Assembly (NCBI GenBank): GCA_963798375.1
Contig: CAWCTG010000008.1
Location: forward strand, 54,571-118,570
Direction: 5' to 3'
Source: Candidatus Binataceae bacterium
GTDB taxonomy: Bacteria > Desulfobacterota > Binatia > Binatales > Binataceae
Length of the DNA stretch: 64,000 bases
Shown: one piece after another, positions 1 through 64,000 of the stretch
How positions within the stretch are numbered: position 1 is the first letter of the stretch
Layout: each line of letters starts with the position of its first letter
Translations under genes and position numbers: made by a program
The notes under the pieces: model-generated
Database searches by the model: none
Told to the model about the DNA's origin: nothing
What the model saw: only the letters and a program-made list of their open reading frames with translations

Positions 1-314
1 AACTGACCGACATCCTGCTCAACCATTCGACCGGATTCGACCACGAGCTCGACGACAAGATCCAGGATTTCTACGACCGGATCGCGGCGCTGATCAAGCG
101 CTCGCTCGATCTCGGAATCGAGATGAACCTGGTGCGCGACTCGGATACGCGCGCGGTCTCATACGCAATCCTGGGCGGAATCAAGGAAGTGGTTGGGATG
201 CTCTCGCGCAGCGACGACCCCGACATTGCCGCGCTGGTCGAGGAAATACTGGGCTTCGGCCTCAGCGGAGTCGCGCGTCCCGAATTATTTGAAGTTCGTC
301 CGAGCGCGAGGTGA
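1..314 (+). CDS. TetR/AcrR-family regulator, C-terminal part (5' truncated by window)
   Basis: Frame is open from base 3 (LTDILLNHSTGFDHELDDKIQDFYDRIAALIKRSLDLGIEMNLVRDSD...AILG), resembling a helical TetR C-terminal domain; the HTH is not visible. Confidence 0.55.
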   Translation, partial: LTDILLNHSTGFDHELDDKIQDFYDRIAALIKRSLDLGIEMNLVRDSDTRAVSYAILGGIKEVVGMLSRSDDPDIAALVEEILGFGLSGVARPELFEVRPSAR

Positions 315-350
315 CGGCGAAAGCTTTTTTTGGGCTCCAGCTAGACTGAC

Positions 351-1172
351 ATGTCAGTTTACAGCCATAAGAAATCATCCGGCGCGCCGGCGCCCAAGCC
401 CGCCAAGCCTCCAACTGCCCGCGCGGCATTTTACGATCTCGACGGTACGCTGGTGGACCTGAACCTGGTGCATACCGCGATTTTCACGCTCGCCAACGTC
501 GGCGAATGGAGCGGGCGCGTCGCCTACCTGCTTGGTTTCGCCGCGCGAATCCCGCGCTTGTACATGGCTGAGCGGCGCGACCGCCGGCTCCTGAACGCGA
601 CCTTGTTCGAGGCCTTCAAAGGCGTGTCGCGCGACCGGCTGCTCTCGCTCGGCGAGGAATATTGCGAGCGCATCCTGATCGGACATCTTTTTCCGCGCGG
701 ATTGGAATTGATCGAGGCGAATCGCGCGGCCGGAATCGAGCCGGTACTCGTAACGGGTTCTCCGGACTTCATCGTGGCGCCGCTCGCGCGTCATCTTGGG
801 GTCGCCGACTTCGCCGCCAACCGACTTGTCTTCAGCCGCGGCCGCGCGACCGGCCGGCTGGCCGAGCCCGTGATGGCCGGGGATGAAAAAGCGGCGTGGT
901 GCGCGGACTACGCCGCGCGGCGCAATATCGATCTGGCGGATTGTTGGGGTTACGCCGACTCGCATTACGACACCGCGTTTCTGGCCACATTCGGCCATCC
1001 CGTGGCCGTCAACCCCGACCGCAGATTGCGCGCAGCCGCGCTCAGCCGGCAATGGCCGGTGATCCATTTCGAGAAGGCCGCGTCTTCAGAGCAGCCTGAC
1101 GATTTCGACGACGGCCGGGACCTTCAACAGGACATCGAACGATCGACGCGAGGCTCGGATGGCGCGGCCTGA
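351..1172 (+). CDS. HAD-IB family phosphatase (ElbB-like)
   Basis: HAD motifs FYDLDGTL, LVTGS, K and GYADSHYD, plus AVNPD; first gene of the lipid cluster. Confidence 0.85.
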   Translation: MSVYSHKKSSGAPAPKPAKPPTARAAFYDLDGTLVDLNLVHTAIFTLANVGEWSGRVAYLLGFAARIPRLYMAERRDRRLLNATLFEAFKGVSRDRLLSLGEEYCERILIGHLFPRGLELIEANRAAGIEPVLVTGSPDFIVAPLARHLGVADFAANRLVFSRGRATGRLAEPVMAGDEKAAWCADYAARRNIDLADCWGYADSHYDTAFLATFGHPVAVNPDRRLRAAALSRQWPVIHFEKAASSEQPDDFDDGRDLQQDIERSTRGSDGAA

Positions 1173-2799
1173 GGGAAAACTCAAGGAACTCAAGACCGCC
1201 GAGCTGCGCCATGAAGTCGGTGCGCGGAGCGAGCTGGTCGTCAAGCTGAATCGGCGCTCGGAGCGCCGCGTCATCCCTTATGGCGAGGAATTTATCTTCG
1301 AGAAGCTGCCGGTCGGCACGCGCGTGATCTATCCGCCGCCGCCGCTGGACCCGCTGGCCGACGCCGACCAGGCGATTCGCTACGCGCTCCTTCATCCCGA
1401 GAACCAGGATCCGCTGTTCGCGCAACTGAGTCCGAATATGCGCGTGACGATCGCGATTGACGACATCAGTCTCCCGCTGCCGCAGATGCGCCGGCCCGAC
1501 ATCCGCGAGCGGCTGCTCAACCAGGTGCTGCAGACGCTTGCCGATTACGGCGTTGACGATGTGCATCTGGTGATCGCGACGTCGTTGCATCGCCGCATGA
1601 CCGAAGCCGAAATCCGCCGCGTCGTTGGCGAGCGCGCGTTCAAGCAGTATTGGCCGGACCGGCTGTACAACTTCGACGCGGAAAATCGCGCCGAGCTGGC
1701 GATGCTCGGCAAGACCGAGCATGGCGAGGAAGTATGGCTGTCGCGGCGCGCCGCCGAGTCCGACCTGCTCATCTATTTGAACATCAACCTGGTGCCGATG
1801 GACGGCGGGCACAAGTCGGTCGCGGTGGGACTCGCGCCGTACCAGAGCCTGCGGCATCACCACAACGTCGGGACGCTGCGCGATTCGCACTCGTACATGG
1901 ACCCGACGCGCTCGGCGTTGCATCGTTCGTCGGACCGAATGGGCAAGCTGATTCACAGGTCGCTCAACATTTTCCAAATCGAGACGGCGGTGAATACGCG
2001 GATGTACGGCGGGATGCTCGACTTCCTGCACAAGAATGAAGACCGCTTCACCGACTGGGATCGCACGCGGCTGCGGGGCTTTCAATGGACGATGCGCAAC
2101 ATGTCCAACGAGCTGCGGCGCAACGTGCTGCACAACTATGCGGCGCCGTACGGAATGATCGGCGTGTGGGCGGGAGATACGGAGGCGGTGCATCGCAACG
2201 CGCTCGCGCGGGTGTTCCAGCAATACGCGGTGCCGGTGAAGGGCCAGGCCGACATCCTGATTGTCGGCGTTCCATACATCTGTCCGTACAACGTGAACTC
2301 GATCATGAATCCGGTGCTCGTGCAGTGCACCGGGATGGGCTACCTGTTCAACATGTATCGGAACAAGCCGCTGGTACGCGAAGGCGGCACGATGATCATC
2401 TGTCATCCGCTGCGCGACGAATTCCATCCCGAGCATCATCCGAGTTACATCGAGTTTTTCCATCGATGCCTGGCCGAGACGACTGACGCCGTCGAGCTCG
2501 AGAAAAATTTCGAGCGCGAGTTCGCGCGCAATCCGACCTACATACATATGTACCGCTACGGCAACGCCTACCACGGCGTGCATCCGTTCTACATGTGGTA
2601 CTGGGGCGAGCCCGCTCGCCAGCATGTCGGGCGCGTGATCGCGGCGGGATGCGAAGAGCCGGAAGTCGCGGCGCGGCTTGGATGGGAAGCCGCCGACACG
2701 CTCGACGAGGCAATCGCGATGGCGACTTCGGAGCTGGGACGCTCGGCGTCGATAACGTACCTGCACTTGCCGCCGCTGGTGATCGCGGATGTCGAGTAG
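1159..2799 (+). CDS. Lactate racemase (LarA/DUF2088) domain protein (ElbC-like)
   Basis: AIRYALLHP...VTIAIDDISLP...ATSLHRRMT...GGHKS pattern typical of the LarA N-terminal domain; overlaps both neighbours. Confidence 0.75.
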   Translation: MARPEGKLKELKTAELRHEVGARSELVVKLNRRSERRVIPYGEEFIFEKLPVGTRVIYPPPPLDPLADADQAIRYALLHPENQDPLFAQLSPNMRVTIAIDDISLPLPQMRRPDIRERLLNQVLQTLADYGVDDVHLVIATSLHRRMTEAEIRRVVGERAFKQYWPDRLYNFDAENRAELAMLGKTEHGEEVWLSRRAAESDLLIYLNINLVPMDGGHKSVAVGLAPYQSLRHHHNVGTLRDSHSYMDPTRSALHRSSDRMGKLIHRSLNIFQIETAVNTRMYGGMLDFLHKNEDRFTDWDRTRLRGFQWTMRNMSNELRRNVLHNYAAPYGMIGVWAGDTEAVHRNALARVFQQYAVPVKGQADILIVGVPYICPYNVNSIMNPVLVQCTGMGYLFNMYRNKPLVREGGTMIICHPLRDEFHPEHHPSYIEFFHRCLAETTDAVELEKNFEREFARNPTYIHMYRYGNAYHGVHPFYMWYWGEPARQHVGRVIAAGCEEPEVAARLGWEAADTLDEAIAMATSELGRSASITYLHLPPLVIADVE

Positions 2800-5700
2800 C
2801 AACGGCAAACGCAACGGGGCGGCGGCTCGCGGCGCGCCGTCGATGCCACCGCTCGGGGATGTGCTCGCAGGCCGTCGCATCCTGCTGACCGGAGCCACGG
2901 GATTTCTCGGCAAAGTTTTTCTCGCGATCCTTCTGCGATGGCATCCCGAAATCGAGCGCGTCTATCTGCTGATTCGCGGCGACCGGCGCAGCAGCGTGGG
3001 CCGCTTTCGCCGCGAGATTCTCGACTCACCGGTGTTTGCGCCGCTGCGCGAACATCTCGGCGCGAAGTTCGATCGCTATATCGAGGAAAAGATCGTCGTC
3101 GTTCCGGGCGACATCACCAATGACGGTCTGCTCGGCGAAGAAGCGAAGCCGTTCAAGCCGGGCAGCCTCGACGCGGTCGTTCACAGCGCGGGCCTGGTGA
3201 ACTTCGAGGCCTCGCTGGAAAAGGCGATCGAGGTCAACACCACCGGCGTCGGCAACGTGATCGAGTTCTGCCGCAGGCTCGGCGCCGCGATGATGCATGT
3301 CTCGACCTGCTACGTCGCGGGCAGCGCCGACGGCCATCGCTACGAAGACGACCTCCCGGAAAACTGGTGCCCCGACGGGCGCAAGTCGTTTCGGCTCGAG
3401 CGCGAGATTCGCGACGCGCTCGCCGCGGTCGAACGCGTGCAGGCCGAATCGCGCGATCAACTGCGTCACGCCGAGTTTCGCGGCGATGACGGCGACGCCG
3501 ATGCGCCGCGCGAGTCCGCACTCGAGCATCGCCGCAAGCAGTGGCTTGAAGAGCGCCTCAAGGATGTCGGCCGCAAACGCGCGCAGAGTTGGGGATGGCC
3601 TAATACCTACAGTTACACCAAGAGCCTTGGCGAACAGTTGGTGCTCGCGCAGCGCGATACTCTCAACGTCACGGTAGTGCGCCCGGCGGTAATAGAAAGC
3701 GCGCTGCGCGATCCATTTCCCGGATGGAACCAGGGCGTCAACACCAGCGCGCCGCTGACCTACCTTGCCGGCCGCGGCTACCGCTTTTATCCTGCCAGGG
3801 CGGAGTTGGTGCTCGACGTGATCCCGGTCGATCTCGCGGCGCACGCGATGATTCCGATCCTCGCCGCGCTGCTATCGCGGATGCACAAGCCCATCTACCA
3901 GCTTTGCACTTCGGATCGGAATCCGCTGCCGATGCGCCGGCTGGTAGAGCTGACCGCGCTCAGCAATCGCCGCGAGCATCGCAAGGATGGCGGCTCGATG
4001 CGCTGGCTGGGGCCCCATCTGGAAGCGGTCGTCGTGTCGCAGAATACCTACGACCTCGCCAGCCGGACGGTTCCGCAAATTCTCAAACAAGCGGCGGCGC
4101 TCGCGCGCAGCGTGCTGGGCGAGGAAAATCAGCGCGCAAAAAAAGTCGAGAGCGGCGTCGATGAATTCAAGCAGAATACCGACCTCGCGCGCGAACTGGT
4201 CGAGGTCTATCGTCCCTACATCCAGGAGCTGGTTTATACTTTTCACGCCGGCAACATTCGCGCGCTTTATGCGGCGCTCGAGCCCGCCGACGCCGAGCGC
4301 CATCCGTTTCGCCCCGATCTGATCGATTGGCGCGACTACTGGATCAACATCCATCTGCCGGGACTGCGCCGCCATATTTTTCCGCAACTCGATCTCCACG
4401 CGCGCGGCAGGCCCAAGTCGCTGCCGCGCCATCGCAGTCTCGTCGATATGCTCGATCGCGCCGCCGACCGCTACGGTTCCGCGCTCGCGATGATCGCGCG
4501 CCTGCCGTCCGGCGAGCAGACGCAGACCACCTATCGCGAGCTGCGCGACAAGGCCCGTCGCGCGGCGCTGCTGCTCGCCACGCGCGGAATCAAGCCCGGC
4601 GATCGGGTGCTTCTGATCGGCGAGAACTCGCCCGATTGGGTGCTGGGCTATTTCGCGATTCTATCCGCCGGCGCGATTGCGGTGCCGCTCGATCAGATGA
4701 TTTCCGCCGAGGAACTCGCGCCCATCTGCAAAATCGCGGCGCCCGCGGCTGCGCTGCGCTCGAGCGCGGTTCACAAGCGCCTCGGCGCTGCGCTCGGCAA
4801 TGCGCATCCGAGACTCATCGAGCTCGACCTCGCCGAGCTCGCGCGTCCATTCATTCTGCGTGGCGACGCGAAAACTCCGCCCGCGCCGCCCGAGCGAAAG
4901 GCGCTTGCGTCGATCCTGTTCACCTCGGGCAGCACCGGCGCGCCCAAGGGCGTGATGCTGTCGCACGGCAACTTCGCCGCCGAAGTCGCGATGCTGTCGC
5001 GCGTCTTTGTGCTCGGCGCCGACGACGTGGTGCTGTCGCTGCTTCCGCTGCATCACGCGTTCGAGTTCACCTGCGGGATGCTGCTGCCGCTCGCCAGCGG
5101 CGCGACGATTGTATATCCGCTCGAAGTCGATGCGAAAACGCTGTCGCGCACGCTCGCCGACGTTCGCCCGACCGCGCTGATCGGCGTGCCCGCGGTGTGG
5201 GAGGCGGTCCATCGGCGCATCGTCGATGAAGTCGAGGCGCGCGGTCCTTTTTTTCACGCCGCCTTCGACAATCTGCGCGATCTCAATCGCCGGCTCCACG
5301 CGAACTCAGGGCTTAACTTCGGTTCGATTGTTTTCCGCCAGGTTCATTCCGCGCTGGGCGGCCGGCTGCGGCTCGCCGTCAGCGGCGGTTCTGCGTTGCC
5401 CCATCGCGTTGCGGAGTTTTTCAACGATATCGGAATCCCGCTGCTCGAAGGTTACGGTTTGACTGAAGCGGCGCCTGTTCTATCGGTCGCGCGGCCTGAC
5501 GAAGCGCTGCAAGTCGGCGCGGTCGGAAAGCCGCTGAGCGGCGTCGAGATCAAGCTCGTGCCCGCAAGCGGGCCGATCGGCGAAATAATCGCGCACGGGC
5601 CGAACGTGATGGCGGGTTACTATCGCAATGAGGCCGCGACCGCCGAAGTTCTGACCGACGGATGGCTTCACACCGGAGACCTCGGGCGCTTCGACGACGC

Positions 5701-7141
5701 CGGCCGCTTGTACATCGTCGGCCGCGCCAAGGAAGTTATCGTCGATTCCGGCGGCAACAACATCTACATCGAAGAGCTCGAAGAGTCCTACGGCCGTTCG
5801 CAGTACGTCAAGGAGATGGCGGTCGTCGGCTTGAAGGTCGCTCAGGGCGAGCAGGTCGCGGCGCTGGTCGTGCCCGCCTACTCGCGCGGAGAGAGCCGCC
5901 GCGCCGTGGAAGATCGGCTGCGCAGCGACTTCGACAAGCTCGCGCGCGAACTCAGCGCGCACAAACGAATCAGAATCCTCCGCTTCACCGACGCCGAACT
6001 GCCGCGCACGCGCACTCGCAAGATCAAACGCGCCGACGTAGCCGCGATGCTGCGGCGGATGCTCGACGTTCGCCCGAGCGACGCCGGCACCGATACCGCA
6101 AACTCCGAGGTCGAGACCTGGCTCGCCGAGGCGCTCGCGTTAATCGCCACCGAGCCGGTCAACATCACGCCGGCCACGCGGCTGATCGAGGACCTGGGCC
6201 TCGACTCGCTCGCGCTCGCCGAAATCGGCGAGCTGATCGGCGAGCGCGCAAGCCGCGAGATTGCTCCCGAGGAAATCGCCGACCTGCGCACCGTCGCGGA
6301 CCTGCAACTCCTCGCCACCCAGCCGGGCGGCAACGGGCGCCATCGGATGCCCTCGTACGCAAAGTTCGCCGAACCCTACACTCCGCGCCTGCCGGCGCCG
6401 CTGAAATGGCTGGGCCGCTTTGCGGTGCGCGGAGCGGAGCGCGCAATTTTCGACGGATGGCTGAAGCCGAAAGTCCTCGGGCGCGGCAATATCCCCGCCA
6501 ATCGCAACTTCATCGTCGTCGCGAACCATTCGAGTCATCTCGACTTCAGCCTGGTCGGTTACGCGCTTGGCGCGGTCGGCGACGATATCCGGGTGCTCGC
6601 CGCCAAGGATTATTTCTTCAACACGCCGGCGCGGCGTTTTCTGGCGTCAAACTTCACCTCGCTGATGCCATTCGATCGCGAACGCGCGCAACTCGAATCT
6701 CTCGAAGACGCGCTCGCCGAGCTTGCCCAAGGACGCAGCGTCCTGATGTTTCCCGAGGGCACCCGCTCGGCCGACGGCGAAATCCACGAGTTCAAGAGTG
6801 GCGCGGGATTCCTGGCCTTGCGCAGTCGATGCGACGTGCTGCCGATCCTGATTCGCGGGACCCATGACGTCATGGGCAAAGGCAGCCTCATCCCGCGGCA
6901 CCATCCGGTGGAAGTCAGAATCGGTCGCGCCATCACTGCCGCCGAGCTGCGCGAACTGTCCAAGAGTTCCGAAGGCGCCGGCGCCTATCGCAAAATCGCC
7001 GATCTGATGCGCACCGCAGTCACCGCGCTATCCGGCTCGCGCTCGAAGCTCACGCTGAGCTGCGATGCGGCAACCGCGCCCTCAAACGGCGCCGCGCCCG
7101 TCACGCGCGCGCATTCCCGGACCGCGCGTTCGTTAAGGTGA
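2789..7141 (+). CDS. elbD: Multidomain fatty acyl reductase / acyl-CoA synthetase / ACP / acyltransferase (ElbD-like)
   Basis: FAR: TGATGFLGK, WPNTYSYTK. AMP-binding: FTSGSTGAPKG, YGLTE, TGDLG. ACP: LGLDSL. PlsC: NHSSHLD, FPEGTRS. Same domain order as Myxococcus ElbD. Confidence 0.85.
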   Translation: MSSSNGKRNGAAARGAPSMPPLGDVLAGRRILLTGATGFLGKVFLAILLRWHPEIERVYLLIRGDRRSSVGRFRREILDSPVFAPLREHLGAKFDRYIEEKIVVVPGDITNDGLLGEEAKPFKPGSLDAVVHSAGLVNFEASLEKAIEVNTTGVGNVIEFCRRLGAAMMHVSTCYVAGSADGHRYEDDLPENWCPDGRKSFRLEREIRDALAAVERVQAESRDQLRHAEFRGDDGDADAPRESALEHRRKQWLEERLKDVGRKRAQSWGWPNTYSYTKSLGEQLVLAQRDTLNVTVVRPAVIESALRDPFPGWNQGVNTSAPLTYLAGRGYRFYPARAELVLDVIPVDLAAHAMIPILAALLSRMHKPIYQLCTSDRNPLPMRRLVELTALSNRREHRKDGGSMRWLGPHLEAVVVSQNTYDLASRTVPQILKQAAALARSVLGEENQRAKKVESGVDEFKQNTDLARELVEVYRPYIQELVYTFHAGNIRALYAALEPADAERHPFRPDLIDWRDYWINIHLPGLRRHIFPQLDLHARGRPKSLPRHRSLVDMLDRAADRYGSALAMIARLPSGEQTQTTYRELRDKARRAALLLATRGIKPGDRVLLIGENSPDWVLGYFAILSAGAIAVPLDQMISAEELAPICKIAAPAAALRSSAVHKRLGAALGNAHPRLIELDLAELARPFILRGDAKTPPAPPERKALASILFTSGSTGAPKGVMLSHGNFAAEVAMLSRVFVLGADDVVLSLLPLHHAFEFTCGMLLPLASGATIVYPLEVDAKTLSRTLADVRPTALIGVPAVWEAVHRRIVDEVEARGPFFHAAFDNLRDLNRRLHANSGLNFGSIVFRQVHSALGGRLRLAVSGGSALPHRVAEFFNDIGIPLLEGYGLTEAAPVLSVARPDEALQVGAVGKPLSGVEIKLVPASGPIGEIIAHGPNVMAGYYRNEAATAEVLTDGWLHTGDLGRFDDAGRLYIVGRAKEVIVDSGGNNIYIEELEESYGRSQYVKEMAVVGLKVAQGEQVAALVVPAYSRGESRRAVEDRLRSDFDKLARELSAHKRIRILRFTDAELPRTRTRKIKRADVAAMLRRMLDVRPSDAGTDTANSEVETWLAEALALIATEPVNITPATRLIEDLGLDSLALAEIGELIGERASREIAPEEIADLRTVADLQLLATQPGGNGRHRMPSYAKFAEPYTPRLPAPLKWLGRFAVRGAERAIFDGWLKPKVLGRGNIPANRNFIVVANHSSHLDFSLVGYALGAVGDDIRVLAAKDYFFNTPARRFLASNFTSLMPFDRERAQLESLEDALAELAQGRSVLMFPEGTRSADGEIHEFKSGAGFLALRSRCDVLPILIRGTHDVMGKGSLIPRHHPVEVRIGRAITAAELRELSKSSEGAGAYRKIADLMRTAVTALSGSRSKLTLSCDAATAPSNGAAPVTRAHSRTARSLR

Positions 7142-7180
7142 CGCTGGAATACCTGCCCGCCGGATGGTTACATTTGGATC

Positions 7181-7717
7181 ATGATTGACTTGTTCAGCAC
7201 CCGCCGCGACCGTGACCCGCAGCCAGCTCGCGGTGGCCGCCGGCCGTCGGTCAGCGTGATCTCGGATGAATTGTTGGTCGGCGAATATCCCGGTCAGGGC
7301 GATATCGGCTGGCTGAAGGATACCTACGGGATCACCGCGGTTCACAATCTCCAGGACGACGACGATCTGCGCATGAATGGGTTGGACGACGGACGACTGA
7401 GCGCGGAGTACACCGCGCATGGGATCGACTATGTGCGCACGCCCATTCAGGATGGCAGCGCAGACGCGATGGCCGAGCGGCTCGAAGCTGCGCTCCACGA
7501 TCTTCGCGATCTGGTCGGTTCTGGTTCCCGCGTCTATCTCCATTGCAACGCCGGGATGAACCGCGCACCCACGCTTGCGATTGCGTTCCTGCGCGCTTAT
7601 CGGCAAATGTCACTCGAAGAGGCGATGATGCTCGTTAAAAAACAGCGCGCATGCGGACCGTTCATGACGGTCCTCGAAGAGTACTTCGGGCCGCGCGATT
7701 ACAAGCCGGAAAAATGA
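7181..7717 (+). CDS. Dual-specificity (Cys-dependent) phosphatase
   Basis: CX5R P-loop VYLHCNAGMNRAPT and upstream PIQD acid loop. Confidence 0.85.
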   Translation: MIDLFSTRRDRDPQPARGGRRPSVSVISDELLVGEYPGQGDIGWLKDTYGITAVHNLQDDDDLRMNGLDDGRLSAEYTAHGIDYVRTPIQDGSADAMAERLEAALHDLRDLVGSGSRVYLHCNAGMNRAPTLAIAFLRAYRQMSLEEAMMLVKKQRACGPFMTVLEEYFGPRDYKPEK

Positions 7718-7718
7718 C

Positions 7719-8495
7719 TTGACCTCATCAGGCGCAGCCGGAAGTTTGCCGCGGCCGATCGCGCGGCAGAAATTTCTCACGGCCTGCGCGTGGGGCGTGC
7801 ATCTATACACCGCTTTAGGCGCGGCGCTCGGCCTGCTCGCCATTTACTTCGCCTCGCAGCGCGACTTCCGCGCGTCGTTCCTCGCGATGGGCGCGGCTAC
7901 GATTATCGATTCCAGCGACGGTCCGCTCGCCCGCTGGCTGATGGTCAAGACTCGCGTGCCGGCCTTCGACGGCGCGCTGCTCGACAACATCGTGGACTAC
8001 CTCACCTACACCGTGGCGCCGGTGTTTCTGATGCTGGAGGCCGGGATCATACCGGGTTCGCGATGGGGCCTGGGGCTGGCGTGTTTCGTCATGCTCGCGA
8101 GCGTTTACGGATTCTGCCGGACGCAAGCCAAGACCGACGACAATTACTTCCTCGGCTTCCCGAACTATTGGAACCTGGTCGCGTTTTATCTTTTCTGTCT
8201 CGGCGCCGGCACCGTCTTCAACGTCGCCGTCCTGCTGCTCTTCGCCGTGATGGTGTTCATGCCGCTCAAGTTCATTTATCCAAATCGAACCGTCCCGCTC
8301 CGCCCGGTCACGCTCACGCTTGGAATAATCTGGGCGTTTGTGACGGTCGCGGCGGTTCTGATGTTGCCGGCTGTGAATCCCATTATGTTGTGGGCCGGGC
8401 TGAGTTTCATCGCTTACTACTTAATCGCGTCGTTCGTGCTTCAGGCGCGCGCCGCGCTCAAGTCCAATCGCAGCCGCGTCGATCTGAATGCCTGA
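7719..8495 (+). CDS. CDP-alcohol phosphatidyltransferase, phosphatidylcholine synthase (Pcs)-like
   Basis: AWGVHLYTA, DSSDGPLAR...FDGALLDNIVDYLTY, FLGFPNYWN and KFIYP motifs; multiple TM helices. Confidence 0.8.
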   Translation: MTSSGAAGSLPRPIARQKFLTACAWGVHLYTALGAALGLLAIYFASQRDFRASFLAMGAATIIDSSDGPLARWLMVKTRVPAFDGALLDNIVDYLTYTVAPVFLMLEAGIIPGSRWGLGLACFVMLASVYGFCRTQAKTDDNYFLGFPNYWNLVAFYLFCLGAGTVFNVAVLLLFAVMVFMPLKFIYPNRTVPLRPVTLTLGIIWAFVTVAAVLMLPAVNPIMLWAGLSFIAYYLIASFVLQARAALKSNRSRVDLNA

Positions 8496-10287
8496 ATCCG
8501 GGCTTCATACCGCAACCGCCGCCTCCGAGTCATGGCTCGAGGTGATCGATTCCGATTCTCCCCTGCTCCTGATTACGCCGCACGGCGGCCGCGCCGAGCC
8601 ACGCACGCGCTCGCTGCCCAATCCCAAGGTCAACGACCTTCATACCGCCGAAATCACGCGCGGACTTGCGGCGCGACTTGGCGCGTCGGCGCTGATCAAC
8701 GTCGCGATGGATCGCAATCGGCTTGACTGCAACCGTCTCTCGCAAATAATCGAACGCGCGCCGTGGCTGCTCGAAATGATCGCGGATCGGGTCGGCGCAA
8801 TCGTCGCGCGTCATGGCCGCGTCACGGTGCTGCTCATCCACGGCTGGAACATTATCGAGCCGCGCCTCGATTTCGGGCTCGGACTGCGAACTTCAGGCGG
8901 CGAACTGCGGCCGCCCGGTTCCGCTTGCGTCTCGGCCAGCGACGATTTCATCAACGGCCCTCTCGCCGGACTCGCCGACCGCCTGCATCATCATGGAATC
9001 AAGCCCACCTATGGCATGCGTTACCCGGGCGGCGGTCTCCAGAACCTGTTGCAGGCATTCACCGCGCGTCATCGCCAAAGTTCGAACGCGCCGCTCAGAT
9101 CGATTTCCGAAACTGCCGTGAACGGTTTCGTCGATGCGGCCCAACTCGAACTGTCTGTCTCGGTCAGGATGCCCGGCGAGTTGCGCGCCAGGTGCGAAGA
9201 CGCCATCGCCCAAGTCTTCTCGGCAAACGACGCTGATTGGCACGCCCCGCGCGCACCTCTCGTTGTAAATCGCGCGCCGCGCCCGCGCGCCCCCAAATCC
9301 GAAATCGGCGCGGCTGCAACGGTCGCGGCGCCCGGACGCGTCGGGATCGAATTCTACGACCCGGCGGCGCGGATAGGCGCGATGGCAAGCTTCGACGTCG
9401 GCGGCGCCGGCATGGGCGCGCGAATCATGATGCTGTTCGATCGGCATCGCGCAGCATTGTTTACCGCCGAAGGCCGGCCGACACGTTCCAGCAGCGCGGT
9501 CGCTCACGGTCCGCTCTCGCTCAGGCGCGAGGGCGAATCGATCGTGCTCGCGTTCCGCGGACCCGCCGTGATCGTGCCCGACGCTACCGCGTATCTAAGC
9601 ATCGAACGCGCGCTGGCCTCGGGCCGGCTGGATGGCGACACCGAAGTTAACGCGCGTTTCGAAATCGATCATGCTGGCGGTGAGTTCGACTTCGACCGGA
9701 TTCTGTCCTCGTTCGGCGCCACGCAGGACCGCGCGTCGTCGAGCGCTTCATTCGGGCGAATTGCAGGACGGGTTTGCATTGACGGCGCCGCACGGACGGT
9801 GAACGGGTTTGCGCGCGCGGGAATGTCGTTCACCGGACTGGGGCCGGATAAATTCACCGCGCGCCGGATGATTTGGGCGTGTTTCGAAGATAAAGAGGCG
9901 CCGCGTGCGCTCGAAGCCCGCTCGGTCGCGACAGCCGATAAGCCGCCAGGCCGGAGCGCCAGGATTCTCGGCGCCGGCGGCTGGTCGCCGTGCGAGCTGC
10001 GCGATCTCACGATCGATACGGCTTCGGTCGAGGAACCGCCGCATCGTATTTTCGCATCGTTAACGCGCCCGGATGGGTCGTCATGCGAAGTCGAGGGCGG
10101 CGTCGAATGCTTTATTCCGCTGTCGCGCCCCGGGCCCGGGAATTCGCGCATCTACACGTCGCTCGGATTCGCCAGCTTCCGTACCGGCGCCCATCGCGGG
10201 GCCGGGATGTTTGAATATTCGCGCGTCGCCGACTCGGTGCCGACCGCCGCCGATGAGAACAACGAATACGATTCCAATTCCGATTGA
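8488..10287 (+). CDS. Hypothetical two-domain protein (N-terminal PHGG amidohydrolase-like; C-terminal beta-rich)
   Basis: Long ORF overlapping the pcs-like stop; LLLITPHGG...DLHT...LIHG and C-terminal GAGMFEYSR. Confidence 0.6.
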   Translation: MPESGLHTATAASESWLEVIDSDSPLLLITPHGGRAEPRTRSLPNPKVNDLHTAEITRGLAARLGASALINVAMDRNRLDCNRLSQIIERAPWLLEMIADRVGAIVARHGRVTVLLIHGWNIIEPRLDFGLGLRTSGGELRPPGSACVSASDDFINGPLAGLADRLHHHGIKPTYGMRYPGGGLQNLLQAFTARHRQSSNAPLRSISETAVNGFVDAAQLELSVSVRMPGELRARCEDAIAQVFSANDADWHAPRAPLVVNRAPRPRAPKSEIGAAATVAAPGRVGIEFYDPAARIGAMASFDVGGAGMGARIMMLFDRHRAALFTAEGRPTRSSSAVAHGPLSLRREGESIVLAFRGPAVIVPDATAYLSIERALASGRLDGDTEVNARFEIDHAGGEFDFDRILSSFGATQDRASSSASFGRIAGRVCIDGAARTVNGFARAGMSFTGLGPDKFTARRMIWACFEDKEAPRALEARSVATADKPPGRSARILGAGGWSPCELRDLTIDTASVEEPPHRIFASLTRPDGSSCEVEGGVECFIPLSRPGPGNSRIYTSLGFASFRTGAHRGAGMFEYSRVADSVPTAADENNEYDSNSD

Positions 10288-10296
10288 GGCGCGGCC

Positions 10297-11241
10297 CTAA
10301 GCGGGCGTATCCGCGGCCCGAGTGCGCACTGCGACCATCGCTTCAACCTGGCCCGCGATATCGGCGAGCACTTTGCCGGTAGGCGTGGACCCGTACTCGC
10401 GAACGAACAGCACGCCGCGATCGCTGCTGTCCGCAAGCCGCGGTTCAAACGCGAGCCGCGCCAGGATTGGCACCGCAGCCTTGCGTGCGACTCCGTGGAG
10501 ATCGCCCTCGGGCCACAGCGGCCGCACCGCGCGGCATCCGTCGCAGTTGAAGCCGACCATATTCTCCACGATGCCGACAATTGGCGCGCCAATCGCGCGG
10601 CCAATTTCTATCGCTTGACGCGCGGCGATGGCATCCTGTGCGGACGGAAGACTGAGCAGCAGGACGCCGTCGAGCGCTACCATGGCAGCCACCGAGCACA
10701 ATCGATCGAGGCCCGTCGCCAGATCGATGATCAAAAAATCGACGCTCCCGAACTGTGTTTGCGCCAGGATTCGCCTCAGCGCTTCGCGATAGCTCAGTTC
10801 CCCGGGCCGCGTCGAGGCATCCGCAACCGGCTGGCCGTCGTTGTTGCCGTCGATTTGATCGTAATCCTGCACAAAGTTGATCGGCGGCGCTTCACCGCCG
10901 GGAAGCTGATCGCTCGACACTACGCGCAGGCCATGCGGCCCCGCAGCCGGCTCGATTCCTTCGATCATCGGGTAGCGCCGCTGCGGATTCATCCCGAGCA
11001 TCGCCGCGACACTGGGGGAGTTCAGGTCCGCGTCAACAATCGCAACCTTGCGGCATTTCATCGTCAACGCCGCCGCGATATTCACGGCGAGCATGCTCTT
11101 GCCGACCCCGCCCCGAGCGCTTGCAAGGGCAATCGTCGCGCCGACGCCGGAAAGATTGGTGCGAATCCGCTCGCGAGCGTCGGCTAAATCGACGGATGGT
11201 CCAACGGATCCATCGCTTTCAATATCGGAAAATATCCTCAT
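10297..11241 (-). CDS. Mrp/NBP35 (ApbC) family P-loop ATPase, divergent
   Basis: ARGGVGKS, DADLNSPS, GIVENM and CDGC; start taken at MRIFSD. Confidence 0.8.
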   Translation of the reverse strand: MRIFSDIESDGSVGPSVDLADARERIRTNLSGVGATIALASARGGVGKSMLAVNIAAALTMKCRKVAIVDADLNSPSVAAMLGMNPQRRYPMIEGIEPAAGPHGLRVVSSDQLPGGEAPPINFVQDYDQIDGNNDGQPVADASTRPGELSYREALRRILAQTQFGSVDFLIIDLATGLDRLCSVAAMVALDGVLLLSLPSAQDAIAARQAIEIGRAIGAPIVGIVENMVGFNCDGCRAVRPLWPEGDLHGVARKAAVPILARLAFEPRLADSSDRGVLFVREYGSTPTGKVLADIAGQVEAMVAVRTRAADTPA

Positions 11242-11377
11242 TGGCCGGTTGCTGAAATCCTGATGCAGCGATCGTAGCGATCGTTGACAACTGCGGCTCC
11301 CGCGCAAGCTGTTCTGTTTAGGATGACTGGTTTGGGCAGCGCGGTAAACAACGCCCGCCGCGGCATGCTCGCCTGGT

Positions 11378-11830
11378 CTAGGCGCTCTCGTCGTCGGCGT
11401 CGGTCGAGCCTATTTTGCGGTAGGTATTGCGCTCGTCGTCGAATCGCCGCTGCGATTTCGCTTCGCGCTCCTGGTCCTGCTGACAATCCCGGCACAGGCG
11501 CGAAAATGGCATCGCCTCGAGCCGATCCTCTGCGATCTCCAGTCCGCAGGACTCACAGACGCCATAGGCGTCTTCGGCGAGACGCTCGAGCGCATCGTCG
11601 ATCTGCTTGAGCTTGACCCGTTCGCGGTCCGACAGGATGAAGTTGATCTCGCGATCGCGCTCTTCCGACGCGAGGTCGTAGGTGTCCATGCCCTCGTCCT
11701 TGTTGCCTTCGCGTTCGGCCCGCAATTCGGAATCGATCTCGCCGAGCAATTTGGTTTTCGTTTCCAGCAGTTGTTCGCGGGTTTTGGCAAGGAACTTCTT
11801 TCGGTTCGCTGCAACTGGTTTCTTCGCCAT
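11378..11830 (-). CDS. dksA: TraR/DksA family transcription factor
   Basis: DTYDLA coiled-coil tip; C4 zinc finger YGVCESCG...RLEAMP...CRDCQ. Confidence 0.85.
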   Translation of the reverse strand: MAKKPVAANRKKFLAKTREQLLETKTKLLGEIDSELRAEREGNKDEGMDTYDLASEERDREINFILSDRERVKLKQIDDALERLAEDAYGVCESCGLEIAEDRLEAMPFSRLCRDCQQDQEREAKSQRRFDDERNTYRKIGSTDADDESA

Positions 11831-11852
11831 TGAATTTGCGACTCCCGGTATA

Positions 11853-13193
11853 TTAAGCGGCCGCGCCGGCGACGGTGGCATGCAGGTCGTAGCTGAGCGC
11901 CTTGTCGATTCGTGCGCGCACGAACTCGCCCGCCTCCGCGTCGCCCGCCAGGAATACGGAGCCATCGATTTCCGGGGCTTGACCGGAGGTTCGCCCGCGC
12001 AGTCGCGTGACGCGTCCGGGCATCGGACCCTCGACCAGCACCTCCATTTCGCGTCCGACCAGGCCGCGATTCCTGGCCAGGGAAATCTCCGCCTGCGTCG
12101 CCATCAAGCTTGCGCGCCGCGCCCGCTTGACGCGCTCGGGCACCTGGTCCGGCAGGTTGTAGGCGGCGGTATTCTCTTCGCGCGAGTAGGTAAACACTCC
12201 CACGCGATCGAACTGCTGATTGCGGACAAAATCCACCAGCCGCTCGAAAGCGGCGTCAGTCTCGCCGGGGAAGCCGACGATAAACGACGTTCGCAGCACG
12301 ACGCCCGGGATACGCTCGCGCACCCGGTCGAGCAGCTTGACCAATGCCGCGCCCGAGCGCTCGCGGCGCATCGCGCGCAGCATCGCATCGTCGGCGTGTT
12401 GCAATGGCATGTCGATATACTTGACGACCTTGGGCAGCTCCGCGATTGCGTCGAGCAGCTCGGCGCTGACGAAATTCGGATAGCAGTAGAGCAGCCGTAT
12501 CCAGCGGAGCTCGTCGATCATCGAGAGTTCCCGGATCAACGCCGCCAGCGAAGACGGCTCGTCTAGGTCGCGGCCGTAGGCGGTCAAGTCCTGGGCGATC
12601 AAATTGATTTCGCGAACGCCGGCCGCAGTCAGGTTGCGCGCCTCGGCGACGAGGTCCGGCAGCGGGCGGCTCTCATGCAAGCCGCGAATCTTGGGGATAA
12701 TGCAAAAGGCGCACTGATGATTGCAGCCCTCGGAAATCTTCAAGTAAGACGTGAAGAAATCGCCGGTCTTGATCCGCGGGATTGCCGAGGTGGGCAGAAG
12801 ATGCGCCGCACCGGCATACGGAATCGGCCGCATCTCGGGCGCTTCGGTGCGCCGCAGCAGCTCGGGCAGATCGAGGAAGTTGCCGGTGCCGACGAACACG
12901 TCCACTTCGGGCATCGTGGCGGCGAGTTCGGCGGCGTAGCGCTGCGACAGACATCCCGCAACCACCAGCCGCTTGCCAAAGCCGCGCTTCTTGACCTCGG
13001 CAGCCTCGAGGATCGCGTCGATCGATTCCTTCTTGGCAGCCTCGATAAACGCGCAGGTATTCACCAACAGCACTTGCGCCTCTTCGGGGTCGAGTGTGAT
13101 CTCGAATCCCGCCGAGGTCAGCGCGCCCAGCATCAACTCGCTGTCGGCGAGGTTCTTGGGGCATCCAAGCGTGAGTAAGTGAACTTTTTCCAT
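11853..13193 (-). CDS. rimO: Ribosomal protein S12 methylthiotransferase
   Basis: LGCPKNLADSE, NTCAFI, CNHQCAFC radical SAM motif and TRAM domain with APEIDG. Confidence 0.93.
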   Translation of the reverse strand: MEKVHLLTLGCPKNLADSELMLGALTSAGFEITLDPEEAQVLLVNTCAFIEAAKKESIDAILEAAEVKKRGFGKRLVVAGCLSQRYAAELAATMPEVDVFVGTGNFLDLPELLRRTEAPEMRPIPYAGAAHLLPTSAIPRIKTGDFFTSYLKISEGCNHQCAFCIIPKIRGLHESRPLPDLVAEARNLTAAGVREINLIAQDLTAYGRDLDEPSSLAALIRELSMIDELRWIRLLYCYPNFVSAELLDAIAELPKVVKYIDMPLQHADDAMLRAMRRERSGAALVKLLDRVRERIPGVVLRTSFIVGFPGETDAAFERLVDFVRNQQFDRVGVFTYSREENTAAYNLPDQVPERVKRARRASLMATQAEISLARNRGLVGREMEVLVEGPMPGRVTRLRGRTSGQAPEIDGSVFLAGDAEAGEFVRARIDKALSYDLHATVAGAAA

Positions 13194-13306
13194 GACAGAA
13201 TCGGGAAAACTTACGGGGCTTTTAAAAATACCTGTCGCATACACCGGAGGCAATCGCGGTTGAGAGCGTCATCGCGGCGATTGTGGTTTTCGGGTTTTCT
13301 CGAGCG

Positions 13307-13984
13307 TCACGGCGCGGCCGGCGCCGTCACCACATCCGCGCCCGCCGGCGCCTTGAACGCGAAAATCGAATCGGGCAGTTCCACATTATCATGAACGTCG
13401 CTGAAGTCGATCCTCGTCGTGTCGCCAAGCTGGTCGGTGAGCGTCAACGTGATCAGATTGTAAGTCTTCGGATCGAGTCCGACCTCAATTTTGTAGCCGC
13501 CGGCCTTCGCGTCGAGGATCAGATCGACGAGACCGGAGGGCCTTGCGGGAGTTGCGAATGCGGCCTTGAAGTCGCGGTTGATATTGCCGATTCCGAGCAG
13601 GAACGAGGTCGCGCTGCTCGATTTGAGCGCCTGCTTGAGCGGAGTTTCGACGACCTGATTGAGATCCGGATCGTAGCTGTAGAGCGTCTCTCCGTCGCTG
13701 ACGATCGTTTGCACTTCCGGCGCCTCGAACTCCCAGCGCATGCGCCCGGGCTTGCGAAATGAAACCGTGCCCTGACGTTTGCGTTTCGGCGCGCCGACGG
13801 TCGCGATCTCCTCGCTGAATTTCGCCGAGAATGAATTGGTGTCGCGGTAATGGCGCTGCAGGCGATCCAGCACATGCTTCAAATCTTTGCTGACGGGGGC
13901 ACCGGCCGGCGCGATGGTCTCGGATTGAACGGGCGCGGTGATGGCGAGGAACATCACGATTGCCGGAAAGATCGCCTTCCACAT
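13307..13984 (-). CDS. lolA: Outer-membrane lipoprotein carrier
   Basis: Signal peptide; KPGRMRWEF, IVSDGETL, YDPDLNQV; lies downstream of ftsK. Confidence 0.85.
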   Translation of the reverse strand: MWKAIFPAIVMFLAITAPVQSETIAPAGAPVSKDLKHVLDRLQRHYRDTNSFSAKFSEEIATVGAPKRKRQGTVSFRKPGRMRWEFEAPEVQTIVSDGETLYSYDPDLNQVVETPLKQALKSSSATSFLLGIGNINRDFKAAFATPARPSGLVDLILDAKAGGYKIEVGLDPKTYNLITLTLTDQLGDTTRIDFSDVHDNVELPDSIFAFKAPAGADVVTAPAAP

Positions 13985-14008
13985 ATTTTCAGGGAAGTCG
14001 CCGCGCGT

Positions 14009-16276
14009 TCATCGCACGCTGCGCAGGCGGACTTCGCGCGGCTTGGCGCCGTCGGCGGGCATCACGATCCCTTCCCGTTCCATCTGCTCGACCATCCGGG
14101 CCGCGCGATTGTAGCCGATTCGAAGCCGTCGCTGGATCATCGAGATCGACGCCTGGTTGGTCTCCATCACGATCCGCACCGCCTCATCATACATTTCGTC
14201 CTGCATGTCGGCGCCGAATCCGGCCCCCTCTTCCTCGCCCGGAGCCTTGGTGTCGAGGATTTCCATGCGGTATTCGGGCGCACCCTGCTCGCGCAGGAAG
14301 TCAGCGAGCCTGCGAATCTCATGCTCGCCGACGAACGGCCCGTGCAGGCGGCGAAGCTTCACACTGCCGGGCGGCATGAAGAGCATATCACCGGCGCCGA
14401 GCAGGCGTTCGGCGCCGATCGAATCGAGGATCGTGCGCGAATCGACGCGCGACGCGACCTGGAGCGAGATTCGCGCCGGCAGGTTCGCCTTGATAAGCCC
14501 GGTGATCACATCCACCGAGGGACGCTGGGTGGCCAGGATGAGATGAATTCCGGCGGCGCGCGCCTTTTGCGCCAGCCGCGTGATATCGCGCTCGACCGTC
14601 TTGCCCTCGCCAAGCAGCAGATCGGCGAGCTCGTCGATGACGATCACGATCTTCGGCAGCTTGCGATGCTCGATCGCGCCGACCGCCGGCTGATTGGGAT
14701 CGTCCGACGCCGGTACGCTCTGCCCCGCCATCTTGAGCTGTGCGATCGACGCGCCCGAGGCCAGCGCGTGGTTGTAGCCGTCGATATTGCGCACGCCCAG
14801 CTCGCGCATCCGGACGTACCTGCTCTCCATCTCCTGTGTCGCCCACAGCAACGCGGACGCAGCCTTCTGCGGATCGACGACGACCGGAACCAGCAGATGC
14901 GGAATATTTTCGTACACCGACAATTCCAGCATCTTGGGATCGACGAGAATCAGACGCACATCGTCCGCGGTCGCGTTGAACAGAATCGACGCGATCATCG
15001 TGTGGAGCGAAACCGACTTGCCGGTTCCGGTCGCTCCCGCGATCAGCAGATGAGGCATCCGGGCGAGATCGGCGGCGACCGGACGCCCGGCGATATCCTT
15101 GCCGAGCGCGATGGTGAGCTGGCTCTGCGCGGCCAGGAATTCCTCGGCCTCGAGAATCTCGCGCAGGAAAATGCGTTCGCGCCTGCGGTTCGGAACTTCG
15201 ATGCCGACCACGGCCTCGCCGGGCACAGGCGCCTGGATTCGCACCGCGGCGGCTCTAAGAGCCATCGAGAGATCGTCGGCGAGATTGACAACCTGGCTTA
15301 CCTTGATTCCGGAGCCCGGCTCGAATTTGTACATCGTGACGACCGGGCCCGGCTGTACTTCGACCACCCGGCCCTCGACGCCGAAGTCCGCGAGTTTCTG
15401 CTCGAGCACGCGCGCGCTGCGCTCGAGCTGGCTCTCGTCCACCTGCGCGTGCTCGGCCGGCGGCAAATCCAGCAGCGACTGCGGCGGGAGTTTGAAAGCA
15501 CCCTTCTGGCGCGGCTTGGAAGCCGCCGCCCGGTCGCGCTTCTCGCGCGCCGTCGCATCGCGAATATCCAGCAGCCTGACCTTCAGCGGCGCCGGCCTGC
15601 CGCCCACGCCGTCCGGCTCGATCTCGTCGCCCACGCCGAGCGAGAACGGGATGCGCGCGTCGCCGCCGGCAAGTTCGAACTGCTCGCGGCGCGGGCGAAT
15701 TTGGTTGGCGAGTCCGGCCAGCAGCTCGGTCGGCGCCCGCTTGAGCATCAGCGCAAGCCCGCAGATGAATCCGAGCGCGACCGCGATCAAGCCCCCGGCC
15801 AGGTTGAGCGAATCACTGAGAATCGTGGCGATATCCGCGCCAATTTCACCGCCCATCTTTGCGTCGTGCAGATCCCACAGCGCGCCGGCCGCCGCGAGCG
15901 CAAGAATCAAAATGACACCGCCGCCGATCTCGCGCGCGATCGTGACGATTCCCGCACCCGTCCATACGCGCTGCGCCAGCCATGCGACCAATATCATCGC
16001 GGTGTACGACTGGTATCCCAGCCGGCCGCCGAGAGTCGCCGCGATGGCCGCGCCGACCGGACCGCCGAGGTTGGGACTCTGTCCGAGATCGACGCTTACG
16101 AGGCTCACCGTGCCGAAGGCCGCAAACGCGAGCAGCGCGAGTGCGGATAGCTCGCGAGCGATACGGCTGCCGGGATGTGCGGCAACGAAATCCTCCTCGA
16201 CCGCATCCCGCGGCTCGCGAGTCGGTGGAGAAGGCAGCTCGACGGGCGTTTTCTCCTTGCGCGCGATGGGGGTCAC
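14009..16276 (-). CDS. ftsK: DNA translocase FtsK
   Basis: N-terminal TMs; MPHLLIAGATGTGKS, IDELADL, ATQRPSVDVITG and gamma domain QRRLRIGYNRAAR. Confidence 0.95.
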   Translation of the reverse strand: MTPIARKEKTPVELPSPPTREPRDAVEEDFVAAHPGSRIARELSALALLAFAAFGTVSLVSVDLGQSPNLGGPVGAAIAATLGGRLGYQSYTAMILVAWLAQRVWTGAGIVTIAREIGGGVILILALAAAGALWDLHDAKMGGEIGADIATILSDSLNLAGGLIAVALGFICGLALMLKRAPTELLAGLANQIRPRREQFELAGGDARIPFSLGVGDEIEPDGVGGRPAPLKVRLLDIRDATAREKRDRAAASKPRQKGAFKLPPQSLLDLPPAEHAQVDESQLERSARVLEQKLADFGVEGRVVEVQPGPVVTMYKFEPGSGIKVSQVVNLADDLSMALRAAAVRIQAPVPGEAVVGIEVPNRRRERIFLREILEAEEFLAAQSQLTIALGKDIAGRPVAADLARMPHLLIAGATGTGKSVSLHTMIASILFNATADDVRLILVDPKMLELSVYENIPHLLVPVVVDPQKAASALLWATQEMESRYVRMRELGVRNIDGYNHALASGASIAQLKMAGQSVPASDDPNQPAVGAIEHRKLPKIVIVIDELADLLLGEGKTVERDITRLAQKARAAGIHLILATQRPSVDVITGLIKANLPARISLQVASRVDSRTILDSIGAERLLGAGDMLFMPPGSVKLRRLHGPFVGEHEIRRLADFLREQGAPEYRMEILDTKAPGEEEGAGFGADMQDEMYDEAVRIVMETNQASISMIQRRLRIGYNRAARMVEQMEREGIVMPADGAKPREVRLRSVR

Positions 16277-17967
16277 ACCTCCGTCACGTACGGAATCACC
16301 AGCGGCCGCTTGCCGAGCTCGTCGCTGAAGTAGCGCCGAATCGCGCGTACGATTTCTTCCTTCACGCGGGATTCATTGGCGTGCAGGGGGCCACCGAGCG
16401 CGCTCAGGCGCCGGGTCAATTCCTCCTTCGCGCGGCGCATGTGCACAGAAGTGCCGTCGCCGCTCACCAGCCCCCGCGAGAGCAGATCGGGGCCCGCAAC
16501 GATGCGCCCGGTTTTCGACGAAAGGACCACCACCGCCGTTACCGTGCCGTCTCGCGCGAGCACCCGGCGCTCGCCGACCACGGCGGGGTCGCCGCCGTCC
16601 GCGCCTTCGAGCATCACGCGGCCCGCCTCGACGGTGGGTCCGCGACGCGCCTCGCCACCGCTGCTGAGAATCAGCGAATCGCCGTCTTCGAGCAGGAAGC
16701 AGTTGCGCTCAGGTATTCCCGCGGCGATTGCGAGTGCGACGTGACGGCTCAGATGACGATACTCGCCATGAATCGGGATGAAGTGCCGCGGCCGCGTCAG
16801 CGCGATCATCTCCGCCAACTCGTCCTGGCTGGCGTGCCCCGAAACGTGAACCGGAGCGACCGCGTCGTAAACGACGTCGGCACCCTGCCGGTAGAGACGG
16901 TTCACCAGGGTGTTGATGGTGCGTTCGTTGCCGGGAATGAAGCGCGATGACAGCACCACCACGTCGCCATGCTCGATACGCACGCGCGGGTGGGCGTCGG
17001 CGGCGATTTTCGCCAGCGCGGAGAGCGGCTCGCCCTGGCTTCCGCTGGCCAGATAGCTCAGCCGGTTTGCGTCGATGAACTCGGCCTCGCCCGGCTCGAC
17101 AAACATCGCTTGCGCAAATGGAAGCTGGCCGGTCTCGAGACCCAGCCGAACGCTCTCCGCCATCGCACGTCCGAGCGGAACGACCCGGCGGCCGAACTCG
17201 CGCGAGACCTCGACCACCTGGCGAATCCGATGCAGATGCGACGAAAAGGCCGACAGGAAAAACCTGCCGCGCGCGCGCGACGTGAGCTCGCGCAGCACGG
17301 GCTTGAGCGAACTTTCCGAGCCCGAGCGGCCCGGGCGCTCGACGTTGGTCGAATCCGAGAGCAAGACGGCCACGCCTTCCGCGCCAAGCTCGGCAAAGCG
17401 TTCGCGATCGAACATCGCGCCGTCCACGGGAGCTTCGTCGATTTTGAAGTCGCCGCTATGAACGACGATCCCCGCGGGAGTTCGAACCGCGAGAGCAATC
17501 GAGTTCGGGGTCGAATGCGTAACCCGAATCGGCTCGACTGTGAACGGCCCAGCCTCGAATGCGACCCGCGGCGCAATCGTCCGCAGATCGACCGGCTCGT
17601 CGAACTCCGCATCCGCCAGGCGCCGGCGGGTGAAAGCGAGCGTTATATCGGTTCCATAAACGGGGACGTTGAAGCGGCGGATCAGGTGCGGGAGCGCGCC
17701 GATGTGATCCTCGTGGGCGTGGGTGAGCACGACCGCCTCAACCGCGACGTGGCTGCGCTCGAGCCACGCCATCTCGGGTATATAGGTACCCAATCCGAGC
17801 GCGGGCTCGTCGGGGAACATCACACCGCAATCGATCACGATCGCGCGCCCGGCGCATTCGATCGCCATCAGGTTGAGGCCTATTTCGCCCAACCCGCCCA
17901 GCGCCACGATTCGGACCGGAGCGGTCGTGGAAGTGCTTGCCGCCATCGCCCTATCCTGCCTCCGCAC
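16273..17967 (-). CDS. rnj: Ribonuclease J
   Basis: LGGLGEIGLN, HAHEDHIG, GDFKID, SQGEP, HVSGH, PIHGE. Confidence 0.93.
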   Translation of the reverse strand: MRRQDRAMAASTSTTAPVRIVALGGLGEIGLNLMAIECAGRAIVIDCGVMFPDEPALGLGTYIPEMAWLERSHVAVEAVVLTHAHEDHIGALPHLIRRFNVPVYGTDITLAFTRRRLADAEFDEPVDLRTIAPRVAFEAGPFTVEPIRVTHSTPNSIALAVRTPAGIVVHSGDFKIDEAPVDGAMFDRERFAELGAEGVAVLLSDSTNVERPGRSGSESSLKPVLRELTSRARGRFFLSAFSSHLHRIRQVVEVSREFGRRVVPLGRAMAESVRLGLETGQLPFAQAMFVEPGEAEFIDANRLSYLASGSQGEPLSALAKIAADAHPRVRIEHGDVVVLSSRFIPGNERTINTLVNRLYRQGADVVYDAVAPVHVSGHASQDELAEMIALTRPRHFIPIHGEYRHLSRHVALAIAAGIPERNCFLLEDGDSLILSSGGEARRGPTVEAGRVMLEGADGGDPAVVGERRVLARDGTVTAVVVLSSKTGRIVAGPDLLSRGLVSGDGTSVHMRRAKEELTRRLSALGGPLHANESRVKEEIVRAIRRYFSDELGKRPLVIPYVTEV

Positions 17968-18082
17968 CGAGGCGAATTATATCGGTCAGAAAACGGCGGC
18001 GAAAGCCGCTGTCCAACCAACTAACTCACTCACTTGCCTTGAGAACGGGGCGGGGCTAGTTTTCGGACATGAGGTGGAGAAG

Positions 18083-18532
18083 ATGGCGGCGTCGGTAAAC
18101 AAGGTAATTCTAATCGGCAATCTCGGACGCGATCCCGAAACTCGCTTCACCAACTCGGGCACGTCGGTCACCAACTTTTCAATCGCGACCAAGGAGTCGT
18201 TCGCCGACAAGAGCGGGACGCGGCAGGACCGCACCGACTGGCACAACATCATCGTGTGGGGCAAACAGGGCGAGACTTGCGCGCAGTATCTGAAGAAGGG
18301 AAGCCCGGTTTATATCGAGGGCAGAATTTCCTACCGCGAATACGAAGCCAAGGACGGCAGCGGCAAGCGCAAGGTCACGGAAATCGTCGCGATGCGCGTG
18401 CAATTCCTGAGCTCGCGCGGCGGTGCTCCGATGGGCGATGAGGCCGGCGAAGCTCGTGGTCGCGCACCCGCAAGCGGCGGAGGCGCGGGCGACGACGTCG
18501 CGCCGATGGACGACGAGGACATCCCCTTCTGA
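18083..18532 (+). CDS. ssb: Single-stranded DNA-binding protein
   Basis: SVNKVILIGNLGRDPE ... DEDIPF C-terminus. Confidence 0.96.
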   Translation: MAASVNKVILIGNLGRDPETRFTNSGTSVTNFSIATKESFADKSGTRQDRTDWHNIIVWGKQGETCAQYLKKGSPVYIEGRISYREYEAKDGSGKRKVTEIVAMRVQFLSSRGGAPMGDEAGEARGRAPASGGGAGDDVAPMDDEDIPF

Positions 18533-18546
18533 GCAGAATTGCCGTT

Positions 18547-18589
18547 CTAAGCACGTAACTTCCGGATTCGCCGCAATCGCGGCGGGGCG
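18547..18589. repeat. Copy 1 of imperfect 43-bp direct repeat (25-bp perfect core); alternative 3' end of the DUF309 gene
   Basis: gattcgccgcaatcgcggcggggcg is identical at 18565-18589 and 19062-19086; on the minus strand this copy reads PPRLRRIRKLRA*. Confidence 0.8.
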
Positions 18590-18725
18590 CCCTCTTCTCT
18601 TGTGTCTCCCCGAGCGGAGTCTGCGCAGCCGAGGGACCCGGGCTCCGCGATTCTTCTCTTGAATTTCCACGTGCCAGAAACACGTCCCCACCGACGCGAT
18701 TGTTCGATCTGACCTAGGGAAAAGG

Positions 18726-18950
18726 CTAGAGATTAGATTTGCCGGCGATTTTGACGCGTGCAAGGTCGTAGTGGGATGCCAGTTCCCATCCTTCCTCCGC
18801 GCGACTTTCCAAGCACAGCTCGATCGCTTCCCGGATATTGCGGAGTGCCTCCCTTCGCGTGCGGCCCTGGCTGATACAGCCCGGAATCACAGGACACTCC
18901 GGAACTACGTATCCATCATGCCCGGCGTTGAGTATGACTGGCAGCTCCAT
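18726..18950 (-). CDS. hicB: HicB-family antitoxin (orphan, short form)
   Basis: DGYVVPECPVIPGCISQGRTRREALRNIREAIELCLE HicB signature. Confidence 0.85.
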   Translation of the reverse strand: MELPVILNAGHDGYVVPECPVIPGCISQGRTRREALRNIREAIELCLESRAEEGWELASHYDLARVKIAGKSNL

Positions 18951-19043
18951 GTTTGCAGAGAGTATCACCTGTAGCGGCTACTCGAAATCGGCTCGCGCAG
19001 CGATTTTCCCCTACGCAGTTTTCAGAAACAGAAGCTGCAAAAT

Positions 19044-19086
19044 TCAAGCACCCGACCTCGCGATTCGCCGCAATCGCGGCGGGGCG
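19044..19086. repeat. Copy 2 of 43-bp direct repeat (current 3' end of the DUF309 gene)
   Basis: Encodes PPRLRRIARSGA*, the same length as copy 1. Confidence 0.8.
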
Positions 19087-19418
19087 GGAAGCGGGCTGCC
19101 ATCTGCGCGGCTTGCGATTTCGATAAATCGGCTCAACTCGACGCGCAACTCGCCGACTGCGAGACCCATGTGCTCGTGCGGAATCGGATCGAGCTTGGCC
19201 GAGGCTTTCTCGTACAGCGACCTTGCACCCTGGAAGTTTCCGCGCTGCGCGTGCAGGATCGCAACCGCGGCCTGGATCAGTCCCTGGTAGAAAAGCTTCG
19301 CCGCGCCGTCGGCGCGCTTCCAGATTTCCTCCCACGCTTCATGGCACTCGAAGAAGCGCCCTTGGTTGAAGAGGTCGATTCCCTGTTGGTAAAAGTCGGG
19401 GTGCGGCTGCCGCGTCAT
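19044..19418 (-). CDS. DUF309 domain protein
   Basis: GIDLFNQGRFFECHEAWEEIW...QGLIQAAVA..H. Confidence 0.88.
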   Translation of the reverse strand: MTRQPHPDFYQQGIDLFNQGRFFECHEAWEEIWKRADGAAKLFYQGLIQAAVAILHAQRGNFQGARSLYEKASAKLDPIPHEHMGLAVGELRVELSRFIEIASRADGSPLPAPPRLRRIARSGA

Positions 19419-19467
19419 CGATCAATCATAGCGCGCCGCGGCGGCGAATCGGCGTTGCGGCGCAGCG

Positions 19468-20013
19468 CTACTGTCTGGTCGCGTCAGGCTCGAGCTCGAC
19501 GCCTACCGGCACCAGCAGACGCACGACCATATTGTAGTAGGCGACGTTCTGCACCAGTTCCATCATGCGGCTGGTGTCGAGAAACGTCTTCAGGGCGTTC
19601 CAGGTCGCGTCGGTCACGCGCACGTTGCTGGTGGCCTCAACGGCGTAACGAATCACGGCGCGCTCATTGTCGCTGAACTTCGAGGATTTCTCCCAATCAG
19701 CGAGCGCTTCGAGCTGCTCGCGCGAGATGCCGATGCGCCGCGCGATGGCCCGATGATGCACGAACTCGTATTGCGCATCGGTCAGCCGTCCTACAGTGAG
19801 GATCGCGAGTTCGCGGAGTTTTGGGTCGAGCGCAGTTTTATTGCGAAGGTTGTTACCCATCGAGCAGAACCGGCGCAAAAATTTTGGCGTATGCGCAAGT
19901 ACGCGGAAGATATTGCCGACGGTCCCGCCGCTCTCCGCGGCCAGGTTGTCGAAGATCACGCGGTCGGCTTCGGGAAGGTCTTCGCGATTGAGGTACGGTA
20001 CGCGCGCGGCCAT
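19468..20013 (-). CDS. Carboxymuconolactone decarboxylase / AhpD family protein
   Basis: LDPKLRELAILTVG...YEFVHH...AYYNMVVR. Confidence 0.82.
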   Translation of the reverse strand: MAARVPYLNREDLPEADRVIFDNLAAESGGTVGNIFRVLAHTPKFLRRFCSMGNNLRNKTALDPKLRELAILTVGRLTDAQYEFVHHRAIARRIGISREQLEALADWEKSSKFSDNERAVIRYAVEATSNVRVTDATWNALKTFLDTSRMMELVQNVAYYNMVVRLLVPVGVELEPDATRQ

Positions 20014-20067
20014 GTGAGTGCGCCTCCTGCGGATAAGGATGTTCCTGACTTTGACCGCGCCCCGGGT

Positions 20068-21765
20068 TCAGGCGAACAGCATCTCGGACATCGCGCCGCC
20101 GGGCGGAATCATGGGCATCACCGCCTCTTCCTTGGGGATCACGATGTCGATGAGTACCGGACCGGGGGTCGCGAATGCTTCCTTCATCGTCGCAACCAGG
20201 TCTTTCGATTTTTCAATTCGGAAGCCGCGCGCACCGTAGGCATCGGCCAGCTTGACGAAATTCGGCACCGACATTGCGGTGTAGGAATACCGTTCGGCGT
20301 AGAACTTCTCCTGCCATTGGCGAACCATTCCGAGGAAGTAGTTATTGAGTATGATTACCTTGACATCGACTTTGTATTGGACTGCGGTACCCAGTTCCTG
20401 GATGTTCATCTGAATCGAGCCGTCGCCCGAAACCACTACAACCTTCTTGTCAGGCGCGGCGAACGTCGCACCGATTCCGGCCGGCAGTCCGTAGCCCATG
20501 GTACCCAGTCCGCCCGAGGTCAGCCATGAGCGGGGATGCTCAAACGGGAACATCTGAGCTACCCACATCTGATGCTGCCCGACATCAGTGACTAGTATGC
20601 AGTCGCCCTTGGTGAGTTTGTGCAGTTCGGCGATAACGTCGATCGGGGAGACGCTCTCGCCACGATGAATGTTCTCGTAGAGCGGTTTCTCCTTCTGCCA
20701 CTTGAGGATCTGGTGATGCCATTTCGTCCAATCGGCGTGGCGCTTCGCGATACTCTCGCGGCCCTTAATCGTGGTCAGCATGTCAGTCAGTACCGACTTG
20801 ATATCGCCGACGATCGGAATATCGACCTTGACGTTCTTCGAAATGGACGACGGGTCGATATCGATGTGAATGATCGTCTCGGCCTTCGGCGCGAATTCAG
20901 AAATCTTGCCGGTGACGCGATCGTCGAAGCGCGCGCCGACTGCGATTAGGCAATCGGTGTTGCATACCGCCGTGTTGGTGCCGTACGAACCGTGCATCCC
21001 GAGCATCCCGAGCCGCAGCGAATCGGAGGCGGGGTACGATCCCAATCCCATCAACGTCTCGGTAACTGGAATACCAAGTCCTTTAACCAGTTCGCGCAGC
21101 TCGGGGGCCGCACCGGACCATTGCACGCCGCCGCCGACGTAGAACAGCGGCGTCGAACTCTTCTCGATCGCCTCGATCGCGCGCTCGATCTGGCGGGGAT
21201 TGCCGCGAATTGTGGGCTTGTAGCCGCGCAGTTCAATTTTCTCGGGCAGGTGGAGAACATGCTCCGCCTGTTGCACGTCCTTGGGCAAATCGACCACCAC
21301 CGGACCGGGACGCCCGCTGCCGGCGATATAGAACGCTTCCTTGATGATGCGCGCGATGTCCTTGACGTTCTTGACCAGGAAATTGTGCTTGGTGCACGGG
21401 CGAGTGATGCCGACGAAGTCCGCCTCCTGGAAAGCATCGTTGCCAATCATCGTGGTCGGAACCTGGCCCGACAAAACCACCATCGGGGTGGAATCCATGT
21501 ACGCGTCGGCGATTCCCGTGACGGTGTTGGTCGCACCGGGCCCCGAAGTGACGATGACGACGCCCGGGCGTCCGCTGACCCGCGCATAGCCCTCCGCCAT
21601 GTGGGTCGCGCCCTGCTCGTGGCGGACCAGAACGTGCTTGATCTTTGAGTCGAGTAGCGCGTCGTAAGTCGGCAGGATCGCGCCGCCCGGATAGCCGAAG
21701 ATTACATCGACGCCCTCGGCAATCAGGCTCTCGACAACGATTTGTGCTCCCGTAAGTTTTTTCAT
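20068..21765 (-). CDS. ilvB: Acetolactate synthase large subunit
   Basis: FGYPGGAILP, RHEQGA, TSGPGATN, GARFDDR, DVGQHQMW and ThDP motif GDGSIQMN...NN. Confidence 0.95.
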   Translation of the reverse strand: MKKLTGAQIVVESLIAEGVDVIFGYPGGAILPTYDALLDSKIKHVLVRHEQGATHMAEGYARVSGRPGVVIVTSGPGATNTVTGIADAYMDSTPMVVLSGQVPTTMIGNDAFQEADFVGITRPCTKHNFLVKNVKDIARIIKEAFYIAGSGRPGPVVVDLPKDVQQAEHVLHLPEKIELRGYKPTIRGNPRQIERAIEAIEKSSTPLFYVGGGVQWSGAAPELRELVKGLGIPVTETLMGLGSYPASDSLRLGMLGMHGSYGTNTAVCNTDCLIAVGARFDDRVTGKISEFAPKAETIIHIDIDPSSISKNVKVDIPIVGDIKSVLTDMLTTIKGRESIAKRHADWTKWHHQILKWQKEKPLYENIHRGESVSPIDVIAELHKLTKGDCILVTDVGQHQMWVAQMFPFEHPRSWLTSGGLGTMGYGLPAGIGATFAAPDKKVVVVSGDGSIQMNIQELGTAVQYKVDVKVIILNNYFLGMVRQWQEKFYAERYSYTAMSVPNFVKLADAYGARGFRIEKSKDLVATMKEAFATPGPVLIDIVIPKEEAVMPMIPPGGAMSEMLFA

Positions 21766-21877
21766 CTACCGATTTTTGGCCGCTTTCCCCGTGATTTGAG
21801 CCTTCAAAGGTACACTACCCGCAGATGTCGGCACAACTTGTGCTCCACAACGGGAATGCTCGCAGCGATCCGATGCT

Positions 21878-22324
21878 CTAGTAGTGCTCTGTGGGACCGA
21901 AGGGCCCGCCGCCCGGTTCCGCACTCATCACTTCAAAGGTCTGATTGTTCGCGGAGAACATGCCGCGCACCGTCACGGTCTGGCCCGGCTCCACTTTCGC
22001 GAACGTGTCCTCTCCGACCCCGGTCACGTTGAAGTTGGGCTGGTACTGGCGGACCAACTGCCAGATGTCAGGCCAATGGACTTTGCCCGTGGGATCGTCA
22101 ACGTAGGCGTCGTTCAGCACGAACTTATAGGTTTTTCCGCCTACGCCCATCGTGACCGTCTGCTTGCCACCGTAGATCTGCCCCGGCGCGGGCTTGCTGA
22201 TGACCAGCGTAGTGGTAAGCGGAATCATCATCGGGCGCATCTGCGCATCGGCTCGGGCGGGATTGAATACAAAAGCCGAAATCGCGATCGCGAACAGACC
22301 GATCCCGGCAATAGCCTTTTTCAC
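21878..22324 (-). CDS. Hypothetical secreted protein (OB-fold-like)
   Basis: RBS and GTG start, signal peptide ending ARADA, C-terminal GQTVTVRG strand. Confidence 0.65.
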   Translation of the reverse strand: MKKAIAGIGLFAIAISAFVFNPARADAQMRPMMIPLTTTLVISKPAPGQIYGGKQTVTMGVGGKTYKFVLNDAYVDDPTGKVHWPDIWQLVRQYQPNFNVTGVGEDTFAKVEPGQTVTVRGMFSANNQTFEVMSAEPGGGPFGPTEHY

Positions 22325-22478
22325 GGGAGTGACCTCTGTCGCTCTTTGCTCAATCATAGAGAGCGCGTCGATAAACGATCAAGCGAGACACTTTCGATCG
22401 AGACCTTGAAACCTTGCAATGGGAGGCCGTCTGGTTTAATCGCCAACTCGGAGCGCAGACTTGCGGAACTCAACCATC

Positions 22479-23588
22479 ATGTCGCGATCAGCCAAACGTC
22501 TCACCGCTTGCGGCGCAGCATTGGTGCTGCTCGCCGGAATCGTGTGGTGGATGGCGCACGTGCCGGCGGTGCAGGATGCGCTGCTAAGGCGGATGGTCGA
22601 GCGGACCCTAGGCGCAACGCGCAATGATCTCCTGGCCGACGACGCGCTCCGCGTTGTCCTGTGCGGTACCGGAAATCCGCTTCCCGATCCCAATCGGGCG
22701 GATGCGTGCACGGCGGTCTTCGCCGGCGGCAACATGTATCTCGTGGACGCCGGCCCCGGCTCATGGAAGAACCTCGCGCTCTGGCATCTGCCGGCGCCCA
22801 AGCTGGCAGCGGTGATGCTGACGCACTACCACTCGGATCATATCGGCGACCTTGGCGACATTAATATGCAGACGTGGGCGCAGGGCCGTGCGAACCCGCT
22901 GCGCGTCTTCGGTCCGCCTGGGGTCGAGCAGGTGGTGGGCGGATTCGCGCAGGCGTACGCGCTGGACCGGGACTATCGCGTAGCGCATCACGGCGCCGCA
23001 CTTATGCCACCGGCCAACTGGACGATGGAATCACACGTGGTGAAGATCGATACCGCGCCGGGCGCGGCGCCGTGCGCAGGTGGCTCGGCGACCGTTCTCG
23101 AAGAGAACGGCCTCAAAGTGACCGCCTTTACCGTCAATCATGCGCCGGTCGTGCCCGCGTACGGCTACCGATTCGACTACAAGGGGCGCTCGGTGGTGAT
23201 CAGCGGCGACACGACCAAATGCGCCAACTTGGTCGCGCAGGCGCGCGGCGCCGACGTCCTGATCCATGAAGCGCAGTCGGCAACGATGGTGAAACTTATC
23301 GAAGACGCGGCCAGCCGGCGGGGAAACGCGCGGGTGGCGAAGATCATGTCCGACATTCTCCGTTACCATACGACGCCCGAGGACGCGGCCGCCGAGGCGA
23401 ACCAGGCGGGCGTGCGGCTCCTGGTGCTGAGCCATATCGGGCCGCCGACGCCTAACGCCTTCGTGCGGATGTCATTCATGCGGGGGGTCGGCGCGGTGCG
23501 GCCGCGCGGCGTCGTGCTCGGATACGACGGAATGCTGCTTACAATGCCGGCGGGTTCAGACACAATCGATATTTCCAGCGTCAACTAG
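22479..23588 (+). CDS. MBL-fold metallohydrolase (RNase Z/AtsA-like), N-terminally anchored
   Basis: LCGTGNP, THYHSDHIGD, HAPVVPAYGYR, SGDT, HEA, YHT, LSH. Confidence 0.85.
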   Translation: MSRSAKRLTACGAALVLLAGIVWWMAHVPAVQDALLRRMVERTLGATRNDLLADDALRVVLCGTGNPLPDPNRADACTAVFAGGNMYLVDAGPGSWKNLALWHLPAPKLAAVMLTHYHSDHIGDLGDINMQTWAQGRANPLRVFGPPGVEQVVGGFAQAYALDRDYRVAHHGAALMPPANWTMESHVVKIDTAPGAAPCAGGSATVLEENGLKVTAFTVNHAPVVPAYGYRFDYKGRSVVISGDTTKCANLVAQARGADVLIHEAQSATMVKLIEDAASRRGNARVAKIMSDILRYHTTPEDAAAEANQAGVRLLVLSHIGPPTPNAFVRMSFMRGVGAVRPRGVVLGYDGMLLTMPAGSDTIDISSVN

Positions 23589-23683
23589 CAGCCGCGCTGA
23601 ACTTCGGCGATAAGCAATGCTACAATTGGCGCACGAGGTAACCGCCGCTCAATTCGCGGACTTCCCGTCACCGGAGAACCTGG

Positions 23684-24334
23684 ATGACACTCCAATACGA
23701 TCTATTCTGGTCCTTTCGCTCGCCGTATTCCTACCTCGTTACGCCGCGCCTGATTGAATTCGAACGCGAGTACGACGTGAAGGCCAATGTCCGGCCGGTT
23801 TATCCGATCGCAGTCCGCATTCCCGGCTTTTTCAAACAGGTGAATCCGATGTGGCCGCCCTATTTGCTTCGCGATTGCTCGCGCATCGCGGAGATGTTGG
23901 GCATGCCGTTTGCCTGGCCCAGCCCCGATCCGATCGTCATGAACATCGGCACCGGCGAGGTGGCCAACGAGCAACCGTACATCCACAGGTTGACAAGGTT
24001 GGGCGCCGCCGCCGCCGCACTCGGCAAGGGACTGCCGTTCCTCGCAGCCGTCAGCGCGGTCATTTTCGGCGGCGTCAGGGACTGGCATCTCGGCGGCCAT
24101 CTCGCCGGCGCGGCGCAGCGCGCAGGGCTGGACCTCACGAGGCTCGATTCGGAAATCGAGCGCGATCCCGATCGTTATGAAGCTGCGATCGCCGAAAATG
24201 AGTCCGCGCAGAAACGCGCCGGCCATTGGGGCGTCCCACTGATGGTCTTCAACGACGAGCCGTTTTTCGGGCAGGACCGCTTCGATCTGCTGCGATGGCG
24301 CATGCAACGAAACGGACTCACCAGCCGCCGCTGA
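23684..24334 (+). CDS. DsbA-like 2-hydroxychromene-2-carboxylate isomerase / kappa GST family
   Basis: SFRSPYSYL ... GHWGVP...EPFFGQDR. Confidence 0.88.
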   Translation: MTLQYDLFWSFRSPYSYLVTPRLIEFEREYDVKANVRPVYPIAVRIPGFFKQVNPMWPPYLLRDCSRIAEMLGMPFAWPSPDPIVMNIGTGEVANEQPYIHRLTRLGAAAAALGKGLPFLAAVSAVIFGGVRDWHLGGHLAGAAQRAGLDLTRLDSEIERDPDRYEAAIAENESAQKRAGHWGVPLMVFNDEPFFGQDRFDLLRWRMQRNGLTSRR

Positions 24335-24345
24335 TGGAGGTACTC

Positions 24346-25709
24346 ATGCGACAGTCACCGTTGCGAATCGTGCTCGGAACCTTGCTGGCAGTGATGCTCT
24401 GCTCGTTGCCGCGTGCACAGGCCGACGTCAAACCCGGCGATGTAATCACCAAGGACAATGCATCCAAGGTCGCCGACCTGCTCAGCCCCGGCAACTACGT
24501 GCTGGTCCGCGAGGGCATGCAGCTCAGGATCGTGCCGACCGACAAGCTCGATTGGCCGCCGCCGTTCAGAGCCGCGACCGAGAAGTACTCGCCCCAGGTC
24601 CAGCTCGGGCCCGACGGCACCCTCAAGGGTTACGTCTCTGGGCAGCCGTTTCCGCTGGTCGATCCGAACGATCCGCAAGTGGCGCTCAAGGTGATGTGGA
24701 ATTTCAGCTACCGGCCGCTTTACAGCGACGATATCGATATGCGCTATCCCGAGGTTGCCAGCTTCGACAAGAACGCGACCGGCTCGCCGCTGAGCTACTA
24801 CACGGTGGGGCATTTCGCCTTCTACAACAATATCGGCCGCATCGAGGTGCCTCCGATACCGACCGATCCCGACGGCGTGGCCAGCGGCATTCGTTACCGC
24901 TTCGGCTTCTATCCGTTCATGGAACCGTCGTCGTTGCGCGGCTACGGGATGGTCCGGCAGCGGCATATCGATCCCACCATCGAGGACAACGTATGGGTGT
25001 TCAGTCCCGCCACGCGCAAGCTGCGCCGTCAATCCGCGGCAGTGCTCTCGGACGCTATCGGCGCTCTGCCGGGATTCAGCGGCGGCGGAGGATCCGGCGC
25101 GGCGGCTACGGGGGCGGCGGTGGTGGCGCGGGCGGCGGCGGCGGAGCCAGCGCTTTCGCTAACACGCTCGATCCTGACTCATACTTCGGCTTCTCGGCGA
25201 AAGTCGAAGATTTCAACTACCGATTCCTGGGCGAGAAGCAGATGCTCGCGTCGGTGCACGCCGTGCATTCGCCCGAGCCGCAATGCCCGTTCGACGGCGG
25301 CAAGACCATTTGCCCGGAAGACTGGGAGATGCGCCATCTGTACGTGATCGAAGCGGACTCGAAGCCGGGCCACGATATGACCATCCCCAAGCGAATCTTC
25401 TACATCGATTCAGAAGGATGGTTCATCACGGCGTCGGATCAGTACGATCGCGACGGCAAGCTGTGGAAGACTCTCGCGACCTTCAACACATACCGCGACC
25501 GGCCCGTGCCGGACGCGAGAGTCGCCATCTATCCGTACAAGCGGATGTTCCAGCTCGGCCTGGTCGATGAGGATCTCGACACCGGCTTCAGTTCGGTCGT
25601 CTATATGCCCGGATCGACCGCGCCCGATCGCGAATGCTGGTATATCGATATGGGAACAGTGGACAACGCCTTTCTGGAGCCGCAGGCGCTGGAGAGAGCC
25701 GGCCACTGA
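24346..25709 (+). CDS. DUF1329 (LolA-like fold) secreted protein, split by one frameshift near 25100
   Basis: Signal peptide, VKPGDVITKDN, GQPFP, VWVFSPATRKLRR in one frame; KRIFYIDSE...YDRDGKLWK in the next frame; shift lies in a Gly-rich GGC tract. Confidence 0.78.
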
Positions 25710-25907
25710 TCAGGAAGAATCGACCTACAGCTGCAACACGAACCGGATGTCGCCCAGGCGCAGCCGGCTGCCGGCGCTCACGAACGCCGAGCCATGTATC
25801 TGGCGATCGTCCACGTAGCTGCCGTTAGTCGAATTCAGGTCCATCAGTTCGAATCCACCGTCGCGGCGCATCAAGCGCGCGTGCTGGCGCGACACGCTCG
25901 CGTGCGG
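25662..25907. repeat. 246-bp direct repeat, copy 1 (3' ends of the DUF1329 and VWA-FHA genes)
   Basis: Matches 26511-26756 with 2 mismatches (gatcagg/gataagg; ccatgtatc/ccatggatc). Confidence 0.95.
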
Positions 25908-25915
25908 GTCGCGAT

Positions 25916-25943
25916 TTGACGCGGGCCAATTTCTTTGTACACT
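25916..25943 (+). promoter_or_regulatory. Putative sigma70 promoter for leaderless hicBA
   Basis: TTGACG-N16-TACACT, with the hicB ATG 7 nt downstream and no RBS. Confidence 0.5.
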
Positions 25944-25950
25944 GAACGCG

Positions 25951-26220
25951 ATGAGCAAGCCCCGCAAGGAACTACTTCACGGCACCGCCTACCGCTACAC
26001 GGTACTGTTTGAGCGCGCGCCGGAAGGCGGCTATGTCGCCACGATTCCGGTCCTCGCAATCGCCACGCAGGGAGAGACTCTGCGGGAGACCCGGGCCATG
26101 GCCCGCGATGCGATTCGCGGACTCATCGAATCCCTGGCTAAAGATGGCGAGGAAATTCCAATCGAGCAACCTGCCGCCACGACCGAACGACTGGCGGTGA
26201 GACTGCTGGCCCGTGCATGA
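25951..26220 (+). CDS. hicB: HicB-family antitoxin
   Basis: YTVLFERAPEGGYVATIPVL.IATQGETLRETRAMARDAI...GEEIP. Confidence 0.88.
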   Translation: MSKPRKELLHGTAYRYTVLFERAPEGGYVATIPVLAIATQGETLRETRAMARDAIRGLIESLAKDGEEIPIEQPAATTERLAVRLLARA

Positions 26221-26442
26221 GACTTCCCGCGCTCAAGGCGCGAGAGGTCATCCGCGTCCTTGAGCAGCTCGGGTTCCAGCTCCACCACAGCACCGGCTCC
26301 CATCGCATCTACAAGAATCCCGCCACCGGGCGCCGCGCCGTCATTCCTTTTCCACGGAAGCCGCGACCTCAACGTCAATGTGCTGCGGTCCATTTTGAGG
26401 CAGGCCGACCTCGCTGAGGACGAGTTTGTGATACTGCTGTGA
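26217..26442 (+). CDS. hicA: HicA-family mRNA interferase toxin, +1 frameshift in T run at ~26350
   Basis: LPALKAREVIRVLEQLGF...GSH...VIP, then in the next frame FHGSRDL...LRSILRQA; ATGA overlap with hicB. Confidence 0.85.
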
Positions 26443-26510
26443 TGTTGGCTCGGGCAGCTCTCAGACCATTGGAGCCGTGATCCAATGGCGTGACGGTCGG
26501 ATACAGCGTC

Positions 26511-26756
26511 GACAACGCCTTTCTGGAGCCGCAGGCGCTGGAGAGAGCCGGCCACTGATAAGGAAGAATCGACCTACAGCTGCAACACGAACCGGATGTC
26601 GCCCAGGCGCAGCCGGCTGCCGGCGCTCACGAACGCCGAGCCATGGATCTGGCGATCGTCCACGTAGCTGCCGTTAGTCGAATTCAGGTCCATCAGTTCG
26701 AATCCACCGTCGCGGCGCATCAAGCGCGCGTGCTGGCGCGACACGCTCGCGTGCGG
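26511..26756. repeat. 246-bp direct repeat, copy 2
   Basis: See copy 1; this copy provides the intact 3' end of the VWA-FHA gene. Confidence 0.95.
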
Positions 26757-28217
26757 AATGACGACGTCGTTGTCCTCGCCGCGGCCGATCGATATCTCGT
26801 CTTTCATCAGCGAGTATTCCGCCGGCACCGGATCGACGCGATCGACTGCCACCAACCGCGCGCCCTTCGTATTTCCCGCCCCGCGGGGCGCGGTCATCGG
26901 TGAATGCGACGGTCTGGCGGGCGCGCGCTGGACCGCGCGCGCCGCTGGCGGTGGCGCCGACGGCATCCTGAGTGAGGGTGCGCCCTGCGCCTCGACAATA
27001 GCCTTTAGTTCGTCGGCCGGGACCCCGAACCTCATTCGCGACAGCCCGAACAGCCCGATGATTGCGATCAACGGTACTGCTCCGTTCCACCAGCTGAACG
27101 AGAATTGCTTAAGCCCGGTGCCGGTCGAGTTTCCACCGGCCGTGCCCGCGTCCTCCGGCACGTTAATCGCGGCGCCGCCGAGGCCCCGCACCTGGTACGC
27201 GGTCTCAGCTTCGCCCGCTTCGCCGTTGTAATCGATCTTCAGTTCGACACTGCGATTGGTGCCGTCTTCAATCGGCCGCGGCGTTCGATAGGTCAGCGAA
27301 TACTCCGTCGCGATCGAATGGCCGATTTCGCGCACCAGCGACGCGAAGCGGCCTTCTTCCGTGATGATATTGTACGAACGGCCGTGCGTCGCATCGACGA
27401 TTTCCTGGTACTCGGGCGCGATGAACGGCGGCGGAACCACCCCATACAGAGTGAGCCCGTTCTTCTTGAGCAGGTCGGCGACTTTGGTCCCGGTCAGATC
27501 CGTCACCTGCACCCCGCGAGTATGATGGTCCCAGAAGGCCTGATCGTGCGCCGTGTCGGCCGAGCCGTCGCCGTCATGATGAGGCGGCGCGTCGGTGACG
27601 ATAATGATGATGCCTTCGGCCTCGGGGCGAAATGGAAACTTCGCCGCATAGGCAAGCGCGTCGAGCTGATCCTCGGGGATGTCGCCGCCGCCGCCGGCGT
27701 GCAGGCTGCCCACCCACTCGGTGAACTGCTTGACGTCCGAAGTAAACGAGTTGCGATAGGCGCAGTTGCAGTCTGGGTACGCCGAGACCACGTAATCCTC
27801 GAAGGTCACCAGCCCAAGCCGGTAGTCGCGGCTGTTGGACTGCAGGTCCTGCGCAAACGCGATCACGTTCTGCTTGACCGCGTCGATATAGGGCTGCATC
27901 GATTCCGTCACGTCCAACACGAACACGATATCGACGGGACGGCCCTGACCGACTCCGCGAAAATCGAGGATCTTGGCTTCCTTGCCGTCTTCAAATACCT
28001 TCACGTTGTCGGGACGAAGGTTGCCGACCGGATTGCCGTTCGGATCGGTCAGACCGAAGTCGAGTTGCACGCCGCCGTCGGTGTCGAAATGCTCGAGGCC
28101 CGGATTTCCGGTCGTGATTTTCAAGCTCGCATCGGCCGCGGTCACTCGAACCCCGAAGCCGAGCACAAAGAAAAGTGCGAACAGACAGCAGCGGGCGTTT
28201 CGATTCGACGGGTTCAT
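26574..28217 (-). CDS. Membrane protein with extracellular VWA domain and cytoplasmic FHA domain
   Basis: Signal peptide; MIDAS-like DIVFVLDVTESM, GGGDIPE, TDAPPH; TM helix; FHA IGR...SVSRQHA...DLNSTNGSYV. Confidence 0.88.
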   Translation of the reverse strand: MNPSNRNARCCLFALFFVLGFGVRVTAADASLKITTGNPGLEHFDTDGGVQLDFGLTDPNGNPVGNLRPDNVKVFEDGKEAKILDFRGVGQGRPVDIVFVLDVTESMQPYIDAVKQNVIAFAQDLQSNSRDYRLGLVTFEDYVVSAYPDCNCAYRNSFTSDVKQFTEWVGSLHAGGGGDIPEDQLDALAYAAKFPFRPEAEGIIIIVTDAPPHHDGDGSADTAHDQAFWDHHTRGVQVTDLTGTKVADLLKKNGLTLYGVVPPPFIAPEYQEIVDATHGRSYNIITEEGRFASLVREIGHSIATEYSLTYRTPRPIEDGTNRSVELKIDYNGEAGEAETAYQVRGLGGAAINVPEDAGTAGGNSTGTGLKQFSFSWWNGAVPLIAIIGLFGLSRMRFGVPADELKAIVEAQGAPSLRMPSAPPPAARAVQRAPARPSHSPMTAPRGAGNTKGARLVAVDRVDPVPAEYSLMKDEISIGRGEDNDVVIPHASVSRQHARLMRRDGGFELMDLNSTNGSYVDDRQIHGSAFVSAGSRLRLGDIRFVLQL

Positions 28218-28363
28218 CGCTGGGGTTGATTCTCCAGATCGGGAAGCCGATCAGTCAAGCTCCATGATCCATCTGACGTTAACGCAAGCGATTGTATTCT
28301 TGCCTTCGCACACCGGTTAGGTTATCCCAAACGCTGACCCAATACTTCTTCGATGGATTCTGT

Positions 28364-30588
28364 GTGAAAGATTTTTTTGTGCGTCGCACCGCTCGCGGCC
28401 TGACAGTACCTTTCGTCATCGTGATTTGCGTGCTGCTGGCCGCTGTCGGGTCGGCCCGGGCCACTTCAACGGCGCAGGTCGAGGTAGGATTTGTGGGCGT
28501 TCCACCGCCGAACTTTCAGAATGTTCTTCTCAATGTTCAGTCGGTTCGCATCAATCGCAATACGGACGCTGGCCCCGCCAATGGCGCATGGGAAACCATT
28601 CCGGTGCCTCCGGGGATCGGCGACGTTCCACAGAACGCGGACTTGCAGATCGATCTCAACACTTCGCAGGACGAACCCCAGCTCTTCAATACTGCCACTG
28701 TGCGGCCCGACACCTACACCATTGCCGAGATTCAGCTCGATCCGAACAATCCCGGCACATTGATCCCCGACTGCCCGCAAATACCGCAGCCGGTCGGCAG
28801 CACCGCCGACGGATGCATCAATTACCCCTTCCAGTTGGCTCTCAACACCAACGTCATCACCGTGACAAATACCAATCCCGGCGGGCTGATCGCGCCGAAA
28901 AAGGGGACCCTGGCGCAGTTGTTCCTGCAAGTGTCGCTGATGATCAATCAGGCGCCCACGACCCCCGGCGGGCCCTATACGGTAACGATCACGATGCAGT
29001 CGCCGCCCACGAATCCGCTCCAGCTCGGCACGATCACAGGGTCCGTGTCGGGCTCGGCGACTGCGGCGACGAGAGGTGTCCGCCAGTTGGCGGTGACCGC
29101 CGAAGCGATCGGAACCAATACCCCTATCGCGACCGCTCCGGTCCAAAACGGGAAGTTTAACCTGGCACTTCCGGCGGCCGGCGGCCCGACAGGGATATAT
29201 GGATTTGGAACACTCTACGACCTCGCGCTGGCCGGCGGAGGGGATACCTACGGGGCAGCGCGGTTGCCGCCGTTATACCCGGGGCAACCGCTCTCACAAA
29301 ACTTTGCCCCCAAAGGGAGCCAGACGCTTGGCAATATCACGGGTACGGTCAACGACAATTGTGTCGCGACCAAGCCCATTGTCGGTGCGACCCTGCAGTT
29401 GCTGATTCCGCCCGATAGCGTCACCGTCACGCCACCGGCAACACCGGCAACCTTCTGTATTGAATACCCCGAACAATGCGTCGCTGTCGCGACGGCGAAT
29501 ACCGACAACGCAGGCGATTTCCCGCTGCCGGGTACACTCACGATCCCCGCTGAGTTCGAAAACGTTCCGGTGCTACCGAAAAAAGCGTCCTATGCGATGG
29601 AGATCTCGGCGCCGGGTTACGATTCTTTATTCGTCCAGGCAATTCCGAGCGCGGGCAATAAAGGTGGCACTTGCACCACCAGCCCCGCCGGCACCGCTTT
29701 CACCACGTGCGAGTTCGCGCTGAACACGGGATACATCAGCGGCACTATCCCCATAACACCGCCAAATCCGGGGCAGACACCCTGGTCCAGGTTTTCGCCG
29801 AGGACCATGGAACCAACAATATCGAAAGCTCGCTCCCGATGCCGCTGGTCGTCACGAACTCGAACGTTGGCACCTGCCCGGGACCTCCATCATATAGTTG
29901 CGTTTCTTTTACGCTGAATGTCCCGACCTCGGATACCGTTCCCCAGGGCTTTGATCTGTTCGCTACGACGATCGATCTCTATCAGGGCGTCTCCGATCCG
30001 TTTCAGGGCCACACCACCGCGGTGCTGGCAGACGTTGCGGCGCCGCCGCCGCCCTCCGCTCCGGGAATATGCAGTACTACGACGACGGCGAATTTTCCCC
30101 TCGACCAAAATATCGACTGCGTCGGTCACGGCAGCGTGATCGGCGGTCCAAGTGGTGTCGCCAACGCGGACCTCGGCACCTCGGTCGTCCTGTCGAAAGA
30201 TAACGTGCAGATAACAAATACTGCCGTGCAGAACGTGACGACTGATAACCCGAACAACAGTTACGCCTTCTGCGTTCCTGCCGACACTTATCAGCTACAA
30301 AGGCTCCAATTGCCAGTACCCGCTTATTCGGTGGTGCCGAGTTCGTCGCCTACACCTGTGCTTGACACCAATACGGTGACCGTCACGATTCCGCCGCCTC
30401 CGCTATTCAACACTCCGAAGCCGACTCCGTCTGCGACTGCGACTGGAGGCCCGACGCCGACTGCGACCCTGACCCCGACCCCGGTCGCGACTCCGACCCC
30501 AAATGTAAAGTGCCCGACCACCTGCACGAATCCCGACGGCTCATGCCCCGGCATCTGCAACAACGTAATCCAGACGATACCAGACTGA
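28364..30588 (+). CDS. Large secreted Thr/Pro/Cys-rich protein (DUF4382-like N-terminus), frameshift near 29780
   Basis: Signal peptide, FQNVLLNVQSVRIN, beta-sandwich repeats (ITGTV...PIVGATLQL), PT linker and Cys-rich tail; two consecutive frames join. Confidence 0.65.
30418..30500 (+). repeat. Low-complexity Pro-Thr linker repeat (ccgacN units)
   Basis: Encodes KPTPSATATGGPTPTATLTPTPVATPTP. Confidence 0.6.
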
Positions 30589-31271
30589 TGGCGGGCCGGG
30601 CGATGCGGTGTCTCGTGCGAACTTTGTCGATGAGCGCGCTCGGCGCCGCGCTCGCGTTTTCAGTCGCGGCCTGCAACAACCAGACTGGATTTTCCGGCAG
30701 CGTCGGTAATACGCCCAACGGCCCGGCGCTGGCATCGTACGAAATTCTCGGCACCCTCGGCACGCCATTTACCGCGACCGTATCGGACGCGCAATCGTCG
30801 TGGACGCTTCAGGGCAACGTCCCGCTTAGCGTCATAATCTGCAACAACGTCCTGCCGGCTCGAATCATCGCGACCAAAACCACCAGCAACAGCAACCTGC
30901 TGAGTCTCGAAGCAATCCTCGGCGCCATAGTGATCGACCTTCAGTCCACCAGCGCACCTTTTGGCACCGTGTCGGTGCAGGCCGGGGGTACCCTCAACTC
31001 GATCTCGGCGCCGGCCTTCCCGGACCTGCGCATTTTCGCCGCCGGTCCCGCCGATCAGCGCTACTCGGCGCTGGTCGAGGACATCACGACTGGATTTGTG
31101 ATCAACTCACGCGCGCCGACCTTGATCCTGTTCGATAGCCCGGACGGAAAGGTGGACGCCACCTTTTTCGGAAATTCTCAATTCCCTACTTTCACTCTCA
31201 ACATGACGCTCAACGGCGCCGTGGTGGCAACCGTCGTTCACGGCCCCGACGCGACGATTCGCGAGCCATGA
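30588..31271 (+). CDS. Hypothetical lipoprotein
   Basis: Lipobox VAAC after a hydrophobic leader; TGATG coupling to the upstream gene. Confidence 0.7.
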   Translation: MAGRAMRCLVRTLSMSALGAALAFSVAACNNQTGFSGSVGNTPNGPALASYEILGTLGTPFTATVSDAQSSWTLQGNVPLSVIICNNVLPARIIATKTTSNSNLLSLEAILGAIVIDLQSTSAPFGTVSVQAGGTLNSISAPAFPDLRIFAAGPADQRYSALVEDITTGFVINSRAPTLILFDSPDGKVDATFFGNSQFPTFTLNMTLNGAVVATVVHGPDATIREP

Positions 31272-31461
31272 CTCGCGCGGTGTGTTGAGTCAGCGCCGCG
31301 CCAGCCGCGCAATTCGCCCGCACACCTGCCGACGCGTCGCAGCCGCGCTCGATCGTCCCGGTTCGTTTGACAGCCTCCCGCATTCGTCATAGTAGCCTCT
31401 GTAAGAAGTGAGCGAGCGATTCGAAAACGCACTTAGACCTTCCCGCCTCTGAAATCATTCT

Positions 31462-32634
31462 ATGAATTCGCAGCTCGTACGCCGGGTCCTGTTGGTAGTG
31501 GCGATCATTGTCGCCGCCGCCGCCGCGATTCCCGGTTTTCACTACTATCGCTACATCGAAAGCCACGTCAGCACCGACGACGCCTACGTCGACGGTACCG
31601 TCGCGCTGGTTTCCTCGCGCGTTGCCGGCACCGTCGCCAACCTTTATGTCGAGGACAACTGGACGGTTAAGGAAGGCCAGTTGCTGTTGACGCTGGACTC
31701 GCGCGACTTCGACGTCCGCGTCGAACAGGCCCAGGCTCAGCTCGAGCGCGCCAGGCAATCCGTCGATGAACTCTACGCGGTGGTGGATGCGGCGCGGTCG
31801 GGGGTGGCGCTCACGGTGTCGGAGTTCAAGCAGGCGCAAATCGATTTCATGCGCGCCAAGTCGTTGAAAGAACAAGGCGTCGTCTCCATCGAGCAATACG
31901 ATCAGGCCAACACCGCCCTGCGCGTCGCGATGGCCGATGAAGCGCTGGCGAAGCATCAACTGACGCAGGCCCAGGCCGCCCTCGGATCGCAGAGCGACGG
32001 CCATTCGCGCTACGCACGCCCGGTCGTGCAGCAGGCCGAAGCCGCTCTGGAAGCTGCCAAGCTCGATCTCGACTACACCAAACTGACCGCGCCGTTCGCG
32101 GGCATCGTGACTCATAAGACCGCCCACGTTGGCAATCGCGTCCAGATCGGAGAGCCTCTGCTGGCGATCGTCCCGCTTGGCAAGCTCTACCTCACGGCGA
32201 ACTTCAAGGAGACCCAGCTCACCGACGTGCGCGTCGGTCAAAAGGCGGAGATCGTCGCCGACATCTATCCCGACTACACCTACCGGGGACACGTCGATTC
32301 GATCAGCATGGGCACCGGCGCGGCCTTCTCGCTGCTGCCGCCCGAAAATGCGACCGGCAACTGGGTCAAGGTCGTGCAGCGCGTGCCGGTCAAGATTGTT
32401 ATCGACGGGCCGGAGCCCCAGGACAAACCGCTGCGGCTGGGACTGTCGGTCGAAGTTACGATCGACCTCAACGATCGCAGCGGACCCTTGCTCTCGTCAA
32501 TCACGCAGCGGAGTTACCAGAAGGACGGCCAGACGCTGCCCAACGAGACACTCAAGATGATGCCCCGGACGCCGGCCGAACCGCCGCCGCACACCGGAAC
32601 GCAGCAACATTTTCTGCATCGCCTGATACCCTGA
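31462..32634 (+). CDS. HlyD/EmrA-family membrane fusion protein
   Basis: STDDAYVDG, ANFKETQL, GTGAAFSLLPPENATGNWVKVVQRVPV. Confidence 0.92.
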   Translation: MNSQLVRRVLLVVAIIVAAAAAIPGFHYYRYIESHVSTDDAYVDGTVALVSSRVAGTVANLYVEDNWTVKEGQLLLTLDSRDFDVRVEQAQAQLERARQSVDELYAVVDAARSGVALTVSEFKQAQIDFMRAKSLKEQGVVSIEQYDQANTALRVAMADEALAKHQLTQAQAALGSQSDGHSRYARPVVQQAEAALEAAKLDLDYTKLTAPFAGIVTHKTAHVGNRVQIGEPLLAIVPLGKLYLTANFKETQLTDVRVGQKAEIVADIYPDYTYRGHVDSISMGTGAAFSLLPPENATGNWVKVVQRVPVKIVIDGPEPQDKPLRLGLSVEVTIDLNDRSGPLLSSITQRSYQKDGQTLPNETLKMMPRTPAEPPPHTGTQQHFLHRLIP

Positions 32635-32675
32635 CCGCTCGTTCCCCCTTTCCCCTTCTGACCCCCCTGCCTCAC

Positions 32676-32691
32676 CTGACACGCGTGTCAG
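32676..32691. promoter_or_regulatory. Perfect 16-bp palindrome upstream of the phosphotransferase gene
   Basis: ctgacacgcgtgtcag is its own reverse complement. Confidence 0.45.
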
Positions 32692-32761
32692 TTCGGTTGC
32701 GACTTTTCTGCGCGTGTATTACGCTGCGGTCTGCACGGATTTTCCGCCCGCGCTTTTTCCA

Positions 32762-33859
32762 ATGCTCGACGTTGACGACATGAGGCAACGCCTGTCCGGG
32801 TACCTTGGCGCACCGGTCGCGCGTCTGAGCGTTCTTGCCAGCGGATGGGAAACCACGGTCTTCGAGTTCACGCTCCAATCGGCGTCGAAGATGTACGCGG
32901 CCATCCCGGCCGGCGAATCGATGGTTTTGCGCTTCTACCAAGGCTCCGCCGCCGACGCCAAAGGCGCCCGCGAGCACGCCACCATCGCTCGCCTGTTCGC
33001 CGTCGGCTATTCCGTCCCGCGCCCCTACGCCTTCGAAGCCGATCATCGCGCCTTGGGCGCGCCGTTCCTCATCATGCAGCGGCTGGCGGGCGGCACGCTG
33101 TTCGCGATCCGCAGCTTTCCGAGTGCCTTCAAGACTTTCTCGATGGCATTTTTTTCGTTCGTCCGCGCGCAATCGAGGCTCCACAAATTCGATCCGGCGA
33201 GCGCGCCCCTGCGCGAGATTCCGCGCGCACTTGCGCCGGTCGCGGGCTCCGGCGATGACTCTCCGCTGCTGGATCGCGTGCTCGCGACCATCGCCAATCG
33301 CATCGAGACCGGTCCGCTGCCGGGCCTTCGCGAGGCGCTCAATCTCGTTACCGAACGCGCGGCCAGGTTTCGCCGCAGCCCGGATTCGCTCGTGCACATG
33401 GACTATCATCCGCTCAACGTGATGGTGGACGGGGTGCGGGTGACGGGCGTGCTCGATTGGATGAATGCTGACGTCGGCGATCGCCATCTCGACGCTGCGA
33501 TGACGGCGGTGATTTTGTCGTCGTCCGCGATGGAGCAGCCGCGATGGATGCGCGACAACGTGGTCGGCAACGGGCTTCGCGCGAGCTTCGCGGCGTTGTA
33601 CATGCCGCTCTATCATGCGATGGCGCCGATCGATTTCGAGCGCTTCCGTTACTGCCAGGCGGTCGCGGCGCTGCTGCGGCTCTCGATGCTTGGGATGATG
33701 CGGGCGCACGGCCCGGAAGTCGTGGGCTTCCGCCGCGAGGCGATCAACGAAGTCACGCCCGCGGTCGTCAGACTGCTCAGCCGCTACGCCACCCGCAAAA
33801 GCGGCACCGCGGTGGGCCTCGATGCGCCCGCGCCCAGCCCGCCAGCCCGCGTAAGCTGA
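32762..33859 (+). CDS. APH/choline-kinase-like phosphotransferase
   Basis: LGAPFLIMQRLAG, HMDYHPLNVM, VLDW. Confidence 0.82.
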   Translation: MLDVDDMRQRLSGYLGAPVARLSVLASGWETTVFEFTLQSASKMYAAIPAGESMVLRFYQGSAADAKGAREHATIARLFAVGYSVPRPYAFEADHRALGAPFLIMQRLAGGTLFAIRSFPSAFKTFSMAFFSFVRAQSRLHKFDPASAPLREIPRALAPVAGSGDDSPLLDRVLATIANRIETGPLPGLREALNLVTERAARFRRSPDSLVHMDYHPLNVMVDGVRVTGVLDWMNADVGDRHLDAAMTAVILSSSAMEQPRWMRDNVVGNGLRASFAALYMPLYHAMAPIDFERFRYCQAVAALLRLSMLGMMRAHGPEVVGFRREAINEVTPAVVRLLSRYATRKSGTAVGLDAPAPSPPARVS

Positions 33860-33864
33860 ATCCC

Positions 33865-34107
33865 GTTCTCGCTTACCCCTTCTAACCGGGACGCGCAGAT
33901 ATCCCTCGCCCGACGCTCAAGATCTCGCGTCGGCCTTTACCCTCGGGCGCTGAAGGATCCGGGATTCTTCGCTTCGCTCTAGAATGACACAAAAGAAGTT
34001 CTAACAGGCCGTCAGGCCGCATCTTTGCTTTAACATTGGGTGCAGGGGTCACCCCTGCCCAAGGAGGTGCGGAACCCACGGTGGGTTCCGCATTCAATAA
34101 AGCTCCC
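33865..34107. repeat. Double-hairpin repeat family copy with a nested REP-like insertion
   Basis: gttctcgcttaccccttctaac ... ttaacattgggtgcaggggtcacccctgccc ... gtgcggaacccacggtgggttccgca; contains gattcttcgcttcgctctagaatgac. Confidence 0.85.
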
Positions 34108-34137
34108 CTGCGCGCACCTTCACGCCCGGCACTCAGC

Positions 34138-34503
34138 TCATGCTTCGAACAGCGTCCCCTTCCATGACCGCGAGGCCAGGTCTATCTCACCCTCGCTTGC
34201 GATTCTGCGGCCATCAGAGTTATCGACAATGCCCTTCGTGCTCCACCGATTTTTCCCGATACTCTCGTAGGTCCCCTGACCGATGCCGCTGATGGTGTCG
34301 CCATTATCCAGGTATGCTGCCGAACACCAGCTGAAAGTCCCGCTCTTGCCGCCTACAAAGGTCGACGTGCCGAAGACCGCCCCAAAACTGGTTCCAGTCC
34401 CTTCCCAATTCACTTGGATTAGAATGCTACCCGCTGGTCCAGGACTGTTAGTGGAAGTGATCGACTTCAGGGAAAATTCCCCAATCTTCTTACCCGACGC
34501 CAT
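34138..34503 (-). CDS. Small hypothetical beta-barrel protein
   Basis: RBS ggag and ATG; 121 aa, Gly/Ser/Thr-rich beta pattern; lower GC than flanks. Confidence 0.7.
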   Translation of the reverse strand: MASGKKIGEFSLKSITSTNSPGPAGSILIQVNWEGTGTSFGAVFGTSTFVGGKSGTFSWCSAAYLDNGDTISGIGQGTYESIGKNRWSTKGIVDNSDGRRIASEGEIDLASRSWKGTLFEA

Positions 34504-34555
34504 ATGGTCTCCTTGTTTGCCGAAACTTTGGTGTTAGTACCCGATTCATTGTCGG

Positions 34556-34858
34556 TCAGATCGCGACGTCCTCGAATATCGTCGATGCGACCGCCTCCGC
34601 AGCCGGATCGGAATTGCTCCTGAGTCCGTCTGCTAACTTCTGGTATTCGGGGTCGGACCTGACTTTTCCGAGATGACCCCAGTCGGGATACTGCGCGACC
34701 GCGAGAATATTGTTGGGTTGCGGGCCGACCACCTCACGGCGTACCGCATAGGTTCCTCCGGCGCGCTCGACGATCTTCTTGACCGTCTTCAGCACTTCAA
34801 GAAGCTGCTTCTCCTTGCCCGGCCGCACTTTTAACATTAACGCTGATGTGATCGCCAT
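34556..34858 (-). CDS. Small dimeric alpha/beta-barrel-like protein (NIPSNAP/DUF1330-like)
   Basis: RBS gaggag; MAITSALMLKVRPGKE...YPDW...SDPEYQKL. Confidence 0.65.
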   Translation of the reverse strand: MAITSALMLKVRPGKEKQLLEVLKTVKKIVERAGGTYAVRREVVGPQPNNILAVAQYPDWGHLGKVRSDPEYQKLADGLRSNSDPAAEAVASTIFEDVAI

Positions 34859-34946
34859 TTGATTTTCTCCTCGCGCAAGTTTTGAGAACAGATCCCTTTT
34901 AGTAAAGTGCCAACTTAGCTGCAAGGGCTGATTTGCATTGCCGCGT

Positions 34947-35152
34947 GGGCAGGTGGTGACCCCTGCTCTTAACATTGTGTGCGGGGGTCATCCCTGCCCA
35001 AAAAGGTGCGGAACCCACGGTGGGTTCCGCATTGAATTAAGTTCTCCTGCCGCTCCCCTGCTCTACGCGCGCCGTCCGCCGCAGGCGAAAGGTCTGCTTA
35101 CCCGCCTCGCGTAAAGTAACGGGCGAGGTAATCTCAAACGGCGAACAACCTC
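34947..35152. repeat. Double-hairpin repeat family copy (permuted, with an inverted half and an internal insertion)
   Basis: gggcaggtggtgacccctgc (inverted hairpin 1), then ttaacattgtgtgcgggggtcatccctgccc, gtgcggaacccacggtgggttccgca, aattaagttctc ... taatctcaaacggcgaacaacctc. Confidence 0.85.
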
Positions 35153-35154
35153 AA

Positions 35155-35649
35155 TTACGGGCGGTTCGCGGTACCCGAAAACGTATCGTGAAGGCCCGTC
35201 TCGGAATTAACATCGTTCGCATCGCTGCTGAACTGGAATTGAACACCATAAGGTTGACTAACGGCAATCTGCAGGTCCGCACCGTCATACTTGCCGCAGA
35301 CCGCGAGCGAAGTCGTGATCGCAATGAACCCCGTACCGTCGGAATTGATTGTGTAGCAGCCGCCGGTAATGGGCGTGTTGAACTGCCCGTCCTGGTTGCA
35401 ATTGATGATCCCTCCGGTCACTTTGCCGTTCCCGTTGAGCGTAACCGAGCCACTCGCTGCAAGGGGTGTGACGTTAGTGACATTAGCGCCGAAGAAGCTA
35501 AAGGTGTAGGTGCCCGCGAGTGTCGCCGGCGACCCCGCTTCATTTCCGCCATCTGCACAGATCAGCACTGCTTGGGCGACACCGACTTGGCCTGCCGCGA
35601 TCACCGCCGTAGCCGCGAGCGCCACCAACATGACTCTAAACTTGCGCAT
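35155..35649 (-). CDS. Hypothetical secreted beta-rich protein
   Basis: RBS ggagg, signal peptide ending AQA, LAGTYTF...GCYTINSDGTG. Confidence 0.72.
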   Translation of the reverse strand: MRKFRVMLVALAATAVIAAGQVGVAQAVLICADGGNEAGSPATLAGTYTFSFFGANVTNVTPLAASGSVTLNGNGKVTGGIINCNQDGQFNTPITGGCYTINSDGTGFIAITTSLAVCGKYDGADLQIAVSQPYGVQFQFSSDANDVNSETGLHDTFSGTANRP

Positions 35650-35740
35650 AGATTCCTCCCTGAAATTTCCCCAAAGTTGATCGAGCCCCCTGGAACCGTC
35701 ACTGAAGGTAGCGGATTACTAAAATGCCAAGTATATGTCA

Positions 35741-36305
35741 AATTAAGTTCTCCCGTCGCTCGATGCCCTAACGCGCGACCTAATCTCAAACGGCTAACAA
35801 CCTCGTTCTCGCTTACCCCTTCTAACAGGGACGAAGGCCCGCATCTTTATCCTTAACATTGGGTGCAGGGGTCACCCCTGCCCAAGGAAGTGTGAAACCC
35901 ACGGCGGGTTTCACATACAATTAAGTTCTCGCGTCGCTCGATGCTCTAACGCGCGACCTAATCTCAAACGGCTAACAACCTCGTTCTCCCTTTACCCCTT
36001 CTAACAGGGACGAAGTCCCGCATCTTTATTTTAACATTGGGTGCAGGGGTCACCCCTGCCCAAGGAAGTGTGAAACCCACGGTGGGTTCCGCATTCGAAT
36101 TAATTCTCGCCTCGCTCGAAGCTCTAACGCGCAACCTAATCTCAAACGGCTAACAACCTCGTTCTCGCTTACCCCTTCTAACAGGGACGAAGTCCCGCAT
36201 CTTTATTTTAACATTGGGTGCAGAGCCTGTCCTGAGCGAAGCCGAAGGAGGTCACCCCTGCCCAGGGAAGTGTGAAACCCACGGTGGGTTTCACATTCAA
36301 TGAAG
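35741..36305. repeat. Three tandem ~178-bp non-coding units with two conserved hairpins
   Basis: Units start at 35741, 35919 and 36098; hairpins GCAGGGG-TCA-CCCCTGC and TGTGAAACCCAC-G-GTGGGTTTCACA; unit 3 carries a ~25-nt insertion at 36224-36249. Confidence 0.95.
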
Positions 36306-36309
36306 TGAT

Positions 36310-39094
<2,785 letters not shown>

Positions 39095-39256
39095 TGATCG
39101 AGCCTTGCCCTCCTGGTGCGATGGTCAAAATGGAAGAATCGGACGCGAGTTCCAAATCCGGCGCGCCGCCCAATCCGATTCGATTTGCTATGCGTTCAGA
39201 ATACCGCGCGAGCGCGCCCAATCAACTGGCGCCAACTTGCGGGAGACGATGGCGTT

Positions 39257-42200
39257 CTAGCCTGGGCCGGCGCTGCGGCGCGATGCGCGCGCGGGCGCCG
39301 GGCCATGCAATCCGTCGAAGACCAGCGAGCGTCCGTCGGAATGGAATCGCATCGCGGCCAGAATGCCGACCCGCGGCGATTCGAGCGCCGCCACGCCGTC
39401 GATTGAATCGATCGTGATACGCGGCTTCAGCGCCAGAAGAGCCGCCACCGCCGCGCTGAAACTCTCGTCGTCGGCTCCGCCCTCGCCCGCCGTGATCATC
39501 GCGCGTCCCTGCAATCCCGCAATCACGCGGCCGGCGCGAATCACCACGACGTTGGCCGCCTCGCGCGCGATACCGCATCCGGCAATCACGGCGCCGTACG
39601 GATTGGCGGGATCGATTGCGCTCAACGCAACCGGTTTCTCTCGCGCCGGAATAAGACTCCGTACCGCGCGCAGCATCTCGACCGCCTCTGGCAGGGCATA
39701 TTGTTCCCCCGAAATAGATCTCACGAACCACCCGCGCCGAATCGCGCCGCTGTATTCCAGCCGCCGCAGCGCGAACGCAATCTCGTTCCACGAGATTTGC
39801 GTCGATTCGAGTCCCAGCATCTCCCGGGCGAGAATTCCATGGCGCTCGAGCAATTTGAGCGCGAGATCCCGCGTGTCATCCGGGCCGCCGGCGCGATGCT
39901 CGCCCGCGCGTATCAGCGACCATCGGCCGGCCAGGCTCGACTTCAGCCGCGCACGAACCGCCGCGTCGTGGCGAGTCGCCGGGCGGCGCGCGACCGACTC
40001 GAGCGCGCGCTCGGCGCCGCGATCATCGGCAAACATCCTGATCGGCGCGAAGTTGTCGTTGCTCACGCGACCCGCCGCCGCCATCCTCCATAGCGCGGAC
40101 AATGCGTCGCGCTCCGAAACATTCGCACGCTCCGCGACCTCGTCCAGGTACTGCGCACCCGCGGCTCCCAGCGCCTCCAGCACCGCCTGTTCCTTCGCGT
40201 CCGACGGCGCAGGTGCTTCGCGCGGTACAAACAGACTGGCCTTGCGCGCAATGAATGTAACCCGCGACGGCGTGCGCGCGGGACGCGCGCCTTCGATACC
40301 CTCTTCGGCAACGGCGACCCACTTCATCCGGCCGCTCATGCAGACCAGGTCGAGCATCTCGGGCCGATAGCCTGCGATGCGCGCCGGGATAATCGCGTGC
40401 TCCCAAATCTCCGGCGTCGCCGCGATTCCTGACAACTGTTCGAGCACTGCGGCTACGCCGCTCTGATCGGCCGGCAACTCGGCGCCGCCGACGCGCATCC
40501 AACGCAGCCGAAACGCCGCGTACTCGTGATCCGCGCACGGCTCGATTTCAGCGCGCACCCGCGCCAGCGTCATCCGATGAATCCGTTCCAGGTTGTAGCG
40601 GTCGCACCACTGAATCGCGTCGGCGCGCGTGAAATGACCGCGAAAAATCCCGCCATCCCCTTCCAGCGCCGCGAGAATCCGGTCGATGTCCGATTCTTTG
40701 ATATGCAGTCGCGCCGCGATTTCACCGGCAGTCGCCGGTCCGCAAGTCTTGAGCGCGCGGCGCACGAGTTCGGCGCGCGCACCGTCGCCATCGCGGCCCT
40801 CGCCGCTCGACTTGGAAACCGCCGTCGATCGATGCGGTGGGATATGCGGCGGCAAAGATGCCCGTGTCTTCGCTCGCAATGATTCGCCCTGGCGATTCGC
40901 CACTTAAGTTGACGCGTGCGATTCGCCGCTCCGCGTCCAGCTCCGCCAGCATCGCGCGGCCGTTCTCGCCGGAGCGTTCTTCGACCTCGGCCTGGGTGAG
41001 CGAACCGTGCGCGCGAATCAACTCGTACAATTCGTCACGCGAGCGCGGCCTGCGTCCGGCCGCGCGGCCCGTCACTTCGGCGACGACGCTGTCGACCGCT
41101 TCCGCCGAGAGCAGATCGGAAAGGTCTTCTTTGCGGAACACGTCTTCGGCCATGCCGCGATTCATCGTCACAGTCCGGGAACGGCGATTGGCGCGTTCGC
41201 CGTCGTCGAGAAATGAATAGTCCCACGCGAGCAGGATGCGATGGGCAAACACCGACGGCGCGATCGCATCGACGGCGACGGTACGAATCGCGCCGCTCTC
41301 GATACCTTCGAGCATCCGCACCGTGCGCGGCAGGTCGGTGGACTCCTCCAGGCATTCGCGAATCGTTTCCTCGATCGCAAAATGGTCCGGGAGTTCGATC
41401 GTGGCCGGCCGGTTCTCGAAGCAGGCCTGCTGGCCTGGGAAAATCGCGGACAGAAGTTCCTGCGAGCGGAGGCGTTGAATCCAGGCAGGCACCTTCTTGC
41501 CGCGCGATGAGCGCATCACCGCCAGCGCGCGCGTCGCGACGTGCCGGAAGCGCACCTCAAACATCGGCGCGGCCAGGATCGCCTGGATAAGTACCTCGCG
41601 CGCGTTGCGCGCTTTCAGCATGCTGAACAGAGTGTCGAGCGGAAAACTGTGCCGCGAATTCAGCGCGAGCAGCACGCTGTCGTCGATCGCCGACGCCTGG
41701 ATTTCGAAATCGAACGACTGGCACAGGCGCTTTCGAATCGCCAGGCCGAGGCCGCGATTGAGGCGGATCCCGAACGGCGTGTGAATGACGATTTGCGTGC
41801 CGCCCACGCCGTCGAAGAAACGCTCGACGACGACGGTCTTTTCGTCCGGGATCGCGCCGAGCGCCTCGACGCCGCGGCGGACGTAGTCAACGGCTTGCGT
41901 GGCGGCGCGCTCCGACATCGCGCATTCGCTCATCAGCCAGCCGGCGGCCGATTCGTTGCGTTCGAGACGGCTCCAAATCTCGCGGCGAAGATCGCAAATC
42001 TCCGCCGACAGCGCCTGCGAGCGGCCGCCCGCCTCGGTCTGCCAGAAAGGCAGCGTCGGCGCCATCCCGGGCGCCGGCTCGACCATCAGGCGCCCGCGCG
42101 AGATGCGCTGAATCTGCCAGGGCATCGAGCCGAGCGAGAACACGTCGCCGCGCGACGACTCCTGCGCAAAGTCCTCTTCCACATCGCCGACCTTTCGGCC

Positions 42201-43781
42201 CTCGGACTCGATCACGACGTCGTAGTTGCCGGCTTCGGGGATTGTTCCGCCCGAGGTGATCGCCGACAGGCGGGCGGATCGGCGCGGGCGGACGCGGGCG
42301 TTGACGCGATCGAAGAAAATCTTTGGCGACGCGCCCATGATTCGCTCGGGCAACTCGGCCGAGAGCTGTTCGAGCAGATGGCGCAGCTTGCCGGCGTCGA
42401 GATCGCCGAAGTTGTAGGCGCTGCGCAGCACGCGCAGCAGCTCGGCTTCGGCGATTTCCTCTTCTTCCGCGGCGATTGCGACGATTTGCTGCGCCGCGAT
42501 ATCGGCGCATCCCATCGGGATTTCCACTTCGTCGAGATGCCCGCGGCGAATCGCGCGCACCGCCGCGCCGCATTCGAGCAAATCGTCGGTGGTCAGCGCG
42601 AAGAAGCGTCCCTTGGGAGTCGCGCCGAGGCTGTGTCCCGAGCGCCCGACGCGTTGAATCGCGGCCGAGATGGATTTGGGCGAATCGAGCTGGCATACGA
42701 GCTCGACGGCGCCGACGTCGATGCCGAGTTCGAGCGACGCGGTCGCGACGATCGCCTTCAGCTCGCCGCGCTTGAGGCGTTGCTCGGCGAGCAGGCGCTC
42801 GGCGCGCGCGAGGCTGCCATGATGCGCCATCACGGCGTCAATCCCGAGCCGCTTCTGCAGATTGAGCGCGACCCGCTCGGCAAAGCGACGGCTGAGCGTG
42901 AAAACCAGCGTCGTGCGATGCCCGCCGATCAGGCGCGCGACTTCGTCGTACATCGCCTCCCAGTGCGGATGAGTGGCCAGCGGTCCAAGCTCGGGGCCGG
43001 GCGCGATGACCTGGAGATCCATCGTGCGGACGCAATCGTCGGCGCGAACTATTTTTATCGGACGCGGCGAGCGCGAATTGTCGCGAGCCACGTCGTAGCC
43101 GGCCAGGAACCCGGCCAGCTTTTCGATCGGATTCAACGTCGCCGACAGGCCGATTCGATTCGGCCGCGCATTCCCGCGACTGGTCACGAACCGTTCCAGG
43201 CGTTCGAGCGTCAGCGCGAGATGCGCACCGCGCTTGTTGCCGGCCAGGGCGTGGAGTTCATCGACGATCACGTGGCGGACGGCGGCAAGTTTTTCGCGGA
43301 ACTTCGGCGAGGTCAGCAGGATGAACAGCGACTCGGGCGTCGTGACCAGAATGTGCGGCGGCCGCCGGAGCATCGCAGTGCGCTCGCTCGCCGACGTGTC
43401 GCCAGTGCGAAGGCCGGCGCGGATGCGCGAAAGATCGAGGCCCGATTCGGCGCCGACGTCCCGCACGCCGTCGAGCGGCTCCTCCAGATTGAGCCGGATG
43501 TCGTTGGCCAGCGCCTTGAGCGGCGAAACGTACAGGACCGAGACTTCATCGCGCAGCCGGTCGCGCGCCGCGTCGAGGACGAGGCCGTTAATTGCCCACA
43601 TGAAGGCGGCCAGAGTCTTGCCGCTGCCGGTCGGCGCGCATAGCAGCACGTCGAAGCCGGGCGCGTCGTTGGCGGCGCCGATGACGGGCCATCCGAGGTC
43701 TTGCGCGCGCGAGGGCGCTGCGAAGCGGCGCTCGAACCAGGTGCGAACGGCAGGATGGAAATCGTCGAGCGCGCAGCGCAT
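39257..43781 (-). CDS. lhr: Lhr-family SF2 helicase (long form with C-terminal winged-helix region), frameshift near 40830
   Basis: APTGSGKT, YVSPLKAL, TTPESL, DELH, GLSAT, HHGSL, SLELGID, QRVGRSGH; C-terminal RGWFV..GEQYA, SAIDPANPYG. Confidence 0.9.
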
Positions 43782-43860
43782 GGGGGGAGAATATATCACC
43801 GGCATGCAATCGAGAAGCTCCGCTTCGGCCGGGATGACGGAGGGAGTCTTGCATCTTAAT

Positions 43861-43882
43861 TATTTCGATGATACTAGAATTA
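43861..43882 (+). promoter_or_regulatory. Putative ArsR operator
   Basis: AT-rich imperfect palindrome tatttcgatgatactagaatta just upstream of arsR. Confidence 0.5.
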
Positions 43883-43887
43883 TCGTA

Positions 43888-44262
43888 GTGAAAGAGTTTG
43901 TGTCGCAGCTGAGTGCGCTTGGACAATCCGGCCGGCTTGAGATCTTCCGCCTGCTGGTGCGCGCCGGTCCGCAAGGAACCTGCGTCGAGCAGATCAAGCG
44001 ACGGGTCAAGATGCCGGGCTCGACCCTGTCTCATCACCTGGACGCATTGACCCGATGCGGGCTGCTGACGGCGCATCGCGCGGGGCGATTCATCTACTAC
44101 GCAATCAATTGGCCGAAAGCCGCAAAGTTGATCCAGTTCATGACCGAGGACTGTTGCGCCGGCCTTCACAAGACGCCGGGCGCATCGCGGGATCGTTCGC
44201 AATCAACTAATCGCCTCTCCCGTAAGATAGCGGGCAGGCATGGAGGTCACGATGAGCAATGA
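43888..44262 (+). CDS. arsR: ArsR/SmtB-family repressor
   Basis: LSALGQSGRLEIFRLLV...STLSHHL...GRFIYY...TEDCC (C-terminal CC As-binding type). Confidence 0.85.
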   Translation: MKEFVSQLSALGQSGRLEIFRLLVRAGPQGTCVEQIKRRVKMPGSTLSHHLDALTRCGLLTAHRAGRFIYYAINWPKAAKLIQFMTEDCCAGLHKTPGASRDRSQSTNRLSRKIAGRHGGHDEQ

Positions 44263-45073
44263 ATCGATAAGGGAAAAGGTCAGGGAAGAATACGCGCAAG
44301 CGGCGCGGCGAGTCTCGAATCCAAGCGGCTCATGCTGCGGCTCGGCGGCGCCCGCGGGAAACCCGATCACGTCGAATCTCTACCACGAGGGCGAGACCGC
44401 ATCGGTTCCCGCCCAGGCGCTTGCCGCGTCGCTGCGATGCGGGAATCCAACCGCGCTGGCCGAGTTGAAGCCGGGCGAAACCGTGCTCGACCTGGGCTCG
44501 GGTGGCGGCATCGACGTGCTGCTCTCCGCGCGAAGAGTCGGGCCGGCGGGCAAGGCGTACGGGCTCGACATGACCGACGAGATGCTCGCGCTTGCGCGCG
44601 ATAACCAGCGCAAAGCGGGCGTCCAGAACGTCGAATTCCTCAAAGGCGAGATAGAGCATATTCCGCTGCCCGACAATTCGGTGGATGTGATCATCTCGAA
44701 CTGCGTGATCAATCTCTCGGCCGACAAGGATCGCGTGCTGCGCGAAGCGTTCCGCGTGCTGAAACCAGGAGGACGAGTCGCCGTTTCGGACATCGTGGTG
44801 CGCGGTGAGATGCCCGGCGAGATTCGCCGCCGCGTCGAATTGTGGGCCGGATGCATCGCGGGTGCGCTGGAGGAATCGGAATACCAATCGAAGCTGGCCG
44901 CGGCCGGATTCGAACAGATCGAAGTAGAACCGACACGGATCTACACCGCGGCTGACGCGAAGGGATTTCTTGCGGAAAATCCGGACCTCGAGAAATTCGC
45001 GCAGATGGCGGACGGCAAATTCATGAGCGCTTTCGTTCGCGCTCGCAAGCCGGCCGCCGCGAGGAAATCGTGA
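44252..45073 (+). CDS. arsM: Arsenite S-adenosylmethionine methyltransferase
   Basis: SCCG, CGNPTALA, VLDLGSGGGID, SNCVINLS, WAGCIAGAL; downstream of arsR. Confidence 0.9.
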   Translation: MSNESIREKVREEYAQAARRVSNPSGSCCGSAAPAGNPITSNLYHEGETASVPAQALAASLRCGNPTALAELKPGETVLDLGSGGGIDVLLSARRVGPAGKAYGLDMTDEMLALARDNQRKAGVQNVEFLKGEIEHIPLPDNSVDVIISNCVINLSADKDRVLREAFRVLKPGGRVAVSDIVVRGEMPGEIRRRVELWAGCIAGALEESEYQSKLAAAGFEQIEVEPTRIYTAADAKGFLAENPDLEKFAQMADGKFMSAFVRARKPAAARKS

Positions 45074-45873
45074 AGTCAATAACCGGTGTCAAGGTCGCGG
45101 ATGTCGTCTCCGTCTATAGCGGTGCGCCGGGCGACCTCTTTCAACTTATGTTTGGGCAGCAAATTCACGTAGGAGGAATGAAGGCGTCGATCGATCTGGC
45201 GGATCGCGCCGGAGTCGCGGCCGGGATGAAGGGGGTCGATCTCTGTTGCTGCAACGGCGCGGACATGCGCTTTCTGGTGCGGTTTCGCAACGTCGCCTCG
45301 ATGGTCGGCGTCGATGTAACCGAAGCAATAGTCGAGCGCGGGCGGCGGCTGACCCGCGAAGAAGGTCTGGACGACAAAATTCGATTCATTCTCGCCGATG
45401 CCTGCCAAAGCGGCCTGCCGTCGGCCAGCGCGGATTTCATATGGAGCGAAGATGCGTGGTGCTACGTCCCTGACAAGCCAAGGTTGATTGCGGAGGCGGC
45501 GAGGATCGTTCGTCCCGGAGGCATGATTGCGTTCACCGACTGGGTTGAGGGGCCTGCGGGACTATCCGATTCCGAGGCTCAGGGCTTTCTCGGCTTGATG
45601 ACGTTCGCCAACGTCGAGGACATTGCGGGCTACGCCAAACTGCTCTCGGCAAACGGCTGCAAGGTGAGCGTCGCCGAAGACACCGGGCGGTTCGCGAGCC
45701 ATGCGGAGTTATATCTCAACATGATTGAGATGCAGCTTATGTATGATGCCCTGCGGCCTCTCGGGTTCCGCACCGACCTGCTGGAAACCTTCCTCGGTGG
45801 GTTCCGTTTCCTCGCTGAGCTGGCGCGTGCCGGCAAGATCGCGCAGGCGCGGTTTATCGCCCGGCGCGTCTAG
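45070..45873 (+). CDS. Class I SAM-dependent methyltransferase (sarcosine/dimethylglycine- or sterol-MT-like)
   Basis: QIHVGG, VDLCCCNG, FIWSEDAWCYVPDK, RPGGMIAFTDW; GTGA overlap with arsM. Confidence 0.82.
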   Translation: MKSITGVKVADVVSVYSGAPGDLFQLMFGQQIHVGGMKASIDLADRAGVAAGMKGVDLCCCNGADMRFLVRFRNVASMVGVDVTEAIVERGRRLTREEGLDDKIRFILADACQSGLPSASADFIWSEDAWCYVPDKPRLIAEAARIVRPGGMIAFTDWVEGPAGLSDSEAQGFLGLMTFANVEDIAGYAKLLSANGCKVSVAEDTGRFASHAELYLNMIEMQLMYDALRPLGFRTDLLETFLGGFRFLAELARAGKIAQARFIARRV

Positions 45874-45890
45874 GAATCTCGGATCGTCGC

Positions 45891-46244
45891 TTAGGCGCGC
45901 AGCAGGTCGCCGAGGCGGGCGGTGAATTCGCTGCGCGAGAGCGTCAGCTCGTAGCCTGCTTCGCGGGCGGCCTTCAGCGGTTTCAAATCTACGTGCGAGG
46001 CGAATCCGATCGCGCGCGCGCCGGGAGCCGCCGCGCGGATTTGTTTCAGGGTCTCGAGTGCGGGAAAGGCGTCGTCGGAGAGATCGGTGAAGACGACCGA
46101 CGGTTTCAATTCGGCGCATCGCGAGGCAACTGCCTCGAGCGTCGAGGCGTAGCCGACCTCGGCGCCGACGGCGGCGGCCACAGCGTCGATCTTCGAGCGG
46201 AAGAACAAGTCGCGGATTAGACCGAGTGCGATTTGACGGCTCAT
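45891..46244 (-). CDS. Stand-alone atypical receiver-domain protein
   Basis: DLFFRSKI, PSVVFTDL, IGFASHVD...AREAG; conserved Lys not evident. Confidence 0.65.
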   Translation of the reverse strand: MSRQIALGLIRDLFFRSKIDAVAAAVGAEVGYASTLEAVASRCAELKPSVVFTDLSDDAFPALETLKQIRAAAPGARAIGFASHVDLKPLKAAREAGYELTLSRSEFTARLGDLLRA

Positions 46245-46408
46245 GACCTGGCGCTCAGGGAATCCCGCGATTCAATACTTCATCCATCACATTAACTCCT
46301 GAAAAAGCGGCGTTTCCTTATCCGCGTGCGCGATTGCTACTGGATTTATCAGAGCGGCGCCCCTCTTCGCCATCGGCAGCGAGGCTTGCAAAGACCGCCG
46401 CTCTGGAG

Positions 46409-46429
46409 TAAGTGTCAGATTGACGCAAA
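46409..46429 (+). promoter_or_regulatory. Putative NrtR binding site
   Basis: taagtGTcagattgACgcaaa fits the 21-bp GT-N7-AC NrtR box, upstream of nadA-nrtR. Confidence 0.65.
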
Positions 46430-46462
46430 GTAGCGGCGGCAAAACGGTGAGGAGGACTCACG

Positions 46463-47476
46463 GTGAACGAATCGGTTGAAACTGCGGTTAGCGGAAGCGC
46501 GTTGCGCGACAAGCTCGCGGTGCTCGGCAATGAGAGCTACACGCCTGACACGTGCGAGCGCTACGCGGACATGATCGCGGAGATCAAGCAGCTCAAAAGA
46601 GCGCGCCGCGCGGTGGTGCTCGCGCACAACTATCAGCGGCCGGAGATTTTCGAGGTCGCCGATTTTATCGGCGACTCGCTGGAACTCGCGCGCAACGCGC
46701 GCGACGTGCGCGACGCCGACGTGATCGTCTTTTGCGGCGTTCACTTCATGGCCGAGACCGCCAAGGTCTTCAACCCCGATCGCAAGGTGCTGCTGCCCGA
46801 TCTGAAGGCCGGATGCTCGCTGGCGGACAGCGTGACGGCCGAGCGGCTGGCGGATCGCAAGGAAGAACTGCTCAAGATTTATCCCGACCTTAAGGTGGTC
46901 TCGTACGTCAATTGCACGGCCGACGTCAAAGCGCTGTCGGACGCGTGCTGCACGTCGTCCAACGCGGCGAAGATCGTCGAGCGTATCGACTCGGACAATA
47001 TCCTGTTCGTGCCCGATCAGAATCTCGCCGACTACGTGCAGCGGCAGACGCGCAAGCGGGTAATTTCATGGGACGGCAACTGCTACGTTCATCACCAGAT
47101 AACTCCCGACGAGATAAACAAGGTCAAGCGCGCGATTCCCGGCATCAAGGTGATTGCGCATCCCGAGTGCCGCCGCGACGTGCTCGCGCTTGCCGACGCG
47201 GTGTTGTCCACCAGCGCGATGATCGGTTATGCGCGCAGCAGCGACGCCGACAAGTTCCTGGTGGTGACGGAATGCGGGCTCTCGGACCGCCTGCTGATGG
47301 AAATTCCCGACAAGCACTTCTACAAGGTGTGCAAGCTATGCCGGTTCATGAAGATGATCACGCTCGAGGGCACCCTCGATTCGCTGCGCCATCTGCGCTA
47401 CGAAATCGAACTTCCCGAGGACGTGCGCGCGGGCGCGAAGCGGGCCCTGGAGCGCATGCTCGAGCTGAGCGTCTGA
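46463..47476 (+). CDS. nadA: Quinolinate synthase
   Basis: LAHNYQ, GDSLEL, FCGVHFMAE, AGCSLA, YVNC, CYVH, AHPEC, CRFMK. Confidence 0.95.
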   Translation: MNESVETAVSGSALRDKLAVLGNESYTPDTCERYADMIAEIKQLKRARRAVVLAHNYQRPEIFEVADFIGDSLELARNARDVRDADVIVFCGVHFMAETAKVFNPDRKVLLPDLKAGCSLADSVTAERLADRKEELLKIYPDLKVVSYVNCTADVKALSDACCTSSNAAKIVERIDSDNILFVPDQNLADYVQRQTRKRVISWDGNCYVHHQITPDEINKVKRAIPGIKVIAHPECRRDVLALADAVLSTSAMIGYARSSDADKFLVVTECGLSDRLLMEIPDKHFYKVCKLCRFMKMITLEGTLDSLRHLRYEIELPEDVRAGAKRALERMLELSV

Positions 47477-47535
47477 GCGCCAACGCACAAGCCGTCGCGG
47501 CCGGCGCGACGCGCGGCCAGCGGCTGGCGCGGCCG

Positions 47536-48174
47536 ATGGTCGCGGTGGACACCGTGCTGTTCGCGATCAACGGCGGCCGCCTGCAGACCTACCTGGTCGA
47601 GCTGCGCCGCGGACCGGGTCGCGGGCGGTGGGCGTTTCCGGGCGGGCTGGTGCGAGTGGGGGAACTGCTCGACGAGGCGGCGCGGCGCGAGCTTTACGAT
47701 TCGACCGGACTTCGCGGCGCTTATCTCGAGCAGCTGTTCACGTTTGGAGATCCGTCGCGCGACCCGCGTGCGCACGTGGTATCGGTCGCCTACATGGCGC
47801 TGATTCCCGACCCGCAGGGCATCGGCGCGCCATGCGACAAATACGCGACCGGCAGATGGTACGAAGTCGCGCGCCTGCCGCAGCTTGCGTACGATCATTC
47901 GCTGATGGCCGCGTATGCGGTCAAGCGGCTGAAGTCGAAACTCGAGTACACCAATATCGCGTATGCGTTGCTGCCGCGGGAATTCACCTTCGCCGAGTTC
48001 GAGGAACTATACTCGGTCATCCTGGGCCGCCCGCTCGATCGGCGAAACTTCCGCCGGCGCATTCTCGCGATGGGCCTGCTCAAACGCCTGCCGCATACGC
48101 GGCGCGGACCGCATCGGCCGGCCGCTCTATACAGTTTTGCCAATCAAAGCCTAAGATTCATCGAGATGCTATAA
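47536..48174 (+). CDS. nrtR: NrtR regulator (NUDIX plus winged helix)
   Basis: AVDTVLF, WAFPGG...AARREL, YLEQLFTFGDPSRDPR, LAYDH, DRRNFRR, RPAALY. Confidence 0.88.
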   Translation: MVAVDTVLFAINGGRLQTYLVELRRGPGRGRWAFPGGLVRVGELLDEAARRELYDSTGLRGAYLEQLFTFGDPSRDPRAHVVSVAYMALIPDPQGIGAPCDKYATGRWYEVARLPQLAYDHSLMAAYAVKRLKSKLEYTNIAYALLPREFTFAEFEELYSVILGRPLDRRNFRRRILAMGLLKRLPHTRRGPHRPAALYSFANQSLRFIEML

Positions 48175-48195
48175 TTTCCGGCTGCGGAGAAACTC

Positions 48196-48618
48196 ATGTT
48201 CAATGGAGCCAGAGGGATTGTCGCACTGACAGCCGCCGCGGTGGTGGTGGTGGCAATCGCTTACGGCGGCTATGTCTCGACTCAGGCGCAGCCGCCGGCG
48301 GACCAGATCGTCGCGGCCTCCGATCCTGCGGCGCGGCTGCGGGTTACGCTGGACCCGAAGAATTTCCAGGGCAATGTGCGCGAGGCATATGAGATCGCCG
48401 AGCGCGATCCCAAGCTGCTGGCGCAATTGCATTGCTACTGCGGATGCGACAAGACGGACGGGCACAAGAACCTGCTCGATTGCTACCGTGACACGCATGG
48501 CAGCAGGTGTGCGATCTGCATCGGCGAGGCTCACGATGCGGAGTCGATGGCCGGCCGGGGCATGCCGGTCGAACAAATCCGCGACGCATTGCGCGCGCGT
48601 TACGCCCACGGGAGCTGA
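48196..48618 (+). CDS. PCYCGC-motif putative metal-binding exported protein
   Basis: N-terminal TM; HCYCGC...GHKNLLDCY...HGSRCAIC. Confidence 0.8.
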   Translation: MFNGARGIVALTAAAVVVVAIAYGGYVSTQAQPPADQIVAASDPAARLRVTLDPKNFQGNVREAYEIAERDPKLLAQLHCYCGCDKTDGHKNLLDCYRDTHGSRCAICIGEAHDAESMAGRGMPVEQIRDALRARYAHGS

Positions 48619-48620
48619 GC

Positions 48621-49238
48621 TTGGTCGGGCTGATCTCCGGGTACATCGAACACTTCACCTATCTTGGATTGTTCGTTGTTCTGATGTTGTGCGGACTTGG
48701 AATGCCGATTCCGGAAGACGTGGCGCTGCTCGCGGGCGGCTACTTGGCGCATCGCGGGGTCACGCGCTACCCGATCACGCTGGTGGTCTCGCTGCTGGGC
48801 GTAGTCGCGGGCGACAACTCCCTGTTCTTTATGGGCCGGCGCTTCGGCACCGGACTGGTGCGCTACTTCGCGCTGGCGTGGCCGGGCCGGCAGCATCAGA
48901 TCGAGCGTATCGAGTCTTTCATGAAGCGGCATGGGGCTCGCGCGATCTTTTACGCCCGGTTCCTGGCCGGTCTGCGCGCCTTGGTCTATTTGTCGGCGGG
49001 ATCTTTCGGCGTGCGCCCGGCGGTGTTTCTGCTCTACGATCTGCTCGGAGCGCTGATATCGGTGCCGATCGTCGTAACCCTGGGCTACATTTTCGGCAAG
49101 CAAATCGAGATGATCGTCAGATACGTCGGCGGCTTCGAGCGGCTGATTCTGATCGTGGCGATCCTGAGCGCCGCGGTGTACGTGACCCGGGCGCTGGTGC
49201 TGCGCAAGACCAACGAGCCCGTGAGCAAAAGCGGATAG
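48621..49238 (+). CDS. DedA family membrane protein
   Basis: GMPIPEDVALLAGG, GDNSLFFMGR, ARFLAGLR. Confidence 0.9.
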   Translation: MVGLISGYIEHFTYLGLFVVLMLCGLGMPIPEDVALLAGGYLAHRGVTRYPITLVVSLLGVVAGDNSLFFMGRRFGTGLVRYFALAWPGRQHQIERIESFMKRHGARAIFYARFLAGLRALVYLSAGSFGVRPAVFLLYDLLGALISVPIVVTLGYIFGKQIEMIVRYVGGFERLILIVAILSAAVYVTRALVLRKTNEPVSKSG

Positions 49239-49365
49239 GTCGAATTATTGGGGAATTATATTCTTGACCCCCTCGGCTAAAGGTCCGAGCCCCCGAAGCG
49301 TGGAAAACCCAATAAGCGAACCGCGCCGCGCAAGCAGCTTGGCTAACGGGCGCTAGGCGCAATCA

Positions 49366-50880
49366 ATGACAAGGCGAAGCGCGCTGATAGATACGCGCGT
49401 AATCTACTGCGGCGACTGGCTCGACCAGCTTGCGGCGCTTCCGATCACTGCGTTGACCTGATCTACATCGATCCGCCGTTCAACTCGAATCGGAACTACG
49501 AGGTCTTCTGGGGCGAGACGAAAGAGAAGCGCTCTTTCGAGGACCGCCACGCTTCGACCCAAGCCTATATCGAGTTCATGCGCCCGCGATGCGTCCAGCT
49601 TGCTCGCGTTCTCAAGCAAACGGGCAGCTTTTACTATCACTGCGACTGGCACGCGAGCCACTACGTCAAGGTGATGCTCGACCAGATTTTCGGCGAGAAC
49701 AGCATTCACAATGAGATTATCTGGAAGCGGAGCCGCTCAGAGCGACGCCGCAAGGCAGCAAACACTCGGCCGCATCCACGATACGCTTCTGCTCTACCGG
49801 CCGGTGCGAGGACTATACTTCGAACAGCTCTACAAGCCGCTATGAAGACGAATATCATTGAACAAATTATATCGCCAGGTTGAGACGGAAACGGGGCGAC
49901 GGTATCAGCTTGGTGACAATCTTGGGGCTCCGGGCGGCGGTGCACCCTCCAAGGGCAACCCGCACTACGAGGTTCTTAGGCGTAACGGGCTACTGGCGCT
50001 ACAGCAGAGAGCGGATGCAGCGAACTGAATGAGCAAGGGCGAATTGTCCAAACCAAGCCCGGTGTAGTGCCCCGATACAAGCGTTATTTGGATGAAGGCA
50101 ATGGGCGTTCCTATGCAGAGTCGCTCTGGGATGACATCCGCCAATCAATTCACGAGCACACGACTCAGAGCGGCTCGGCTACCCGACGCAGAAGCCGACT
50201 TAAATTGACTGGATCAGGATTCTAGAAATTCAGCAGCAGCCAAGCGACATCGTACTCGATGCTTTTTGCGGCTGCGGTACGGCACTGGTTTCCGCGAGAA
50301 TCTTGGTCGTCAATGGATCGGCATCGATATTTCCCCGACTTCCTGCCGCGTGATGGCAAACGGCTCCGCAACGAATGCGCGCTGCGCGAGAATGAGGACC
50401 TGTGGCGTGACGGACGTGGCTTCATCGTGCGCGATCTCCCGAGATCGGAAGCGGAACTTCGCAAGATCCCGCCGTTCGAGTTCGAGAACTGGGCGGTGAT
50501 CGCGCTTGGCGGAATCCCGAACAAGGCGCAAGTCGGCGACAAGGGAATCGACGGACGCATTTATCCGGTGTCGGCCACGAACATCGAAAGATGCGCTCGA
50601 CAGCGCGAGCGCGAAGCGGGTGCCCACGAATTGGGCTTCATGGATCAATGGTATCCAATCCAAGTCAAGCAGAAGGACAAAACCGGCCGCCCGGACATCG
50701 ATTCGTTTCCGGCCGTGATGGCCCGCGAGGAACGAACCAAAGGCATCTTTGTCTCGTTCGATTCTTCCTCGGATGCGATGACCGAAATGGAAAGCTACTT
50801 TCGGCAGACGGGCAAGGTAATCGTGCCGCTCACGGTCAATGAAATTCTCGATGGACAATCGCCCAGAATTGGCCTAGCGA
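49366..50880 (+). pseudogene. N4/N6 DNA methyltransferase fused to an Mrr-like/PD-(D/E)XK C-terminal domain, multiply frameshifted
   Basis: Fragments in shifting frames: IYCGD, VDLIYIDPPFNSNRNY, GSFYYHCDWHASHYVKVMLD, YPTQKP, VLDAFCGCGT, WIGID, FEFENW...DKGIDG...IQVKQ. Confidence 0.8.
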
Positions 50881-50885
50881 AGCCG

Positions 50886-51579
50886 ATGCCGTGGCAATTC
50901 TTCCAGTATTTGCGCGCGCTCATGAAGCACGCTTGGGCTATTCTTGCGGCGATTGGCGGCAGTGCTCTGCTTGCACTGCCGAGTTTGGTAAGGCCGGCCC
51001 TATCGCCCACCTGGCAAAGACAATTGGATTCGTTGCTCACTTCGAGCCCGACCGAGATTCGGCACGCCTATTTGGTGCTCCTCCCGGTCGGCTTCTTCTG
51101 GGCTACATATCGCGCATGGAAGGAAGAGAATGATGCTCGTATCAAGGCTGAGAAGGAGTCTCCCGCCGATCTTCGGGCCGAACTTGCTTCGGTCAGGACG
51201 GAACTCGAAGGGTTACGGCGGCATCAGCAACGTTCGATCACTCGCCAACAATGGGACGCGATAAACGGCCTATCGATTGTCTCCGCAGCAACGGCCCAAG
51301 CTCGCAATTAAGACTCCCTTCAACGTTCGGAGGCCGAAAAGTACGCTCAAGATTTTGAAGGATTGTTCTATTGTGGTCGAGCCGCGATGCGAAGTCGACG
51401 CCGATATGAAGGGGCTGATTGTGCGCGTTCACAATCGCAGCGCGCCATCGACCGAAGCCCGGTTTTTCTCGCAAACACTTAGGGCCGCGGGGATCGCTAA
51501 CGAAATTAAGGAACTAGAACTTCAATTTCCCATCAATCCAAATCTTGACTGTGAGCTGGTGATCGGTGGGAACGATTGA
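50886..51579 (+). CDS. Hypothetical membrane protein, probable frameshift near 51270
   Basis: Two TM segments plus a coiled coil, continuing in another frame to 51579; lower GC. Confidence 0.45.
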
Positions 51580-51764
51580 GCATTTCCCGTTTGCGCTTTG
51601 CGGCACGCTTTTTCTGGGCGCGTGTTCGTGTTGATGGCGGGTCGTCCGAATCAGAATCTGGCCTCTCACGTTGCTGCCTATTTTGCGACTTTGGCGGCAG
51701 GGGAGCCACGTATATAATTCTCTATTATTGCATGGCCGTGCCGGCCTGCCCGACGACATCGAAA

Positions 51765-53265
51765 ATGGAATCATACTTTCCCGCGCTGAACCTCAAGGCG
51801 AAACTGATCGTGCTGATGGTGGGCCTGCTCGGGCTTACGCTCGGCACCGAGGTGTGGGTGAGCCTGGGCACGCAGGCAGCGATCGTCGCGACCACCCAGG
51901 AGAGGGTCAAGGACCTGGCGCGCGTGATCCAGATCAGCGTGCAGGAGCTGACCGCGGTCGGCGGCACCGATCGCGATCTGCTGCACACACTACGTGGGCG
52001 ACCTGCACACCAAAGGACTCGAAGTGTCGATCGCGTCGAGCGAAAATCTGATCCTCAACAGCTCCAATCCGCATCTGATCGGTGCGGCGCTGCGGCCCAA
52101 GCAGGCCGAATGGCTTACGCCCGAGCAACTCAAGCATCCCGATGACCTGGTGACTATTCCGGCCGGCAAGCTCGGTCCGCTCGCGCCGGAGACCACGGTC
52201 TATCTGATTCCGGTCAAGGTCGAGGATCATCTGCTTGGCTACGTGCAGGTGGTGGCGAATTTTGGCGACTTCGCGCAGCCGCTGGCGCAGAGCCGGACCC
52301 GTGAGCTGGTGATCGCGTTTGCCATTTTCGCAATCGGCCTGGTCTTCGCTTACATCCTCGCCGATCGCTACGTGAAGCCGATTCATGCGGTCGCGAACGC
52401 GGCGCAGAATATCGCGGCGCGTGGCCTGGAGCCGGTTCTGGAGGCGCATCGGCGCGACGAGATCGGCTTGCTCACGCGCAGCTTCAACGACATGGTCGGC
52501 CAGCTCCGGCGTGCGCGCGAGCGCGAGCAGGAACTGAACCGGCTCGAACGATTCACGGCGCTCGGGCAATTGGCCGGCGGCCTGGCGCATGAAATCAAGA
52601 ACCCGCTGAACTTCATCAGCCTTGCACTCGATCAGCTCCGCGCGCGCTATGCTCCGCAGCAGCCCAACGATCGCGAGGCGTTTCTGCATCAGCTCGTGAT
52701 CATGAAGGACGAGCTGCGGCGGTTGTCGGAGCTGGTGCAAAGCTTTTTGCATTACGGCAAGCCGATCGAGATATTCCCGGCGCCCACCGACGTGCGTCGA
52801 CTGGTGGACCAGGTCGTGGCGCTGTCGGAGTCGAAAATGAAAAGCCAGGGGATCGAGCTGGCCGAGGAATGCAAGGAGGCGTCCCCCATGCTCAACGTCG
52901 ACGCCGAGAAACTCCGCACCTGCTTTATCAACGTGGTCGCCAACGCGATCCAGGCGATGCCCGAAGGCGGCACGATGGGTATTGCATTTCGGCGCATCGA
53001 TGGCTCGATGGTGATTACTTTTTCGGACACCGGCGCGGGTATCGAGGCTGAAGTCGTGAACCATGTCTTCGAGCCGTTTTTCACCACCAAGCGCGAAGGA
53101 ATCGGCCTCGGGCTGTTCCTGTCGAGGGCGATTGTCGAGACCCACGGCGGTACAATCGATATCGGACCCAACGCGGACGGACCCGGAACCACAGTAACTT
53201 TCACCTTCCCGCCAAGCGCGGTACACGGACACAATCATGACTCAGGCCTCAGTGCTGGTCGTTGA
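51765..53265 (+). CDS. Sensor histidine kinase (HAMP, HisKA, HATPase), frameshift near 51987
   Basis: TM1 in the first frame; DEIGLLTRSFN, LAHEIKNPL, NAIQAM, DTGAGI, FEPFFTTK, GLGL; shift in a CACACAC tract. Confidence 0.88.
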
Positions 53266-54655
53266 AGACAACGACCTCGAACGCCAGATCACCGCGGACA
53301 CGTTGCGCGAAGAGGGATTCGCGGTCGAAGAGGCTGCGGTCGGCAAGCGCGCGATCGAGTTGCTGGCGCTGTCGCGTTTCGACGTCGTGCTGACCGACCT
53401 CATGATGCCGGGGATGTCGGGCGAAGAGCTGCTCGCGAAAGTGCGCGGCGCGTATCCCGGCAGCCAAGTGGTGGTGCTGACGGCGCACGGCTCGACCGAC
53501 AGCGTCGTGCAAGCGATGAAGGCGGGCGCGTTCGACTACCTCGAGAAGCCGACCGATCGCGAGAAACTCGTGACGCGGGTGGCCAAGGCGGCGGAATTCG
53601 CAAACCTGCAGCAGGAAAATCAGCTGCTGAAGCGGCGCCTGGAAGGCACTTTCGAAATCGAGGGCATCATCGGACAGGACGCCGCCATCCAGGAAGTAAT
53701 CCGGCTGGTGCGGCGGGTCGCGCCTTCGAATTCGACGGTCCTTATCCAGGGCGAGAGCGGGACCGGCAAGGAAATCGTGGCCAAGGCGATCCATCGGCTA
53801 TCGCCGCGCGCGGCGCGGCAGTTCGTCGCGATCAATTGCTCGGCGATTCCCGACAATTTGATCGAGAACGAACTGTTCGGCCACGAGCGCGGCGCGTTCA
53901 CCGGCGCCAACGAGCGCAAAATAGGGCTGTTCGAGAGCGCCGACAAATCGACGCTGTTTCTCGACGAGATCGCCGACCTGCCGCAGGGGATGCAGGCGAA
54001 AATTCTGCGCGTCCTGCAGGAAAAAGAACTCCGCCGCGTCGGCGGCAACGATTCCTTTCGCATCGACGTGCGCCTGGTCGCCGCGAGCAATCGCAACATC
54101 GCCGAGGAAGTCGGCGAGGGCCGCTTCCGCGAGGATCTCTACTATCGCATAAACGTCGTGACCATCACGTTGCCGCCGCTGCGCGATCGGCGCGGCGACA
54201 TTCCCCTGCTCGCCAATCACGCTCTGGCCAAGTTTGGACATCTTGCGGAAGGCCGCGTCAAAGAGATCGGCCGCGAGGCGATGGAAGTCCTGCTCGACTA
54301 CTCGTGGCCCGGCAACGTGCGCCAGCTCGAGTCCGCGCTCGAACGCGCCATCCTGCTCTGCGAGGGGGACAAGGTGATGCCGCGCGATTTGCCGCAGGAA
54401 GTCCTGTCGCGCAAGAAGCCGGGCCGCAGCAGGGACGGTCAGCGCGGCGACAGGTATGAGATTCCGAGCGAGGGCTTCAACTTCGAAACGTTCGAGCGCG
54501 ACGCAATCCTGCAGGCGCTCGAACGCAACGATTGGGTGATCGCAAAGGCGGCGAAAATGCTCGCCATGAGTTATCGGACTCTGCAATACCGAATCGACAA
54601 GTTCGGACTGAAGCGTGGAGAACAGCCCAAGCCGCCCCCGGCCGAAGTGAAGTGA
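53237..54655 (+). CDS. Sigma54-dependent NtrC/AtoC-family response regulator
   Basis: Receiver (VEDN, TDLMMP, KP), GESGTGKE, GAFTGA, WPGNVRQL, Fis-type HTH. Confidence 0.93.
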   Translation: MTQASVLVVEDNDLERQITADTLREEGFAVEEAAVGKRAIELLALSRFDVVLTDLMMPGMSGEELLAKVRGAYPGSQVVVLTAHGSTDSVVQAMKAGAFDYLEKPTDREKLVTRVAKAAEFANLQQENQLLKRRLEGTFEIEGIIGQDAAIQEVIRLVRRVAPSNSTVLIQGESGTGKEIVAKAIHRLSPRAARQFVAINCSAIPDNLIENELFGHERGAFTGANERKIGLFESADKSTLFLDEIADLPQGMQAKILRVLQEKELRRVGGNDSFRIDVRLVAASNRNIAEEVGEGRFREDLYYRINVVTITLPPLRDRRGDIPLLANHALAKFGHLAEGRVKEIGREAMEVLLDYSWPGNVRQLESALERAILLCEGDKVMPRDLPQEVLSRKKPGRSRDGQRGDRYEIPSEGFNFETFERDAILQALERNDWVIAKAAKMLAMSYRTLQYRIDKFGLKRGEQPKPPPAEVK

Positions 54656-54674
54656 CAGCAGGACTCAGCGGTCG

Positions 54675-55049
54675 CTATCGGGATTGGTCCTTCGCCCAGC
54701 TCGTCGGCAGGTAAATCCAGCATTCGATTTTGCGCCCGTCGGTGGCGAGCACTTCGGTCCGCTCGCGCGTGTATAGCGCCGGCACCTCTTCGTATTCGTC
54801 GAGGATCGCCAGCTCGCGCGCGCTTAAACCTTCGAGGATTGCGCCATCTGTGACGGCGTCCGCTTGCTTTGCGACGAAGTAGTGGCGCTTTCGACCGCGC
54901 GCGTAACCCGGAATCCGCCCCGGGCTTGCGTCGATCGGCCGGCCCAGCAGCAGCACGCGCTCGGCGGGATTCATCAGGGTGCCGTACACGAAAAGCAGTT
55001 CGTCGCCGTTGTCCAAAATCGGTACCGCCGCAACTCCGTATTGCCGCAT
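54675..55049 (-). CDS. Gamma-glutamylcyclotransferase (AIG2-like)
   Basis: LFVYGTLM...LDEYE..LYTR...CWIY. Confidence 0.85.
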   Translation of the reverse strand: MRQYGVAAVPILDNGDELLFVYGTLMNPAERVLLLGRPIDASPGRIPGYARGRKRHYFVAKQADAVTDGAILEGLSARELAILDEYEEVPALYTRERTEVLATDGRKIECWIYLPTSWAKDQSR

Positions 55050-55086
55050 CCGTCGGCTTCGCTTACGCTCGCATCGTCAAAGCGAG

Positions 55087-55842
55087 ATGCTGGAAAGAAT
55101 ATACCTGTTCCTCGACGAACTTGGCGAAGTCGGATTACTGACCGGCGATTTCTTCCGCTACCTGGTGCGCCGACCGTTCGAAGGCCGCCTGTTGCTCGAT
55201 CAACTCGACGCGGTGGGCGTGCGATCGGTCAACGTCGTCAATCTGACCGCGATCTTTTCCGGCATGGTGCTGGCGCTGCAGATGGGCCAGTTCCTGGCGA
55301 AGTTCGGCGCCAAGATTTACGTGAGCCGGATAATGGGACTCTCGCTCCTGCGCGAGATGGGACCCGTGTTGAGCGCGCTGATGGTCGCGGCGCGCGTCGG
55401 CGCCGGTATCACGGCCGAGCTCGGCACGATGAAGGTAACCGAGCAGATCGACGCGATGCGCTCGCTGGCCACCAGTCCCGTCAAGAAGCTGGTAGTACCG
55501 CGCGTGCTCGCGACCATCATCATGATGCCGGTGCTGACGGTGCTGGCCGATGCGATCGGATTGCTCGGCGGGCTGGTTATTTCGGTCACGCAGCTCGGCG
55601 TGAGCGCCGATTACTTCTACAGTTCCCTGATTCAGAACGTGCAGCTCGAGGATCTCCTGAGTGGACTTGGCAAATCGGTATTCTTTGGCTTCGAGATCGC
55701 GATAATCGCATGCGCGAAGGGCCTGTCCGCGACCGGGGGCGCCGACGGCGTCGGCCGCGCGACGACCTCGGCAGTGGTGGCCGCCTCAATCACAGTGCTG
55801 ATCTCGGATTTCTTTTTGACCAAGTTTTTTCTATCGATTTGA
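55087..55842 (+). CDS. mlaE: MlaE-family ABC permease
   Basis: REMGPVLSALMVAARVGAGITAELGTMKVTEQIDA, GADGVGRATT. Confidence 0.92.
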   Translation: MLERIYLFLDELGEVGLLTGDFFRYLVRRPFEGRLLLDQLDAVGVRSVNVVNLTAIFSGMVLALQMGQFLAKFGAKIYVSRIMGLSLLREMGPVLSALMVAARVGAGITAELGTMKVTEQIDAMRSLATSPVKKLVVPRVLATIIMMPVLTVLADAIGLLGGLVISVTQLGVSADYFYSSLIQNVQLEDLLSGLGKSVFFGFEIAIIACAKGLSATGGADGVGRATTSAVVAASITVLISDFFLTKFFLSI

Positions 55843-56591
55843 TGCCCGACGACGGACGAAAACGATTCATCGAGGTCCGCCGGCTCCGCAAGAGCTTCGG
55901 CGGCAAGCCGATCTTGCAGGGTCTCGATCTCGACGTCTTCGAAGGCGAGACTCTGGTCGTGCTCGGCGGCAGCGGCGAAGGCAAGAGCGTCATGCTGCGG
56001 CATCTTAACGGGCTGGAGCGCCCCGACAGCGGCGAGGTTATCGTCGAGGGCCAGCGACTGAACGATCTCAGCGAGGACGCGATGGCCGATATCCGCAAGC
56101 AGGTGGCGATGGTGTTCCAGGGCGGCGCGCTGTTCGATTCGTTCACCGTGTTCGACAATGTGAGCTATCCGTTGCGCGAGCACGGCGGCATGGATGAGCC
56201 TGCCATCGAGCGGCGCGTGACCGAACTGCTGGACATGGTCGGGATGACGCGCGTCGAGCACCTTTATCCGGCGGAACTCTCCGGCGGAATGAAAAAGCGC
56301 GTAGCGCTCGCGCGGTCGATCGCGCTCCAGCCCAAGGCGGTTCTGTACGACGAACCGACCACCGGATTGGACCCCCTGGTGACGCACAAGATAAACTTGC
56401 TGATTCGGAGCCTGCAGCGGCAGTTGGGCTTTACTTCGGTCGTGGTGACCCACGATCTCAAGAGCGCGTTCATGGTCGGCGACCGCTTTGCGCTGCTCGA
56501 CCAGGGACGGATAAGATTCAGCGGCACTGCGGACCAAGTGCGCGCGACCCATGACGAATTGATGCGCGAATTCGTGGAGATCGCGCTATGA
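55842..56591 (+). CDS. mlaF: MlaF-family ABC ATPase
   Basis: GGSGEGKS, ELSGGMKKRVALAR, YDEPTTGLDP, VTHD. Confidence 0.92.
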   Translation: MPDDGRKRFIEVRRLRKSFGGKPILQGLDLDVFEGETLVVLGGSGEGKSVMLRHLNGLERPDSGEVIVEGQRLNDLSEDAMADIRKQVAMVFQGGALFDSFTVFDNVSYPLREHGGMDEPAIERRVTELLDMVGMTRVEHLYPAELSGGMKKRVALARSIALQPKAVLYDEPTTGLDPLVTHKINLLIRSLQRQLGFTSVVVTHDLKSAFMVGDRFALLDQGRIRFSGTADQVRATHDELMREFVEIAL

Positions 56592-56606
56592 CAATCGCGA
56601 TGCGAG

Positions 56607-57815
56607 GTGAGCGTGGCTGATTCCGCGTATTCGCAAGTGCGGGTCGGAGCACTGATCGCGGCCGGGCTGGCGATCCTGTGTTTCGCGATTCTTACGATCG
56701 GCCACGGCGCGCAATTCTTCACCCGCACCGAAATCCTGCAAGCTCATTTCGAGCGAATCAACGGCTTGCAGACCGGCGCGCCGGTGACGCTGTCGGGAGT
56801 CCGGGTCGGCGCCGTCGAGTCGATAAAGTTTCCGCCCGAACCCGAGAACGGCTACGTGGTGGTGCGAGTCTGGATCGAAGAATCCGCCGCGGAGCGCGTG
56901 CGAACCGATTCGATCATGCAGATTCATTCGATGGGGCTGCTCGGCGACAAGTTCGTCGCGCTGACGCCGGGCACGGCAGCCGCGCCACCCGCGACTCCGG
57001 ACACCATCCTGGCTTCGGTCAATCCGATCGACTACGAGACAATTCTGCAGCGCGAAGGCACCGACGATTTGATCGCAAATGTGATGGCGATCTCCGGTTC
57101 GCTGCGCACGATACTCGAGTCAATCGACAAGGGTCACGGAATGGTCAGTCAACTGGTTCGCGGCGAGGACGCCACCCAGCCGAAAGATCGGCTGACGCTC
57201 GAATCGATTCAGCGCACGCTTGAACACGTCGATAAGCTCTCGATCGCGCTCGGCCAGGTGATGGACCGTATCAACAATGGCCGGGGCGTGGCCGGCGCGA
57301 TGCTGAGCGATCAGACCGACGGCAAAAGGTTCCTGGACAACCTCGCGGATACAGCGGCTAGGATTCGCCAGACCAGCGCGCGGCTGGACACGCTGATCGC
57401 GCGTTTCGACAAAGCCAACGGGATTTTACCGCAACTGATGGAGAACAAGAATTTCTCCGATGACGTGCTGCCGAACCTGCGCCAGTCGTCGCACGACTTG
57501 AAAGACATCCTGCAAAAGATCAACTCGAGCCAAGGCACCGCGGGCCTGATAGTCAACGATCCCACGCTGTACAATCAACTGACCGGCTTTATGGATAACG
57601 GCGGTGGATGGGGGCTTCGGTTCATCAACGGCTTCTACGATTTGACCCATCCGTTCGCGAGCCCGTCGCCGGGCGCCGGCGCGCAGCCGGTGATGCTGAC
57701 GGCTTCGCAGGCGGGCGCGTGCAGCGCACAGCCGGCGCCGGCCACAGTGTCGGCGGCGATCCCCGCCATAGCTGCGCCGGCGCCGAGCGTCATGAATTCA
57801 TCTTCATCAAAGTGA
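56607..57815 (+). CDS. mlaD: MlaD/MCE family protein with long helical extension
   Basis: TM; GLQTGAPVTLSGVRVGAV, GLLGDKFVALTPG, GTAGLIVND. Confidence 0.88.
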   Translation: MSVADSAYSQVRVGALIAAGLAILCFAILTIGHGAQFFTRTEILQAHFERINGLQTGAPVTLSGVRVGAVESIKFPPEPENGYVVVRVWIEESAAERVRTDSIMQIHSMGLLGDKFVALTPGTAAAPPATPDTILASVNPIDYETILQREGTDDLIANVMAISGSLRTILESIDKGHGMVSQLVRGEDATQPKDRLTLESIQRTLEHVDKLSIALGQVMDRINNGRGVAGAMLSDQTDGKRFLDNLADTAARIRQTSARLDTLIARFDKANGILPQLMENKNFSDDVLPNLRQSSHDLKDILQKINSSQGTAGLIVNDPTLYNQLTGFMDNGGGWGLRFINGFYDLTHPFASPSPGAGAQPVMLTASQAGACSAQPAPATVSAAIPAIAAPAPSVMNSSSSK

Positions 57816-57893
57816 CCAGGACCCCGATGAAACAAGCTCAGGTTGCCGCAGATGTCTTCGTTATGTTAGCTCCATACGAGGTTTGAGATATCG

Positions 57894-58367
57894 ATGATGA
57901 AGCAGCGGACATTTTTCGCGCGCACGGCCGTTGGGCTGCTCGCCCTATTCGCCGTCGCATGCTCCGCGATGAAGAGCGGGTCGCTAAGCACCGGCATGAC
58001 GCCCGATCAGGCGGTGGATGCGATGGGTCAGCCTGACCTGAAGGATAACATCGCCGATCCCAACCACAGCGGCGCCAGCGTGTTGCGATACGTCTGGCTC
58101 GAGCCGGGCAAGGCGGCAATCTTCGGTTCCGACGATCGCCTCGCCAGCATCCAGGATGTCGAGACCAACACCAAGCAGCACGTCGAGCAGCAAGCTCAGG
58201 CCGAGGCGGCGGGGCCACCGCCGCAGTTCGATCCGATCGAGACGCCGCTCAATTATCTGTTCTTTCCGGTCAAGGCCGCCACCATTTACTTCGGCGCCGG
58301 CGTCAATTGCGTCGGCGGCGGCAGCTGCCGGAAGCCGGAGCTTCCGGCGCCGGGTTCCGCCGGCTAG
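57894..58367 (+). CDS. Hypothetical lipoprotein (BamE/SmpA-like N-terminus)
   Basis: Lipobox AVAC; LSTGMTPDQAVDAMGQP. Confidence 0.7.
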   Translation: MMKQRTFFARTAVGLLALFAVACSAMKSGSLSTGMTPDQAVDAMGQPDLKDNIADPNHSGASVLRYVWLEPGKAAIFGSDDRLASIQDVETNTKQHVEQQAQAEAAGPPPQFDPIETPLNYLFFPVKAATIYFGAGVNCVGGGSCRKPELPAPGSAG

Positions 58368-58390
58368 TCCGGAATTCCTGGAACCGAGAT

Positions 58391-58430
58391 GAAGCGGCGG
58401 CCGATCGTCGGATCGGCCGCCGCTTCTTTT
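58391..58430 (+). terminator. Rho-independent terminator between convergent genes
   Basis: 16-bp perfect stem gaagcggcggccgatc / gatcggccgccgcttc, 4-nt loop, then tttt. Confidence 0.75.
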
Positions 58431-58444
58431 GGCGCATCGCTCAT

Positions 58445-59173
58445 CTACGCTTGCGCGTCGCCGTTTACCTCGTGACCGTGCGGAAACGCCGATTCAACTG
58501 CGGCGAGACGCTGTCCGATTGGAATCGCCGGACGGGACAACGTCGGTTCGATCGGGAATGGATTGTCAAACCGAATCCGCCGCATCGAATCGCCGGTCGC
58601 GAAGCCAATTGCGAACACATCATTCACCAGCTTCGCCAGCGCCTCACCCTCGAGCACCATCGGCTGCACCAATATCTCGCCGCCGTCGATCGTCTCGCAG
58701 TACGGCCACACTATTGGCTCGCCGGCCTTGGCAAAGTTGCTCCGCGCATATGAGACCGTCTGGTCGCTTGGCTTGAAGGTCGGGTAAACCAGCAATGCCC
58801 GGACCTGCATCAGGCCCGCCAGAATAATCGCGCCGCGCTGTGCCAGCAGACCGGCTCCCTTGGCGAACGACCACAGCTCTCCGCCCTCGATCACCGACCG
58901 CGCCGGCAGATGGCTCAGGTCGGGCCGCGGATAACTTTGCGGGAAGCTGGCGAGATCGTGCATCACGAGACCCGACATCATTTGCTCCGGAAGATCGTCG
59001 TCGTGCTCGAACAGGCCGTAGAGGAGCCCGTATTCGAGATGAATCTTCCCGACGTTGGACCGGCGCGTCTCCCGGAAGCGTGCGCCTCGCTTCGCGCGCG
59101 CCTCCTCGATCCGTTCGCCAAAGATCCGTCGTTCGCTCTCGGTCGTAAGTTGCCTTAGTTCCATTGCCTTCAT
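58445..59173 (-). CDS. Hypothetical protein, possibly GNAT/acyl-synthase-like fold
   Basis: Strong RBS aggagg; MELRQL...SVIEGGELWS..KGAG...LLVYP pattern loosely reminiscent of GNAT/LuxI/FeeM strand order. Confidence 0.6.
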   Translation of the reverse strand: MKAMELRQLTTESERRIFGERIEEARAKRGARFRETRRSNVGKIHLEYGLLYGLFEHDDDLPEQMMSGLVMHDLASFPQSYPRPDLSHLPARSVIEGGELWSFAKGAGLLAQRGAIILAGLMQVRALLVYPTFKPSDQTVSYARSNFAKAGEPIVWPYCETIDGGEILVQPMVLEGEALAKLVNDVFAIGFATGDSMRRIRFDNPFPIEPTLSRPAIPIGQRLAAVESAFPHGHEVNGDAQA

Positions 59174-59434
59174 ACCTCCTGCTGCCGCGGGGAGTTGATT
59201 CTCCCCGTCGTTGCCAAATGGAACTGGAGACTCGGGGAACCACCCGGAAGCGAGGAGGCCTGCTCCTCGCCGGAAGCTTGGGGAGGCGGACGAAAATCGA
59301 TCATGGCCCGGTAAAAGGCGAAGTCCCCCCTCTTTTGCGCTCGTTTTCGGCGCCGTCTTCGACGCGAACCGAACTGGATGGCGTCCCCAGAGTACCGTCC
59401 CGGCAGGGTCCGCAGGTCGTGGTCGCCACCAATG

Positions 59435-59503
59435 GTCACTAAGTGACGCAGATGGCTGACTCTACGGTTATTAGCTAACTCAGAGTGTCGTTAACAGAGT
59501 CAG
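59435..59503. promoter_or_regulatory. Cluster of inverted repeats in the divergent intergenic region (putative operators)
   Basis: GTCACT-A-AGTGAC (59435-59447), CTGACTCT...AGAGTCAG (59456-59503), internal TTAGCTAA. Confidence 0.5.
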
Positions 59504-59578
59504 AATGTTAGCGCAAGTGCGACTCGCTGCTGTCTTTGTTGGACACTTGCAACGCGGGACGCTATCGCCGTACACTGT

Positions 59579-60415
59579 ATGTTCATAATCGGGAGACCCT
59601 TGGTTGTGGCACTGAAGTCTGAGCGAAGTCCCGCTCTAGATGCATTGGTCGAAGAGATCCTGAGCCGGGCACACACAGTCGGCCGCAACGAACTTGAAGC
59701 ATGGAGGAAGCCGCATCGGGAGCTGCGGGAATTGGCGCGCCTCGACTACGTGCGCATCATCCGCCCGGCACTCGATTACCACGCGTTGCGCGCTATTATC
59801 CGCGAGACGAGGAAGATATGGCCGCAGTTGAATCGCGAACAGTTTCGGCCCAAGCCGCTCAACCAGCTCGCCGCGATTTCATCGGACCTGCGCATCCATC
59901 TTCAGGCCGCCCCTTATCGGGGACCCGAAGGCATGGCGCTACGAGGCTTTTACGTCGACAAAACCCGCAAGGTGCTGAAGCATCCGCTGATTTATCTCAA
60001 CACCGCGCATCATCCGGGCGCGGTCCAGGCGACCTTCATGCATGAGATAGGCCATCACGTGACGACCAAGGTTACGGGGAGCGCCGGCGACGGAGCTCAT
60101 TATTTCTTCCACGCCGGCTACCGCAATCATCTTGGCGAACCGGCGGAACTCGCGGCCGACGTGGTCGCCAGCCTTGCGGCGTATCCCGAACCGCTGGCGC
60201 GCAAAATGTTCACGGTGCCTTGGGATTGGGGGTTGGTCGCGCGCGCCGACCGGCTTCCCGACCGGGCCTTTGCGCGGATTCGCGAGCATGTGCGAAAATT
60301 GTTGGGATTTGATTTTGGCGCTTCACTACCGGCCGGCCAGAGCTTCAACTATCTGACCGGAATGATCCACTACGCAAAACTCCGATGGGCACTACTGGCG
60401 GAATACGAACTATGA
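59579..60415 (+). CDS. ImmA/IrrE-family zinc metallopeptidase-like protein
   Basis: LIYLN...ATFMHEIGHH (HEXXH)...ELAADVVA. Confidence 0.72.
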   Translation: MFIIGRPLVVALKSERSPALDALVEEILSRAHTVGRNELEAWRKPHRELRELARLDYVRIIRPALDYHALRAIIRETRKIWPQLNREQFRPKPLNQLAAISSDLRIHLQAAPYRGPEGMALRGFYVDKTRKVLKHPLIYLNTAHHPGAVQATFMHEIGHHVTTKVTGSAGDGAHYFFHAGYRNHLGEPAELAADVVASLAAYPEPLARKMFTVPWDWGLVARADRLPDRAFARIREHVRKLLGFDFGASLPAGQSFNYLTGMIHYAKLRWALLAEYEL

Positions 60416-60846
60416 AAAAAGAAACTCTCGGTCAGGTTCTCAAACAGCGTCGCGGTGCTTATGCCTTCACCCAGCGTGAACTTGCGCGCAAACTCGGGGT
60501 CAAGGCCAGCCACGTCGCCTATCTCGAAAACGGACGGCGCCGCCCTTCCCTGTCGCTGCTGGCGCGGCTGGCGGATACGCTCGAGCTCGACAAGCAGCGG
60601 CTGTTCCTGCTCGCGCATCCTGAGGCGCACTGGATAGTCGGTAAGGAGCGCGAGTCGGCGCCCGCCAAACGGCAGGAAAACGCCTGGCGCAAGTTTGTGC
60701 GCGATCGCGGGACGCTGGCGCGTCACAAGGTGACGGGTCGGGAGCTCAAGGTCCTCCAGAAGGTGAACATGCTCGGCCGCATATCGGCGCCGAATCAGTT
60801 CCTGTTCATCTTGAACGCGATTCGCCAGGCGGTCGAAGAGGAATAG
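60412..60846 (+). CDS. XRE-family HTH transcriptional regulator
   Basis: LGQVLKQRR...TQRELARKLGVKASHVAYLENGRRRPSLSLLARLADTL; ATGA overlap with the upstream gene. Confidence 0.88.
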   Translation: MKKETLGQVLKQRRGAYAFTQRELARKLGVKASHVAYLENGRRRPSLSLLARLADTLELDKQRLFLLAHPEAHWIVGKERESAPAKRQENAWRKFVRDRGTLARHKVTGRELKVLQKVNMLGRISAPNQFLFILNAIRQAVEEE

Positions 60847-61109
60847 CCGAACGCGCGCTTAAGCTTTTCAACTCTTCAACTGCCCTTTGCTGGCGGCACG
60901 CCGATTCCCTTGAGGACTTCGCCGCGGGCGGCCATCGGGTCGCGCGCAACCACCTTGTCGCAGGCGGTCATGATCGTTCGAGCGTCATGCGAGCACATCG
61001 GCTGCGCCGTCTCCATCCGCTCGCCGTAGAGTCCCGGCCGTTTGCAATGTCAAGCCGTTGAGGAGGCGCACGCGATGGTTTAGGCTCAAGCGATGGAAGT
61101 GCATTTTCG

Positions 61110-61373
61110 ATGAAGATCGATATCGACCTCAAGTCCGGATTTCTGCAGAACCTCAAGCGCGAAGTGCTCGAATCGCTCAATCTCGAAGAACGCGCGATCA
61201 TCGAGGTTTCCACCGGCGAGATGGGAGTCAAACCCGACGCGGTCAAGCTTGGATGGCTCAAGATGCGGACCAAGGAGACCTGGACCAAGCAGCGCTACAC
61301 CAAGGCTCTCGGCCGCACCATGGAAAAGCTCCGCGAAGCAGTGGCTCTGGCAGAAAAGAACAAAAGAGACTGA
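61110..61373 (+). CDS. Hypothetical 87-aa protein
   Basis: Host-like codon usage, clean ORF, convergent with tyrS. Confidence 0.65.
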   Translation: MKIDIDLKSGFLQNLKREVLESLNLEERAIIEVSTGEMGVKPDAVKLGWLKMRTKETWTKQRYTKALGRTMEKLREAVALAEKNKRD

Positions 61374-61390
61374 CCGCTCAGGAGCGCCGG

Positions 61391-62590
61391 TCAGGGCTCA
61401 ATCCGCGCCACTCGGCGCTTGCCCACTTCAAGCACCTTGTGCTCGCCCGGCACGAAGCGAAAATTCACATCGGTTATCGTGCGTCCGTCCACCCGCACCG
61501 CTCCCTGGCTCACCAGGCGCCGCGCCTCGCTGGTCGAAGGCGTGAACTGTAACTGCTTCATCAGTTCGCAAATCCACAGATCCTCGGCGATTCGATAGAC
61601 CTGCGCGCTGGCTGGAATTTCCCGGCGCTGGAACTTGCTCTCGAAGTATTGCTCGGCGCGATTTGCCGCGCGCGCGCCGTGGTATTCGGCGACGATCGCG
61701 CGGGCGAGGCGTTTTTTCGCTTCCATCGGATGCAATCCGCCCGACTTCACCGCCGCGATCTCTTCCGGCGTGGCCTTCGTGAGCAACTCGTAGTATCGGA
61801 CCATCAGCTGATCGGGCACCGACATCAGCTTGCCGTACATGTCCTCGGGCTTGTCGGTCAACCCGACGTAGTTTCCGTATGACTTGGACATTTTGCGCCC
61901 GCCGCCGAGACCTTCGAGCAGCGGCATCGTCATCACCGCTTGCGGCGCCTGTCCGAAGTGTCTTTGCAGCTCGCGGCCAACCAGCATGTTGAACTTCTGA
62001 TCGGTGCCCCCAATCTCGAGATCCGCTTCCAGCGCGACCGAATCGTAACCCTGAATCACGGGATAGAGCAGTTCGTGCAGGAACAGCGGCTCCTCGTCCG
62101 CGAGCCGCTGCTCGAAATCGTCACGCTCCAATAGACGGGCGACGCTCACCTTCGCCGCAATTTCGATCAGGCGGCGCACGCCCAATTCATTCATCCACTC
62201 GCTGTTGAAGCGGACCTCGGTGAGCTCGCGATCGAGAATCTTGAACGCCTGCGCGCGATAGGTTTCCGCGTTGCGCTCGATCTGATCGCGCGACAGCGGC
62301 TTTCGCGTCTCGGAGCGTCCGGTCGGATCGCCGATCATCGCCGTGAAGTCGCCGACCAGGAAAATTACGGTGTGGCCCGCATCCTGAAAGTCGCGCAGCT
62401 TCTTGAGCGTCAGGCTGTGACCGAGATGCAGATCGGGCGCGGTCGGATCCATGCCGAGCTTGATCCTGAGCGGCCGGCCGAGCGCAATCTTGGCCGCAAG
62501 CTCGGCCGGAGAAATAACCTCGCTGCTGCCCCTGGCAAGTGCGGCAGCCTGTTCATTCGCCTGATTTTCGTTCACGTTCCGCTTCGTCAA
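61391..62590 (-). CDS. tyrS: Tyrosine--tRNA ligase
   Basis: GMDPTAPDLHLGH, GGTDQKFN, KMSKS, C-terminal S4 domain. Confidence 0.96.
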   Translation of the reverse strand: MTKRNVNENQANEQAAALARGSSEVISPAELAAKIALGRPLRIKLGMDPTAPDLHLGHSLTLKKLRDFQDAGHTVIFLVGDFTAMIGDPTGRSETRKPLSRDQIERNAETYRAQAFKILDRELTEVRFNSEWMNELGVRRLIEIAAKVSVARLLERDDFEQRLADEEPLFLHELLYPVIQGYDSVALEADLEIGGTDQKFNMLVGRELQRHFGQAPQAVMTMPLLEGLGGGRKMSKSYGNYVGLTDKPEDMYGKLMSVPDQLMVRYYELLTKATPEEIAAVKSGGLHPMEAKKRLARAIVAEYHGARAANRAEQYFESKFQRREIPASAQVYRIAEDLWICELMKQLQFTPSTSEARRLVSQGAVRVDGRTITDVNFRFVPGEHKVLEVGKRRVARIEP

Positions 62591-62688
62591 TTCCGTTCGC
62601 CGGGCTTCCAGTGGCCCTCAAGCGTACAGGATTATTGACGGCGCGGAATAGCCCGCCTGCCACTGCTGTCGGACTCGCCAGGCGCGGA

Positions 62689-63180
62689 TTATCGGCGATT
62701 AGCCGCCCGCCTGCCTTGATAGTGCCCGCGCTTGCCCACGGTCCGAATGCGGCGGCGACAGTCATGCGCGCTTTGCCGTTGGCAGACAGGGATCATGCCC
62801 AGCCTCCGCAACCCTCGTTCCACCACCCCGAGCGCATGCTCGTGGACAATGCCGACTTCGCGCAGCCGGAACTCGTGGTCCGGAAACTCCTGCCTGCCTG
62901 CCTTGCAGGCGTGCGAAAATGTGCGCCGTCGCACGCCGAAGCAGCTCGGCCCATAGAGTTCGCTCAGCAGCCACAGCGCGATCTCGTCGAGACCTCGCAT
63001 GCACCATCCGATACATTGGTAGTCGTCGATTGCGTTGGCAGCCACCATGCACGCATCCGCCGGCAATTCGTCCGCCACCAACCGTCGCGTCCGTCCGCTG
63101 TGAAGCAGCTCGCGCAAGCGGAAATAAAAACGCAGAGCTTCCTCCGCTCTTCTGAAGCGGGTCTTGTTTTCATCAAACAT
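62689..63180 (-). CDS. Hypothetical Cys/Arg-rich protein
   Basis: ORF between pth and tyrS on the same strand; MFDENKTRFRRAEEALRFYFRLRELL... Confidence 0.5.
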   Translation of the reverse strand: MFDENKTRFRRAEEALRFYFRLRELLHSGRTRRLVADELPADACMVAANAIDDYQCIGWCMRGLDEIALWLLSELYGPSCFGVRRRTFSHACKAGRQEFPDHEFRLREVGIVHEHALGVVERGLRRLGMIPVCQRQSAHDCRRRIRTVGKRGHYQGRRAANRR

Positions 63181-63425
63181 GCGCAGCCCCCTATTCCTGG
63201 ATGCAAAATTATGAGACCGCACGAAGCGTGTGGCCGACGGGGGCTAACCCAGGCCCCTCTCGCATCTGCACGAATAGCGCTGCCATCCGAACGGGACGCG
63301 AAATTTACCCGCCCAACGCGACGAGGGCTCCAATCTTGATTGCTCTAGCGCGGCGCCAGTTGCCAAGTCAACAGAATGATTACATTAGCGGACAATTTGT
63401 TATCCCAGCGCTCGCTGAAGACGTT

Positions 63426-64000
63426 TTAGCCGCGCTGATTGTAACGATTCATCGCGGCTTCGAGTCCGTGCTCCGCGATCGCCTCGACCGCGCTCGCTGC
63501 ACGCTCGAGGATCGGCGTGAATGCCTGCCTTTCGGCGGCCGTCATTGGACGGAGCAGGTAGTCTTTGTTTTCTTCGTTCTCCGGCGGCCGGCCGATTCCC
63601 AGTCTGACCCGAATGAAGTCCGTTGTTCCAAGCGACTCCGCGATTGAACGAACGCCGCGGTTGCCGGCATCGCCGCCTCCCTGTTTGATTCTGAGCCGGC
63701 CCGCTTCGAGGTCGAGTTCGTCATGCACCACGATCAAGTGCTCGGGAGCAATTTTGAAATATCCGAGCAGGTCCGAAAGACATTCGCCGCTTAGATTGTA
63801 AAAAGTCTGCGGCTTGACGAGTATCGCCGGCTTTCCGGCCAGCATGACTTCAGCGGTGACGCCTTTGAATCTGCGCCGGCTCACTCTGACGCCTTTGGCT
63901 CTCGCGATTCGCTCGATTGTCATGAATCCGGCGTTGTGACGCGCGCGCGAGTATTCTTCGCCGGGATTTCCCAGCCCGGCCGCTACCCATTGAATCGATG
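63426..64000 (-). CDS. pth: Peptidyl-tRNA hydrolase (5' end outside window)
   Basis: GLGNPGEEYSRARHNAGF, KPQTFYNLSG, VVHDELD, RVRLGIGRP. Confidence 0.93.
   Translation of the reverse strand, partial: SIQWVAAGLGNPGEEYSRARHNAGFMTIERIARAKGVRVSRRRFKGVTAEVMLAGKPAILVKPQTFYNLSGECLSDLLGYFKIAPEHLIVVHDELDLEAGRLRIKQGGGDAGNRGVRSIAESLGTTDFIRVRLGIGRPPENEENKDYLLRPMTAAERQAFTPILERAASAVEAIAEHGLEAAMNRYNQRG

What the first reader, a model, noticed from the sequence alone, without database searches (positions are those of the whole stretch)
33865..36305. Array of ~178-bp double-hairpin repeats interleaved with small unrelated genes: candidate gene-cassette or structured-RNA system
Seen in sequence: five copies of the paired hairpins GCAGGGG-TCA-CCCCTGC and TGYGRAACCCAC-G-GTGGGTTYCRCA. 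Three are in tandem units (35741, 35919, 36098) and two are separated by three small lower-GC genes, all on the minus strand with acnA. The second hairpin shows compensatory variation (tgtgaaac...gtttcaca versus tgcggaac...gttccgca), so structure appears to be under selection; unit 2 is a hybrid of the two forms, implying inter-unit recombination. Unit lengths and indels rule out coding. It is not CRISPR (no short repeat with unique spacers) and lacks the paired RYYYAAC...GTTRRRY ends of attC. Inference: an undescribed cassette-capture platform or tandem ncRNA/MITE family acted on in trans.
Basis: partly seen in the sequence, partly recalled or inferred. Interest (0 to 1): 0.82.

Follow-up and report, generated by a model that had tools for sequence, protein, structure and literature searches.

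The report
Dispersed modular hairpin repeats of Binatus
The "array" is a local pile-up of a small hairpin-forming repeat that is scattered through the spaces between genes of this uncultured soil bacterium and its relatives, much like the REP, BIME or BOX repeats of well-known bacteria, and not a gene-capture device.

Summary
In detail: five copies of a two-hairpin core and a 178-nt tandem array (2.7 units) lie between an APH-like kinase gene and acnA, interleaved with three small minus-strand genes. It is not a local system. The same modules occur at 97 loci in this 4.18-Mb Candidatus Binatus MAG. They occur in 17 of 18 congeners, and weaker matches occur in 5 other Binataceae genera. Rfam gave no match.

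The family is a mosaic of short modules (Z, T2, A/A2, H1 or its 27-nt-longer form X, D0/D, H2, tail, E). It is mostly intergenic, close to stop codons, biased in orientation against the flanking genes, and turns over fast at orthologous sites.

- No integron integrase, no attC core sites and no terminal inverted repeats were found, and no target duplications were seen at the sites compared.
- No parent IS and no associated Y1 (RAYT) transposase were found.
- Relatives of the three small genes elsewhere mostly lack the repeat: 2 of 15 loci have it.

Verdict: a new REP/BIME/BOX-like interspersed repeat family with a local tandem duplication. The mobiliser is unknown. Interest is modest.

The parts
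32635..32673 (+). 39-nt remnant of a family element (head of module A fused to the 3' half of hairpin 1). It lies between the stop of the HlyD-like gene and a conserved palindromic operator.
   Evidence: orthologous sites in close relatives hold 96-294 nt of family modules in different combinations. More distant congeners have 0-10 nt here.
33859..33893 (+). Truncated head of module A, directly after the APH-like gene's stop.
   Evidence: family D4: 91% identical to the heads of tandem units 1 and 3.
33955..33998 (+). Module E, a second repeat motif (...TTCGCTTCGCTC.AGAATGACACAAAA...) that often precedes module A2.
   Evidence: Searches show the same E-A2-H1-H2 composite at other loci. Counts are 31-36 copies in the genome.
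33999..34110 (+). Copy 1: A2 + hairpin 1 + hairpin 2 (CGGAAC subfamily) + short tail. It lies downstream of the 121-aa/101-aa gene pair.
   Evidence: module map. Folded: two local hairpins, z -3.1.
34138..34503 (-). 121-aa ORF with no Pfam, NCBIfam or PADLOC family. An accessory gene found in 23 of 40 congeners, at other places.
   Evidence: An RNA-library contig covers 34276-34544 at depth 3.5 (not proof of transcription).
34556..34861 (-). 101-aa ORF with a weak DUF1330-like match below the cut-off (E 0.002, 18.9 against 23 bits). Relatives often sit beside relatives of the 121-aa gene.
   Evidence: An 86% identical DNA copy lies at the same locus in L101.
34940..35152 (+). Copy 2: partial hairpin 1, hairpin 1 (2 mismatches), hairpin 2, then modules T2 (35039-35072) and Z with Z-end (35108-35152). 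It ends 2 nt from the stop of the 164-aa gene.
   Evidence: On the minus strand, hairpin 2 (35031-35007) is followed by CCTTTTTGGG, the only terminator-like copy.
35155..35649 (-). 164-aa ORF with a signal-peptide-like N-terminus (judged by eye from the translation) and no family. Not found in 40 congeners. A second copy lies at C3:153679-154185.
   Evidence: The homology between the two copies ends at the ribosome site and just after the stop.
35741..35918 (+). Tandem unit 1: T2-like + Z-end + A + hairpin 1 + hairpin 2 (GAAAC subfamily).
35919..36097 (+). Tandem unit 2: the same modules, with a hybrid hairpin 2 (left arm GAAAC type, right arm CCGCA type).
36098..36321 (+). Tandem unit 3: the same modules, but hairpin 1 is in the long form X (27-nt insert 36224-36250). 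Its tail (36303-36321) overlaps the last codons and the TAA stop of acnA.
   Evidence: The fold of the X form gives an alternative longer hairpin.
36310..37458 (-). 3' part of acnA (aconitase C-terminal domain). Its last residues (...REG*) are read from the repeat tail.

Best explanation
The region holds members of a lineage-restricted family of small, modular, hairpin-forming interspersed repeats of Candidatus Binatus (Binataceae). The family is of the same kind as enterobacterial REP/BIME, Pseudomonas REP arrays and pneumococcal BOX elements.

Shown:
- The family is a mosaic of short modules: Z, T2, A or A2, hairpin 1 or its long form X, D0/D, hairpin 2, tail and E. They combine in many ways.
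- It sits almost only between genes, usually within a few tens of bases of a stop codon.
- It mostly points opposite to the flanking genes, so the mRNA would carry hairpin 2, then hairpin 1, then A.
- Its make-up changes quickly at orthologous sites.
- The whole 178-nt unit is built of family modules. The array is therefore a local tandem duplication of one long-form element behind acnA.
- The units now differ in hairpin 1 (plain or X) and in hairpin 2 subfamily.
- The three small genes are ordinary accessory genes in a variable spot between two converging genes. Each transcription unit there is followed by an element.

Inferred:
- The differences between units came by exchange (gene conversion) with other copies.
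- The elements are selfish or near-neutral DNA, tolerated where they do not break genes.
- As part of 3' or intercistronic RNA, their GC-rich stem-loops probably act as barriers to 3' exonucleases or as U-tract-poor terminators.
- They also give homologous recombination many short substrates, which helps explain the local gene turnover.

How they multiply is not known. No dedicated enzyme was found.
For: Dispersal:
- blastn of one unit against the genome gave 117 matches, merged into 97 loci on 25 of 32 contigs.
- Hairpin 1 occurs 52 times as an exact 17-mer.
- Module counts are H1 106, H2 64, X 27, D 30, E 36.
- The H1+H2 covariance model gives 71 matches in this genome, with 75 candidates scored.

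Range:
- 17 of 18 congeners match, and 0 of 12 genomes of other families.
- In a second draw, 5 of 6 congeners match, 0 of 11 genomes of other genera of the family, and 0 of 133 genomes of 18 other families of the class.
- With the covariance model, 9 of 61 Binataceae genomes in 6 of 30 genera match.

Placement, on my own crude gene calls:
- 86 of 97 loci are not inside a called gene: 55 between tandem genes, 20 convergent, 9 divergent, 2 at contig ends.
- Convergent sites are enriched (Fisher p 0.047).
- In tandem sites 39 point against the genes and 16 with them (binomial p 0.003).
- The median distance is 42 nt to the upstream stop and 146 nt to the next start.

Turnover:
- At the HlyD|APH site, seven close genomes have seven different states, and more distant congeners have an empty site.
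- In several relatives the acnA stop codon lies inside hairpin 1.

Structure: hairpin 2 is 93.8% paired with two covarying pairs. Non-Watson-Crick cells are 27 A.C against 12 G.T on the element's plus strand, so wobble pairs favour the mRNA-sense strand.

Array: only two tandem arrays made of family modules exist in the genome, this one and C32:191659-192089.

Stability: contigs from DNA runs of two studies carry the unique parts, including one 1228-nt contig across 34569-35797.

Precedent: P. fluorescens has tandem arrays of two REP types spaced 112 and 72 bp apart (PMC3116915, section 12). BOX elements are modular, species-restricted and enriched between convergent genes (PMC3049150, passages).
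Against: - No mobilising enzyme was found, so "mobile" is inferred from dispersal and from presence/absence at orthologous sites only.
- The presence/absence pattern at the two sites studied fits one old insertion followed by change in place. No recent clean insertion was caught: four indels between near-identical contigs show no target duplication.
- The RNA role is untested. Whole-element folds are only modestly better than shuffles (z -1.2 to -3.1). Terminator-like sites are not above chance (3 found, 2.8 expected).
- RNA-library contigs cannot show strand or ends.
- The orientation and context statistics rest on my own gene calls. The bin also holds near-duplicate contigs, so loci are not all independent.
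- Two genomes (the window and L101) do show different small genes separated by family modules at this one locus. A purely passive repeat does not predict that.
Confidence: 0.75

Rival explanations
1. Integron-like or other cassette-capture platform. Each small gene with its downstream double hairpin is a cassette, inserted by a site-specific recombinase acting on the hairpins.
For: Within the window, each transcription unit is followed by an element in one orientation. L101 has other small genes separated by modules at the same locus. Module borders often fall at YTTAAC/GTTAA.
Against: No integron integrase over the cut-off (best 78 against 265 bits). There are 0 complementary RYYYAAC...GTTRRRY pairs in the region. 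The hairpins are two separate near-perfect palindromes, not one long imperfect one. There are 97 dispersed loci, mostly single, beside genes of all sizes. Relatives of the cargo genes lack the repeat at 13 of 15 loci. The duplicated 164-aa gene does not carry the repeat with it.
Confidence: 0.03
2. REPIN/RAYT system whose Y1 transposase gene is missing from this assembly. The hairpins are REPs replicated by a single-copy RAYT.
For: High-copy extragenic palindromes with conserved 5' flanks. The H1-D0-D-H1 composites are inverted doublets that can form long hairpins. Genes flanked by repeats assemble poorly in MAGs, and this genome is 95.4% complete.
Against: PF01797 gives 0 candidates in this genome. 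It matches only 10 of 41 congeners (9 over the cut-off). Matches include genomes with few or no repeats (G017, G031), while most repeat-rich genomes have none. None of 6 Y1 loci examined has a family module within about 1.5 kb.
Confidence: 0.08
3. Recombinase-free gene shuffling. The repeats are passive, but they act as portable homology, so host recombination between dispersed copies swaps gene-sized blocks at hot spots such as APH|acnA.
For: Loci are clustered: 6 ten-kb bins hold 3 or more loci against 0.68 expected. Gene content at this locus varies. The window and L101 carry different genes between family modules. The homology of the 164-aa gene copies ends at the ORF borders next to module ends. 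Hybrid unit 2 and the X form in unit 3 point to exchange between copies.
Against: Other relatives show gene gain and loss at this locus with no family modules detected there: a racemase-like gene, an IS110-like element and a 311-aa gene. Cargo relatives elsewhere mostly lack repeats. ORF-bounded homology at 82-86% identity is expected anyway from fast intergenic divergence.
Confidence: 0.12
4. Functional RNA or protein-binding sites selected for the host: a family of cis-regulatory or small RNAs, or palindromic operators for a dimeric DNA-binding protein.
For: Hairpin 2 keeps perfect symmetry through two compensatory changes. Orientation is biased relative to genes. There is a wobble asymmetry.
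Against: No Rfam match at E up to 1 in the region, or up to 0.1 in five other repeat-rich loci. Individual copies are not conserved at orthologous sites. The module make-up is highly variable. Neighbouring genes have no common theme. The three subfamilies also differ in the unpaired linker, as expected from copying of master sequences.
Confidence: 0.07

Closest known systems
REP sequences, BIMEs and REP tandem arrays (Enterobacteria, Pseudomonas)
   Same: Short GC-rich extragenic palindromes at high copy number, combined with other short motifs into mosaics, lying after genes, in singlets, inverted doublets and tandem arrays. P. fluorescens SBW25 has arrays of two REP types spaced 112 and 72 bp apart, close to the 178-nt period here (PMC3116915, abstract and section 12).
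   Different: No sequence relation is claimed. No RAYT/Y1 transposase is found in this genome or next to family copies in relatives. The two hairpins are different self-complementary palindromes with 7-bp and 12-bp stems. The modules are longer and more numerous.
Pneumococcal BOX elements (also RUP and SPRITE)
   Same: Modular composite repeats with a variable number of tandem inner modules. They are restricted to one species group, enriched between convergent genes, follow the coding bias, are predicted to fold into stem-loops if transcribed, and are thought to be parasitic with slow turnover (PMC3049150, abstract and passages).
   Different: BOX and RUP are reported there to have terminal inverted repeats and target duplications. 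Neither was found here. The base composition is GC-rich here and AT-rich there for RUP and SPRITE. Sequence relatedness was not tested, because no BOX sequence was at hand.
Integron attC sites and gene cassettes
   Same: Within the window, small genes in one orientation are each followed by a structured repeat.
   Different: No IntI, no R''/R' core sites, and no single long imperfect palindrome with extrahelical bases. The copies are dispersed genome-wide rather than in one array.
MITEs derived from insertion sequences
   Same: Size of about 80-200 nt, high copy number, non-coding, and polymorphic in presence between genomes.
   Different: No terminal inverted repeats (local scores equal to shuffles in 6 of 6 full copies). 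No target duplications at the filled and empty sites compared. None of the multi-copy IS elements of this genome shares ends with the family.

Membership tests
Integron (attC / cassette array) | An integron integrase (IntI) in the genome or beside the array | tested here: not met
   TIGR02249 in the own genome: best 78.2 bits against a cut-off of 265, with 0 matches over the cut-off. The same model rings below the cut-off in all 14 control genomes.
Integron (attC / cassette array) | attC with complementary core sites RYYYAAC ... GTTRRRY bounding one imperfect palindrome | tested here: not met
   0 such pairs (40-135 nt apart, both strands) in 33859-36305. Only 3 RYYYAAC words in all.
Integron (attC / cassette array) | Repeats confined to arrays of cassettes | tested here: not met
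   97 loci on 25 contigs, mostly single.
REPIN / RAYT | High-copy extragenic palindromes, over-represented as inverted doublets | tested here: inconclusive
   High-copy extragenic palindromes: yes. Inverted doublets are seen only in the H1-D0-D-H1 composites. Over-representation of doublets was not computed.
REPIN / RAYT | A Y1 (IS200-like) RAYT gene in the genome, flanked by the REPs | tested here: not met
   PF01797: 0 in the own genome (95.4% complete) and 10 of 41 congeners. 0 of 6 Y1 loci have family modules within about 1.5 kb.
MITE | Terminal inverted repeats | tested here: not met
   Local alignment of the two ends scored 5-7 against a shuffle mean of 5.4-6.4 in 6 of 6 full copies.
MITE | Target-site duplications at insertions | tested here: not met
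   Filled against empty orthologous sites, and four indels between near-identical contigs, show none. Few sites were examined.
MITE | A parent IS sharing the ends | tested here: not met
   Self-comparison of the genome found IS3-like, IS110-like and other multi-copy elements. None has ends like the modules. Only this genome was examined.
BIME / BOX-type modular interspersed repeats (a kind, not a sequence family) | A mosaic of recurrent short modules in variable order and number, intergenic, lineage-restricted | tested here: met
   (modules). (intergenic). (range).
Rfam RNA families | A match to a curated covariance model | tested here: not met
   No match near a gathering score in 32000-38000: the best is 20 bits against 35. 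No match at E up to 0.1 in five other repeat-rich loci.
CRISPR | Short identical repeats alternating with unique spacers of similar length | tested here: not met
   The only regular array has a 178-nt unit with no unique spacers.

The most novel reading that the evidence does not exclude
Binataceae carry a RAYT-independent, modular hairpin-repeat system that is copied or exchanged between loci by a mechanism not yet known: either an undiscovered enzyme that recognises the conserved YTTAAC-plus-hairpin borders, or hairpin-primed gene conversion. Through it, gene-sized blocks bounded at stop codons are replaced at hot spots. This would amount to cassette-like gene turnover without an integron.
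Probability: 0.12. Interest if true: 0.6.

Novelty: new member of a known kind. Interest (0 to 1): 0.27.

Why it matters
It gives a first description of the interspersed repeats of an abundant but uncultured group of soil bacteria.

- Three searches of the paper library found nothing on the subject. A name search held 95 papers, and none of the 15 listed titles concerns repeats. "Binatota" with "palindromic" gave 2 papers that are unrelated by title. "Binatus" with "interspersed repeat" gave 0.
- The repeats explain why short-read assemblies of these genomes break there: contigs of public runs stop at the repeats.
- They rewrite the C-terminal codons and stop codons of neighbouring genes such as acnA.
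- They mark regions of fast gene turnover.
- That the family persists in many genomes with no Y1 transposase detected is of some interest for how such repeat populations are maintained.

It does not reveal a new kind of genetic system.

Tried and rejected
1. **Repeat end as a ribosome site.** On the mRNA-sense strand the purine-rich end of module A reads GGGTAAGGGGGAAAG. Only 4 of 31 elements have an ORF of 80 or more codons starting within 45 nt of it. Rejected.
2. **Head and tail as a target duplication.** They do not match each other copy by copy (read), and the ends are not inverted repeats.
3. **An M28 peptidase gene "flanked by inverted elements" in four copies.** The copies lie in 2-10-kb near-duplicate contigs at 89-100% identity. 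They are strain or bin redundancy, not transposition.
4. **Orientation against GC skew.** 40 loci run against the skew and 26 with it, about the same as the gene-strand bias. This does not separate replication from transcription.
5. **Viral contigs.** Hairpin 1 with its flank is on 5 contigs and hairpin 2 on 0. No lead.
6. **Terminator and promoter scan.** Not above shuffles.
7. **Joints in laid contigs.** Many skips between repeat copies, all with sides under 30 letters. They were taken as cross-matches among family members and other organisms, not as evidence for copy-number variation. Parts without RNA cover are not interpreted.
8. **Naming the cargo.** Pfam, NCBIfam, PADLOC and the protein atlas give no family for the 121-aa and 164-aa proteins. 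The nearest named atlas cluster, DUF3237 at 0.76, is a lead only.
10. **First gene caller.** The first version mis-called antisense ORFs and was replaced.
Full report
**What is there.**
The sequence at 33859-36305 holds five copies of a 79-nt core with two hairpins. Hairpin 1 (H1) is GCAGGGG-TCA-CCCCTGC. Hairpin 2 (H2) is TGYGRAACCCAC-G-GTGGGTTYCRCA. The copies lie at 34017, 34956, 35840, 36018 and 36220, all in one orientation.

Tandem Repeats Finder reports a 178-nt unit, 2.7 copies, 94% matches, at 35741-36223. Between the copies lie three minus-strand ORFs of 121, 101 and 164 aa. acnA ends at 36310 on the same strand, and an APH-type phosphotransferase gene ends at 33859 on the plus strand. 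GC is 51-58% here against 62-68% outside.

The fifth copy does not have the plain H1. It has a form 27 nt longer (X, insert 36224-36250).

**It is a dispersed family, not a local device.**
- One 179-nt unit finds 117 blastn matches in the genome in which the window lies (4.18 Mb, 32 contigs, 95.4% complete). I merged them into 97 loci on 25 contigs, on both strands.
- The exact 17-mer of H1 occurs 52 times.
- Reading the loci shows a mosaic of recurrent modules: Z (a small hairpin, CCTCGC...GCGAGG) with a Z-end; T2; A or A2 (TTCTAAC followed by a 5-bp hairpin and GCATC); H1 or X; D0 and D, which with two H1 copies form long inverted doublets; H2; a tail; and E, a second motif.
- The first 57 nt of the tandem unit looked local at first. 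They are a diverged T2 plus Z-end, seen in other loci and other genomes. The whole 178-nt unit is therefore one long-form element.
- Only two tandem arrays built of family modules exist in the genome: this one and a 124-nt array of Z+E at C32:191659-192089.

**Whose genome, and how far the family reaches.**
Record titles of syntenic loci name Candidatus Binatus and Binataceae, which are uncultured soil and peat bacteria.
- By DNA search, the family is in 17 of 18 congeners and in 0 of 12 genomes of other families.
- In a second draw it is in 5 of 6 congeners, 0 of 11 genomes of other genera of the family, and 0 of 133 genomes of 18 other families of the class.
- The congeners without it, or with one to three matches (G010, G015, G017, G031), are also those with the most divergent acnA (80-85% identity).
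- A covariance model of H1+H2 reaches further: 9 of 61 Binataceae genomes, in 6 of 30 genera. One other genus has 24-29 matches per genome.
- Counts include genomes marked unpublished (G031, and G036 in some).

**Where the copies sit.**
With my own codon-usage gene calls (3537 genes, 82% coding), 86 of 97 loci are not inside a called gene. The 11 exceptions lie in ORFs that I called from their longest start, and I did not check them further.
- 55 loci are between tandem genes, 20 between convergent genes, 9 between divergent genes and 2 at contig ends.
- Convergent sites are mildly enriched (Fisher p 0.047).
- In tandem sites, 39 elements point against the genes and 16 with them (p 0.003).
- The median distance is 42 nt to the upstream stop and 146 nt to the next start.
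- Loci are clustered: 6 ten-kb bins hold three or more, against 0.68 expected. The neighbouring genes range from 77 to 709 aa.

These figures are approximate, because the bin contains near-duplicate contigs.

**Structure.**
Folding gives the local hairpins and little else (z -1.2 to -3.1).
- On 43 copies, H2 is 93.8% paired. Two pairs switch between CG and UA (22 and 19) and between AU and GC (27 and 14). The covariation score exceeds all 500 shuffles and all slid controls.
- The copies fall into three subfamilies that also differ in the unpaired linker (GAGG, GAAG, GATG). The covariation therefore records few events.
- Mismatches are 27 A.C against 12 G.T on the element's plus strand. Wobble pairs would therefore form mainly on the opposite strand, which is the mRNA sense in the favoured orientation. 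This is a weak hint of selection at the RNA level.
- Rfam has nothing.
- Terminator-like sites are at chance level. The exception is the copy behind the 164-aa gene, where a changed linker gives a run of U after H2.

**The locus in relatives.**
The order HlyD-like gene, APH gene, acnA is kept in 19 of 20 congeners fetched and in most of 55 Binataceae loci.
- The usual content of the APH|acnA gap is a small plus-strand gene for a 104-aa protein (named sp105 here; its hydrophobic N-terminus suggests secretion, judged by eye). In one group there is also a gene that by its motifs looks like an Asp/Glu racemase (not scanned against any library).
- More distant genomes have gaps of 13-100 nt.
- Family modules occur at this gap, and at the HlyD|APH gap, only in the window's closest relatives. 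Every genome there has a different module combination. The window keeps a 39-nt remnant at 32635-32673.
- In several relatives the last codons and the stop of acnA (…RQG*) are read from H1. In the window, …REG* is read from the tail.
- The window lacks sp105 and has three other genes.
- Only one other genome (L101) resembles the window. It has a glyoxalase (VOC)-like gene and a SnoaL-like gene (both named by eye from the translations, not scanned), then an 86% identical copy of the 101-aa gene. These are separated by X+D0 and D+H1 modules.
- Elsewhere the locus gains and loses genes with no family modules detected there.

**The cargo.**
- The 164-aa gene was found in none of 40 congeners. It has a second copy in this bin whose homology covers only the ribosome site and the ORF.
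- The 121-aa gene is in 23 of 40 congeners and relatives of the 101-aa gene in 18 of 40, at other places. The two are often adjacent to each other.
- Of 15 such loci, 2 have a family repeat within about 2 kb.
- No family names were obtained.
- Contigs from DNA runs of two studies carry the unique parts of the region with few differences. They include one contig across the 101-aa gene, copy 2 and the 164-aa gene. Contigs in an RNA library cover parts of all three genes at depth 2-3.5, which does not prove transcription.

**What it is not.**
- No integron integrase is over the cut-off, and no attC core-site pairs are present.
- No Y1/RAYT gene is in this genome. Y1 genes occur in 10 of 41 congeners, out of step with the repeat, and 0 of 6 examined are flanked by it.
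- There are no terminal inverted repeats, and no target duplications at filled against empty sites or at four indels between near-identical contigs.
- The IS3-like, IS110-like and other multi-copy elements of the genome have unrelated ends.

**Reading.**
The best account is a REP/BIME/BOX-like family of small interspersed repeats.
- They are tolerated in gene ends and intergenic spacers.
- They are diversified by exchange between copies, and were locally duplicated behind acnA.
- The likely effect on the cell is through stem-loops in 3' or intercistronic RNA, and through homology for recombination.
- The means of spread is unknown.

Published parallels are the tandem arrays of two REP types in P. 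fluorescens (PMC3116915, abstract and section 12) and the modular, species-restricted BOX elements, which are enriched between convergent genes (PMC3049150, abstract and passages). Other REPIN papers were seen only in the listing. I found no paper on repeats of Binatota.

Noticed in passing
window 37205-37570 (minus strand): acnA is split into two overlapping ORFs (37205-39094 and 36310-37458). The reading frame shifts by one base near 37530-37540, at ...[22 protein letters not shown]. Relatives have one open frame of about 930-1000 aa. This is either an assembly error or a real frameshift.
   Followed up: partly
window 32674-32693: A perfect palindrome, ACCTGACACGCGTGTCAGKT, lies just upstream of the APH-like gene. 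It is conserved in nearly all Binatus loci compared, so it is a likely operator for a dimeric regulator.
   Followed up: no
window 33860-36305 compared with relatives (e.g. L049 6478-7006): A small gene for a 104-aa protein (MRKCYATALVLI...) lies between the APH gene and acnA in most congeners but is missing from the window. One group of relatives also has a gene there that looks like an Asp/Glu racemase.
   Followed up: partly
G000 contigs C12/C22, C22/C25, C20/C3/C24/C25/C17 and others: The bin holds many 2-10-kb contig pairs at 89-99% identity. It therefore mixes closely related strains or species, and apparent paralogues and copy counts need care.
   Followed up: partly
G000:C32:191659-192089: A second tandem array made of family modules (Z+E, period 124 nt, 3.5 copies). 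Module E has 31 matches in this genome and 0-2 in each of 120 other genomes of the phylum.
   Followed up: partly
G000:C1:26761-28273 and five other places: A 1513-bp IS3-like element in six copies at 99.9-100% identity, so recently active. An IS110-like element of about 1430 bp is present in three copies. Neither is related to the hairpin repeats.
   Followed up: partly
window 35007-35031 (minus strand): In the copy behind the 164-aa gene, the linker has changed from CCAAGGAGG to CCAAAAAGG. This gives hairpin 2 a run of U on the gene strand, making it the only copy that looks like a classical intrinsic terminator.
   Followed up: no
L101 (record JBKQWH010000295.1): The record title names Capsulimonadaceae, but the contig is syntenic with Binatus loci, 86% identical to them in the APH protein, and carries the Binatus repeat modules. 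It is probably a mis-binned contig.
   Followed up: no
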